Shown: positions 1 to 64,000, counted from the first letter of the stretch. The stretch: 64,000 nt of DNA from Basidiobolus meristosporus CBS 931.73 (GCA_002104905.1 MCFE01000048.1:124001-188000), one strand, 5' to 3'. Translations and numbers: made by a program. Notes: a model not told the origin generated them from the letters alone.

Positions 1-13
1 CACACTTCAAGAC

Positions 14-1606
14 TTGGAGAACTTTGCTTATAGCAAGTTTAAGCTGCTACCATTGAAAGAATACTTGAGTGGCCTTGAGCAAATTGGAGAGTCACTGAAA
101 GCCCAAGGCATTATCACTGATCTGACTTTATCTGCCTATCTGCTCAGAGCACTACCAGAAGGCCTGGTTAGAAGGATTGAAAACAATCCTACTGTGAAAG
201 CTATGAGTTCACTGCCTGCATTTCAGTTAGCTAAGCAGATTTTACTTGCCCCTGAAGAAACCTCACCAATCAGAAAGCTTCTTTCAAGCCCAGGACAAAA
301 CCAAGATAGCCAAGACATACTTAATCCCAGCAATCAAAGCACTCAAATTCAGGAGCTGACACAGCAACTAGAGAAACTCTCTTTGCTACTTGCCAGCAAA
401 GCATATGGTCAGAAGCCAGTAGAGAAAGAAGTCAAATATACATGCATGTGGTGTGACTCTGCCAACCATTCCAAGAGAAATTGCCAAGAGCTTCAGTCAT
501 TACTATCCACAGGTGATGTCCTATATAGTCCTCAGGGATACATAGTCAGTAAGCATGGTGACAAATTATCCACAGCATTTGGACAAGGAGGAATGAGAGT
601 TCACTACAAGCAAGTCACCTCTCATACAAGAAAGGTTCACCTCCATGGAGAAGAAGATCCTGGCTACTTTGATCCAGCTGAAGTTCTGAACTTTGACTAT
701 GAGGATCCCAGAGAGGCCCAAGATCATATAGCTTCAATTTATGCTTCAAAGAGACACCATCCTGAAAAAATGGCTAATCTAGGCCCAGCAACAAAAGTAC
801 CAAGATGTGAGCCAGAAGTTGTGATTGAGAAGAAAGCATCACCCCCATTAATTCTACAAGAGTCTGCCAAGACCAACAACTACCACATGCAGCCTAAAGT
901 CAAGCAAAATGGTACCCCAGAGGCTCTGACAAGTCATATACTAGGAAGCAACATATCAATCAAGGTTGGAGAGCTACTCAGTGTATCACCATCTGTAAGA
1001 AAGACTCTGGATGAGCATATCAGAATAAGAAAGCATCCAATTGAAGCAACTCAAGGCAACCAGGTCAGGACAGTTCAAGGAAGCCAAGATATCAGTAAGC
1101 TGCATCAAAGCCAGAAACACTACTACTCAGTGGCAACTGCAACAACTACAGGAACTGTGCATAATCAAGAAATCCTATGTCATATAGACAGTGGATCTGA
1201 GATATGTGTGATGCCTTTGGAGGCTTGGAAACAACTACCATGCAAAGACCTATTGCCCATAGACACCAATATCAATTGGAGCATGAAGGATGCCAACTCA
1301 GGGCAATCAAAGCTTTTAGGAATTATTCACAGCTTCCCTCTCATCATTGAAGGAATACCCCATGAGATCCCAGTATTCATTTGTGCAAAGGCTAACTTTG
1401 AATTACTTCTTGGAAGACCATGGGAAGTAAAAGCAAGAGCAACTGCAGTGAACTACCCAGATGGTTCAGCATGGTATACTATATACTCAGAGAGCCCAGG
1501 ACTAACAGCAACCTTCTGTGGTGTGGACTCAAACAATATCCGATCAATGACATCATGTAGATTTCTATCTCAAGAAAGGACAGGTGGCTTCATTGAGGAA
1601 GACTGA
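14..1606 (+). CDS. Gag-protease ORF of a Ty3/Gypsy-like LTR retroelement (5' end runs off the window)
   Basis: Uninterrupted 530-aa frame, also open from base 2. CCHC zinc knuckle CMWCDSANHSKRNC; retropepsin motif CHIDSGSEICVM; LLLGRPW flap-side motif. No RT, RNase H or integrase follows. Confidence 0.85.
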   Translation: MENFAYSKFKLLPLKEYLSGLEQIGESLKAQGIITDLTLSAYLLRALPEGLVRRIENNPTVKAMSSLPAFQLAKQILLAPEETSPIRKLLSSPGQNQDSQDILNPSNQSTQIQELTQQLEKLSLLLASKAYGQKPVEKEVKYTCMWCDSANHSKRNCQELQSLLSTGDVLYSPQGYIVSKHGDKLSTAFGQGGMRVHYKQVTSHTRKVHLHGEEDPGYFDPAEVLNFDYEDPREAQDHIASIYASKRHHPEKMANLGPATKVPRCEPEVVIEKKASPPLILQESAKTNNYHMQPKVKQNGTPEALTSHILGSNISIKVGELLSVSPSVRKTLDEHIRIRKHPIEATQGNQVRTVQGSQDISKLHQSQKHYYSVATATTTGTVHNQEILCHIDSGSEICVMPLEAWKQLPCKDLLPIDTNINWSMKDANSGQSKLLGIIHSFPLIIEGIPHEIPVFICAKANFELLLGRPWEVKARATAVNYPDGSAWYTIYSESPGLTATFCGVDSNNIRSMTSCRFLSQERTGGFIEED

Positions 1607-1670
1607 GAGAGCACTTTGTTCTCCAAACTTACAGTGGTTAGCTAAAAAGTTCCCTGAAACTTTTTAGCTC

Positions 1671-2373
1671 AAGTGGGGGGTGGATGTGGTAGGGTAAACA
1701 TACCTCCCACAGACAAGTTTATTCATATAGTCATTATGACATACTTATCCATATTTTATCTTATCAGTATTATCCCATTCTTCTTTTGCCCATATTATCA
1801 GTACTATCCCCATGTGATGTTTACCCTGATTAGTTATTAGCATTAGTTATCCCAGATGTTATTCAGCTTTGTGATCAGTAGATGTATCTATATAAGGCAA
1901 GTACCCGCGTCAGTACCCATGACACATGACCTAGGTCTGTGTTACCATCCCTACCATTTCAATACCATATATGGTATTTCTATGTTGCACAGGTTTCAGA
2001 CTACTGATTCCTGATTGGTTGAGAGTGCTGTGCCTTTTAGAACCTTCCAGGACATTCTTGGCATATTTTTAGCTCATAGTGATGTCATCAAGAATTCCAC
2101 TGATACCTAGAATCTTCTAGAACCTTTACATTAGTAATCACTTGGCAATCAGGAAAAGTATTTAAGGGAAAGCAATCCCTCATCAATAAATCATCCCTTC
2201 TATCAGTAACACTTCTACCTTATTGATTAGCAGTTGATCACTGCACCTGCCTTCAACAGTACATCTAAGACCTGCCATCAAGGAGCTTTTCAGGGTAGTG
2301 CACAAGACACACAGAGGCCTTTGGAGACACTTGGAGCACCTAGGGAGCTAAAGAAGCAGGAGCTTTTACCATA
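1671..2373 (+). mobile_element. Polypurine tract plus 3' LTR of the gag-pro element
   Basis: Purine-rich AAGTGGGGGGTGGA (1671-1684) directly followed by TGTGGTA at 1685. Near-inverted end TACCATA at 2367-2373. Internal TATAAG and AATAAA motifs. The partner LTR is outside the window, so the 3' boundary is inferred. Confidence 0.65.
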
Positions 2374-4161
2374 GTGACATATTGACAAAGACACCAGCAG
2401 TTTAGACACAGAGGTTATTGCACCCATCAGACACCTCACACACCTTGAGTTGTGTAGCTTCTCCCAGGAGTACCTCTACACCACCACAGCGTGGCCAAGC
2501 TGTAGCATTGCACTCATCAACTAGAAGGCAAAATACTGACTACAAATACACAAGTAGCCAAGATGATAGTCAGCCAGGAAGTAGTATAGGTGTGCAAAGT
2601 GAGTCACTACCAAATGCTTCAGTAGTAATCCCTGTGAGAAAAAAACCCAGGAGAAGATAATGCAATTGCTTTGAATTGCTCAATTTGTAATGATCCTGAC
2701 AACCCATTTTTTTTGCAATCCAAATTGAGCCATTGCAAATCAGTGATCATCAAATTTTTGATATAAGTAATATCAAGATTGTCTCACATTTTAGACAAAA
2801 CCCCTATAAATAAACACCCTGCATATATATACGTCATCTGTAATACCAGTGCAGCTATTGGATCTGTTTCACACCTACACAATTGCTTGCATGCTGGCTA
2901 TGACACCATGTCCAATCACTAGGATCAGGGATTTACTTGCTCAATGAGCAAAATGGGATATTTGATGGCAACTCAGGTAGCTTTTTTAGTAGTCAATGAG
3001 CCAATTGGGGGCTGCCAGCTTCAGGATACTTTTGGACCAATTAACCACTGAGATACCGTCCAATTGGTGTGAGGGTAACCAAAATGGCAAGTATCAGTGT
3101 AGTTTATAGTGTGATACACATTTATTTCCATTTATATTAAAGAAACATATCCAAATACCGGATTTTACCTGCCATAATAGAGGTATACAATTGCGCACAT
3201 GATGCAAACATTGCAAGTTGGTGTAATCATCTGTGCCAACCTCATTGTGTCAGATTGTGCCATAGTGTGCGAGATTGTCCCGCATAGTGCAAAATTGTCC
3301 AAGAACAATCCTTCCTTCTGGTAGCTATAATATTGCGCCCAATTGTTCTTTACAACTGCGGATCGCGCCGTACACCCTGGCACAGTACAATGGAACAAGT
3401 CTAATAACTACATATCACATGACCTAGTCACATGATCAGCTGACCCTTGACATATCTCCATGTGATAATCCAGTCTGTTTTTCAGTATATTTTATCTTGG
3501 CACACTTACTGTACCTCACCCCAGAATCCCACCACTATTAGCCAATATCTCTTGGTATCCATATTGCCAAAAAGTATATATAGTGGTATCTCCCCTTATG
3601 TATTCCTCAGTCTGATAAACACAGGTCTTGAATAAATAGCCTTGCCTTGGAAATCCATCTTGCCTTGTTGATCCACACCTAAGTCCTTTCCTGGTCCTGC
3701 CTTGCCTAACTCCACTCTCCTGCCTTGTGTCTATTCATAACAGTTTTATCAGACTGCTCCTGACTTACCTGTGGATCTCTGCCTTCTACCCAAAGTTCTT
3801 GAAAAGAACTTGTAAAGGAATACCTACTGTAAGTATCACCCTGAATCTCTCCCTAGTCTTGTCCTCTAAAGACATAGATACTTCATCTTTGTAAGATTAT
3901 TGGCCAAAGCTGCATTCACTTTATTACCCTGCTGGTGTAGTTTACAGTTGTTACAGTATTCAAAGCGTTAGTACAATACACTATGAAAGGATGTTAAAGC
4001 TAGTTCCTTCTGAAGTGACGCTAACTTATTCAGAGTTGGGTATTGTGGCTCAATAATTGTATTCTTGACAAACTAGTGGCTTTATAACCCACAAATTAGC
4101 TAGCTATATCCAGTATTCCTGAACAAGTCCAAGAGACTTCTCCGCTTCCTGCTACCGTGAC

Positions 4162-7133
4162 ATGTCCAGCCCAGAGTATAACTTTTCAAGTCCCATGGCT
4201 GCCTTTGCCCAGCTGCAACAAGACAATGCAGACCTCAGAAACTCTGTTGCTCAACTCCAGAGCCAAATGCTCAACAGCCTATCCAGGCTCCTTCCTACCA
4301 TGATCCCAAGATCACTTCCACTACCAAGCTTGGTGGCTCCCAGAATCAATTCCAAGGTTTCATCAATATAGTGAAACACCAATTGTCACTACAACCCAAT
4401 TGGTTCCCAACAGATCAAGCAAAAGTGGGTTATATCTCTAACCTGCTGACTGGAACTGCCCAGAAATGGCTCTCCCCTTTGGTGGAAACCAACTCCCCTG
4501 TACTCAGCAACTACCATGCCTTCCTCACAGTTATGGAGCTAACATTTGGCAACACTGACCAAGCCAGAACTGCTGCCAACAAGATCAAGAACTTGAAGCA
4601 AGGAAACAGACCTGCATCCGTGTATGCTTCTGAATTCCGGCTACTGGCCAGTGATTTAAGCCTTTAGGGTGATGCTGCCCTGATTAGTCAGTTTTGAGAT
4701 GGGCTCAATGACAAAGTCAGTGACCTACTTCTCACTCTTCCTGACCCAACCACCTTGGGTGAAGCTATTCATCAAGCAATCCAATGTGACAATTGTCTTT
4801 TCTAGAAGAAACCAAAGTTCCAACATACTTATCAGCCAGCCTCCTTCCCAGTAATCCAGTCACCCAATACTAAGCTTGATGATCCTATCCAAATTGGCAG
4901 TGCTAAGTATAAGAAACCTACCAAAGAAGAAAGATCTAGACATCAGCAGGCAAACCTCTGCCTTTACTGTGGCAAGCCAGGTCACTTTGCTGAGTCTTGT
5001 CCTAACAAGCGGTCCAGCTTTAAGCTCTTGCAATCATCCAGTGAGCAATCTGCTCCTGAATTATTGAGAAACTCCAATGTCCAGTTACAATGACAGGCTT
5101 GCAACTGGACCCTCCAATGAAAATTCAGCACATTCAAGAAACATCATATGCTACCAAGTCTGTCCAGTCCTTAAGAATGCCTGCCAACATTCCTATACCT
5201 GAATCCAGCCCTGTCTGTGTCCTTGCCCTCATAGATTCTGGTGCTTCCTCCTGTGTCATTGACAAGTCATTTGTCCAGAAGCACAAAATCCCCACTGTCC
5301 TGAAATCATGTCCTGTCCAGGTAGACTTTATTGATGGAAGGTCCCTCTCTTCCAGTGCTGTTACCCATGAGAGTTGTCTGCTCCAGCTGTCCAGTACTGG
5401 TTGCCATGAGACACTAGCCTTCAACATCATCAACTCTCTCCATTACTCCTTAGTCCTTGGAAGCTCAAGGCTTAGTCACCATAACCCAGCTATCAGCTGG
5501 AAGACTAAAATTCTGACATTCCTCAGAATCCACCATGTCAACCCCATGAAACCACCTGATTTTTCATGTAAAGAAGTATCCTTTCCTAAGCTACCCCAGA
5601 CACAGGAGCCCATCATCACTCAAGGAACCCCCTCCAATGGAATACCTGCCAAGTATCAAGAGTTTGCCCATATCTTTGACAAGAAGAAAGCCAAACTACT
5701 CCCAGCCCATAGACCCTATGATTGTTCCATTGACCTTGAAGAAGGAAAAACCCCATCTTTTGCTCCTATTTACAACCTCTTGCAACCCAAGTTGAAAGAA
5801 CCCCATGGCTATATTCAAGAAAACCTCCAGAAATGTTTTATTCAGCACTCTAAGTCCCCAGCTGGTGCCCCAATCCACTTTATCAAAAAATGGATGGTAC
5901 CCTAAGAGTGTGTGTAGACTACTGTGCACTGAATAAGATCATATCAAGAACCTGTACCCTTTACCCCTGATCAACACCCTGTTGGATCAGCTCTCTGCTG
6001 CCAAAGTATTTACTAAGATTGACCTCAGAGGAGCATATAACCTTGTCAGGATCAAGCCTGGTGATGAATGGAAAACTACATTCAGAACAAGATACAATCA
6101 TTTTGAGTATGAAGTTATGTCATTTGGTCTCACCAATGCCCCAGCTGTCTTTTAACACCTGATGAATGACATATTCCGTGAATACCTTGACCAATTTGTG
6201 GTTATCTACCTTGATGACATCTTGATCTACTCTAAGACACAAGAAGAACATAATTCCCATGTCAGGAAAGTCTTGACCAAACTTGACACTGCTGGCCTTT
6301 ATGCCAAATTGGAGAAATGTGAGTTTGACCAGAAAGAAGTTGAGTCATTAGGTTATCTTATCAGCTCAAATGGAACAAGAATGGACCCCAAGAGAGTAGA
6401 AGCCATCCAGTTGTGGAAAACTCCCTGTTCTGCAAAAGAAGTGCAGTCCTTCCTTGGATTTGCCAACTTCTATTGTAGATTTATTGCCAACTACTCCAAG
6501 ATAGTCACTCCCTTGACAAAGCTCACCCAAATAATCTGCCCTTTGCCTGGAATGAGGAACAATCCAAGTCCTTTAATTCCATCAAGAAATTCTTCCTGTA
6601 CGCTCCCCTGCTTGCTCACCCTAACCTTGAGAAACCTTTCATCATAGAAACTGATGCCTCTGACTTTGCACTTGGTGCGATTCTTTCCCAGTACAATGAC
6701 AAGAATGTACTACATCCTATTGCATTCCACTCCCAGAAATTTACTCCAGCTGAATTAACTATTATATATATGATAAAGAACTACTTGCTATCATTGTTGC
6801 CTTTGAGCAACGTAGACACTACCTTGACGGTGCAGCCCAAAGGATAATGATCTTCTGTGACCACAAGAACCTTGAGTACTTTACCACCTCAAAATTACTG
6901 ATCTGGAGACAAGCCAGATGGTCCCTCTTCCGGTCCAGCTTTGACTTTGTCATCACCTATAGACCAGGAATGAAACAGGGAAAACCTGATGCCAACTTCA
7001 CTATCTGGTAGATTGGGTAGGTTATGGCCCAAATGATCAAACTTGGGAACCAGCAGCAAACCTAACAAACTGCTAAGATCTAGTTGTGCTATTCCACCAG
7101 ACATACTCCAACAAGCCAAAGCCCAAAGCTTGA
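4162..7133 (+). pseudogene. Gypsy gag-pol pseudogene with stops and frameshifts
   Basis: Retrotrans_gag-like LLTGTAQKW...LKQGNRPASVYASEF; knuckle CLYCGKPGHFAESC (about 4960-5000); protease ALIDSGASS; [17 protein letters not shown] and [11 protein letters not shown]; RNase H ETDASDFALGAIL and DHKNLEYF; chromodomain half [19 protein letters not shown] from about 6994. Confidence 0.9.
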
Positions 7134-7160
7134 GGAGAGCCCCTCAAAAGTGGAGAATAG

Positions 7161-7569
7161 TGTTATGATCACATGAAATCCCTGTTATCTGATTATCAAG
7201 CCAAATGAAGTCAGTGAAGAAATCCCAGTTCCATCTAGAAAATTCTACTACATTCTAGCAACTTCTTGAAAGCTTCAAGTCAATGTTACACAATGGAACA
7301 TTTGATGGAAGCCTCCCATCATCTTGGCATACTTACTGCGCTTCACCCCAGAACCCCATCAGTATTAGCCAATATCTCTTGGCATCCTTATTGCTAAAAA
7401 GTATATAAAGTCCTATCCCCCCTTATTTATTCCTCAGTCTGATAAACACAGGTCTTGAATAAACAGCCTTGCCTTGGAAATCCATCTTGCCTTGTTGATC
7501 CACACCTAAGTCCTTTCCTGGTCCTGCCTTGCCTAGTTCTACTCTTCTGCCTTGTGTCTATTCATAACA
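7161..7569 (+). repeat. 3' LTR of the chromovirus (409 bp)
   Basis: TGTTATGA...TCATAACA inverted termini; its 3' 249 bp match 3494-3742. Confidence 0.85.
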
Positions 7570-7582
7570 AGAGGGAGACAAT

Positions 7583-8660
7583 GTGGTGTTTATACCAAAG
7601 CCTAAAAATCTAAAGACATTGAAGATCTGTGAAACTGTTGAGTGCAATAATAAAGAGTGGGCTAATATACAAGAGGCTGTCAGATGTCTAGCACACCATC
7701 ACCTTAAGGCCAGCATACCATGGGACCATCTAGAACTCAAGGCCATGCAGAATGCACTTGACTTGTTCCATGAGCATTATCCTGGGTTCAAACAGGCAAA
7801 TGGATTTTGGGCCTGCATTGGTATGCTAAGAAAGTGTCTTAAGAACAGCAGCAGCTATCAACAGCAGAAGTACCAGGGTGCAATGGCTAAAACTAGTGGC
7901 TTCCTCAAGAGCCCGTTACAAGCAAGGCCAAATGCTCAAGATAAGTGTCAAAGAGACATCAGGCAGCTGGAAGAGTGCAAATTAAGGACAAGCAGGCAGA
8001 CATGGATGGAGAAGCACAACATTTATAATGGAAAAAGCATAGTACCACTCAAGAAGCACCCAGTCAAAGTAGCAGTGAAGGACCTGGCAATGATAAAAAC
8101 CAGCCGCTTTTACACAAGCCTGTCACTACTAAGGTTGAGAGCTCAAAACAAGCTGAAAGGAAACATCAGGTTGTCAGAAGAGTGTCAGCAAGGGACATGC
8201 AGGCCAAAATAGATGCATCAGAGCAGAATTTATACAGGAGAAAATGTAATTCTTTACAAGAAGCTCTCAGACAAAGTAGAAGTGAAAGACCTGGTAGTAA
8301 TAAAGGAAAATGTAAAGGGAAAAATGTCTACCCAAGCCTGAGACAGGGAGGCATGCAAGAAAACTGCAGTTCTTGCCTAATAATGCTGCAAGCCAGTAAC
8401 AGACTGAATCCCATCATAGCCAAGAAGAATTACCAACAAGAAAACAGCTGTTTTCACAAGAGTTGGAAGTGCAGCCAGTTGAGCTACACTCCATCAAGAT
8501 AGATGAGTTTGCTGAAAAAGGCAATTTGTCTACCACATCATCCACAGCATCCACAGCCCCCATTGTTGACATAGTGGAGATCCCACTGACAGACAAGGCT
8601 CTCAATTTCAAGAGCTCAAAAGACTATCACAATGCCTTCAGTGGAGTTTTAGAACATTAA
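7583..8660 (+). pseudogene. Unidentified repeat-associated ORF remnant
   Basis: Overlapping broken ORFs of 209, 106 and 65 aa in CpG-depleted sequence flanked by TEs. No family recognised. Confidence 0.25.
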
Positions 8661-8675
8661 TAGGCACACCAAGAG

Positions 8676-9340
8676 GTTGCAGAACTTCTTCAAGAGCAGT
8701 GCTCAAGAAAACAAACTGGAATATTGCAAGGATTTATTGCAAAGACAGGCATATGAGGAGCTATACCTTGCAGTGCTGGCTGAAGACCAGGACATGTGGG
8801 AACCGGTGAATGATCAGTGGCATAAAGCTGTTGGGTTCCTGCCAAAGTTGTGGAACCAGACTGTTACAGCAGAAATACTTATTGAGTGATGGATTTCAAT
8901 GGAGTTACTTGTTGAGTGTGGGGTTGGGCTTAACGTTAGTGTAGGGATAGAGACTTGTATAGGTCAATACAATTGGCAATTGAGGTAAAACTGAAGTTTC
9001 AATGGAAATAAATCAATTTGTACACATGAAAAGTAAGAGAAAAGGTTGAGTCAAGAAGTAAGGAGTGTGAAAAAGAGGCAATAGCCAATCAATTCACACA
9101 ACCATAGGAGGCAATAGAGTGTCTGGGATCAGAAAGTGAGCAAATTGGCAGGGAACCAATCAAAAGCCACTTATACATTGTTGTGATGAAAATTTTGACA
9201 AAGTTTTTTGGTGAAATCTGGGGTGCAACTATTTTTCAACAGTCTCTGGACAGTGTCCTGACAAGATCAGTATCTCTTAGTCATGGGACATTAACTTTGT
9301 GACAGCCTTTCAATGGGATCATCTCAATAATTTTTCATAG
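8676..9340 (+). repeat. Degenerate coding-derived repeat, copy A
   Basis: Colinear similarity to 11540-12149 plus 16837-16878. Examples: FFKSSAQEN in both copies; tctcttagtcatggga vs cctcttagtcatggga. Many differences fall at third codon positions of the + frame. Confidence 0.7.
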
Positions 9341-9342
9341 GG

Positions 9343-10611
9343 TTGGATGCATTATACCTTAGTCCTGAACCTCCCTCAGCCTGGAACAAGGCTCATGACC
9401 AAGCATTTGAGCCACTCTGCCAGTTGCTCCTGCAAGCACCCACCCTATCCTACCCAGAGTTTACTCAGACCTTTGTTGTTCCTATAGATGCATTTAATGT
9501 TGAGTTAGGGGCTGTCCTATACCAGGATAAAGACCAAAATCTGCCTCACTGGATCTCTTTTCAAGCCAGATCACTACTACCTGCTGAGAGAAACTACTCT
9601 GCCACCAAGAAGGAGCTACTTGTAATAGTCTTTGCCTTGAAGTAGTCTCATCAGTACTTATGGGGTACCCCTTTTATCTTGTACACTGACCACCAAGCCC
9701 TTGTCTACATTCACACACAAAAGACTCTGACTTTAAAGCTCACCAACTGGCATGATACTCTACTTGATTATGAATACACAGTTATTCATCACCCCAGAAT
9801 CCTCAACATCCTGTCTGACCACCTTTCAGAAATTTTCCAACTTCACCTTGGGAGGGACATATGATTACGGACCTTAAAAACAACTTGAAAAATTCTACAT
9901 GCCAATGAAAGAAAAATATTGATACAGAGGAGTCATTTACTGTGTCATTTTGGAGCTGACTCACTAATGAAGAAGCTACACTCTGATGGATATCACTGGC
10001 CAAATATCAAAGCTGACTGCCTAGAATTTGTCAAGTCTTTCAGAGAATGTCAACTTTACAATATCAGCCACCATGGATTTCACCCTTTGAGTCTTATTCA
10101 TGCAAGCCTTCCTATGAATCATATTGCAATTGATCTGGCCAGACCTTTCACCACTAGAGATGATGGTAATCACTACCTTTTTATAATTGTGGATGTCTGC
10201 ACATGTTTTGTCTTCCTCAAAGCTATCCTAGACAAGTATGCTACCACTATTGCACAAGTGGTATTCATGCTCTTCTGTCTATTTGGATTCCCCAAGGTCA
10301 TTCAATAGGATAATGAAGCAGAATTTGTGAATCACATGATCAAAGCCCTTTGCCAGAACAGCACCATGAATCACCATCTGATCACTCCCTATCATCCCAG
10401 AACTAATGCACTTGCTGAAAGACATGTTCAGACCTCAGTGAAGATCATCAGGAGATCTATCAAAGGTATCAAGAAGAATTGGGGCAAGTACATTCCAACT
10501 GTGAAATATGTTATCAACACCAAAGTTGCTGCTGTACATGGATCAATGCAATACACTTATGCCTTTGGCATTAAGAAGCTTAGCAGCCCCAATGTGTGGT
10601 TAATCAGTTAG
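9343..10611 (+). pseudogene. Ty3/Gypsy pol remnant (RNase H to integrase)
   Basis: APTLSYPEF, AERNYSATKKELL, YTDHQAL; integrase Zn region HLLCHFG...YHWPNIKADC; core HIAIDLARP, FIIVDVCT, TPYHPRTNALAER. Multiple stops. Confidence 0.85.
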
Positions 10612-11539
10612 GTAATGCAAAGATGGGTTGAGAACAACTAGCAACTAATCTCAATAGGATCACTATACCATAGTATGCCAGGTTTCCCTAGGTCACCAGC
10701 TAGTTACTGCACAATACAATATGGAATACACACAAACAACAGCCAGAGCACACTTGTAAGGGGGACTAGAATCCAACAGTGAGAAGGAATATATCAACTA
10801 GATTCCAAAAAGTTCTTTGCTGATATTCAGGTGGTGTTCATGCCTAAAGTGGTGGCAATCAAGCATATGTTTGTAAGATGTATATCTTACCAGCAATTCA
10901 TGGTATATGGCAACTTTGCAAGTATCACACAGAAAAGCCATAAAGTTGAAGTGATAGAAGTGTGTGAACTGAGGCAGGTGTTTGCTTATGTAGAGGTTAG
11001 TAAGCAGGAGGCCATAGTATTTTTTGATTTGAACTATATGTTGAATACCCAAGGAAGTGGTGGGCAAGCAAATGAAGAGGGGTGATTCTACATTAGAATA
11101 GATGAATTGCACAATGGGAGGTAGAAAAAGGAAATATTATTTGGTAAACTGGTATGGTAGCATTATACAGAACTAGCTGTAGACTGCCATAATAATGCTG
11201 TTAGATGCTTGCAATGAGGCCATCAAAACACTTTCAAGTTTTTTGTCATTTAAGGCAATTAAATGTACTGGCCAGTTAGATCCACTTGAGTATTTGTGGG
11301 GCACTCTAAGACTGCAATAATGCCATGCCACTTTTGGCAAGAAACCGTTTAAGCACTGTAATGTTTTCTAACTTTATTTAGTGGTGAAATTAGCCAAATG
11401 CCATTGTGATCCTGTCACAAGATTGTGTAGATGGTCATTAATTCCAAGCAACTGGTATTATAATTGTCTCCTAGCAGGATCTTGATGGCACATCTGGATT
11501 GGATCCACCCACAGGACCAAATTATTTCTCATGGGGGAT

Positions 11540-12149
11540 GTTGCAGTACTTCTTCAAGAGCAGTGCTCAAGAAAACTCACTTGAATTTTTCAGTGACTTA
11601 TTGCAAAGACTAGCAGAAAACATACTTGACCTTGCAGTGCACACTACAGACCAGGACAAATGGAAACCAGTGAATGAACAATTGCACAAAGTTGTAGGGT
11701 TCCGGCCAAGTTCATGGAAAACAGGTATTAAAACAGAGATACTTACTGAATGGTAGGTTTTAATGGACTAGCTTGCTGAGTGTTAGGTTAAACTTAGTGT
11801 TAGTGCTAGGTATATGGACTTGTATGTGTCAGTAAAACTGGTAATTGAGGTAAAACTTAAGTTTCAACAGAAATAAATCAATTTGTATGCATGAAAATTA
11901 AGAGCATAGGTTGAGTCAGGAAGTAGGGAGTATGACAAAGAGGTAACAGCTAATCAATGTACACAAGTATAGGGGGTGGTTCAGTGCCAGGGATTAGAAA
12001 TAGAGAATTAAAAGCCACTTCTGTATAGACATGAAGAAAAATCTTGACCATGTTTTTTGTGAAATCTGGGAGCAATTTTTTTAAATGGTCTTTGCACAGT
12101 GTCCTGACAGGAGCAATACCTCTTAGTCATGGGATTTTAACTTTGTGAT
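11540..12149 (+). repeat. Degenerate coding-derived repeat, copy B (interrupted by the Copia insertion, resumes at 16837)
   Basis: Removing 12150-16836 and one TSD copy gives tttgtgatgaccttttgatgggatcattacaattagttttcatag, which aligns with copy A tttgtgacagcctttcaatgggatcatctcaataatttttcatag. Confidence 0.75.
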
Positions 12150-12499
12150 TGTTGTAAAAATTCGTATTTTCCACCTAAATATTCACCTAACTTAGTCACT
12201 TAGATCATCACCTTCAAATCCTAGAGAATACTGACCAAATTCCTTGTCGGGATTTACTTAGAATATTTTCACCAAAATACCAGGTACCCAGAACATGAAA
12301 ATTCTCAAAGTTGTCCAAACAGCCCCAAACTTTGCACACATGTTCTTGGGACCTTCCTTAACCTATTCTACGTGTTTGTAATGCCAAGACCATGTAAAAG
12401 TATAAATACTACTTTTACATTCAATAAATCATTAAGTGAAAACCACATAATCTACTTGTCCTCCCAATCACTTCCAATATCTCCAAGACTCTTACAACA

Positions 12500-12513
12500 G
12501 GTTATGAGCCCTG
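12500..12513 (+). promoter_or_regulatory. Primer-binding site complementary to the anticodon arm of initiator tRNA-Met
   Basis: GGTTATGAGCCCTG abuts the 5' LTR. It is the reverse complement of CAGGGCUCAUAACC in fungal tRNAiMet (yeast sequence from memory), the half-tRNA primer type used by Ty5 and Drosophila copia. Confidence 0.9.
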
Positions 12514-15500
12514 AGCTGTCACTCTCTGCAATGTCTACTACTGCTATTACTGGAATTTTTCCCTCTGCTGAAAAGTTGGATGGATCTAACTACCAAGTGT
12601 GGAAGGTGAAGATGAAGATGCTGCTACAAGAAAGAGGCCTTTGGGATATTGTCATGGGAGAAGAATGCCCTCCTAAAAACGTGGGAGAGGAAGCCTTGAA
12701 GTACCAGAAGAAAGAACAAAGTGCCTTTAACTGCATTTGCCTTAATGTCAAGGACAAATTGCTAATTCAATGCTCAAGAGCAAAAACGGCAAAGAATGCC
12801 TGGAAAGCATTAGAAGACACCTACCAGTCATGTTCAGCTGCCAAGAAAATGTATCTGAGAAGAAAATTCTTTACTACAAAGATGCTGCCAGGAGAAGAAA
12901 TGAAAAATCTAATTAACAGAATTACCCTGCTGGTAGATGAGATGGAATCTGTGGGCGTACCAACTACTGATGAGGATGTGATAGTTACCATCCTGAATAG
13001 CCTGACAGACGAGTTTCAGGGCCTTGTATCAGCCCTAGAGTCCAGAACTGAAGATTTGACCTTAAATTACGTATATGGAAGGCTCCTGGATGAAGAATTA
13101 AGAAAATCAAGCGCCAATAAGAAGGAAGAAGAAAATGCTTTAATAAGCAATGATAACCAACAAAGGAGGTACCCAAGACCCTACAAAGGCAACAGCAACC
13201 TATTTTGCAACTACTGCAAAAGGAAAGGACACACATCAGACCGGTGTTTCAAAAAGAGAGATTATCAGCAAAAGAAGCCTGAATATGGAAATGCTGCAAC
13301 AACTGAAGATAGACTATTCATATCTGCACTAAATATGACCACAAACAAGGATTCTCAGACGTGGTATATTGACTCTGGAGCTTCTCAACACTTTACACAC
13401 CAAAAAGAACTTTTTACCCAATATCAAGAAATTCCAATTAAGAAGGTTTTCATGGGTGACGATAGAACACTTGATGCAGTGGGAGAAGGAACTATCCAAG
13501 TAAACCTTAGAAGCAGTGAAGGAAGCCATACACTGACCTTTAAAGAAGTACTCTATGTACCAGAAATAGCCAAGAACCTACTCTCTGTAAGCAAGGCCAC
13601 AGCAGAAGGACTCAGTTTCAGTTTTGACAATTCTGGATGCAGGATCACTGATCAAAATGGTGCCCATATTGCTTCAGGCATCAGAGATCAGAATCTATAC
13701 AAGTTGACTTATATTCCATCATATCTGGAAGCCAATATAAGTAACTTAAATGAAGAAACACCAATGCTTTGGCACAGGAGATTTGGACACATCAATTTTG
13801 ATTATTTGCGTAAAATGATCAAAGATCAGCTAATTTCTGGAGTGAAAATTGATCCCCCAGCTATTTTGGAGCACTGTGAAGCCTGCATATATGGGAAACA
13901 AGCCAGACAACCGTTCAAGAGCTCTGGGTTAATCAAAACTAAGAAAAAATTAGGTCTAATTCACTCAGATCTGTGTGGACCTATGCAAAATTTATCCTTA
14001 GGCGGGATGAAGTATTTAATCACTTTTATTGATGATTATACAAGATACACATGGGTCTACTTCATGGAGAGAAAGGAAGAAGCTCTGTCTAAGCTCAGGG
14101 AGTTCAAAGCCATGGTGGAGAGAGAAACTGGTGAAAAAATCAAGAAAATACGCTCTGACAATGGTGGAGAATATACCTCAAAACTCTTCATCCACTTCTG
14201 CAAAATTCATGGGATAAAGCAAGAGACTACTGTACCATACTCCCCACAGCAAAATGGAGTAGCAGAACGAGCTAACAGATCAATAATTGATATGGCAAGA
14301 TCTATGATCCATGATCAAAAATTATCCTATGATTTTTGGGCGGAATCAGTTGCCACTGCTGTATATCTTAAAAATAGGAGTTATAACAGAATACTTCGTG
14401 ATTCTACTCCATTTGAAGCATGGTATGGATACAGACCAAGTGCAGAACATCTAAGAATATTTGGGTGTACAGCATATGCCAAAAAACTGGCCGGAAATCA
14501 GTCAAAATTTGAGCCAAAAAGTGTAAAATGCATATTTTTGGGCTACTGCAATGAGAGTAAGGCATACAGACTCTACAATACCGAAGCAAAGAAGCTGATC
14601 AAGTCCAGGGATGTGTTGTTTGATGAAAATTCAAAATTTTCACAAAAAATGACATCAGATGATGACGAAAATTTGATCTCAAGTCCACCAATTGTCAGGA
14701 TTGAATCAGAGCAAAACAATGAAAATTTTTTCACTCCAGAGGACTCTACAACCGTGGTTCAGCCAGAATCAGTGCCCAGGAATATCCCAGAAGTGATCAT
14801 TCCAGTATCAAATGCCCGGAGATCCAATCGGACAAGAAATAGCCCAAATTACTATATCAATGAGGGTACAAACTTGGCCTATGCCTATTCAGTCCATGTT
14901 GATGAACCCCAGACTGTAAAAGAGGCCCTAAATAGCCCTCAGACAAAGTTTTGGAGATCTGCAATGACTGAGGAATATCAGGCCCTGATGGAAAATCAAA
15001 CTTGGGACTTAGTCAAATTACCAATCAACCGAAAATCAATTGGATGCAGATGGGTCTTCAAGACAAAATACAAGGCTGATGGTACAATTGAAAGGTACAA
15101 AGCAAGACTTGTAGCCAAAGGATACTCTCAAACAAAAGGACTTGACTATACTGAGACCTTTGCACCGGTAGCCAAGTTTAATTCCATCAGATTAATATTG
15201 GCTATTGCAGCCAAATATAAGTTTTTTATTCATCAAATGGATGTAAAAACTGCATTTTTGAATGGAGAACTTGATGAGGACGTGTATATGGACCAGCCTG
15301 ATGGTTTTGTTGACCAAGATAACCCCCATTTGGTCTGCAAGCTTAAAAAGTCACTATATGGTCTCAAACAATCACCGAGAGCCTGGAATTGCAAGATAGA
15401 TTCTTATTTGGAATCTTTGAGTTTCAAAAGGAGTAATGCTGACTATAGTATATACTATAAGCCAGATAGAGCAAATCCAGTTCTATTAGCTCTATATGTG

Positions 15501-16475
15501 GATGATCTTATTATAGCCGCCAATACCCTAGAAACATTGGAAGAGACTAAATCCAGCCTATCTAAGGAGTTCAAGATGTCCGATCTAGGAGAACTTAGTT
15601 ACTACTTAGGGATTAAGTTCTCCATAGACAGAAGTACCCAGACTATTACCCTAAGCCAATCCAAGTATATTCAAGATATACTAAAGAAGTACAAAATGGA
15701 AGACTGCAAACCGGCAGCTACCCCAATGGAGACAAACCTTAACTTGGTCAAAACTCAACCAAATCAAGAGAGCTTGGTGCCATCTGAAAGCCCTGACTTT
15801 CCTTATCAATCTATGGTTGGCAGTCTGATGTATATCATGCTTGGAACACGTCCAGATATCTCATATTCAGTGGGAGTTGTCAGCCAACATAATCAGAATT
15901 ATGGATCTGATCATATTGCAGCAGTTAAGCGGATTTTTAGATACCTAAAAAGAACTGCTGATATCTGCTTAAGATACACTTATAAGGATTCAGAACAGGA
16001 TCTTGTGGGATACTCTGATGCTGATTGGGGACGAAATTTAGAAGACAGAAGATCCACCACAGGATATACCTTTCTTTACTGTAAAGGAGCCATTTCATGG
16101 AATTCAAGAAAGCAACCAACCGTAGCACTTTCTACTACAGAGGCAGAGTATATGGCAGCCTGTGAAGCTACAAAAGAAGCAATGTGGTTACGAAAGCTCT
16201 TTACAGATTTAGGCCTATGTCAAAAAACGCCTATTACTTTATTTCAAGATAATCAAGGATGTATACAATTAGGTAGAAATCCAACTTTTCATGCTAGAAC
16301 TAAGCACATAGATATTAGACATCATTTCATACGTGAAGCTATAGAGAATAACTTAGTTAGCTTAGTTTACTGTCCTACAGATGAAATGATTGCAGACATA
16401 TTTACAAAACCATTAGCTAGAGACAAGTTTGAATATCTTAGGTCAAAATTAGGACTAGTCAGTATGAACATTTAG
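12504..16475 (+). CDS. Copia Gag-Pol polyprotein
   Basis: KLDGSNYQVWKVKM; knuckle CNYCKRKGHTSDRC; protease WYIDSGAS; LWHRRFGH...CEAC; integrase HSDLCGP, IRSDNGGEY, QNGVAER; RT QMDVKTAFLNG, LYGLKQ, LYVDDLII; RNase H YSDADW, KHIDIRHHF. Copia domain order PR-IN-RT-RH. Start could be ATG 12504 or 12531. Confidence 0.95.
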   Translation: MSPELSLSAMSTTAITGIFPSAEKLDGSNYQVWKVKMKMLLQERGLWDIVMGEECPPKNVGEEALKYQKKEQSAFNCICLNVKDKLLIQCSRAKTAKNAWKALEDTYQSCSAAKKMYLRRKFFTTKMLPGEEMKNLINRITLLVDEMESVGVPTTDEDVIVTILNSLTDEFQGLVSALESRTEDLTLNYVYGRLLDEELRKSSANKKEEENALISNDNQQRRYPRPYKGNSNLFCNYCKRKGHTSDRCFKKRDYQQKKPEYGNAATTEDRLFISALNMTTNKDSQTWYIDSGASQHFTHQKELFTQYQEIPIKKVFMGDDRTLDAVGEGTIQVNLRSSEGSHTLTFKEVLYVPEIAKNLLSVSKATAEGLSFSFDNSGCRITDQNGAHIASGIRDQNLYKLTYIPSYLEANISNLNEETPMLWHRRFGHINFDYLRKMIKDQLISGVKIDPPAILEHCEACIYGKQARQPFKSSGLIKTKKKLGLIHSDLCGPMQNLSLGGMKYLITFIDDYTRYTWVYFMERKEEALSKLREFKAMVERETGEKIKKIRSDNGGEYTSKLFIHFCKIHGIKQETTVPYSPQQNGVAERANRSIIDMARSMIHDQKLSYDFWAESVATAVYLKNRSYNRILRDSTPFEAWYGYRPSAEHLRIFGCTAYAKKLAGNQSKFEPKSVKCIFLGYCNESKAYRLYNTEAKKLIKSRDVLFDENSKFSQKMTSDDDENLISSPPIVRIESEQNNENFFTPEDSTTVVQPESVPRNIPEVIIPVSNARRSNRTRNSPNYYINEGTNLAYAYSVHVDEPQTVKEALNSPQTKFWRSAMTEEYQALMENQTWDLVKLPINRKSIGCRWVFKTKYKADGTIERYKARLVAKGYSQTKGLDYTETFAPVAKFNSIRLILAIAAKYKFFIHQMDVKTAFLNGELDEDVYMDQPDGFVDQDNPHLVCKLKKSLYGLKQSPRAWNCKIDSYLESLSFKRSNADYSIYYKPDRANPVLLALYVDDLIIAANTLETLEETKSSLSKEFKMSDLGELSYYLGIKFSIDRSTQTITLSQSKYIQDILKKYKMEDCKPAATPMETNLNLVKTQPNQESLVPSESPDFPYQSMVGSLMYIMLGTRPDISYSVGVVSQHNQNYGSDHIAAVKRIFRYLKRTADICLRYTYKDSEQDLVGYSDADWGRNLEDRRSTTGYTFLYCKGAISWNSRKQPTVALSTTEAEYMAACEATKEAMWLRKLFTDLGLCQKTPITLFQDNQGCIQLGRNPTFHARTKHIDIRHHFIREAIENNLVSLVYCPTDEMIADIFTKPLARDKFEYLRSKLGLVSMNI

Positions 16476-16879
16476 CTGAGTGGGAGTGTTGTAAAAATTC
16501 GTATTTTCCACCTAAATATTCACCTAACTTAGTCACTTAGATCATCACCTTCAAATCCTAGAGAATACTGACCAAATTCCTTGTCGGGATTTACTTAGAA
16601 TATTTTCACCAAAATACCAGGTACCCAGAACATGAAAATTCTCAAAGTTGTCCAAACAGCCCCAAACTTGGCACACATGTTCTTGGGACCTTCCTTAACC
16701 TATTCTACGTGTTTGTAATGCCAAGACCATGTAAAAGTATAAATACTACTTTTACATTCAATAAATCATTAAGTGAAAACCACATAATCTACTTGTCCTC
16801 CCAATCACTTCCAATATCTCCAAGACTCTTACAACAGTGATGACCTTTTGATGGGATCATTACAATTAGTTTTCATAGA

Positions 16880-17054
16880 GCAAGAGGGTAGTCAGAGACT
16901 AGGATATATCACTGCAAATAGGAGGCCAAGGAATGGTGTGCTTGGCAGGAAGCAGAAGCTGTACAATGTGATGTTTAATCATTTCAGGGTGACAGTAGAG
17001 CATTCATCTGGATTTCTAAAGAGATTCAAAATAATGGCAGATAAATATAGATGA
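16880..17054 (+). pseudogene. DDE transposase remnant, IS5/ISL2EU/Harbinger (DDE_Tnp_4)-like C-terminal part
   Basis: GYITANRRPRNGVLGRKQKLYN...RVTVEHSSGFLKRFKIMADKYR resembles the P-KKP-G-L-QK-YN...RVxVEH-G-LKxF-I...YR signature. Short and degenerate. Confidence 0.5.
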
Positions 17055-19672
17055 AAGTCATGTAGGAGAAAACAGCAGAACAGGTTAAATAATCAAGATA
17101 CAAATTCATGCTTGCGGCAACACCAAGTGGAATGAAACTTTCCAACCAACATGACATAGAATATATAAAATAATAAGATACATACCCTTGCAGTTTAGGA
17201 TACAGAGTGATGCAAGTCTTCAGTATGAAGTTGCTGGTTCCAATCGCCATCAAATACTTAACTCCACTATCTATGCACATAAATATCTCACTTCCCCTAG
17301 CATAGACGAATGCAATCAGTCCGAAAGATCACATATCTGGCAATGAGCAGTGTCCCATGGGGCAACAACCCAACGAGACCGAATGGTATCAAGGGGTGGT
17401 TCGTGCACAACAGAGACCGCACCACCGAAAATTCCACACAAGATGGTCCAAAGTCTTCACACAAGGAGAGAGACCGAGGTTCTATTCTTGGGATGTCCGT
17501 AGCTGAGAGGTGCAGCCCGATATTTACGTAACTCAGTACTGTAGAGTTCATTGATTGCAAACAGGCCGGTTGAATTCCAAACCCTGGGGCCAAATAAAAT
17601 CCCCGATTGCAGTTTAGCCACAAGCATTTACCAGTATGTCAAGGAGGGGATTGTTTCCTAGAAAGGTTGGTCTGCCACCGAGTCGTCATCATGATGCTCA
17701 CGGAGCCATATGGAAAGATCTTGATACGAGTTCCAGCACCACTTATCGATCGGAGTCAGTCGAAACCCATCACTGGCAACTTCACCCGAACCACCAGGAT
17801 TTTCTCCATAGCATGGTGAACGCCTGCCATCTGTAAACACGGGCTCCACGTATTCCAGATGTCATTATAACCCTTTTGGCAGTCATTTCGAGCCCTTGGC
17901 TCCCACGCATGCTAACACTGATTGGAATTACGTACACATGTACCGTTACCCTCAATACAGGTGAACCCCCAACGGTGGTCAGCCCAAGCTGATCAGTAAT
18001 GCAAGCCGAAATGAAATGCATCAATTTTTTAAGCGATTTGAGGTCAAGTCATGTAAAATTGTCTATATGACTTACACTAGTGGGAAACTAGATTACTCTT
18101 AGCAGCGATCGTCGTTTTGCCAGGGCTGCTTTGGCACTTTCAAGATCTCATCGCTGCCGAAAAATAGAGATCTGGAACCAGGGAGGTAGAATATAACGGC
18201 ATGTACCAAGTGAAGTGGTGATTCGCAAGAGCATGCGAGAGACAAAATCACCACTCAACCGCCCCTCCTAAGACTGGCTGCATGAGACCAATCCTTCTCG
18301 ATCCTATCAATGGAGCGGCGGAGAAGAGCGGTATACCTCTAGCCAATTTACTGGCAAGATCATATGAGTCACACTAGCCAAGGAGTTTTAGAGGACTGAA
18401 CGGGATAGCAAAACCGACGACCACTACGCCAATGATGCCTAACAAAGTTAGGCTGAGACCGCATTTGAGTTCGTTGCTTGGATCACCCCTAATTGCTGTT
18501 CCGCTGATTTGTAGCACGCTCATGATACCATATTGCGTAATCTCGGAACTCACTAAGCGCTGATGCACGCCAGCATGCCCTGGACGATCTAATAGGCAAT
18601 AATGGCCTTCAGGAATGTCGTTGTGGGCACTCGGATCATGCGCATGCATTCACCGACAAAACGTTTAATCCAGGACAAGGTTTAATGAAGTTGCACAGCC
18701 GATATGCAAGGGGACAAGGTCATTTGGTAGACAAAAATCGCCCATCCATTTAGTACGGAATTAGTCAGTTAATCATCAGCAATTACATCACATCTTCTTT
18801 ACGCTTACACACCTCTGCTGATCTTTGGGAAATGGAATAGTCAGGAATGTCAGGAACCAATGGTGTCTGTTGAATGTAGTGCAGGTTGTTTGTTGTGAAT
18901 GGTATACTGCACTTCCGTGTGCTATCTAGGAGCACATATTCCGCCACCACCTGCACGGCCCAAGTGGCCAAAAGACTCGGACAACTAATGGATTCTCACT
19001 AGCTTTCTATGCGAGCTATTTCGGCTTCTGTTTGTACTCTCTGAGGAAGCGGTATGGGAAGTTTTCTTCAGATGTGTAGGATTAGTCGAGTGGAAGGACA
19101 GCGATCCACTCCCAATGCAATGACCATCCATATATCTCGATCTGGGATTCGCCGCCCCTACCAAGTAACAGCTAGGATTCAATGCCGGATGTGAATACTC
19201 ACCAAGGAAGGGCCAACATTCGACGCATTATTTCCTCCATGGAACCGGACAAAGGGGATTCCTAGAGTGTATCGGACAAGCAATGCAGTCCCGTCCATAC
19301 TCCCGCATTTGCTGCCACCAAATCCTACGTTTTACTCCGCCCCACTGGAAAATGGAACTCCCCTCCTCTCTATTTCCTCGAATAGCGTTACCAGCTAAGG
19401 TATTAATTGTTCAGGTGAATCGCAGAGAATCTGTTGATCACTCTGCAAACAGTCACTACCTGTTTTATATTTCCGGTCTATTTGAATGGGTTTTCGGTGG
19501 TGCGGTCACTAACAGCATCGGCTAACGGAGCTTTATATGATCTCAACTATACATGGGATATACTATCATGACGTTGGTTCTGGCTAATCGACTGTGCGTA
19601 CAGCAACGGCAGGGAAGATGATACAATGTATGGTAATCAAAGAAACTGTGCAATAGGTCTATGGCTGGAACA

Positions 19673-21191
19673 TCACATGTGGACTGAGGTACGTAGGTGA
19701 AGGGGGAATGCTGGTGTGCCACGTCTGGTCTTGGCAACTCGAGTACCAGGAGTTCTGGGTACCTTTGCGTCAATCTTCTCTGTTTCTTCGTCGACAGCAC
19801 GAAGCCCTTCTTCGTAGACTTGAAGCAGAAGCTCATTGTCTCTAATTCCTCGAACAATATCGTCTTCTTGAACATTCATGGATACCTTCCTCAGCATCTC
19901 ACCTTTACTCTTACCAAGAATAATAAGCCCCGTGGATTCGACCATATTTGTCAAGTCAAAAAACTCCGATCGAGTGACTGGAACGAAATATTTGTGGATG
20001 TAGCAGAGTGAGATGTAACGATCATAAAGCTTCGAAGCAATTAGCCGGAGGAAACTATAGAGTTATTGGAAATTCAATATATACCGTCCCTAACGTCATC
20101 TCTGCCATCTTACTTTTACTAAAGAGCACACCGGCGAGTAAGACCAGCTTTTGTTGCAGATTTAAATCTTGAACTTTCTTCACGGAGGATGATCCTAGCA
20201 TAGAATTCACTACTCTCATCACATGCTTGATTGTCACCTTGGGCGCACTTGCTACCGTGCCAGGTTCTTTTCCGACGCTGTTCTTTTGCTCTAGCTCAAC
20301 CATCTCGATCGCTTGCCGACAGATACTCAATGCCTTTCTAAGATCACCCGCTCCTGCAGCAACTTTACGAGCACAGAGCTCTATGGCTGATAACTGCATG
20401 ATGGGCACTGACGGCTTCTTGCCCAGCCCATTCAGCTCGCTCATCGCGTCGCTACTGCAGAGCGATATCAGTCTGGTTTTGATAATGTCAATAATCTGTG
20501 ATACTCGATAGGGATTGAAATTCAATATCTGAGGCTCGCCTAGATATGATCATCAGATATTGAAACATGCATCGACTAAATATTCGAAACTTACAATTCT
20601 TCGCGCGTAATCGAGGCAAAAATCTGTCAGTCAAGTCCAATGCGTTTGCAATACCGATCAAAGCTAAATGTGCCTCCGGTAAGGTTGGCCATTCGAAAAG
20701 CTTGTACAAAACATCCTGGTCTTTTGTGAATAAGTGATCAATCTCATCTAATATAACAACGCTGGCCTGGGAGTTAGAACTGTGGGAGCTGCTGGAGCCT
20801 AAATTTATTATACTTACAACATAGTGGACCCTTGAAAAAACACCTTTTCTAAAGATTTCAAGGCATCCTTTGAACTCGCTTTGCCAGCCCCGGCCTCGTT
20901 TAGCAGTTTACTGTATATGGCTCTGGGGTCACTGATACTCATACAATTAATCTTGATGATTTCTACCTTGTGCTCAGCCTTCTCACACTCAAATTCTGTA
21001 CACAGCTGGTTCAAAAGTGCTGTTTTCCCCGTGCCTGGACTACCAGAGATATAGAGACACCCAGGGCTACTTCTAACCACGTGTTCATACCAAAAGCGCA
21101 TCAAAACCACTCGTTCTTCCTCTCTGCCTACGAGTTGGTGGGGCTTAGCTGAGCAACGAAATAGTGATTTGGCTTGCTGGTAGATAGACAT
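19673..21191 (-). CDS. CDC6: Cell division control protein 6 (AAA+ replication initiator), 4 exons
   Basis: IYQQAKSLFR...LVGREEER; Walker A YISGSPGTGKT; Walker B VVILDEID reconstituted across intron 20817-20762; LIGIANALDLTDRFLPRL; GDLRKALSICRQA; winged helix EFFDLTNMVESTG. An extra 5' exon cannot be excluded. Confidence 0.92.
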
Positions 21192-21698
21192 GGCAATTTG
21201 AACCTTATAAGTGGTATCGCTCTATTGCATTGACATGCAATTCGGTATTTAAATAAACCCAATGCTCAATTCGAAAGCAAAACAAATGCGCACCCATCAC
21301 GTGCAGACGTATACAAAACCATAAAAGCATTCAAACAGTTCTATTTTTGAGAACGGCTCAATGCCTTGTTGATTCCAGCGTTTTACACTTTGGAGAATGA
21401 TCTCTACAAGATCTAATCCAATCTGCTGTTCCAACTGACATGCACAGTTTTTTCGTAGCAAGTAGTAGTCTTGCAAAAGATAGCATATAGACAATAGTAT
21501 CTTGAACGCATCAAATCAAAAGCCACGTAGCCTTCTACTGGAATGCAGCATGTACTTCCGGATAACTCGCCGATCAAAAGAATAGATTCAATGACGCTTT
21601 ATTATAGATGGTCGCTGGTTTTTGCTTACATAATAGACATCGATAAAGTCTGGACTGTTGATAAATTGGATCACAGATATATTTGTGAGCAATATGAT

Positions 21699-24600
21699 TC
21701 ATGAAAAATCATTTAGTTGGTTCAACACTTGAGCGAGAATATCCGAATAAGGATAGGAGTAGGCCTCCTGCAGATTACCATCGTGTTAGACATTCATTTT
21801 CAATCTAATCGATACGCACTCACCATGATATTCTCGTATGAATTGTCTGAGCTGAGTCGGACTTTGAGTAAAGATCGACTGTATTTGCCACAAATAATAA
21901 CATCAAACATGATGACACTATTTAAAGTTGCTAAATAGAAGGATATATAGATACAGTAGGTCTAACACCGAACCTCATCACCGCTTCCTCTATTCCGGCT
22001 GTCTCGCTCAGTCGCAACTAGTTTACTACGTAAATAGACCTGTAACAAACTGACCAGTTCGAAATACCTTTGCATAGGCAATTGCCAAACTAACAAGCGT
22101 CTGTTCAATCAGTTAATATCTTGTTGGTATCAGTGAGAAGGATGAGCAACGCACTCTCATGGCATTTAGGCTCCCATCTTGTATGTAATTGTCAATCATG
22201 AACCTCCTGTAGGCCAGAAAATATTTCTTGAGCAGATGTTCGCACTGTGGTGATAATCTTAATATATTTGGATTAGTTTTATGTGAATAATTGATTCATA
22301 CAATAAGTCGACCTGGCATCTATCGTTCGTGCTAGTCGGATGAACTGGATTCATTGGTGAGAGTATGAATATTAAAAAATATATACTACATTACTTCGGA
22401 AAGCATCTTGAAATCATTCGGCCCGTTGGCAAGTGTTTGATACAATACGTCACTTAATAAGAAATCTGCAAGGAGTGCCTCCTGCTCACTAGTCATATAA
22501 ACTGGTAATACTATAGGAAATAAACTAATATAGAGGTAAATAGTGCGACTCAGAAAACGGGCGTACTCCGTTTACACATACTGGTTCAAGCAAAGAGAGG
22601 TGACATCGGAGCACTTCTATTACAAAATGAAGCTTGAGCAAACTGAGCCAAAGGATCCAACTATTGTTTACCTTTGGATTCTTCTGAGAGTTGGCTGTCT
22701 CGCAGGTAATTATGTTATCTGCATAACTCCAAAAACATGTGTTTAAAGTGTTTGCACTTGAACCTCCGGTGTCGAGAGTCGAGTCACTCGAAAATACTGC
22801 GTAGGTTCCAGGGATAAATTAAATCAAGTAGCTCTGTTGGTATTTGATATGTCTTACTTGAAGTCAAGAATGGGTAATCCTGTTGCTTGAGCACAGAATA
22901 ATCAAACACTAATATCCCGTTTCTACTGAGGGGGAAACAATCACCTATTATGGACATTCAGTTGTGTCCAGAGGAAGTATCTGTTGAATAAACATTAGAT
23001 ACATCAAAGAAAAACCATGCCATACCACGCGATCGAAAAAGTTGATGAAACTTAACATCACTGGGCAGGGTGGCAAAATGCATAGAGCTAATAAAAGTGT
23101 GAGGATGTATCTTATAAAGAGTAGCCTATAGCTTAAACTTACGGAGAATATGTTGACGCATACTTCAGAAACCTTTGTAAAGCAGGTATTCGGCCATAGG
23201 TTATGGCGAGAATATTGAGTTTGTATCCACCCTGGTCACCGGATTCAGATATACTAGAGCCTGCTAAAGCCAGACTAAAACCCATATGAGCACCAAATAA
23301 ATTAGGATAGATGCTATGGATGCTACCTCAAAAGTAATGACATCTTTAGTGTTCGCCAAAGTGACTCAGGAAGCATACCTCCTATAACCTGAGTCAATAT
23401 TGTGGACATTCTAAACTCGCGACGGCTCTACCTGAGAATCTATCTATGATATACTGCGAGTATGTCCAAATATCAAACTTCTTAATTTTGTCGAGTATAC
23501 CGGGATCGCAAGTTGGGCCTTGTGGGATGAATGTGCCATGTGGCCTCCAGCTTTCCTGTATTGTGGGGGAGTAGTTCTTATAAAGCCTTGAAGCATCGCC
23601 AACCCGCTATGTAATAGAGAAATTGGATCCGTGGCAAAACTATATGATGGAGAGAGTAGGCTTACATATTCCAATAAATGATAACCGTAAACCTAGCAGC
23701 TACAGTCTCAGTAACTCTATAATACTAGCATCTGGATACACATTGATCTTACTGAGAAATAAATATTGTTGTCTAGGGCTTTGCTTTGACGTTCAGCTAC
23801 CAAGTTAGATCTCCCTGAGTATAAGGTCAAGTGAGCATGTTATGATGTCTGAAGATACCACAGGGGTTCGTTCTCTGCACTAGTCCTATCGCTTCGATAG
23901 CATCTCCTTTGTGTAAGCTATTCACCATCTCCCCTTTAATTGCGAGATTTAGTAAGCTAGCCTTGGTAATAACAGAGGTTCTAAATATACCACGAAGTTT
24001 CAAATTAATCCGATTAAAATAGCATGTATTTGTGTCTGCCAGAAGATTTTGAAGTACGACAATTTGTATTTCTACATTCATGTTGAAAATTTTGGGCAAA
24101 GAATACACTCCATACGATTTCCATAATTACCCAAGTAGGTTCGGTCGTTTGCTAACTCGGACATTTGCTTTTGGCAGGTTAAACAAATCTTGTTGATATG
24201 TTTAGCGCTATTTCTGAACGGATTGTAAGTTAATACATAAACCAGTGTTCTGATCAAAACCGAGCTCAACAAACGTGTTTACTACTTCAATAACAGTGTT
24301 CAAGTTGGATCGTCTGGTAACCTTGTATTCGTTTCCAACATATGCAATATGGATTCGGTTTTGACTATCGCATCCAGAATTGGTACATTTATAGATCTGA
24401 TTAACTCTGGAATCCCATTTTAGCACATAATTATGGCAAGCGAACACATGTAAACCAACAATCTTTGATCTGTATTCTTAGTTTCAACGATGACACCAGA
24501 GATCTGAACGAATTCGCTTCTTGTGATGCTTTTTGTGGATTGAAGTTGTAAGAGACACTTTGATGGAGAATCGAGGTGACGCCTAAATTGAACTTAGCAA

Positions 24601-25061
24601 CATTAACATGTATTTAGTATGAAGAAAAGACATACTCCACAAAAGAGGGGAGGTATTCTAGTTGGATTTCTAAATATAATTGCTCCAAAGATACTTTTTG
24701 TTCGAATTGATTTTGGAATAACTCCAAGCAAACACTGGATAGTAAACCCAAGAGATTGTTTTGGAATCCGCCTAAAAATTCTTGACCCAACTGAACTATT
24801 GGATCCATTGGCATCACTCACTGACAGTCGCTTAGGAATTCAGACGATACATACCATCATGGTGTATGAGCTTCAAAGGGTCGATTTTCAAGCGAACAAA
24901 GTACTGGGAAAACACGCCACTATCCTAGCAGTCAAAATTATTTTTGCATAAGCTACCAGATTTACAAATGCGGTATGAAGGCATACCTCGGCTTTTCGTC
25001 TCTTTGAGGATATTAGAGTTTCAGCCAATGCAGCTTCGTGGTACTTCAATATATCTACCAA
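21699..25061 (-). CDS. MCMDC2: MCMDC2-like (ATPase-degenerate MCM family) protein, many short introns; 5' end and some middle exons unresolved
   Basis: Hand-spliced exons: YFVRLKIDPLKLIHHD|VQLG...SVC...QLYLEIQLEYLP; FVQISGVIVE; YKCTNSGC...KICLTCQKQMSE; INLKLRGEMVNSLHKGDAIEAIGL; MLPESLWRTLKMSLLLS; LNILAITYGRIPALQRFLKYA; LSPQCEHLLKKYFLAYRR; TLVSLAIAYAK|LRL...EEAVMSVIMFD. These run in the same order as human MCMDC2 segments recalled from memory. Stop at 21701-21699. Confidence 0.75.
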
Positions 25062-27579
25062 CTATTAGAATCTAGTACGACGTGGAAGTCCAGTCTAGAT
25101 AGTTCATACAGCATTTTAGATGATTTCTGCGCACACTTTCAGGCTCATTGGAACCTGGATAAACATCGAGATTTGACCACAATCCTCTTGGCATTTCTAT
25201 ATTTACGCATTGAGTATCATTCTTCACATTGTCCACGTTTGGTAGCTGCATGTGTAACAAATCAAACAATTATTAAGAAGCACTCACACAAGGCCCCTGT
25301 CTGAAAAACTTGGAATTGAGATACCTTATATCCCCCAACACTATCACACATTGGATCCGTGGAGTCAAATAGACTTCGTAGGCTAAAACGGTCGTTACTC
25401 TTTGGAGAGGAGTTCATGTCTACACAGGTCGACTGTGAAAACGGGAAACGACCAATATATCGAAGCTACTGCGGAGAGAATAGGATAAATGCACGGTGAA
25501 TGCATGGTGAACGCATATAAGCATTGACTCGATAGATCTAATTTAGCTGTGAATTGGGAAGGAAGTGTACTACCCTTTTGCATAAAACCCAAACTGGGAA
25601 ACAATCAAATGCCTTGAGATCAAGCATCAGTATATGCTATGGCAAAGGCCGGTCATGCGGCGAGCCGGTAATTATTGGCACTTGCGCAGGTTTGTATGTA
25701 TAGGGATAAATCGGATAATAGAAGGTTAGTTATCGACAAGAGGACTAGCTTCATGAATATAGCACACCCAAGGAAGTGGACAGAGTAGGAGCCATCCATT
25801 CTGAAACTTCCTTTACTAGGTAGAATCCTGTCCTAGAAACGATTCACATTTGGCTAGATGGGTGATCCCCTGTCCTCAAACTGAATTTAAAGGGGGCGGA
25901 TTCTGGTACTTTATCAAGGCGCTCAAGGCAGACTTGTCAAACTCCAAGTAGCTATGCAGAGACTTGATATCAAGATCAATACATACAGCTGTGAACAGAA
26001 AAAGATAGATTGGTATGTACCCCGATGTGCACTTTATTATTCTCGCACCCAGATAAGGTGCATAGAATGTTCATTCTATCAACACTGTGAACATTGCGAA
26101 AGTTTACTAAAGGCATTCCAAATCAATTCAATGCGTTGCAGATCATGATTCATCTAGGGGAAATGTGAGAACACAAGTGATGTGGATACCGGCTGCTGGC
26201 CAGACGGCTGTATCCCGGAACTGAATACCCTCGAACGCAAAAACATGGGGAAATGGGATCGGGAGTATAATCGAGGAATCTCATCCCTAACTGTTGGTGC
26301 TCTCTACCGTCCAACCTTGTGTCACAATGACGATATCTTTCCAGAAATACTTTAGTGCAATCGACTCTGGATCCTTTTTCAGCCATAAATATCCTAAATT
26401 AAAGACTTGGGAGTGAGAAGGTTTCAGCAGAACCACAAGCATTTCCACTCAAAAATATCGTTCCTGTGGATAATTTAGCGAAAGCTCGATGCATAAGCTA
26501 TTCAGAAAGGGAGAAAAATGCCCAGCAAAGTTCAATGAAGGTAACTTATATGCAGTACCACACACACTTTCTAAGGCCCATTCATGAATTCACGCGTGCA
26601 TTTGAACCATGTCTACATGTTGGAATCTTCACCGTCGGGTGCGGACTCAACGGCAACGGTACCGTGGCACGTATCTGATGAATATGCCTTCGACCCGGCT
26701 ACTCTAAATGCAGTTTCCCGGACTCCAGTGCACATTCCAAATAGGGAGTTATGAATTATTACACATGCATCACTGGTACCAGATGTACATGCCCAGCTAG
26801 GAATCTTGCCAGCAGGGAAGAATATTACTGAATTTTCAGAATTTCCGGTTTGGAGGTAAGCATTTGCATCTACAGGAAGAACCTGGGATGCCAATCTAAC
26901 CTTCTTCGCAACCATTAATAGTACAAATGCCTGAAGAGTGTCTAAGGGTTTGTCAACCATATATATATCATTCCGACGGGGGTAGTAATCAGTCGATTCA
27001 CAATCAGAGAGATGAGGTTCTAGACCCTTTTTGTACAAAGCTCGCTCCCTCGCACCTCAGTATAACCAGACCAGATGGCTCTTTGGATAAACAAGTACTA
27101 TAATGGGTGATTTATTCTCCGTTCTCACCACTCAACCTGGGTTGCTTGCATCCATGATAATGGAAGTGCGCGAAAGGGGCCAGCACAAGTAATCTAATCG
27201 TTTTTGGAGGATTAATGAGGAATCACTAAGACATCAGTTGGGCTTGTATAGCATCATTCGCTCATTAATTCCCTCTTAATGAAAATGATCCAGTCCATGT
27301 TCTACTCCTCACCGCTGCCTTTGATTGGCCTTAGAGATGATCACACCCACTGGACCCTGGATCAATCATCAAATAAACGTTGCTCCTTGAAAAGCTGCCA
27401 TCCATCGGACTATAAAGCGCGCGCTGCCTCCAACATACTGCCAAGATTGCATTTGTGACTCCACAACTGAGCACCATCACTTTTTCCATCCTAGTGATCT
27501 CTCCTCAACACGCTTCCTACCGCTACAGCCACTTGATTCACCATTTCCACTCACTCGTCAACCCCCTGTATATCCAAGT

Positions 27580-29616
27580 ATGCTCTCCAACTACTCAGAA
27601 GAGCCTCCCACCAAAAAGCACCGCAGCATGATGCCTGGTAGCATATCACAGAACCCAGATCTAAACGAGATCTCTGGGAATTTCTTAGATCTCAGCAATC
27701 CAGCCTTTTCGTTCACGCAATCATACCCTCGAGAGTATGAGGACAGAATGACAAATATAGGCGCAGGCGATTTATCGACCAAAGATGACAGAGCCGAAGG
27801 CCCATTAGAAAAGGTGGATGTGGAACCGTCCGACGGCATCGAACAGCTTCCAAGAAACGAGGACACCTCGGACTTCCATGAGGAATACGATGAAGCAACC
27901 AATCAGTCTAAAGAAGACACCAGTGAAACCAACACAGTAGCAAAGGATAGCTCCCTTTCCGCATCCAATTCCACCAAGAAACGCACCAGGGCCACGCCAG
28001 AGCAGCTTGCCATTCTGGAAGACGCGTTCATGACCAATACATCACCCAACAGCAAGGTCCGGGAGGCACTTGCCGAGCGTATCAAGATGTCAGAGAGGTC
28101 GATACAGATATGGTTCCAAAACCGACGGGCCAAGGTCAAATTGATGCAAAAACGAACACACCTGCTACAGCAGGAAGCCATCAGTAGACAGTACTTCAAT
28201 TCATGTATGCCCATGTTCTCCAATGGGATCTACCCATTCGGAAGCAACGTGGGGTCTGGGATGTACGACAACAGCCGGTTTACCCCAATGATGGATATGG
28301 TGGGAAATCAGTGCGCCACTTCACCAGGCTCCTATCAATACACTGTCGGCCCAAACTCTAATGCATCCCCCTCCTTGTTAATGCAATCAAAATCAGGTGA
28401 GTTTAGCTTTAATTTAGAATTGTTTGCTACATGGATTGGTATCTAAATGTGCCATGGATATATAGTTGCTATGATGAGGAGCATGTCTGCCCCCACCACT
28501 CCCAATGCACCACTAACCGATGGCATCCACCTCTTTTCCTGTGACACACTTGGAGTTGGCACATGGAGACGCATGGCCATCACCAAGAATGATTTGCTCT
28601 GCTACTTCAACTTAAGTGAGAAAAAGATGTCTTGGCAGATCACCGACAACAGCAGCCGGTTTAAGATGGAGTTCCCCTTTTCAGCTGCGGCTAGTATTGA
28701 ATACAAAGCTATGGATGCCATCTTTGGACAAATAATCATTGACATCAACCAAGTCCCTGAATTCTCGATGGAGGTGAAAGTTGGCGGCAATCCGATATGG
28801 ACCGCTTGTCGTGATTTTACCGAAGGGAAACAAGCCTCAAGGTTCTTCCGACATGTCATACGCGGGCATGCGCAGCCGTTGAAGCGTCAACTCGTTACCC
28901 TGATGCAGGCTGACCTGAATTTGCAAAAAATCATCAGGATAGAGCAGCAATCTGGCATGCTTTCAAATGCTATTCCCATAGGGATGCCACAGCGACGTCA
29001 ATCATTCCCTGACAAATCTCTATCGAGCAACTTCGAGGCCAACAGTGCAAGCATACTTGCAGCCAGGAGGGCCTCAGTGGATGAATACATGACAAGACGG
29101 GCTGTATCTGTCCCCATGTTGAACATGATGAACATGAATGGCTCATCAAGAGAGTCGTCACTCTCTGTAGACATGTACAATAACTTGATGACTATCAATG
29201 AGAGCGAAAACGAGGCCCCGGTGAGTGGCTACACCAAGCAAGGCTTCAAGGAAGTGGCGGTGAACAGCATTATTTCATCGAACTACAGCGAAAACGACCT
29301 GGCATCACAACTCTCAACAACCTCCGCCACTGCTACGGGTGTGGATATCCCAACAACGGATGCGCTGATGTTGACATCCCCACTTGACCTATATCAGAAC
29401 CAAAGATATGATATGCTGTCGATAGCCTCCAGCATGGCCGTTCCTAGCTCTTTATCAACATCACTAGATGATAGCATGGTGCTGAATTCCATGTATCTCA
29501 TGGATTCCGTCAAGCCAGTCAACCCTCTCGGTGAGAGCGAACTGAGTAATGGAATGCTGGGGCAAATGCAGTTTATATCCTCAGAGGGGTTTGATCCCAA
29601 GGAGGGGGCCCAATAA
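27580..29616 (+). CDS. Homeobox transcription factor with PHO2-like C-terminal conserved domain; one intron 28397-28465
   Basis: Homeodomain KKRTRATPEQLAILEDAF...IQIWFQNRRAKVK. The phase-1 GT-AG intron joins the two ORFs in frame. LGVGTWRRM...DLLCYF...RFKMEFPF block typical of fungal Pho2-like homeoproteins. Confidence 0.9.
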
Positions 29617-30580
29617 GATTCCGAGAAGCCCTTTGTTACAAATCGTGGTTAGTTTTTTTGGATGGAACCGATTTTTTGATTGCATGTTATACCAGCCTTT
29701 TACAATGTAGAATAGTGTTTACTGTTTAATGCCCTGTTGCCAATCTATTATTCTATCATCTGCAGCTTCACGACGATCAGCTGGATTAAGCATCGCTGAA
29801 TGTCTGCTGAAATATACCCTTTCCCCGAGTCAGCCAAACATTCTCTATAAATTATTCCCCTCATTATTGCAATTCATCAGTATTGGCGAGGATTACTATC
29901 CCTTCGCTGGGTGCTCCAGGATTCGGATCGGCCTATCGCCGAATGGTACTAAGCATCCGTGTTCCCAAGAATGGGAAATCACTATTGCCTGTGTGCTCAA
30001 GGTAGCACAGAAACAGATTATCAGATAGGTTTCATTTCACACTGGAGGAAGTGAACCCACGCTGAGTCGACCACACATGCAAGGCACCTTTCAAATTGGG
30101 CCGCGCCATTCGGGCTTTTGTCTGGCACGCCTGCAGCTCTGTGGAAGAAGAATGTGGGAAAGAGCGGCATCCGGTAAGACGGGTTACCTTCCCTTACGTT
30201 TTTGGATTGCGATACGGATTCTTCTCACATGTGCAAACTCGCATTCCTGTTCAGAGATGGTTCCACAAACCTTTTCCTAAATTAAGTTCATACTAATGTT
30301 CTCACGTGAACTTCTATTCGTCAATCCCAAGCAAGGCTGGGATGCAAAAAGATAGATGCTGATTACTCACGGTAATGTTCACTCATCCACGCAGCTAGAA
30401 TCATGTACTACACGGTGAGAAAATTCGCTGAAGCAGGTGACCAAACCATTGAGCGCTGGAATGTTGCGCCATTTATGTAAACATTACAGCTTTTTAGGCC
30501 TTTTCATAACAATGGCATCAGTCTATAAATACGATCTACTGCTTTGCTTCAAATCACACATCTCAGCCCTTCTGCACATC

Positions 30581-32266
30581 ATGGTCAAGGTTGCCCTCTC
30601 AGCTCTTTTACTCGTATCCAGCGCACTTGCCTTGGTTCCTGAGGTCAAAGCCGGACCAGGACCCATCAGCTGCGATGCCATCACCAACTCCACACTGAGC
30701 ATCCACGAGCGCGTTGCCCGCTTCCAACCCGCGAATTTGAGTGCCGACCTTACTGGGTTTTCCAAACGCGAGCTTCTGGCTATATCGAAACTCCAGAAGG
30801 TTGCTCACATCATGGACAGACTCTACCTTCGCCAAGCCTGGTCGAAGAATGAAGAGCTACGCAACTGCCTGGAGAAGAAGAAGGACAAGGATCTGCTTCA
30901 GTTGTTTGACCTTTTCAAGGGCCCATGGGATAGAATCGCCGATAACGAGCCTTTCATCCAAGGCGTTCCTGGCCATCTAACCAACGCAAACTTCTATCCT
31001 GAGGACATGACTAAGGAGGAATTCGAGACCTGGGTCGCCACCCTATCCCCAGCCGACCAGAAGAAAGCTAAGGGCTTCTACCACGTTATCCGTCGTGATA
31101 GCCAAAAGAAACTGACCTTAGTCCCTTACTCAAGAGAATACCGAGACTTACTTATCCCTGCATCAATTCTCATGCAGGAGGCTGCCCTATTGGTTACCGA
31201 CGCATCTCTCAGGAAGTTTCTGTCTCTTCGTGGAAAGAGCTTTATCACCAACGAATACATCGAAAGTGAGCTTGCCTGGTTGAAGATCAGCCCGGAGAGC
31301 AAATTGGAGATCACCGTAGGGCCCTACGAGACCTACACCGATGGCTTGAATTCCTACAAATCCGCCTTCGAGATGTTCATCCATGCCCGCGACTTCGCGT
31401 CCTCCAGCCTCCTTCAGAAGTTCGAGCAGTCGCTCGCCGACGTCGAGGCCCAGCTGCCCATTCCTGATAACTACAGAAACAAAAACCTCAAGGCCACCCC
31501 AATCGTTGTTGTCAACGAATTGTACAATGGCGGTGACGTTGCCGTTCCTATGACCGCCGCATACAACCTGCCCAATGACGAGGACGCGATTGCCCAGGGC
31601 GGCTCCAAACTAGTCATCATCAAGAATGTCCAGGAACAGAAGTTCGCCTACACTTTAAAGCCCATCGCTGAAACCGTCATTGCTCAGGATCAGCTGAAGG
31701 ATGTCAACTTCGACGCTTTCTTCAACCACGTACTTCTCCACGAGGTCTCCCACTCCAATGGACCTCACCTCACTGTCGGCGGTAGCCCAGTCCCCATCAG
31801 ATCGAAGCTCCAAGAGTTGCACTCCACCTTGGAAGAGGCCAAGGCTGACATCACCGGATTGTTCGCAGCCAAGTATCTTTCCGGCAAGGGATTATTCCCC
31901 AACATCACAATGGAAAGCTTCTACACCACCTTCCTTGCCAGCTCCTTCCGTTCCATTCGCTTTGGTCTGAACGAGGCCCACGGTCGCGGCCAGGCTGCCC
32001 AGTTGAACTATCTGATCGAGAAGGGCGGTTTCAAATATGATGCTACCGCCGACAAGTTCAGCGTCGATTTCACCAAGATTGAGGAATCGGTCACCTCGCT
32101 GGTAAAAGAGATCATGACCATTCAAGGTGATGGCGATAAGCCTAAGGCCACCACCTTCTTGAATACCTATGGTGTTATCAAGGATCATACTGCCAAGGCC
32201 CTTGAGAAGTTGAAGAGTGTCCCAACCGACATCCAACCTGTCTGGGCTCTGGACAAGAAGCAATAA
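30581..32266 (+). CDS. Secreted M49 / dipeptidyl-peptidase III-like zinc peptidase (NUDT3 C-terminal / bacterial type)
   Basis: Intronless. ATG 30581 begins the signal-like MVKVALSALLLVSSALA. Zn motif LLHEVSH plus LEEAKAD; GPYETYTD and AAYNLPNDE motifs. Confidence 0.88.
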   Translation: MVKVALSALLLVSSALALVPEVKAGPGPISCDAITNSTLSIHERVARFQPANLSADLTGFSKRELLAISKLQKVAHIMDRLYLRQAWSKNEELRNCLEKKKDKDLLQLFDLFKGPWDRIADNEPFIQGVPGHLTNANFYPEDMTKEEFETWVATLSPADQKKAKGFYHVIRRDSQKKLTLVPYSREYRDLLIPASILMQEAALLVTDASLRKFLSLRGKSFITNEYIESELAWLKISPESKLEITVGPYETYTDGLNSYKSAFEMFIHARDFASSSLLQKFEQSLADVEAQLPIPDNYRNKNLKATPIVVVNELYNGGDVAVPMTAAYNLPNDEDAIAQGGSKLVIIKNVQEQKFAYTLKPIAETVIAQDQLKDVNFDAFFNHVLLHEVSHSNGPHLTVGGSPVPIRSKLQELHSTLEEAKADITGLFAAKYLSGKGLFPNITMESFYTTFLASSFRSIRFGLNEAHGRGQAAQLNYLIEKGGFKYDATADKFSVDFTKIEESVTSLVKEIMTIQGDGDKPKATTFLNTYGVIKDHTAKALEKLKSVPTDIQPVWALDKKQ

Positions 32267-32505
32267 CCTAATGCAACCATGCCATCGTGTAATTCACTGA
32301 TCATTTTGAAAAGGGATCATACTTGGGCTAACCTCGCCCTAATAAACTTTTTTGGTTTAAATTGGATTTAAAAGTTCGCATGGCCCCAATCCGATTGGGC
32401 TAGTTGTTACCGAGGTGATCAAAACACCTGGCTGCTTGACCACTCGAATTGTTAGGATTGCACTTGCGCAGAAATCACCTTTTGAACTTGCATAGCCAAG
32501 ACACC

Positions 32506-32945
32506 ATGACACAAATTATTGTTACAGTTGGTAAGTGGGTTTCCAAGCACTTCGTACCCGTCCATTTTGCTTTAACAAAAAGGCCAACGTAGTCGAGGCT
32601 CGGAATCTGAAGAACGCCGATCTCTTTGACAAAATCAACCCTGTTGTCAAAATCTACACTGGCCGTGGCTTTACCAGCAAGGGGAAAACCAGCGTTCGCA
32701 ATAATGACGCCAACCCAACTTGGAATGAATCGTTCAGCCTTAAGTTTGACAACAGTCACCACGAACTCCACGTGGAGCTTCGTGACCGCAAAATGAACGG
32801 CCTTGACAAAGACAAAGTCGGCACCGCCATCATCTCCCTGGCTCCGCTGGCAACCTCTGGGAGCATGGATTCCTGGCATTTGCTCACGAGCAAGCATGGC
32901 AAGTCAGTTGGCGAAATCCATCTGGCAATAATGTCACAAAACTGA
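32506..32945 (+). CDS. Small single-C2-domain protein, copy 1 (intron 32531-32592)
   Basis: Spliced MTQIIVTVVEARNLKNADLFDKINPVVKIY...NPTWNESF...LHVELRDRKMNGLDKDKVGTAIISL...W. Confidence 0.88.
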
Positions 32946-33470
32946 TTTAGAAGTCGTCTCCGTGGCTTGAATGGCTGGACTATCTGTTGGTTCTATACAT
33001 TATGCTGGGAAGCAACTTGTCAAGCTTTTCACCTACCGCTTTTTGAATAAACCATTTTTCTCTATAAGCAGCTGTCAACTAAGACCAGTCTTTGTACCTG
33101 GTGTGATGGCGTATGCTTGCTATGACTCATCCAGTAGTCAGACTAGCTTATTTGAGACAGGCCAATAGCACCGGCAGCCAATCATAAGACCGTCGGACTC
33201 TGTCTGCTATATTCACCTTCGGTTACATTCTGCTGCTCATCAGCCCAATGCATACATACGTAATGGTGGATTCCATAATCAGCCAGACGAAACGTTACAT
33301 AGGAGGAAACCTCGTGAAATATTGATTATGGTGTTTTATTGCCTTAATGCCCATTTATGCTGACGAAGACAAGTATGAGACAGGGGGTTGACGAGTGGCT
33401 TAGCCAAATATATAAATATTCGCATTCCTCCTGCGAAATGACCAAGTGCTCTCTTCCCCTCTACCTAAAG

Positions 33471-33894
33471 ATGTCCGCCCAAGTCACCGTTAGTAAGTGC
33501 ATTTCACAGAGGATTCTGATTCCCATGTACTTACATCCTACTAGTTGAAGGCCGTAATTTGAAGAACAACGACTTGTTCGACAAGATTGATCCTATCTTC
33601 AAGCTATATACCGGCCATGGAATCACCTCCAAGGAGAAGACCAGCGCCAAGAAGAATGATACCAACCCCGTCTACAACGAAACATTTACCCTCAAGTACG
33701 ACAACAGCCACAGCGAACTTCACGTCGAGCTCTTGGATAGGGAGATGATGGGCCTTGATACCGATAAGGTTGGCTCTACCATTGTTTCTCTGCAAGAGGT
33801 TGCAAGTCTTGGCTCCGTTGATAGATGGTACACCCTTCAAAACAAGCATGGAAAATCCGTTGGTGAGGTTCACTTGTTGATCAACATTGTGTAA
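33471..33894 (+). CDS. Small single-C2-domain protein, copy 2 (intron 33493-33544)
   Basis: Spliced MSAQVTVIEGRNLKNNDLFDKIDP...NPVYNETF...LHVELLDREMMGLDTDKVGS. Same phase-1 intron position as copy 1. Confidence 0.88.
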
Positions 33895-34926
33895 GCCTTG
33901 TGTAAGGAGAATTGAATGGACAATAAATCTGTATGAAATTCTCGCAGTTATTTCATGTCATATTTGTTTGCGTCACTCCCATCTCGGTATGTAAAATACG
34001 TCCTCTGCATATATATAGTTGGTAGTTGACTACGGGCACCGTACTACATGTAACATTCAAATCAAATGGGTACTGAAGTGCGAACCAATCATAAGGGTAG
34101 CCTATAATGTGTCTTCATCATTGGCGATAAAATCTACATCAAATGCCAATTAACCGAGCAACGCAAGGAACATCCTACGATGTGTACTCCGCAGACTTTT
34201 TTTAGCAAAAGTCATCAGTGGATTGACTGGTTTGACTGCTCAATGCACTAGCCTCTGTAGACCACAGATTGGGGGAAAGCATTTTGTTGGACTTCTCGGG
34301 TTTTACCTCACAGTGCGAAAGAGTTTCTTGGAATACGACTCACAACGGCAGCAACGAGGACTGAGATAGGATATACATACGTTGGATGAATACAAACCCA
34401 CATTTTTTCAACTGATGTTCGAAATCTCTATGTCTTAGTAAGAGAAAACGACAAGTACGGAACAAAGGCCACAGACTCGATAGAGCAATTTCAATCAGAG
34501 AAGGATTAGCGCTGCTGGATAAAATGAATCACATAGTCTGTTCGATGTTTTCAAGAAGTCAGATATGCCATTTCATACTGTGGGGGTTGCCAGTAAAGCA
34601 ATCTGAGTACCAACGTTAACAACCTTGTAAACAGAATTCACCATGTGTTGATTTGCAGGGAAGGCTTCAACTATGAAATCTGATACCACTCATTTCGAAT
34701 CCAATTATGGAGTAACTATATAGCCAATTGTTACGGACAAAAGCAGCGGGAATTAAAGCATTATTTACAGTGTAATCACGTGATGTTATCGGGTAACTTT
34801 GGATTTCATGTCCTTACCCTTCCACTGTCATTGGTTTTCGTGAAGTCTTATATAACAAGGGATTTTTCGCGTCCCTCAACCAGAGATCAAATACGGCTTC
34901 ACCAAGTGTATCGACCAGTTCCATCT

Positions 34927-35753
34927 ATGGACGACTTTGAGAAAGACGAAGTTCCTAAAATTGAACTTTCTTCTGAATTGTCTGATTCAGAGAGGTTTGT
35001 GTGGCTTCCGCAGATGGAAATCGCCCTTTTTCAAGCAATGGGAAGGAACAAACCGGTCGGTAAGTAACCGAAAAGAACCAGCTCCCTCTCTAAACCCTAT
35101 TCGCCTCTCGATTCTTACCCATTTCCGTCGCTTATCTAACGTAGGGATTCATAAACATTTTCGAATGGCCAATATCGTACGCCTGTATAACGCAAATAGC
35201 CCAGTGAAATGTACAGCTTCAGATATCTGGGAGTACCTTGGTGAATTATTTAACCTAGATTTTCTTGATGAAATGGTGCGTCTCGTATTGCGCAGAAATC
35301 CTCTTTCACTCCACTACAGACAGATAATAACCTGGCGTTTCTTTAGGAGGACGAGAGTGAGGAAGGCTACTATTATAACGGAATACCCGATCCCTTTGCG
35401 GAGAATGAGTTCTCACTTGATTCCTTTGAGTTTACTGATCCACCACCTGAAGAGGTAAAGCCTGAGCCTGAGATCATGGAAAAGGAGAGCTCGCCTACCC
35501 CCTCTTCGGCAGAAACCTCCGCCGTCTCCACTCCGGAGCCAGAAGGTAACTATAGAATTTTACACATATATCCCCACTCCCCCTGACCCAACCGAACGCT
35601 CATTTTAATGCAAACCAAGGGCTAGTCAAGCGTAATCGGCGAAGAACCCGATCCGACTCGAAGCCTTCTACACCAAACGTGTCCACCCGAAGACGAACCC
35701 GTGCTGCGTCCCCGGTTTCGACGAGAATTACTCGAGCCTCGGCAAAGAGATAA
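34927..35753 (+). CDS. EAF7: NuA4 subunit Eaf7 / MRG-binding protein (CT20 family), 4 exons
   Basis: WLPQMEIALFQAMGRNKPVG|IHKHFRM...IWEYLGELFNLDFLDEM. Introns 35060-35144, 35276-35346 and about 35546-35619. Basic C-terminal tail ends at TAA 35751-35753. Confidence 0.85.
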
Positions 35754-36915
35754 ATTTATTTGTATAGAGTAGCATAGATATTGTACAGCATACCGAGGCG
35801 TATTATTTAATTTCAATCCCTGCTATCAACTTGACATGTATCAACTTCAATAAATCTGCTCATGCAGTGATCACGTGCTGTTACCTCCGAATAACTTTGC
35901 TTAAGGCGACTGCTATATCAGGACCAGCTGTGTTAGTCGGGTCAGTTGCCAGTGGTCTCTTGTACTCTTTGCAAGAACTTCCTGAGTATACTCCATCCCA
36001 CTATAGTCAGTAATACCCTAGACTGAAGTTCTATTCTGCGGATAGGTTTTTGTATCCACGCACATTGCGAGAGTTTAGAGGTTCACTCCGTCGTTGAGGA
36101 CTGTTCAAAGGTAATGTATTAGCCACGGGAGATAGACCCCATTGCTGGACAATAGCAGCACTATCATTGTGGCCAACCGCCCTTTTATTACGTATGATAT
36201 TATGGATTCCCTTGAATCATTCAAGGAACCGAGATTGTATACGGTTGTAGTATTCAACTCCCCTCTGGCTGGAACTCCACTTGCCAACCAATCACACAGA
36301 ATAGCATAAGAATACCAATATGTTTGATATGGAAATGGAATAGAGGCAGTTTCGATTGTCATAGTAGCTCTGGCCATATTTAACTTCAATCATTACATCA
36401 TTCAAAGTCAAGCTTTATAGAATATAGCTTCACCGTCATGTTTACTACGTGGTGAATCACATGCAGCGTAGTCATCACGATGAGCTGGAAACTTCGATCA
36501 ACCACTTCACCGCCTCAATCTTCGGACTCACCTTTACCTATCACCATTTGGTTTGTTTCATCTTGGCATCATTCATGTAATGATTTCCCGCTAGCAAAGC
36601 TTGGAATTCTGTTTGGCCCTCAGCATATTCTCATTCGATGATCTTGACCGAAACTTCGCTACCATGATGGAAACATCTCGAATATCACGTGATTAGCATA
36701 CCGCAATCCAAACCACTGCTCCCTATAGAAATAATTACGAGAAATAGCTAATCTATGTTGGGCCCAACTGGTAGAAAATCAGAAAGCGCTCGGACTTTCT
36801 TATGGCCGACGACGTGTTCACAAGTTGACCAATCTAACTATGCTTGGCAACCGGATATAAAGCGGGGTTAGGTAGATGAGGTTTCCCAGTTCTCTCAATT
36901 ATCATCATCATCACC

Positions 36916-37989
36916 ATGTCTAGTAAAGGACCTTTACCCTCAGGGTGGGAAGAAATGTTCACGCCAGAAGGGCGACCTTACTGTAAGTGGTTCTTCATCT
37001 TGGCTATGTCTGGATTACTGCCAGATATCAACTAAACTTGCTTTGGTTTTCTAGATGTTGACCACAACCGCCAGATCAGCACTTGGGTGGACCCCAGAAA
37101 CGAAAGTCATGATTCCCCTCCACCATACAACCCGGTCGATTCACAAGCATCTCAGGCCTCCATGCCAATGCCCTCACCTGCGGGCGCACCCGCTCGTCCT
37201 GAGCTTCCACAGCGTCAAGCCGAGTTCAGTGACCAAAAATCCCCCTACCCACCAAACAACGCGCCATATAACCAAAATGGCAATCGCAATCCTTCAGCCT
37301 CTCCTCCCCTTGCAGCCCGCTCGTATAACTCTTCAAACCCATCATATGGTGGACCACCACAAAACAATTTCTACAGCCAGCCTCCGCAAAACTCATATGG
37401 GCCACCACCACAAAATGGATCATACGGCCAACCATCGCAAAGCCCATACGGCGGCCCACCTGCTCAACAAAGCCCCTATGGTCAACCTCCTCAAAACCCT
37501 TATGGTCAACCTCCTCAAAATCTTTACGGACCACCACCACAAAACTCACCCTACGGTGCTCCACCGAACGCTGGCTATCGACCAGCACAGAGTCCATACA
37601 ACGCTCCACCACAAAATGCCTCTTACTTGAACCCGCCTCCTCAAAACGCCGGTGGTTACAGCGGTTACGCGCCCAGCAGCACATACTCCGCCCCGTCACC
37701 TGTTCAGCAGTCAGCCTCGAAACCCGCAGCAACAGGTATGGGGAGTAAGATCCTCTCCAACAAGAAATTGCTGGGTGGGATTGCCGGGGGCGCATTGGCT
37801 GGCCTTGTAGTGGGAGATCTGATCTCTGACGAGCGACATCGCGACTATGGATACGGAGGCTTTGGAGATGGATATTACGGCGGGGGCGAAACGGTCATAG
37901 TGAACGAGAACGATACATTCGTTGATGATGGTTTCGGAGGGGGATTCGACGATTTTGGTGGAGGGGGATTCGATGATGACTTCTTCTAA
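36916..37989 (+). CDS. WW-domain, Pro/Gln/Tyr-rich protein (Wwm1-like); intron 36983-37054
   Basis: PLPSGWEEMFTPEGRPY|YVDHNRQISTWVDPR; repeated (N/S)PYG(Q/P)PPQ units; LLGGIAGGALAG segment; acidic GGF/DDF tail. Confidence 0.85.
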
Positions 37990-39228
37990 CCGCGCTCTCA
38001 GATATCCTCAAACGTCTCTTCCCTATCCGACCAGTGTAATCTCATAGAGTAATAATGAAAAAGCAATGCCTGTAATTAGTTAGCGTGTTCAATAAATCAT
38101 GGCGTTTTATTAATGCTTCTGCTGCACAATGCATACGTGGTACAATTTGCTGGTCATGTCGCCTCGTCAGAGATCTTTTGAACATATTTACCAAGGTTGA
38201 AGTCGATCCTCCCGATATACTTTTGCTCCCCTGCGAAAATCCAAGGGGATGACGTCACGCCTCCCACCTTGTTGGTTATTGAAGCATAACCCTGTCCACA
38301 TAAAACGACTGTATAACCACATAATCCAAACACTCGGAGCTCTGTTCTTTTTCTACCTCGTTGAAGTCCATTGGGAAAGTGAACATGGAATCCTTCAAGA
38401 ACTGTCAAAAGTTGAGCATGGAATGTGTGGCTGCTACATATCTCCACATCAATGTATTGGACTAATGCAAATGCCAACATATGCCAACCGTCTAGTTTAT
38501 GCAGTTTTACCGGAATCGGGCTTTACTCACTTCAACAAAGTCCCATGCATGCATTCAAGGGGTTCCACATTCTTATCAAGCAGATGAATAATCAAACCAG
38601 CCTAGTGACCGAACTGTGTGTATGCGCATTTGCAGATATCTCAAGCATCAAGCCCGGGAATCCAGCAATGCCGAATCCAGCGTCTAGACTAGCCAGCATC
38701 AGCAATCAGGCAAATCAACACTCAGTCTTCAGAGCAGTTTTAGGTGGGGTTTCTGCACCAGATAAATTCCGAGGCGCATGTGTTACAGAGAATAAATGGA
38801 TGATAGATGTGGGCATCGAAATGGAAATCATAGTCATCAACCGTCATACTTGATATGGATTTCTTCATTGTGACATCAATCTATCACAACAGGAAGGCAG
38901 TAGCAACAAGCTACATTGATGTACATCAGCTGACTAACCAATTCATTTGTACATTGATGTAAAGAATAGAGGTCGGTGACCTTACCAGTCATCATCATTA
39001 GCAATTTAATTTCGTAATTCAGGTAACGTTGATCTATTACCATTATAACTGTAGGTTGAGTTGTGTGTATAGGAGATGTATCTCTAGATTGATCTATGCT
39101 TCAAAAATACTTTGGATTCCTCACCCAATAGTGATCAGATAGAGCAGATCAATCTGTCATGCACAAGCCCCAGGAAAAATCTCAAACTTGTTTTTACTCA
39201 TTTGCTGCTGGTAGTCCAGCCTTTTTAA

Positions 39229-39571
39229 TGTTGTAAGAGTTTTGGAGATATTGGAAGTGATTGGGAGAACAGGTAGATTAGGTGGTTTTCACCTAATGAT
39301 TTATCGAATGTGGAAGTAGTATTTAGACTTTTACATGGTCTTGGCAAAACAATCACGTGGAATATGTTTAGGAAGATCCCAAGAGCATGTGCGCAAAGTT
39401 TGGGGCAGGTTGGACAACTTGGAATATTTTCACCAAAATAACTGGTACCCAGGACATGAAAAATTGTTAAGTAAATCCCGACAAGGAATTTGGCCAGAAT
39501 TCTCAAAGATTTGTAGACTATGGTCTAAGCAACTAAGTGAATATTTAGGTGTAATTACGAAATCTCCAACA
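39229..39571 (-). mobile_element. Solo LTR of the Copia family at 12150-16836
   Basis: Diverged reverse-complement copy of the 350-bp LTR, flanked by TSD TTTAA (39224-39228 and 39572-39576). Confidence 0.93.
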
Positions 39572-41842
39572 TTTAATATGGCCTCCTGATGGTATCTCAC
39601 CCCTCCCACAACTATAAGCTTTGTATTGCACAGGTCTTGAGCAAAAGATGATACATAGCCACTGGTTTTTTCTCGAGAGTGTGGGGGAGGGTCTGTATAT
39701 TTCATATTGCTCCTAGCCTTGACTTTTGAATGTCGGAAGTTTGAGAATTGGATTTTTGTTAGTGATCATATGGTGCATCAGAAATTTGTATTAGGTAAAT
39801 AGGTGTTTATAAAATCTAGAACCCCATCAATAGAGGGCTGATTGACTACTGCCAGCAGATTCGATGCAACATATCTTACATTTGTACGCAGACACAAATC
39901 CACAGGAAAAGGCAGTGAAGAGTATGTTACCAAATACCAGTCCACGATTAGTTATTCCCTTTCCAAAGCCGTCATTTCGGCTTTTGGAGCCATTCAAGCG
40001 AAGGACTCCTATAATTGTTAGCTGGCGCATACACATACCCATGGCGTGAGGGCCAACATACCGTTTTTTCAGTGATCATAGCAAATTTTGAGGAGCCGTT
40101 GGATTGAAGCTGATCTGTAGCCATAGAAGGGGTCGGAGCTGCTCAAGATTAAACCTACCGGGATCTGTTGAGTAACATCCTTGCTCGATATATCCCTTCT
40201 ATTCTAATTGTTCAGTGAGCCTTGACTTACGACTTGCACGCACGTGATTGCTCACCCCGTTTCTTCAGATACGTTGTCCCCGGCTCCGAATAATCTCAGC
40301 TTTGGCAAAATGTCTCAGAGAATCGATTAGCAACAATTCCTCTAGCGAGCGCAACACAAAGTATAATAGTATTTGCCAGTACTCGGTTTGTTTCTCAGAT
40401 TTGGTGTGCGGCTTTAACTGGGTTGATTGCACATCGGCTCCGTGATTTGATCTTTATGCTCCCTGCCCACGCTCACTGGCTGCTCAGATATATTAAAATT
40501 CAGTAGGCCAAACTAAATACTACCCAGCATAGGATATATGGGTGTCTTGAAAACTGAATATAATCTCCTTTTGGCGTTTCCTTCCCGATGAGGGATCTAT
40601 TTACCCGCGCTCCATATGAATCCCGGTGATCAATTGCTCTGGTATAGAATGCAACCCCAAACCGCTATCAGCCTTGCACGCGGTTTGCGAGGCGTAAATG
40701 TAGGAATCCAAACGTATATTGCTGGTCCAACATCCTTTCGTAAAGCTCACCTGCTGCAAAGACCGCGTCTAAATCGTCAGCCTTCTCTCACTGCTTTGCT
40801 GCCATGCAACATACAGAGGCTGTCCGCCTTCTCTTTGAACAAGACATCTCTCTGATGCGAAATAGATCCCCCCATTGCCTAGATTGGAATAGAAAGTGTC
40901 TTCATTGCGGGCTCAAATTCTCCTGATCTAAGCCAGCAAAGAACTGCTACCACTGCTCCCTCGCCCTCAAATTGATTCCGGTACATGTCTGCAGTGCTGT
41001 ATGCCATGGAATCCACTCACAACGAGCGATTGCTTCGCCAAGCGAATTTGAGAACAAATTGCTGTGTATCGTGGAGATCGTGAAAGAACATCCGATGTGT
41101 GTACAGTACTATCTGGGTGGACACACATATAGGTAATACCATCAAGGCATTATGATGTGGATCATTTATCATCCTCATCATCCAGCGAAGTGGCACAATA
41201 TATAGATGAAGCCATCACTGCTTTTGAAAAGGGATTATTCCCCTCAAATCACAAACCGAAATCAAAAGCAGCCTCTGAGTGCATGCATTGTCTTGGCAGA
41301 GCTTTAATATGGCTGTATTAAGAATCCTCTGGGTATATGATGGGCTGACTCTGCTGAAGACAGTTTTGACACAGTGTTTACATATTAGCTTATAGCCAAG
41401 CCACACTCGGAACCTTGAACCCTCGGAGATTAGCTGCAATTGGGAAAGCAGGAAGTTTAAGTGAGTTTTTGCTTGTAGCGAATAACTCCCCTGGATCTGG
41501 GTGAAATTAAGTTTGGATGCACCACATGAATCCCGAAATCCCCCATTTTCTTAATCAATTTCGCTATTTATATCTTCGTTTATCATCCATTCAATTCAAG
41601 GCGATTTGATGAGCCTTTCCTTTTTTAGATCGCTGGCGACTTCTTGTCCCAGCCGTTTGGGGAAGGGCTGGTGGGCAAATTATAAGAAGTACGCTGGACT
41701 GAAATCGGTGTTGGTTCAACTGCTCTTTTGCTGCATTGGTTTGCTGTGTAGTTCTTCTGGTTTTCGAATCGACCTTTCGCCCTGTTGTCGTGATTTTTGT
41801 CGACTCCTTATCCGGTTTGTTGCATTTTTTGTTGTAAACATT

Positions 41843-42433
41843 ATGAATTGCGATTTCGGGTCAACACTTCCTGCACAAAATTATTACACCTGGTTTCGCT
41901 CCTCCTTCTTTATCAGCACCGACCCTCGTCGACTGGATCTCTCTTTCATATACAATCTCGTTGTCAGAACCAACTCTAGCAACTCGACTCTTTCCTTCCA
42001 AGATTTTAAACGTGTGCTAGAGCATTCGCTCTGCTTCGGCCTTTATATTTTAACCCCCACCTCCTCGCCAGATGACGGCAACCCAGAGTCCAAGTATACT
42101 GCCCGACAAATTGGATTTGCCCGGGTTGTAACTGACCATATACGACTTGCTTATTTGTGCAACCTGAGTATTGTCGAGGAATACAAGGGACTGCACGAGT
42201 GGATGTTTGACTGTGTCTTGAGTTTTCCTGAAGTTCCAAAGGTGAAATGGATCGTAAGAACCACCGACCTCAACCATCCTATTTCCTTCTTTGCTCCTCC
42301 GAGCCCGCCGCATACCAACGATGACACTGCTTCTCGCAAGCACAGATCCGAAGGTACTCCCGACTTGGTATGCACCCGTAAACGAAAGCAATTGACTAGC
42401 TCTACTGCGTTGTCCGTGGATACATGTTTATAA
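41843..42433 (+). CDS. GNAT-family N-acetyltransferase, probably degenerate
   Basis: FFISTDPRRLDL, LEHSLCFGLY, QIGFARVVTD, AYL. The acetyl-CoA-binding R/QxxGxG/A motif appears deleted (EEYKGLHEW). ATG 41843 chosen over the ORF-track start. Confidence 0.7.
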   Translation: MNCDFGSTLPAQNYYTWFRSSFFISTDPRRLDLSFIYNLVVRTNSSNSTLSFQDFKRVLEHSLCFGLYILTPTSSPDDGNPESKYTARQIGFARVVTDHIRLAYLCNLSIVEEYKGLHEWMFDCVLSFPEVPKVKWIVRTTDLNHPISFFAPPSPPHTNDDTASRKHRSEGTPDLVCTRKRKQLTSSTALSVDTCL

Positions 42434-42948
42434 GATTTTTGACGTTTTTCTTACTGTTTCACATTGTACTCTTTACCTCCACACTACATAGAACAACCCC
42501 GCCAAAAACGAAGCATCCTAATCTTAATACTCGCACCCACTATACCTGTCAACCATACTACTTGTCCTTGGATATCGCCTGTATACTAGACTATCATGAA
42601 TGCATTTCTCCGAAAGCACCGAACCCAAAGTAATTCCCCCCGTTTATCCTTCAATACATACACCCCGATGTAAGCTTGAGATAATTAGGCTCTTTCTGGA
42701 ATAATATCAGATTTTTTTGCTCAACCGGCAGCCACCATTTCATATCACTCCTTGTCCACTTTTGGGCTGCAGCCCAGGCTCGTTCAAAAGAAGTCGCGCC
42801 AGGTCGTGTCTATTGATGGCAACTCCAATTTTTCACAGTACCACATTGTTACCAACGCAGAAGCCGCCGAGATGCCTAGGCAGAGTTTATTTCAGCATGA
42901 AATATATATATATATATATATATATGGAAGGCGGGTGGGCCAGTTCAT

Positions 42949-44502
42949 TTAGTTGATTTTATTTGGACCGTGGCGTTCACACTCCTTGGCCCGAAGAGCA
43001 AACTTCTGGATTTTCCCGGTACTGGTCTTGGAGAAATCCTGGACCACCTCCACTGGATATTTGTACCCGGCCATGGATTTCTTACAGAACGAGATAGTTT
43101 CATCTTCAGTGACCTGTGCCTCATCACACACTCGGAGAGACGCCCTGGGTCTCTCCCCCATTTCTCATCAGGTATGGCCACCACAGCAATGTCGAGCGCT
43201 GCTGGATGCTCGTTGATCTGTTCCACCTCGATTGTAGCTCGCGTGTTCTCGCCTCCGCTGATGATGTCTTTCCTGCAATCTCTCAGCTGGATGTAGCCAT
43301 CTGTATGGCGCAATGTCCCCCAAGTGGAACTAACCTCCTTTGAATGCTTCCTCGGTGGCGGCTGGATCATTGTAGCAGCCCTTCATTACCATTGCTCCAT
43401 GCGTTACAACTTCACCCGGAGTTTGGTCGTCGAAAGGAACATCCTTCATGTTCGAATCCACCACTCACGCTCTTTCCGAGGCACAGTAGCCGTGTCCCTG
43501 GCGGGCCAATACTATGGCCTGCTCATGCTCAGTTAATGACTTCCATTCTGGCTTCCAGCGTGATACCACTGAGGGGCCGTAAGTCTCGGTCGATTCGCAC
43601 ATATGCACGGGTATGAGATTCAGCAGTTTCACCCTACCAATGAGGTTGGACGAAGGCGGAGAGCCGCGGACCATAGCTTTGGTAGCCTGCAAGCTAGCGG
43701 ATAGCTTTCCATAGATATATGAACCGTCCGCGCGCCATTGTAATAGGTTGCTTTGTGGTCTACCAACACCTTCCGTATGTAGCTGTAGTCGATCTTTTTC
43801 ACCATCACATTAGTCCTGCCGATTACAGCCATCGCCCATGGGAAAATCCACTCGTTACAGTGGAACAGCGGCAGTGCGCACATCATGGCCGATTCAGAGG
43901 TCAACTCCGCTTCAATGAAATTCCCTAACGCGCCGATATACACCCCACGATATGTTAGCATCATCTGGTGGTGATACCAATGTGTCATTTTCATTGCCCA
44001 ACAGGCTCAGCTCCTTCCAACCACAGTTCGAAGAACGACCCTTCGCCAGAAACTGCTCGTAAGGATCGCTGCTGTGCACCCGGATATTCCTCAGTGGATC
44101 CGCCAGGTGGGCAACCAGATCGTAAGATTCATAGTCAACAAACCGCAGCTTGCTTCCGGAACGATCCAGGATGTATTCGATCTCGCTGGCCTTCAAGCGG
44201 TAATTGATCGCCTCAATGATTGCTCGCAAGCAGGGCACTCCAAAATACCCCTCGAACAGTGCAGGAATGTTTGGCGATATACAAGCCACTCTATCCCCCG
44301 GCTGAGCCCCCTCTGCGCGTAACGCATAGCCCAGACAATGAACCCTCTCGAGAAATTCGGTGTATGTGTAGATCAGCTCATCCATCTTCACGGCAACCTT
44401 GTCGGGAAATAAGTTCGAACTACGTTGAAGAAAGTAGACCAGGTTCATCTGGGATCTGTTGGCTTCGTGGTGCCTGTCGCAAGAGATCACTATCAGATGC
44501 AC
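42949..44502 (-). pseudogene. AMP-binding acyl-CoA synthetase pseudogene
   Basis: FLQRSSNLFPDKVA, PGDRVACISPNIP, INYRL, LPLFHCNEW, AVVAIPDEKWG, KTSTGKIQKF spread over several frames. The YTSGTTG P-loop is absent. Confidence 0.85.
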
Positions 44503-46576
44503 GAAGAGACTAGAGGGTTGAGCGGTGAATCAGGTTGTCAATGGAAGAGGATTACCGTCGCTAGCATTATTGGGCTTGGCTAGCTCTCCGACACCAGTAC
44601 CCAGAGTATTGCGGAGGTTCTCAAGGCGACGGGGAGCGGTGGCTACTTGATTATTTGTGCCAACGGTGCCAGATATGGTGGAGTGTTCACGAGATAGGGA
44701 AAGTTCAGAAATGCAGTAGTTGATGTTATGAGGACCGTACATTTTTAAACCAAATCCTGGGAGTGCTTCGATGGTGGTGAGCGAAAAGCGTAGCCAGGTG
44801 GCAGATGTCGATATCATTGGAGCTAAAATAGCTGGCCTCGGACTGAGATTTCGATGACCCGGAAGTGTAGTGGAAAAGTACCATGCAAGAAACAGTGCAT
44901 TGCTTGGGATTGTTTGTGCGAATGATACCCTGTCCCCACACCATCTGATCTAGTAAGGGAGACCACCCACTGTAGCCCTATCCGGTGCATATCCAGCCCA
45001 TCCACACCGCTGGATGGGATATCTCACAGACCTGTCCAGTGCTATACACTCCCTAGCCAGAGCCTATTAGTTGGATTATTGATTCAACATCACGAGGTCA
45101 CGAAGTGTGGTGAACGAATGGTGAATCACAAGATGACCCGAAATCAGGTTCGTTGCGAAAACAGCTGATGACCCAGTCGATCAAGAATACCGCCAATGCT
45201 AACATCGAGGATGGTTCATACTGAGCAGCTGAGGATTTATTTCATCCCAGCATTCTCAACCACATCCTATTCATACCGCATCGTCCACCATTCGGTTTTC
45301 ATCCCCTACGCTACCAACACATTTCCTATTTTACATATTGGCGGAGATCCAGATCCTCAGAAGAGATGATTCCCATTCCCATTTCGACGCTGCAAAGAGT
45401 ACGACTTGATTCAGGTGGCTTTGGAATAGGCTGTAAACCAATGGTGGAACTCATCTTAGAGTGGTTGTATAAATAGGAATCGATATAGATTTAATGTAAC
45501 TCTAGATCCACTCGAAAACTCTTGGATCTCGATGGTCTTATCTTCCAAATCAATCCATCTTGAGTATGGCACTTCGAACCGGTATTTGACCAAATGCACA
45601 CCCATCTGTGGGTTCATTGGCGTGGTTTAGGGGCCTATTAGCAGCGTTGGTTGCTTTGACCAGCAGTCCAATTCACTTCATTGGATGGTCGCCTATCTAC
45701 TCCATGGAAAATCAGGACCAGCGCAGCCTTCAGGCGATTCTGGCTGGTGTTTGGTGCAGAGTGGAGCGTAGGTGTTCCCTGACTCGAAGGTTGATGCGTG
45801 TTGATTAGCTTCATCAATTGCGGTTCCAGCCGCTACCTAAACCACTCATCAACACAGTGTGCAAGGGATCAGATACTGGAGTCCATTTGTTTGCACATGA
45901 AATCCATCAAGGCAAAGCATCTCTGGATATGCAGGTCTGGCCAGACACCGGCTCATGGAAATAAATCTTATCTGAAGGCTAGCCATCAATCACATCTATT
46001 TTCAGCATCGTCGAGCCAGCGTATATAGCACTGTACTTCCAACTTTTCATATGTGGGCAGAGCTGTTGTCCACGAATCAGATCTGTCGCATGCCTCACCA
46101 TCGTCAATGACATAGTTTTGGTTATTTTTAACATCTTCGTTTGTCGCCTTTTCTGGAAGGTGGAAATCACCTAATCCTCTCCAACCAGCGCCCACCAATC
46201 GCACAAGCATTTAGGCCATCCTCTCATTTACCAGGAGAGGCAGATGTATCGTTGATGTTGAATTTCATCAATATCAATCTACCAAGCAATGTTAGATTGG
46301 CCGATTAATTAAAATGACATCTCTCATGGCAGTCCTTTTGGCGTGGATACTCCCCTACCATACGTCGAAAACTAAAGAGCGCCAACGATCAGCATGTCAA
46401 ACGTGCGATAATGAATACTGCCCACTCAATCGTACGCTAAAGAATAAATGCCTGTGCACCATATAAGGTAAATAGCATCTACGCAGCTTAGAAGCTCCAG
46501 TATATATACCATACGCGCTTCAGAACTGAGCATTAAAAGTTTTGGAAAAATCCTATTGCGGCCAATTTAACATCTA

Positions 46577-47644
46577 ATGAGAATGAGATTCGATATCTGT
46601 ATGTTGGTTTTGGCCGTCTGCACATCAAGTGGGTTGGCTCAGGATACCGCTGCCTCTAGTGAACTGCACCCCATTAACCAGGCGTGGACAAAGCAATACG
46701 ACCTTTCCAAAGTCCCAAACAAGCCCTTGAGGCCGGTTGGATCTGGTACTTGCAAGACTTCAAATTGCGGGCCAGATGAATGTGACAAATGCTTCGAAAG
46801 CTGTGGCAACTGTCCAGTAAAGGATGATGTCTACGGCTGTGGTGCTGGTCAGTGGGCCCTGACATTCGATGATGGCCCGTCAAATTTTACCACTCAGCTG
46901 CTTGACATCCTGGCTGCGGCAAAAGTCAAAGCCACCTTCCTGATGGTTGGCTCGAATGTCGTCAAGTATCCCGAGGTGGTCAAGAGGGCGTACGACGAGG
47001 GCCATCAGATCTCGCAGCACACCTGGTCGCATCCGCACCTGATGAGCATCTCCAACGAGCAGATTGTGGCTGAGGTTCGAGCCACCGAGGAGGCGATCTT
47101 CAACGTCACTGGTGCACGCACAGCGTTCATTCGGCCCCCCTACGGTGAGGCGGATGACCGAGTCAAGGGAGTGTTCAAGGCCATGGGCTACTACAACCTA
47201 CTCTGGAACATGGACACGTTGGATTGGGACATTGTTGCAAAGAAACAAGACCCAGATAACATTCTCAATTCCTTTAAAAACGTCTTGGCTAAAGGCACGG
47301 ATTTGAACCCATTCAATAACCCAGGCTACATTTCACTCCAACACGACCTTTATGTCGAAACCGTCAAGCGGGTTCCCTCCATTGAACAGCTGTTGGAGCA
47401 AAAGAATTTCCATTTTGTACTGGCGCATGAATGCATCAATGTATCGCCTTATCAAAACATCGCCCAGCAGGATACCAAGACCGCAACACCAACCACCGAG
47501 GCTCATGCTTCCAGCTCTAAGGCGACCTCGCCAACCCACGACACTGTTGCCGTCCAGGGGGTTTCTGGGGCACCAGGGTTGTCCCAACCTGGTGTAATGG
47601 TCGCTTTGGTACTATTCATCTCTTCCGCTATCTTTTCTTGTTAA
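46577..47644 (+). CDS. Chitin deacetylase CDA1 (CE4/NodB), secreted, probably GPI-anchored
   Basis: Signal peptide; Cys-rich leader; TFDDGP, HTWSH, RPPYG, DTLDW and LQHD motifs; S/T stalk; hydrophobic C-terminus. Intronless. Confidence 0.93.
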   Translation: MRMRFDICMLVLAVCTSSGLAQDTAASSELHPINQAWTKQYDLSKVPNKPLRPVGSGTCKTSNCGPDECDKCFESCGNCPVKDDVYGCGAGQWALTFDDGPSNFTTQLLDILAAAKVKATFLMVGSNVVKYPEVVKRAYDEGHQISQHTWSHPHLMSISNEQIVAEVRATEEAIFNVTGARTAFIRPPYGEADDRVKGVFKAMGYYNLLWNMDTLDWDIVAKKQDPDNILNSFKNVLAKGTDLNPFNNPGYISLQHDLYVETVKRVPSIEQLLEQKNFHFVLAHECINVSPYQNIAQQDTKTATPTTEAHASSSKATSPTHDTVAVQGVSGAPGLSQPGVMVALVLFISSAIFSC

Positions 47645-48331
47645 ATTCCGCACTACACCGTTGCTTGTTCGTTTCCCTAATACCTACACATACCTTGTAT
47701 ACTCGATATATTACATCTTGCACCCAGTTTGAAAAATATATAACAATAAAGTGCCACGTGGGTAATTTACATCGTATTGATTGACGGGCATCTGATCGAC
47801 CGGCCACGGAGTACGATTAATCGATGGTACGACCCAATCAGATATATGGAGCAAACTCAAAGCTATATATATCTCTCGGTTCCACACACGCCTAAACATA
47901 ACAACTATGGAGGAATTGATTTTGGTGGAATACCTGAATCCACTTCCCTCACATTAATCTTCGATGGGCGCCAACCAAGTCCGGCATGAAATCTAGAATT
48001 TCCCAATCCGGACAAAGCCCAAGGTCTATCACCACATATACGGCTTCGATATCGACCAGTATGGTATCTTTCGTCACAACACCACCAACGCAATCATTTT
48101 CATATCTGGGAGAGACTCAAATATGCTGGACCAAACTTTACGCCCACAGCCGATGGAGTCGATGTGGCTGCGCACATATCCAACATCAGTGTTGTCATGG
48201 GCTTTCGCGTTGCCTCACAATGGACTCCTTGTTCAACGAGCCTAGAGCTTTTCGGCGGAGGCGGGATTGCTGTGTATATAAGCACATGCATCAGACGTGA
48301 ATGGACTAACATCTAGTGTCATTTCAAAGTA

Positions 48332-49438
48332 ATGAAGTTCCCGATAATCTTAGCTTTAATTGCATGTGCCAGGAACATTTTGGCCGAAGGTGATTCCGAT
48401 GGTGAGCCGTATCCCGTGAATCCCACCTGGACAAAGGAGTATGATCTCTCCAAGGTACCTGACAAGTCTCTAAGACCTGTCGGGTCCGGTATCTGCAAGA
48501 ATGCCAACTGTGGGCCTGATGATTGCGATAAGTGCTTCGAAAGCTGCGGGAACTGTCCAGTAAAGGATGATGTCTACGGCTGTGGTGCTGGTCAGTGGGC
48601 CCTGACATTCGACGACGGCCCGTCAGAATACACCACCCAGCTGCTTGACATCCTGGCTGCAGCAAAAGTCAAAGCCACCTTCCTGATGGTTGGCTCGAAT
48701 GTCGTCAAGTATCCCGAGGTGGTCAAGAGGGCGTACGACGAGGGCCATCAGATCTCGCAGCACACCTGGTCGCATCCGCACCTGATGAGCATCTCCAACG
48801 AGCAGATTGTGGCTGAGGTTCGAGCCACCGAGGAGGCGATCTTCAACGTCACTGGTGCACGCACAGCGTTCATTCGGCCCCCCTACGGTGAGGCGGATGA
48901 CCGAGTCAAGGGAGTGTTCAAGGCCATGGGCTACCATAACCTACTCTGGAACATGGACACCTTGGATTGGAGCATCGTTGAAAAGAAGCAAGACCCGGAC
49001 AAGATCCTTGACTCATTTGAAAAGGCATTGAGCAAGGGAACAGATCTGAACCCGTTTGAGAATCCCGGATATATTTCCCTCCAGCACGACCTCTATGTAG
49101 AGACAGTGAAGCGCGTGCCCAAGATCGAGCAGCTTTTGGCCCAGCATGGGTTCCACTTTGTTCTTACTCATGAATGTATCAATGCCCCTCCGTACCAAAA
49201 TTCCCCCACAGGTAACTCGACCCAAACCTCGTCGAGTATTCCAACCAGTACTGCCTTGGCATCGGCAACGGCATCAAGAACCGGATCAACGTCCAAGGCT
49301 TCGTCGAAACCATCTCTTCCAACCACTGGGACAAATTCTAATGCTCACATAGCATCTAGTGGTAACATCCTAATGAGCTCCAATGATCTTATCAAGTTGG
49401 CTACATATGTGGCAATCCTTGCTGGACTATCCAGATAA
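48332..49438 (+). CDS. Chitin deacetylase CDA2, probably GPI-anchored
   Basis: Same five CE4 motifs, signal peptide, S/T stalk and hydrophobic tail. Confidence 0.93.
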   Translation: MKFPIILALIACARNILAEGDSDGEPYPVNPTWTKEYDLSKVPDKSLRPVGSGICKNANCGPDDCDKCFESCGNCPVKDDVYGCGAGQWALTFDDGPSEYTTQLLDILAAAKVKATFLMVGSNVVKYPEVVKRAYDEGHQISQHTWSHPHLMSISNEQIVAEVRATEEAIFNVTGARTAFIRPPYGEADDRVKGVFKAMGYHNLLWNMDTLDWSIVEKKQDPDKILDSFEKALSKGTDLNPFENPGYISLQHDLYVETVKRVPKIEQLLAQHGFHFVLTHECINAPPYQNSPTGNSTQTSSSIPTSTALASATASRTGSTSKASSKPSLPTTGTNSNAHIASSGNILMSSNDLIKLATYVAILAGLSR

Positions 49439-49724
49439 TCCCAGTAAAATCCCGACCATTTCCAAATCCATTTCATCAGACCACGTTGTTCAGTCCCATT
49501 ATACACACAGCCGGTGAAAGCTAAGATTTAATAAATCATCCGCATTCTTAGATCCCGCAAATTGCCGATTGTCATACTCACAATTCAGTTCAATGCACAT
49601 TGTGCAAACCCATTTGTGTCGAGCGATTCGGTAGTGAAGGTTGGATGTTAGCAATCGAACGCCAAATCCGACTTAAGCTCGCCATTTCATGCTCGTTATC
49701 GCATCCGAACCTCGTTCCAACCCG

Positions 49725-50760
49725 ATGAAATTTCACGCCACCCTACTCTTGTTTACCACAGTTTGATGTTTGGATGCTTTAACCCAGGGACGAATAAAGG
49801 ACGATTCCCTGTACCCAGTTAATCCTGATTGGACCAATCAATATGCCCTTTCTTTCGTCCCTACTAATCCATTGAGATCTGTTGGATCTGGGATTTGTAA
49901 GAATGCCACATGCGATGCTAACGACTGTGACCGCTGTTACGAAAGCTGCGGGAACTGTCCAGTAAAGGATGATGTCTTTGGCTGTGGTGCTGGTCAGTAG
50001 GCCCTGACATTCGACGACGGCCCGTCAGAATACACCACCCAGCTGCTTGGCATCCTGGCTGCAGCAAAAGTCAAAGCCACCTTCCTGATGGTTGGCTCGA
50101 ATGTCGTCAAGTATCCCGAGGTGGTCAAGAGGGCGTACGACGAGGGCCATCAGATCTCGCAGCACACCTGGTCACATCCGCACCTGATGAGCATCTCCAA
50201 CGAGCAGATTGTGGCTGAGGTTCGAGCCACCGAGGAGGCGATCTTCAACGTCACTGGTGCACGCACCGCGTTCATTCGGCCCCCCTACGGTGAGGCGGAT
50301 GACCGAGTCAAGGGAGTGTTCAAGGCTATGGGCTACCGCAATCTACTCTGGAACATAGACACCTTGGATTGGGACATTGTTGCAAAGAAATAAGATCCAA
50401 GCAAGATCATCGATTCATTCGAAAGCGCTCTAACGAAAGGGACAAGCCTCAGCCTATTCAACGATACAGGCTATATGTCGCTGTAACACGACCTCTATGT
50501 AGAAACCGTTAAGCGTGTTCGGAAGATCGAGGAGCTTCTAGAGCAGTATAGCTTTCACTTTGTCGTACCATACCAAATCAACCTCGGCGATAATCTGCTT
50601 TTCAGAGTCACTCCAACCCACGAGGGCGTCAGAGCGGGCTTGCCGGACATTCCCGAAACTTCCATAGCACAAACAAACAGTAATCAAGAGTCCAAGCCTC
50701 CGGTGGAGATTTCGTCTATTGCCATTGGTAGTCAAGCGGCATTTACCGCTCTCAATTGAT
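49725..50760 (+). pseudogene. Chitin deacetylase pseudogene
   Basis: ATG 49725 (MKFHATLLLFTTV*). In-frame stops at 49764, 49998, 50391 and 50484. Core about 98% identical to CDA2/CDA3. 3' end approximate. Confidence 0.92.
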
Positions 50761-51404
50761 TGCTTATATGGCGGCTCCCAAATTTCTCAGATACTTTAGA
50801 CTTCAGACTGGTACCTTCAAATACAACCTAGAATCTAAAAGAACCCATACCAGATCGTGTAAAATTGGTGATGCTGTCCTATGTATAGATTAGCATTGCT
50901 GCCTGAAAGGATCCAGCAGATTAGGCCGTGACTTGTAATAAATCCATGCATCTCATTAAATCTCCACGTGAGCCACATCCCGCCCAACTAGCCAATCATC
51001 GAAGGTGTCGAACGCGAATGGCATAGGAAATCAAACACCACTCCCATTTTATCCTAATTAAGCAACATCTGCGTAGAAATTGTAACTCAGGTCGTCGGAG
51101 AGAAATAGGGAAAACGTAATGCAACCGAGAAAACTTAATATCGGGTAAACTCCCGTCTTCACGTCATCTACGCCAATATTCCGGTTGAACGAGATCTTTG
51201 GGGAGACAAGTCAATTCATTCAACATGCGGTGATGATTTTCATCCACGCCAACAAATATTCCAAAAGGAGGAGACTCAAGGTGTTTGTGCATCGCAATCT
51301 AGAGGTTCCAAAACTACATTTCAATCTCAGAGAAGTATAAGAAGTGGGGTTGAGTATTGTGGGAGAAGTTATCCCTTGAAGAGTCTGCCGAAATCCCTAG
51401 GAAT

Positions 51405-52463
51405 ATGAGGGCTTTTTCGTTTGTCTTGGTTACCTGCTTCTCTGCCATTATGGCTGAGGAAAACGGACTTCACCCAGTAAGACCTGAATGGACCAAGCAG
51501 TATAACCTTTCTCAAGTTCCCAACAAGCCCTTGAGGCCGGTCGGATCTGGTATCTGCAAGAATGCCAACTGTGGGCCTGATGATTGCGATAAGTGCTTCG
51601 AAAGCTGCGGGAACTGTCCAGTAAAGGATGATGTCTACGGCTGTGGTGCTGGTCAGTGGGCCCTGACATTCGACGACGGCCCGTCAGAATACACCACCCA
51701 GCTGCTTGACATCCTGGCTGCAGCAAAAGTCAAAGCCACCTTCCTGATGGTTGGCTCGAATGTCGTCAAGTATCCCGAGGTGGTCAAGAGGGCGTACGAC
51801 GAGGGCCATCAGATCTCGCAGCACACCTGGTCGCATCCGCACCTGATGAGCATCTCCAACGAGCAGATTGTGGCTGAGGTTCGAGCCACCGAGGAGGCGA
51901 TCTTCAACGTCACTGGTGCACGCACAGCGTTCATTCGGCCCCCCTACGGTGAGGCGGATGACCGAGTCAAGGGAGTGTTCAAGGCCATGGGCTACCGCAA
52001 CCTACTCTGGAACATGGACACGTTGGATTGGGATATCGTTGAAAAGAAGAAGAATCCGGATAATATCCTCGAGTCCTTCAAGAATGCTCTGGCCAAGGAT
52101 ACAGGGCTGAATCCTTTCCAAGACCCAGGCTACATTTCCCTCCAGCACGACCTCTATGTAGAGACAGTGAAGCGCGTTCCGAAAATCGAGGAGCTTTTGG
52201 CTCAACACGGGTTCCATTTTGAACTTGCCCACGCCTGTGTTAATCTTCCACCCTACCAAAACAAAGTAAACCAAACCACCGTCACTTCCACTCTTCCTTC
52301 CCCCTCCACATCATACAGCGCAACTACCACTAGCGGTCAAGATCCTACTCCCAAGGCTAACGCTGATGGTCAAGCTAAGATCGAGGCTACCTCGATGGGA
52401 GCAAAACTTTTGCACCCTTTAACATTAATTCCCTTGAGTGCCATTGCTTTGACGCGCTTGTAA
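51405..52463 (+). CDS. Chitin deacetylase CDA3, probably GPI-anchored
   Basis: ATG 51405 (MRAFSFVLVTCFSAIMA), five CE4 motifs, S/T stalk and hydrophobic tail. Confidence 0.93.
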   Translation: MRAFSFVLVTCFSAIMAEENGLHPVRPEWTKQYNLSQVPNKPLRPVGSGICKNANCGPDDCDKCFESCGNCPVKDDVYGCGAGQWALTFDDGPSEYTTQLLDILAAAKVKATFLMVGSNVVKYPEVVKRAYDEGHQISQHTWSHPHLMSISNEQIVAEVRATEEAIFNVTGARTAFIRPPYGEADDRVKGVFKAMGYRNLLWNMDTLDWDIVEKKKNPDNILESFKNALAKDTGLNPFQDPGYISLQHDLYVETVKRVPKIEELLAQHGFHFELAHACVNLPPYQNKVNQTTVTSTLPSPSTSYSATTTSGQDPTPKANADGQAKIEATSMGAKLLHPLTLIPLSAIALTRL

Positions 52464-53159
52464 TTAAACAAATTTTAGGTCATGCACCAGTAATTTCTTA
52501 AGGCAGATGGGCTATCACGGATCTAGCCTTCCAGAATCACTTATATAATGCACCACCAGAGCTACTTGGTTACAATAGGAAGCAAAGGATGGGGATGTAT
52601 GGGTAGAAATGACGTAGTGCTCGTGGGACTTTCGTTATCAAAAGGTCTGGAGGATGGGATCAAAACGATATCCCGGCAACCGAGTGGTTCCCCTTTAATT
52701 TAACCAATATGTGGATATGCCTACAGATGCCGATCAATAAAACCGGTTCCGAAGCTGACCATCCATCGCGTGGTTACACACTGCTTGGTGTAGAGCACAG
52801 AAATCTCAACGGTTCACATAGAGTGAGGGGAAATAATTTCCGTTGGAAAGCAGGAGGAGCCGGATTGGGCTTGATGACTCGGCTAGGCAGTCAGAGGAGA
52901 TTGTCTGGAATGCTCACCTCATGACTGGCAATGCACCCCTTAAGAGAGGGTGCACCCCAGCTGCCCGCGAATTCTTTAAGCCGACATGGTGGAGAGAATC
53001 CTTAGGAATGCAGGTAATCAAGCATAAAGCCATTAATTCGACATGTTTCTTTTCGCAATGATTGCCCCCAAAAAAGGTGGCAAATATAAGGAACGAAGAT
53101 GGGCTTGCTGTTCATCATTCAGCCCCTCGATCTAGATCTACTTCTACTCTTTAATAATC

Positions 53160-54221
53160 ATGAGATTCGTCTCCATTGGACTGTTGCTTGCCTTGCTCGG
53201 TCTAGCACAACTAGCTAGATCGCAGGAGGCTGCTTCGAGCGAGTTAGCCAAAATCAATTCGCAATGGATGAAGCAATACGATCTCTCCAAAGTGCCGAGC
53301 ATCGCGCCCAAAAAAGTGGGCTCTGGAACCTGTACCAACAGTGCTTGCGGCCCCACTGATTGCGACAAATGCTGGGAAAGCTGCGGTAACTGTGCCTTGC
53401 TGGACGATGTCTATGGATGCACGGCGGGTAAATGGGCCCTGTCATTCGATGATGGCCCATCGAACTATACAATGCAGCTGTTGGATATTCTTGCTGCAGC
53501 CAAGGTGAAGGCGACCTTCCTGATGATCGGCTCGCAAGTGACTCAGTTTCCTGATGCAGTCAAGAGAGCTTTCAATGAGGGCCACCAGATCGCATCTCAC
53601 TCATGGTCTCATCCTCATCTGATGTCACTCTCCAATGAGCAGATTGTGGCGGAAGTCAAGTCTACCGAGGATGCAATCGTGAACATCACTGGGGTCAGGC
53701 CAGCATTTATCCGGCCGCCGTATGGCGAGGCTGACGGCCGTGTCAAGGCGATTTTCAAAGCTATGGGGTACAGCAATTTGCTGTGGAACATGGATACTTT
53801 GGACTGGGACATTGTGGCCAAAAAGGAGAGCCCAGCCTTGATCCTCAACTCGTTCACAGCAGCACTGACTAATGGCACCTCTTTAAACGCACACAGCGAC
53901 CCAGGGTATATCTCATTGCAGCATGATATTTACATAGACACAGTCAAGGAAGTACCATCCATAGAAAAGTTGTTGATACAGCATAACTTCACCTTCGTGC
54001 TTGCCCATGAGTGCATCAACCGACCACCATACCAAGGAAATGTCCCCAGTACCAACTCTACATCAAGCGCTGCCAGTAGAACAAGCACCAGTTCAGCCGC
54101 TTCAACCAGTGTGCCCGTCTCCGCCGTCGAGCTGCCTGCCAAATCGGAGTCCACTACGAACTACCAGGGCTCTTTAGTCTTCATCTTAAGCGCATTTGGT
54201 GCCCTTTTGACATATTTATAA
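53160..54221 (+). CDS. Chitin deacetylase CDA4 (more divergent paralog), probably GPI-anchored
   Basis: SFDDGP, HSWSH, RPPYG, DTLDW and LQHD; signal peptide; S/T stalk; hydrophobic tail. Synonymously diverged from CDA1-3 throughout. Confidence 0.93.
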   Translation: MRFVSIGLLLALLGLAQLARSQEAASSELAKINSQWMKQYDLSKVPSIAPKKVGSGTCTNSACGPTDCDKCWESCGNCALLDDVYGCTAGKWALSFDDGPSNYTMQLLDILAAAKVKATFLMIGSQVTQFPDAVKRAFNEGHQIASHSWSHPHLMSLSNEQIVAEVKSTEDAIVNITGVRPAFIRPPYGEADGRVKAIFKAMGYSNLLWNMDTLDWDIVAKKESPALILNSFTAALTNGTSLNAHSDPGYISLQHDIYIDTVKEVPSIEKLLIQHNFTFVLAHECINRPPYQGNVPSTNSTSSAASRTSTSSAASTSVPVSAVELPAKSESTTNYQGSLVFILSAFGALLTYL

Positions 54222-54465
54222 TTGATTTATAATATCCAACCATCTTCAATAAACTCTAATATTCTAAGCACTCGGGTTTGACTCTGTTTGTCAACCCCAA
54301 CTCTATAGTTTGGCATGTGGTGAAAATCCTCATGGATCCATTTTGCACGAAGAGTATATATTTTTCCATTGGTTTGAAGAGAATTAGGAATGAATGAAGT
54401 GCTTTGATATAGAGTACGGTATCATGATATATGGAAGATACTGGCCAGGATCAACCTAGACGAAA

Positions 54466-55240
54466 TCAAGCATAGAGTCCGTTATCCTGCAGGCATTGGG
54501 GTACAGTTACAACTCTATATCTAGTGTCTCGGACTTTCTTGAGGATATCTCGGACTGCCCTAATGGTGGGAGCGTGGACGTCGTGTTGCAAGGAGATGTA
54601 GTTGCTGCTGTTGGGTGGGTTTTTATCCAAGACGTTGTATGCGCTAACAGTTGCTTGGGTGCTTTGGGTTTTCCAATCCAGAGTATCCAAGTTCCAGTAA
54701 ATCACTTTGTATCCTAGTCTTTTGAGCACAGCGAGGACCCGATCATCGCATTCACCATATGGGCAACGCATATATCTAGGACGAACCTTAATGGCTCTAT
54801 AAATGGCATCCGAAGATCTCCTCATTTCACGCTCGATTCCGGCGGTGTCCAGCTCGTTGAGATTTGCGTGAGAATACGTATGGGAGGCAATATGATGCCC
54901 ACGGCGGTACATCTCCCGAACAATTTCCGGGTACTTATCTACATCTTGATCATGGTGCATCGGTTAGCATCTGATTAAAAAAAGCAGGTTGATGGCTCAT
55001 TATATTATTACTTTCTCCAACCAAAAAGAACGTCACCCTGGTATTTCCCAGAATGTTTAGTAGTTCTTGAGTAAAGCTTCCTGGTCCATCGTCAAATGTG
55101 ATCGCTACTACTCCATTTGTGGAGCATTCGCTGATTTGAACACCAAGAGGTGCGGCCCGTTTCCTAATACCAGCGGCACCAATCTGCGAAACACCAACGA
55201 GCCCAAGGATCAAGATAGAGATGTTCGACAGGAAGCGCAT
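54466..55240 (-). CDS. Polysaccharide/chitin deacetylase CDA5, secreted, no GPI tail, one intron
   Basis: MRFLSNISILILGLVGV signal; TFDDGP; spliced LVGE|NVDKYPE; HTYSH, RCPYG, DTLDW and LQHD; ends VTVPQCLQDNGLYA*. Confidence 0.88.
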
Positions 55241-55757
55241 AGCAAAGCTAGTTGGTTCGTTGGGCTGGAGGGGGAAAGTGAATGGTTGACTCTGGCCAAA
55301 CGTGAAGCACAGATATATATATACTTCAACCAAGAGCATTGATGAAGAGTTGAGCATTATTCGTAGCATGGGAGTGCATGTTTAACAATCAGTTAAATCC
55401 TACATACATATATTCTAGTGATCCACAAAGTATCCATCCAAGCATACCACACAAGGCTAAGAGCAGCTCTCTACTAGCATGAGCTACATTTAGCTGCAGT
55501 GCCATTCAGTCAGATTGAAATATTCCTGGTATAAAATACATATTCGTAAACCAATGCATAACTCATCATAGAATAGGAAGCCACGTGGTCACTTTAATTA
55601 GATTGCATTTAACTATGCCTAGATAGGCATCCACAGTACATATATACCTATATATATATACAGATTGGACAGTCAAGCTAAATACAATCATGTTATCCAT
55701 ATACACGAAGGATTAGCAATGAATTGGAATGAAGTCCTAATGTTCATCTCCGCCATG

Positions 55758-58057
55758 TTAATTATGATCATCATCTCTGCGATTTGGGCGTTTAGAATGA
55801 TTTGTGGCATGCACATCAACCACATCTAAGGGACGCTTATGGTTTTTGAGGTGCTTGTTCGACGATGGATAGTACTCATCTGGATGGGGTCGCTCTGGGT
55901 ACCAGGGTTGTGAGAAGCCATCAAAATTAGGAGATGGGCCATATCCATTAGAGTTACCATATGGTGGATAAAATCCCATCAATTGAGGGGGTGGTGGGCC
56001 CCTCCATAACGGTTGAGGCGGCTGCCCCATATTAGCATGCACTGGGGGATAGAAGGGCGTGGAGAAATGATTTGCTTGAAATCCTGCAGGCCGATAGGAA
56101 TGGCTAGGGTAGTGGTGACTCCCTGAGTCACGTTGATCGTGGGTGTGCACTCTAATTTGGCCGCCAGTCGGCTCATTATTTCCGTTTTGTCTCTGTCATA
56201 AAATTAGTTAGCGTCAGTTCTATCGGTGAAGTGTGAAATAAAGCAGCACCTTGTGAACCCCATGCTCCTCGTCTCGTTTTTGATTACTAGTTGAACTGTG
56301 CTGTGCATTAGCATTAATTGACGCTTCTTCAGAGATTGGCCCTGATACCGAGGAGTCGCCTAAATTACTCTTGGCTGCTCTTGACACCGCGTAACTCCTT
56401 ACATATGCTTCGACGTTATTTCGCAACTTCTGGTTTGCAGACAGCCCGTCTGGGGTTTGATTGGGGGCATTGCATGCTGGACAGGTAAACTCTGAATTCA
56501 ACAATTCTTGTTGAATACCTTAAGCATCAAAGTGGGTTAATGCAACTCCAGAGGACAAGGAATCAGGGATCAGAGTAAACTTACAATCCTCACAGAAGTT
56601 ACGTTCACAGCATGGAATCGTGACTGCTTCCTTGAGTAGACCTTTGCATAGATAACAGCTTAATTCTGCCTTCACTGGAACTTGCTCATAAACATCACCA
56701 GTCCCCAGGGAATTTCGTGCTGAGGCCATGATTTTTTCCCAAGCTTGTCTGCGAATACCTTTCATTAGGTAGATTCAATTTATGGATGACAAGAAGTAGG
56801 CCACTTACGAGTCAGGCTGCGCCACTACTAGGCCACCATCGGGAGTGACCATGACTCCTCCTTTGACACTTTTAGGGGCGTCGATTGACTTGAGGAAACT
56901 CTTTGGAATTCCGGTGGTGCGCTTGATACGAGGTTTGTCATACTCTTTATCACCATTGGTTGGGCAGTTATTGATAAAATGACCTAACATTATTGAAAGA
57001 GTGAGTCGCGCGTTGGAAGATAGATTGTGGATGAGAGACTATCATTGGACGAAGTTGTTCTGATACCTTTCTGTCCACAACGGTAACATACATAATTGGG
57101 TGGTGGGACCTTGACCGGCATATTTGAGTTGTATTTGCGGTTCATTAACATGACTGGAGTAGCTCTAGTTATGGATTAAGTTAGGCCAGCAAAATCAATT
57201 TGGGTTCTCAATTTATGTGCTTACTCAGCCATCTTCTCTTGTTGCTGCTGCCAATGCTCGCTCGTTTGCCTAAACATCGCTTGAATTCTTGCTTCCTCAG
57301 AATCATCATCTCCACTTGTTTCAATAGGCACTGGCTGCGGATTACTAGTTGCCTGTTTATGATGTAGGCAAACATAGTCAAGTATAGAACTCAATGTGAG
57401 TGCCGTGTTTATAAAACAGCGAGACGAATACAATGTTATATAAAACCAAACGTACCATCTTGGGGCCTTGAGATAGTGATCTAATGATGGAATTTAGTAA
57501 TTTCGTAAGAAAAATTTGAATGTATCAACAACTAACCCTCCACCCATGGAACGACCACGTCCTCTCCCCATACCGCCACCTTGGCTGTGTGCAGTGTTTA
57601 TTGGATTGGCACCATTAACATAATGCTGAGCAGTTCCCTTCCCTGGTTTCGAGGCAGGTAATCTTCGAACTAGTACAGAGGTAGCTCTAGGAATGAGGAA
57701 GTTGTCGTCGGTATATTCTATTACATTAACAAATAAATTTACTTTAGAGATTCCCTTTCCATGAAAAGTGTAGAATATAATATACAAAAATGTTCATTTG
57801 GGGCGCAAACATTCATCTAGTTTGAATGTTGCGTTTGTATATTGATTGTATTGAAAGTAATACACAAATAATGGTCAATTATATTTACCTTCGTTAGTTT
57901 GGGCATTATAAACGGCAAGGTCAAAATCGGTTCCTTTTCCCAGTTTCTTGGCGAGGATGATTTCTCTCTTCAAATCGAAAACCGAAATACCTGTTCCGTC
58001 AAAGGTACATACATCGTAATCCTTGGCAGATTTGAACTTATAATATACCACAGACAT
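55758..58057 (-). CDS. MPE1: Mpe1/RBBP6 cleavage-polyadenylation factor (DWNN-zinc knuckle-RING), multi-exon
   Basis: DWNN domain VYYKFKSAKDYD...ISVFDLKREI...LIPRATSVLVRRLP; knuckle PPPNYVCYRCGQKG|HFINNCPT; RIKRTTGIPKSFL; RING CYLCKGLLKEAVTIPCC...CPAC. Confidence 0.92.
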
Positions 58058-58739
58058 AGTTACGAATAGTGAAGGAAAAGAGAATGGTTAAGTTACTCTA
58101 TTTTAATGGTTCTGATTTTTCTTTTGGTAAACTCTAGGTTATTTGTTTTCGTTGATAATAACTGGTAGCTGTTTTTAACAAGAACAATGGAGTGAAGTGA
58201 ACAGATACAATAATAAAAGCGAGATTGAAAGGTAATTAGAGATAAAGTGAAAATCGTTGTGAAGAATGGAGGAAATATAGAATAAGAGCAAGAGTGCAGA
58301 ACAAAGTGACTTGTAACTAGCAAAATACAAACAGCATACAAAGATATAGGTTTATAGTAAGCCATGGGACAGCAATTGGCAAATATGGAAGTGACGTCAA
58401 ATCGATGGATTATTTGATCTAATTTCTGCACAATAATTCCGTGCACCCCAAATTTTTGGACGGTGCTAGGTCTGTGAATATTTACGATGCACACCAAATT
58501 GTGATAAATTATCCTGGAAGTTAGCTAACATTGATAACCTGATGGATGGTGTGGCTTAAAATCATGTATCGTATTCATTTGTATCTTGAAACCAGCGTCG
58601 CTGGAGTGTGAATTGTGTTGATTGTTTGTGTATCATCAGGTAAGCTTATTGTGATTGATCTACTCAAGCATATATTAAACTGTTTACTTAAGGACGAGCC
58701 AAAGCTGACTATTCTTTGCACTACTGTATTATAAGTGTA

Positions 58740-59330
58740 AATATGTGCATATGCAAGCATGTGTTTCACCAGCTTATAAGCATGGCCTATTATTCATTAT
58801 TTTCATATTGAACTCCTTATCCTGTTTTGTTATAAAGGGAATGTATTTTGCTACAGTGGAGTACATAACATATCGATCCCGCCATACCTGTTGTATAAAT
58901 CAAATACTGACCACACCTTCGAGAAAAGTACCAAAACAAGATATATACACTCAATGAGCCATTGTTTAAACGAAGCAGCTTGATTCAAGCGACGCTTCAT
59001 GAGAGCAGCGCAGGAGATCGGAGAGTCTTGATTAGCACCTACCAGACATTCCAGAAGATGCCGATGTGCTCTTACATAATAGACGGCGATACAGTAGCAA
59101 CCACAAATTAGAGTACTGATCCTACTGTAATCCCAGCAGCCCCACGTCCTAATTGCCTTTCTGGAGCACCCAATAAATAAGTGGAGCAGGGATGAGCACA
59201 TCAGGCAACTGGGCCGCACTAAGAAGCAGTAGTGCAAAAATCTCTTTGTCCAGTAGGCTTGCTTCGTTCGGCAAAAAATCACCAGCAATACACGATGAAT
59301 TCCCAGAGATGCATCCACATGTTTCCTGTG
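58740..59330 (-). pseudogene. Possible Chs7-like (chitin synthase export chaperone) remnant
   Basis: Only the segment YVMYSTVAKYIPFITKQDKEFNM resembles the Chs7 C-terminal motif (VMMVYKYWDSITKEDLEF, from memory). Upstream frames are hydrophobic but broken. Confidence 0.25.
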
Positions 59331-60077
59331 AACATCCAATCCTGCCTGTTAGGAGCATCTTAAAGAGAAAACGATCAACTTGCCTGTTTCATTATGAATT
59401 CAAAACAAACCTCCAAATGCTTCTCTGTAACTGTAATATGCATGATATCTAGAATAGGATCGAATAAACGAGCATCATGAGACCGACGCAGTTTCCGGGA
59501 TGTAGGGCAACAGAATTCTTACCCGATTTGAATGAAAGGATTATCCTTCGAATAATCTGGGATGTCTTCAATGCGATACAGCTGATACGCCTGGTGAGGC
59601 GCAGACGTTTTCTTCTCGAGATCGTAGTTTTTACTACCGAGTTCATCCATATCGGATAGCAGAGCTGTGGTATTTCAATTTTACAAAGTAATCTACAAAC
59701 ACAAGGATATTTACAAATGAGGAATAGGGACAAGTCAAACGCAGAATGTTTACAAGTGTCTTGAAGAGACCATCTGTTATATACATATATATATATATAC
59801 ACGAGCGAGCGTTGGTTCGCCAGATGCGTGTTGTTTAAAAATTTATTCGAGGATTAAACAAATGTTCTAATTATTAACGTTTACTCCAGATGCTTCAGCT
59901 CCAACGGACAATTACATTGCGTCTATATAACAAATTATCTTCGGATTTGCTTCGGATTCTGAAGATCTATAAACACCACTCAACTAGTTACAGAGAGTTA
60001 TCCGATTCCTCTTAATGATTACAGGGAATTTTGTGGCTACTTGTAAATCCTTTGTTACTATTAAAGTGATATTCGTC

Positions 60078-61593
60078 TTACGGCCGGGCATGATGATTCT
60101 CCGGCGCAGGCATGGGATAGTGTACTTGTTGAGAAAAGCCGGTGTCCTCAGGTCGAGATGGTATTATCGGAACTTCTTGGTGTTGATGGCTACTCTCAAG
60201 ACGAGCAGGCAATGGTGGGCCAAACTGTGAGGGGTGCTGACCAGGTATCTCTGCCATAGGATATATCTCGCTGTTTTCAGCATGGTTCTGCATTGCCGTT
60301 TCCGTAGGCTGAGTAGTCAGAAGATAGGTGTTTCCACCAGAATTCATCTCCTGCTTCTTTCTGGATCGTAATTCTGCTCGTTTGCGCGCAAGACGGCAGG
60401 AATCAACGCCACAGCATAGTATCCCATATAAGAATTCAGGAATATATGTAATATAGCCATCGGTTATTGCCTTCAGTGGAGTCATCCGTTCAGTGCTTAA
60501 CTCACCGCTGGCATGCTTGGCAATCATATCTTGAGGACCATAATACTTGGCCATCAAGATGATAACAAAGGCCATTACTACACATATGATAATTACATAA
60601 AGACCATTTTTGACTGCTGCTGCTGGCCAAGCGATCGAATCACTCGAGTTACTTCCATCCGTACCCTTGATCACCTCAGCTGTCGTAAGGATGGTCAAGA
60701 GAATGTCCCCCACGTAAAAGATAAACATGATAGGGCCCTTGACACACCAAAACATCCCGTGAGCACGAATCTTGCCTCTCTTCCACTCCTCATGGAACAC
60801 CGCAAGATAGGTGAAAAGGGCTGAGAGAATAACTGAGAGGGAAACGAAGTTGATGATTGTCAGGTAGACATAGGCACCATGGAAGTTATATTTGCCCTCG
60901 CAGTAATATCCTCGAAGTTCAGCGAAGATAGAGATAAACGCATTCATGATGGACCTGGCAATAAGTCATAAGCAAGGGACCGTCAGAAGATCCGCACAAT
61001 GCAGGTCTCTTACCATATAGGATACTGGAAAACTAAAATATTTGTGATGGTATTGTAATGAAGTCCCCATTTAGATTTTCTAGGCAAATGAAAGGTTAGA
61101 ATCATGGAACATCAATCAAGTAATTATCATCAAGACGCACATGCGTATCTTAAAAAAATAAAACATATTAACCGTTATATCTTCCTTCCTCTTGCCAGCT
61201 TCGTCTCTAAAAGGCTGTAGGTACGATTGAAGGCACATAAAGAGGTTGTAAACTGCAAAAGATTCGAACAGTGTCGCAAAGAACATGATAGTTGTTGAAT
61301 AATCATAGCGCAAGTACGAAAACCAGGCTAAAGTTGCATAGACAGGAGGGTACAACAAAATTCGCAACTTGTGTCTTTGAACATGTGAGTTGCTGAACGA
61401 AAAAGTTAGAGCAAGTAAGCAAAAACGAATATAATTGAGCCAAGACAGCTTACTAATAGTTTTTAGCGTGACGGCCTACAACTATGAAAGCATACACCCA
61501 TGTGAATGCAAGTAGAACACAGCAGAATAACCAGCCTATTATATGCCAATTCTGACTAAACAAAGGAACGTTTTCGTTGGTAAACTTGCAAAA
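60078..61593 (-). CDS. TMEM184 / organic solute transporter OSTalpha-like membrane protein, multi-exon; first exon not located
   Basis: WHIIGW...GRHAKNY|YNSHVQRHKLRILLYPPVYATLAWFSY...FATLFESFAVYNLF; VFQYP; GYYCEGKYNFHGAYVYLTIINFVS. Proline-rich tail. Confidence 0.85.
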
Positions 61594-63237
61594 CTACATT
61601 CACCCATAACCTGGAAAGGGCCAAGTTTTATAAATACCTCGGCTGCTGGAAGAGGGAATCGAGGTGGAAACCAGGTTGGCTCCTGCCAGGCAATATGTTA
61701 ATCAAAGGGTTGCCAAGTTCACAACTAGACTTCTAATCAAGACGTACAATCCGCCATCTCGACGAAGGCCGCCGGGGCTTGGGCATTGGTTTTCACTCTC
61801 GGAGGTATCCATTCACTTGGAATATGAAAGGCAGGTAGGAAAGAAAGCGCGGGGGCGAGATTGGTATTGCGGAAGTTATATACGATAGGCCAACGTATCA
61901 TTTGCATGCATGCTATATATATCCTTCACTCATAGATTCATTACATCTATTATTGGGAAAACGATCTTATCTGACCATATTCCCATTTATGAGCGGTAGC
62001 CGGGCTCTCCCAGCAAAATCTTTCATTTCAAGACATAAGCCAAGTCACAGGCTGAAATAGATTGAATTTAATTCGTAATGGGTTTCGAATTAGCCAGCAC
62101 AAGGTGAAGTTTCGCATCATCAAATCAGATGGGTTCATTGTACGCATTGGCTTCAATTAATAATGCACATTGTGTTTGGTCAAAGATAATATTGCAGTGC
62201 AGTAGGCTTGACCAATGATTACAGCAACGCTAATTTGAGGGGTGGCTAAGGCTGAGCTCTGACAATGATGAACAGAAGAGCCCCTATGGATCGGTGGGAA
62301 ATATGCCTCCGAGGGCGGAACAGGAATTACTGGCTCGGGTTCACCCGATCTTCAAGATCGAAAAGTCTTTGGCATCGCTGATACGGTGATCATCCTTAAT
62401 GAAGGAGAGTAGTGGAGGAAAGCGGCTGATCCTAGCGTAACAGTAGCGTATAAGCATACTAAAGATTACCTTTTACAACCCATCGCACTTGTACACACCG
62501 GTTGCAGGTGGGCTCCCTGACTCTCGGATAATACGGCAAATATGTGGCTCAGGGGGCCCTATCTTAGGTGATACGTACCGGCTAGAAACCCTCATCGAGC
62601 TTTCCCAGCCAGTTGTGTCTTTCTTGCTTATTAAAAGGTGGATGTGCTAACATGCCAAGATTGATGCAATGAAGCTGCAGATCATGAATCCAATCATGCT
62701 TTATTTAAGCTTATGCACGTGTGGAAAATACTTCTTTCAGACAAGCTTCTATTTATGGCATTTCTATTCCGATATTGTTACTGGGGCTTGGTAGATCACT
62801 ATGGGATGATCGTCCTACGGATTCTCTTCATTCTAATTGGATGATTTCCTCTCCCCCCCAAGGTGGGAAGTTCTTGTTGGCATGATTACAACAGTTGCCA
62901 AGCATTTCTTCATGATTAGCGCTATTCTAACTGGGAGTGCTGTAAGACATGTGGGAACCTGAGAGTGAGCCTATCTTTAGGGGTATTGACTCATTGGGCC
63001 AGGATCGGCAAATTTGATCCTTTGAAGATCGTAGTAAGTAAAGTGATGCCATATCAAACAAGTGATTTGCGCTGCAAACATTAATAGCCCAATTAATATC
63101 ATCAAGTAGTGATTCGTTTAGTAAGCAGTTTTACCATTCATCATATTTTGTTCTCAATAAAAAATTGCCATCCTCAAACCACAACTCTTACACTGTTCTT
63201 CTTCACCTACTTTGGTACTGTATCAAAGAGTTTTACC

Positions 63238-63591
63238 TGTTATAAAAATTCGTAATTCCACCTAAATATTCACCTAGCTTAGTTAGTCACTTTGATAATT
63301 ACCTACAAATCTTGGAGAATTCTGACCAAATACCTTGTCGGCATTTACTTAGAATATTATCATCAAAACATCAGGTACCCAGAACATGAAAATTCTCAAA
63401 GTTGTCCAAACAGTCCCAAACTTTGCACACATGATCTTGGGACCTTCCTAAACATATTCTATAGATTTGTCTTGCTAAGACCATGTAAAGCTACAAATAC
63501 CACTTTTACATTTAATAAATCATTATGTGAAAAACCATATATTCTACTTGTACTCCTAGTCACTTCCAATATCTCCAAGACTCTTAGAACA
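63238..63591 (+). mobile_element. Solo LTR of the Copia family at 12150-16836
   Basis: TGTTATAAAAATTCGTAATTCCACC...CTCTTAGAACA, a diverged copy of the LTR, flanked by TSD TTACC (63233-63237 and 63592-63596). Confidence 0.93.
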
Positions 63592-64000
63592 TTACCAAAT
63601 GCATAAACTATATAATTATCAAAGCTCCTCAGTGCTATTAGAGACCTACCACATACTCTGAACTTGTTATTTGTCCTCTGCAGTGGCCAGAGTATTGTGT
63701 CAGGGTTAAGGTATTCAAATGCTTGATTCAAATCTGATAAAGTATGATAATGCCATTTCAACTTGATCAAGTTGCATAGTGCAAATTTTACCAGGTAATT
63801 ATATCTTTATTAAAGAGAAGATAAAAATACTGCAAAAATTGAGTTGAGTTTGAAAAAGAGCTTCAAAACAAAATCATGCAGGTATATAAGATAAAGCTGG
63901 GATTTACGTGATGGCAAAGCACAAAGGGAAAGTACAAAGCTATACTACTACTTCCTAGAAGCTAGTGCCCTCTCCAGAAGGCAGAACCACTAGTCTAATT

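What the first reader, a model, noticed from the sequence alone, without database searches (positions are those of the whole stretch)
46577..52463. Chitin deacetylase array with a nucleotide-identical catalytic cassette and divergent flanks
Seen: CDA2 48488-48935 and CDA3 51549-51996 are identical over 448 bp. A 273-bp sub-block is also identical in CDA1 (46919-47191). Signal peptides, S/T stalks, GPI tails and intergenic DNA are not alignable at the DNA level. Identity includes all synonymous sites, which protein-level selection cannot explain. The block spans CE4 motifs 1-3 (TFDDGP, HTWSH, RPPYG). Inference: recurrent intragenic gene conversion keeps one catalytic core uniform while leaders and anchors diversify, giving a modular family of cell-surface chitosan-forming enzymes. 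I know of no description of this for fungal CDAs.
Basis: partly seen in the sequence, partly recalled or inferred. Interest (0 to 1): 0.8.

Follow-up and report, generated by a model that had tools for sequence, protein, structure and literature searches.

The report
Gene conversion in chitin deacetylase array
Neighbouring chitin deacetylase genes of the fungus Basidiobolus meristosporus keep overwriting the same few hundred bases of each other's enzyme core while the rest of each gene drifts apart; this is a clean, thrice-replicated example of a well-known process (gene conversion), not a new mechanism.

Summary
Window 48488-48935 equals 51549-51996 (448 bp, no mismatch), and 46919-47191 equals both over 273 bp.

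The array is larger than reported. It holds five same-strand CE4 genes (C1-C5) and a sixth, distant one on the minus strand. C3 is a pseudogene with four premature stops that still carries the cassette. C5 does not carry it.

The window is Basidiobolus meristosporus CBS 931.73, scaffold MCFE01000048.1, a PacBio assembly.

Two comparison arrays show the same thing independently: a duplicated copy of the region on scaffold MCFE01000065.1, and the B. ranarum array.
- Leaders, tails and the C-terminal half cluster by position in the array.
- The core clusters by array. AU tests reject the opposite groupings (p from 7e-4 to 7e-59).
- Core dS is 0 of 62 synonymous sites within an array, against about 0.9 between the two B. 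meristosporus arrays.
- Short-read contigs break exactly at the tract borders, and the core has about 2.5 times the depth of the flanks. An assembly artefact is therefore unlikely.

Recurrent interlocus gene conversion is well supported. The adaptive "modular family" reading is not: the tract stops inside the NodB domain, before motifs 4 and 5, and also covers a pseudogene.

The scan noted this stretch twice. It also noted two other paralogue pairs in this genome with identical inner tracts, which I did not check.

Known kind, new member.

The parts
46577..47644 (+). C1, slot-1 CE4 chitin deacetylase gene. Intronless, 355 aa. By homology to M1 and R1 the start is more likely the ATG at 46583.
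   Evidence: ORF. PF01522, E=5e-38. All five CE4 motifs present. Leader and tail are orthologous to M1 and R1.
46919..47191 (+). Converted tract in C1: 273 bp identical to C2 and C4. It covers motifs 2 and 3 but not motif 1.
   Evidence: A further patch, alignment columns 267-328, is also identical to C4.
48332..49438 (+). C2, slot-2 CE4 chitin deacetylase gene (368 aa). It is the most abundantly represented copy in the cDNA-like run.
   Evidence: ORF. PF01522, E=3e-38. Best solved relative is 5lfz, E=4e-34. One 1249-nt contig of run X3 covers 48322-49543 at depth 3177 with 0 differences.
48488..48935 (+). Converted tract in C2: 448 bp identical to C4. It covers the Cys-rich N-terminal segment and CE4 motifs 1-3.
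   Evidence: Short-read contigs stop 30 nt (k-1) inside its left border. The core contig has depth 395 against about 150 in the flanks.
49725..50759 (+). C3ps, slot-3 pseudogene. In-frame stops at 49764 (TGA), 49998 (TAG, replacing the W of GQWALTFDDGP), 50391 (TAA) and 50484 (TAA). The hydrophobic tail is lost. Its homeologue M2 and orthologue R3 are intact.
   Evidence: The public annotation calls only a 101-aa fragment.
49940..50372 (+). Converted tract in the pseudogene C3ps: 10 differences from C4 in 433 bp. Upstream of it the sequence follows slot-3 orthology (M2, R3). One of the stops (49998) lies inside the tract.
51405..52463 (+). C4, slot-4 CE4 chitin deacetylase gene (352 aa from the ATG at 51405).
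51549..51996 (+). Converted tract in C4, 448 bp identical to C2.
   Evidence: The short-read contig 50297-51578 ends 30 nt inside it. The core contig 51612-51985 has depth 376.
53160..54221 (+). C5, slot-5 CE4 gene (353 aa). It lies outside the conversion group: core identity to C1-C4 is about 70%, and the longest identical run is 16 bp.
   Evidence: Slot-5 copies form their own clade in every partition, with support 100/100.
54466..55240 (-). Sixth, distant CE4 gene on the opposite strand: about 35% identical, one intron, 235-aa model. It is conserved at the same place in both comparison arrays and is not converted.
   Evidence: tblastn. Gene models.
48935..48937 (+). Variable codon inside the otherwise uniform stretch: C2 CAT (His), C1 47192-47194 TAC (Tyr), C4 51996-51998 CGC (Arg). 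The next 23-35 nt are identical again.

Best explanation
This is a tandem array of secreted, probably GPI-anchored CE4 (NodB) chitin deacetylase genes. Slots 1-4 undergo recurrent interlocus (non-allelic) gene conversion.

Proposed mechanism (inferred): a break in one copy is repaired from a paralogue 1.4-3 kb away on the same chromatid or the sister chromatid. This copies a few hundred bases and leaves both flanks of the recipient in place.

Why the tract stays where it is (inferred): it overlaps the part of the gene under the strongest protein constraint, where between-array dN is about 0.02. That part therefore stays similar enough for strand invasion. The surrounding 20-35% divergence stops heteroduplex extension. 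The central roughly 270 bp is thus repeatedly homogenised while leaders, the C-terminal half of the domain, the Ser/Thr stalks, the tails and the spacers diverge. Slot 5 and the minus-strand gene are too divergent and have escaped.

Shown: the identity pattern, its independence in three arrays, the conflict between core and flank trees, and the reality of the repeat in reads.

Inferred: the repair pathway, the homology-limited borders, and the enzyme's role in making cell-wall chitosan.
For: 1. Identity. There are exact tracts of 448 and 273 bp inside genes whose flanks are 55-88% identical.

2. Synonymous sites. 0 of 62 differ in the core for C1/C2/C4 and for M1/M2. The same core has dS 0.88-0.94 between the two B. 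meristosporus arrays and is saturated against B. ranarum. Selection on the protein or on codons therefore cannot explain the identity. Zero in 62 puts the last homogenisation at roughly under 5% of the age of the array duplication (my inference).

3. Three independent replicates.
- Scaffold 48: C1, C2, C3ps and C4.
- Scaffold 65: M1/M2, 299 bp identical, at L001 10256-10554 and 12536-12834.
- B. ranarum: R2/R4 have 399 bp identical, R1 is 95-100% and R3 is patchy.
- The longest identical run between arrays is 36 bp.

4. Trees. The C-flank groups slot 1 (95/95), slot 3 (94/94) and slot 5 (100/100) across arrays. The core groups by array (R1-R4 99/100; C1=C2=C4; M1=M2).

5. AU tests.
- The core rejects a slot-1 clade (p=5e-48) and a slot-3 clade (p=1e-4).
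- The C-flank rejects array clades (p=7e-59, 3e-46, 7e-4).

6. Permutation test of the order of variable sites: P <= 2e-4 for C1/C2/C4 and M1/M2, P=6e-4 for R2/R4.

7. Both flanks of every recipient keep their slot identity, which fits conversion rather than a single crossover.

8. Tract ages and borders differ, with 5' borders at columns 204, about 254, 378 and 384. C3ps has 2% divergence and C1 has a patchy older zone. Hence several events.

9. The repeat is real.
- The assembly is PacBio (PMC7466969).
- Short-read contigs match the unique flanks with 0 differences and end exactly 30 nt into the tracts.
- The core contigs have depth 376-395 against about 146-190 in the flanks.

10. Negative control. 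A tandem pair of CE4 genes at 75-80% core identity in a second B. ranarum region has no identical tract; the longest run is 14 nt.
Against: - No read-level long-read check was possible. The short-read runs are probably from the same strain as the assembly, so they are not independent of it.
- Contigs drop minority variants, so rare differences between cores cannot be excluded.
- The homology-limited explanation of the borders was not tested.
- Three tracts in scaffold 48 share nearly the same 3' end, and one codon inside the uniform stretch differs in all three functional copies. A purely mechanical model does not predict this.
- A test for GC-biased conversion was negative or inconclusive.
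- Only three arrays from two species were available.
Confidence: 0.87

Rival explanations
1. Assembly or polishing artefact. The real copies differ in the core, and consensus calling with mis-assigned reads made them identical.
For: - Exact identity over hundreds of bases in a repeat is what over-polishing can produce.
- The laid short-read runs X1 and X2 are probably from the sequenced strain, so they are not fully independent.
Against: - The assembly comes from PacBio reads, which are far longer than 448 bp and anchor in unique flanks (PMC7466969).
- Short-read de Bruijn contigs show no variant in the core and break exactly k-1 = 30 nt inside the tract borders.
- The core has about 2.5 times the depth of the flanks, as expected for a true exact repeat.
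- A single contig of run X3 runs through C2 from leader to 3' UTR with 0 differences.
- The same pattern is seen in a second scaffold and in an independently sequenced species.
Confidence: 0.03
2. One-off mosaic formation. A few recent unequal crossovers or segmental duplications created chimeric genes. On this reading there is no ongoing, recurrent conversion.
For: - Tandem direct repeats do undergo unequal crossing-over.
- The tandem pair on scaffold MCFE01000640.1 is 94% identical over its whole length, which looks like a recent duplication.
Against: - Each recipient keeps slot-specific sequence on both sides of the tract, which a single crossover cannot give.
- The five-slot order is conserved between species.
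- Tracts of different length and age are nested on the same core.
- Both B. meristosporus arrays, which are dS about 0.9 apart, have cores with zero synonymous differences. That is improbable for a rare one-off event.
Confidence: 0.06
3. Selection-maintained modularity. Conversion is favoured, or tolerated only in the core, because a uniform catalytic core combined with diversified leaders, anchors and promoters is advantageous.
For: - The same region is homogenised in three arrays.
- The copies differ greatly in abundance in the cDNA-like run: C2 depth 3177, C4 516, C1 25.
- One codon (Tyr/His/Arg) stays different inside the uniform stretch of scaffold 48.
Against: - The tract ends inside the NodB domain, before motifs 4 and 5.
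- The borders vary between pairs.
- A pseudogene is converted too.
- The flanks show dN well below dS, with no sign of positive selection.
- Earlier unchecked notes report similar inner tracts in unrelated gene pairs of this genome. That would suggest a general property of the genome rather than of this family.
Confidence: 0.12
4. Constraint on the DNA or RNA itself keeps every base of the core fixed, for example an overlapping antisense ORF, an RNA structure or extreme codon bias.
For: - Antisense ORFs of 104-113 aa overlap the C2 core at 48324-48665 and 48623-48937.
- Core GC3 is raised: 0.79 against 0.48-0.65 in the flanks.
Against: - The same core differs at dS 0.88-0.94 between the two arrays of one genome and is saturated between species.
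- C5 has the same protein motifs with about 70% DNA identity.
Confidence: 0.01
5. A variant of the mechanism: the donor is cDNA of the highly expressed copy (C2) rather than genomic DNA. This was proposed for fungal ribosomal protein paralogues.
For: - C2 is by far the most abundant copy in the cDNA-like run.
- cDNA donors were argued for ribosomal protein genes in fungi (PMC6993855, section list).
Against: - The genes have no introns, so the usual signature of intron loss or exclusion cannot be read.
- The tracts are internal and short, and do not reach the transcript ends.
- Scaffold 65 lacks an intact slot-2 copy yet still shows conversion between M1 and M2.
Confidence: 0.08

Closest known systems
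Interlocus gene conversion giving mosaic divergence in tandem paralogues (e.g. the three HMA4 copies of Arabidopsis halleri; bioRxiv 10.1101/2025.10.29.685298)
   Same: - Tandem same-strand paralogues.
- The effective conversion rate varies along the gene, so near-identical segments sit next to diverged ones (abstract).
   Different: - Here the copies are old. The slots predate the split of two species, and the flanks are saturated at synonymous sites.
- The homogenised part is only about 270-450 bp of a 1.1-kb intronless gene.
- The pattern is replicated in three arrays.
Parallel concerted evolution of duplicated ribosomal protein genes in fungi (Mullis et al. 2019, PMC6993855)
   Same: Paralogues are homogenised by repeated gene conversion independently in several fungal lineages, so that paralogues cluster by species (abstract).
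   Different: - Those pairs are mostly dispersed duplicates from whole-genome duplication or retroposition, converted over the coding sequence.
- Here the genes are a local tandem array of cell-wall enzyme genes, converted over part of one domain only.
Fungal CE4 chitin deacetylases with solved structures (Colletotrichum lindemuthianum 2IW0, Aspergillus nidulans 2Y8U, A. niger 7BLY) and the bacterial ArCE4A (5LFZ)
   Same: NodB domain with the five CE4 motifs. Sequence matches have E from 4e-34 to 3e-27.
   Different: - The Basidiobolus proteins add an N-terminal Cys-rich segment (seven Cys between about residues 55 and 84 of C2), a Ser/Thr-rich stalk and a hydrophobic C-terminal tail.
- Their activity is not tested.

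Membership tests
CE4 / NodB polysaccharide (chitin) deacetylase | NodB homology domain (Pfam PF01522) above the curated threshold | tested here: met
   C1, C2, C4 and C5 score 128-132 bits against a cut-off of 23.1, with E from 1.5e-38 to 2.4e-37.
CE4 / NodB polysaccharide (chitin) deacetylase | Five catalytic motifs, including the Asp-His-His metal triad: TFDD, H(S/T)xxH, RxPY, DxxDW, LxH | tested here: met
   TFDDGP (SFDDGP in C5), HTWSH (HSWSH in C5), RPPYG, DTLDW and SLQHD are found in all four intact copies, with coordinates.
CE4 / NodB polysaccharide (chitin) deacetylase | Sequence similarity to experimentally solved chitin deacetylases | tested here: met
   5lfz E=4e-34, 7bly 4e-31, 2y8u 1e-27, 2iw0 3e-27.
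CE4 / NodB polysaccharide (chitin) deacetylase | Deacetylation of chitin rather than xylan or peptidoglycan | not testable with these tools
   Only annotation names of relatives are available ('chitin deacetylase'). The substrate is inferred.
GPI-anchored cell-surface protein | N-terminal signal peptide, Ser/Thr-rich stalk, and a C-terminal omega site followed by a hydrophobic tail | tested here: inconclusive
   Hydrophobic leaders, Ser+Thr fractions of 0.26-0.37 after residue 285, and hydrophobic last 15-20 residues are seen by eye. No signal-peptide or GPI predictor was available.
Interlocus gene conversion / concerted evolution | In the tract, paralogues of one array are closer to each other than to their positional orthologues, while the flanks follow orthology | tested here: met
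   Trees. AU tests give p from 7e-4 to 7e-59 in both directions.
Interlocus gene conversion / concerted evolution | The identity includes synonymous sites and exceeds what site-order permutation gives | tested here: met
   0/62 synonymous differences against dS about 0.9 between arrays. Permutation P <= 2e-4.
Interlocus gene conversion / concerted evolution | The recipient keeps its own sequence on both sides of the tract (no crossover) | tested here: met
   Leaders and tails are slot-specific on both sides for C1, C3ps, M1, M2 and R1-R4.
Interlocus gene conversion / concerted evolution | The repeat is real in the DNA, not produced by assembly | tested here: met
   PacBio origin. Short-read contig breaks and a 2.5-fold depth in the core. 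Raw long reads were not examined.
GC-biased gene conversion | Excess of weak-to-strong over strong-to-weak substitutions in converted versus unconverted sequence | tested here: not met
   - Core GC3 is higher in converted copies: 0.79 vs 0.63, 0.66 vs 0.58, and 0.44-0.49 vs 0.33.
- Polarised substitutions do not differ between core and flank, or between C1 core and C5 core (Fisher p = 1.0 and 0.69, small counts).
Repeat-induced point mutation (RIP) as the cause of the pseudogene | Excess of C>T / G>A transitions in the repeated copy | tested here: not met
   C3ps lineage: 5 C>T/G>A, 15 T>C/A>G and 14 transversions. This is similar to the intact copies.

The most novel reading that the evidence does not exclude
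The partial homogenisation may be more than a mechanical by-product. On this reading it is a long-lived, selection-shaped regime. Conversion keeps the metal-binding half of the enzyme uniform within each array. Selection holds slot-specific features against it: the Tyr/His/Arg codon inside the uniform stretch, the C-terminal half of the domain with motifs 4-5, the leaders, the anchors and the promoters. The array would then yield functionally distinct surface deacetylases built on one shared core. The converted pseudogene would act as a reservoir or sink of variants.
Probability: 0.12. Interest if true: 0.55.

Novelty: new member of a known kind. Interest (0 to 1): 0.36.

Why it matters
This is an unusually clean natural experiment on interlocus gene conversion in an early-diverging fungus. 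The array is old and has five slots with conserved order. Three replicate arrays each homogenise the same roughly 270-bp core while everything around it diverges. Built-in controls are present: slot 5, the minus-strand copy and a second B. ranarum region.

Practical consequences:
- Phylogenies and selection tests on Basidiobolus CE4 genes will be misled unless the core is masked.
- Short-read assemblies will break or merge these genes.
- Copy-specific expression can only be read from the flanks.

For cell-wall biology it shows that several differently led, anchored and expressed deacetylases share an identical metal-binding half. It does not reveal a new mechanism.

Tried and rejected
- RIP as the cause of the slot-3 pseudogene: no C>T/G>A excess.
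- GC-biased conversion: GC3 is raised in converted cores, but polarised W>S versus S>W counts do not differ from flanks or from unconverted C5. Left as inconclusive.
- Exchange between the two B. meristosporus arrays or with dispersed CE4 genes: the longest shared run is 36 bp. The singleton on scaffold MCFE01000685.1 and the pair on MCFE01000640.1 are only about 70-72% identical to the C2 and M1 domain sequences.
- Constraint on the DNA from antisense ORFs: rejected by between-array dS.
- Subtelomeric setting: no TTAGGG repeats in the window. I could not read that DNA, so this stays a lead.
- Another isolate: run X4 gave only six short contigs at 90-95% identity.
  - Two of them end at 48488 and 48936.
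  - Their letters match the scaffold-65 core (M1) at 17 of 27 sites where they differ from C2.
  - They are therefore probably the other array of a different isolate, and the coincidence of ends is weak evidence.
- Cluster look-up for proteins of further strains: only B. ranarum members were found.
- Literature: no paper in the held library links chitin deacetylases with gene conversion or concerted evolution. The co-occurrences are incidental.
- Structure prediction was not run, because it could not change the verdict.
- Read laying was given 5981 letters.

Full report
**What is there**

The stretch holds a tandem array of CE4 genes, not three genes. There are five same-strand copies:
- C1, 46577-47644
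- C2, 48332-49438
- C3ps, 49725-50759
- C4, 51405-52463
- C5, 53160-54221

A sixth, distant copy lies on the minus strand at 54466-55240.

C1, C2, C4 and C5 each match Pfam PF01522 at E of about 1e-38. They carry all five CE4 motifs. They match solved chitin deacetylases at E from 4e-34 to 3e-27.

Each intact copy has four further features, read from the sequence only because no predictor was available:
- a hydrophobic leader
- a Cys-rich N-terminal segment
- a Ser/Thr-rich stalk
- a hydrophobic tail

C3ps is a pseudogene with in-frame stops at 49764, 49998, 50391 and 50484 and a lost tail.

**The observation**

Window 48488-48935 and 51549-51996 are identical over 448 bp. Window 46919-47191 is identical to both over 273 bp. 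The pseudogene carries the same segment (49940-50372) with 10 differences in 433 bp. C5 is about 70% identical there, with no run longer than 16 bp.

Outside the tract, sliding-window identity falls to 55-88%. The spacers give no blastn hit to each other.

Motif 1 lies outside C1's 273-bp block. Motifs 4 and 5 lie outside the exact-identity blocks in every copy.

**Source**

The window's own proteins map to Basidiobolus meristosporus CBS 931.73, assembly GCA_002104905.1, scaffold MCFE01000048.1 (196,824 bp). Record coordinate equals window coordinate plus 124,000. This genome was sequenced with PacBio (PMC7466969).

**Comparison arrays**

Both comparison regions share the neighbouring genes of the array.

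1. The same assembly holds a second, diverged copy of the region on scaffold MCFE01000065.1 (locus L001).
   - It runs: AMP-binding gene, M1, a decayed remnant, M2, a decayed remnant, M5, the minus-strand CE4 gene, HlyIII.
2. B. ranarum contig JASJQH010000175.1 (locus L002) has five intact same-strand copies R1-R5.
   - They are followed by the minus-strand CE4 gene, a DWNN gene and HlyIII.

Leaders and tails identify five positional slots:
- slot 1: C1 = M1 = R1
- slot 2: C2 = R2
- slot 3: C3ps = M2 = R3
- slot 4: C4 = R4
- slot 5: C5 = M5 = R5

The array therefore predates the split of the two species. Scaffolds 48 and 65 are old duplicates, not alleles: flank dS is about 0.9-2.4, with some flank segments saturated.

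The same core is homogenised independently in each array.
- M1 and M2 share 299 identical bp (L001 10256-10554 and 12536-12834).
- R2 and R4 share 399 bp. R1 is 95-100% identical to them in the core and R3 is patchy.
- Between arrays the longest identical run is 36 bp.

Maximum-likelihood trees give the following:
- The C-terminal flank groups by slot: slot 1 at 95/95, slot 3 at 94/94, slot 5 at 100/100.
- The core groups by array: R1-R4 at 99/100, C1=C2=C4, M1=M2.

AU tests reject the opposite topology both ways.
- The core rejects a slot-1 clade (p=5e-48) and a slot-3 clade (p=1e-4).
- The flank rejects array clades (p=7e-59, 3e-46, 7e-4).

Nei-Gojobori counts give 0 of about 62 synonymous differences in the core within an array. 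Between the two B. meristosporus arrays the core dS is 0.88-0.94, and against B. ranarum it is saturated. Paralogue flanks are saturated. A permutation of the order of variable sites gives P <= 2e-4.

This is the signature of concerted evolution by gene conversion. Because each recipient keeps its slot sequence on both sides, the events are conversions and not single unequal crossovers.

**Recurrent or one-off**

Tracts of different length and age are nested on the same core.
- C2/C4: alignment columns 204-651, no difference.
- C1: columns 378-650, no difference. Further upstream C1 has an older patchy zone with dS 0.56.
- C3ps: columns about 254-686, 2% divergent.
- M1/M2: columns 384-682.
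- B. ranarum: several grades of identity.

Zero synonymous differences in 62 sites bounds the last event at roughly dS below 0.05. That is under about 5% of the age of the scaffold 48/65 duplication (my inference). Finding both arrays in that state argues for frequent events.

**Is the repeat real?**

Short-read contigs of two runs (X1, X2, probably the sequenced strain) match the unique flanks with no difference at depth about 146-190. They end exactly 30 nt (k-1) inside the tracts, at 47200-48517 and 50297-51578. They give core contigs at depth 376-395, about 2.5 times the flank depth.

A third run (X3) has adapter-tailed contigs on genes only. It therefore looks like cDNA, although it is not on record as RNA. 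One 1249-nt contig covers C2 from 48322 to 49543 with no difference at depth 3177. It also has pieces of C4 (depth 516), C1 (25) and C3ps (17-21).

Together with the PacBio origin this makes an assembly artefact unlikely. Raw long reads were not examined.

**How it most likely works**

A break in one copy is repaired from a neighbouring paralogue without crossover. The tract stays within the part of the gene whose protein sequence is most constrained: core dN between arrays is about 0.02, against 0.04-0.2 in the flanks. That part is similar enough for strand invasion, and the divergent flanks stop extension. Once homogenised, the core is an even better substrate.

Copies that have diverged too far do not take part. 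These are slot 5, the minus-strand gene, and the two slot-5-like genes of a second B. ranarum region (L006).

This pathway and the homology-limited borders are inference.

**What does not fit an adaptive 'modular cassette'**

- The tract ends inside the NodB domain.
- The borders vary.
- A dead gene is converted, and one of its stops lies inside the tract.
- Earlier notes, which I did not check, report inner identical tracts in two unrelated paralogue pairs of this genome.

One detail remains unexplained. In scaffold 48 the only variable sites of C1, C2 and C4 across alignment columns 378-676 sit in one codon: Tyr, His and Arg at 47192-47194, 48935-48937 and 51996-51998. The next 23-35 nt are identical again.

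**Novelty**

Searches of the held library found no paper linking chitin deacetylases with gene conversion or concerted evolution, and none on Basidiobolus CE4 arrays.

The process itself is well described. Examples are the mosaic divergence of tandem HMA4 copies (10.1101/2025.10.29.685298) and the parallel concerted evolution of fungal ribosomal protein paralogues (PMC6993855).

Verdict: real, well supported, a new member of a known kind, of moderate interest.

Noticed in passing
window 47192-47194, 48935-48937, 50337-50339, 51996-51998: One codon differs among the copies inside the otherwise uniform stretch: C1 TAC (Tyr), C2 CAT (His), C3ps and C4 CGC (Arg). The three variable sites of C1/C2/C4 across alignment columns 378-676 all fall in this codon. 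My estimate of the chance of that is about 2e-5. In the other arrays the codon is homogenised: M1=M2=Tyr, R1=R2=R4=His.
   Followed up: partly
L001 11430-11911 and 13650-14250 (scaffold MCFE01000065.1) versus window 49725-50759: Reciprocal decay after duplication of the region. Scaffold 65 keeps slot 3 intact (M2) and has heavily decayed remnants in slots 2 and 4. Scaffold 48 keeps slots 2 and 4 and has the pseudogene in slot 3.
   Followed up: partly
L005 8001-9173 and 10568-11715 (scaffold MCFE01000640.1): Another tandem CE4 pair in the same genome is 94% identical over its whole length, with a 479-bp identical run. The second copy is frame-shifted relative to the first in a straight read. 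This could be a recent duplication or a whole-gene conversion.
   Followed up: partly
L006 8711-9811 and 11230-12285 (B. ranarum JASJQH010007130.1): B. ranarum has a second copy of the region, between the AMP-binding gene and HlyIII. It holds only two CE4 genes, both slot-5-like, with no identical tract (longest run 14 nt). B. ranarum therefore also carries duplicated regions. The pair serves as a negative control.
   Followed up: yes
window 48322-49543: A single contig of run X3, probably cDNA, matches C2 exactly from 10 nt before the ATG to 105 nt after the stop, at very high depth (3177). C4, C1 and the pseudogene are far lower. C2 appears to be the dominant transcript of the array and is intronless.
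   Followed up: partly
window 48324-48665 and 48623-48937, minus strand: Two antisense ORFs of 113 and 104 aa overlap the C2 core. I treated them as chance ORFs in GC-rich coding DNA. They cannot explain the identity, given the between-array divergence.
   Followed up: partly
window 46745-52036 (cores of C1-C4) versus 53325-53812 (C5): Third-position GC is higher in converted cores than in the unconverted slot-5 core in all three arrays: 0.79 vs 0.63, 0.66 vs 0.58, and 0.44-0.49 vs 0.33. A polarised substitution test did not support GC-biased conversion.
   Followed up: yes
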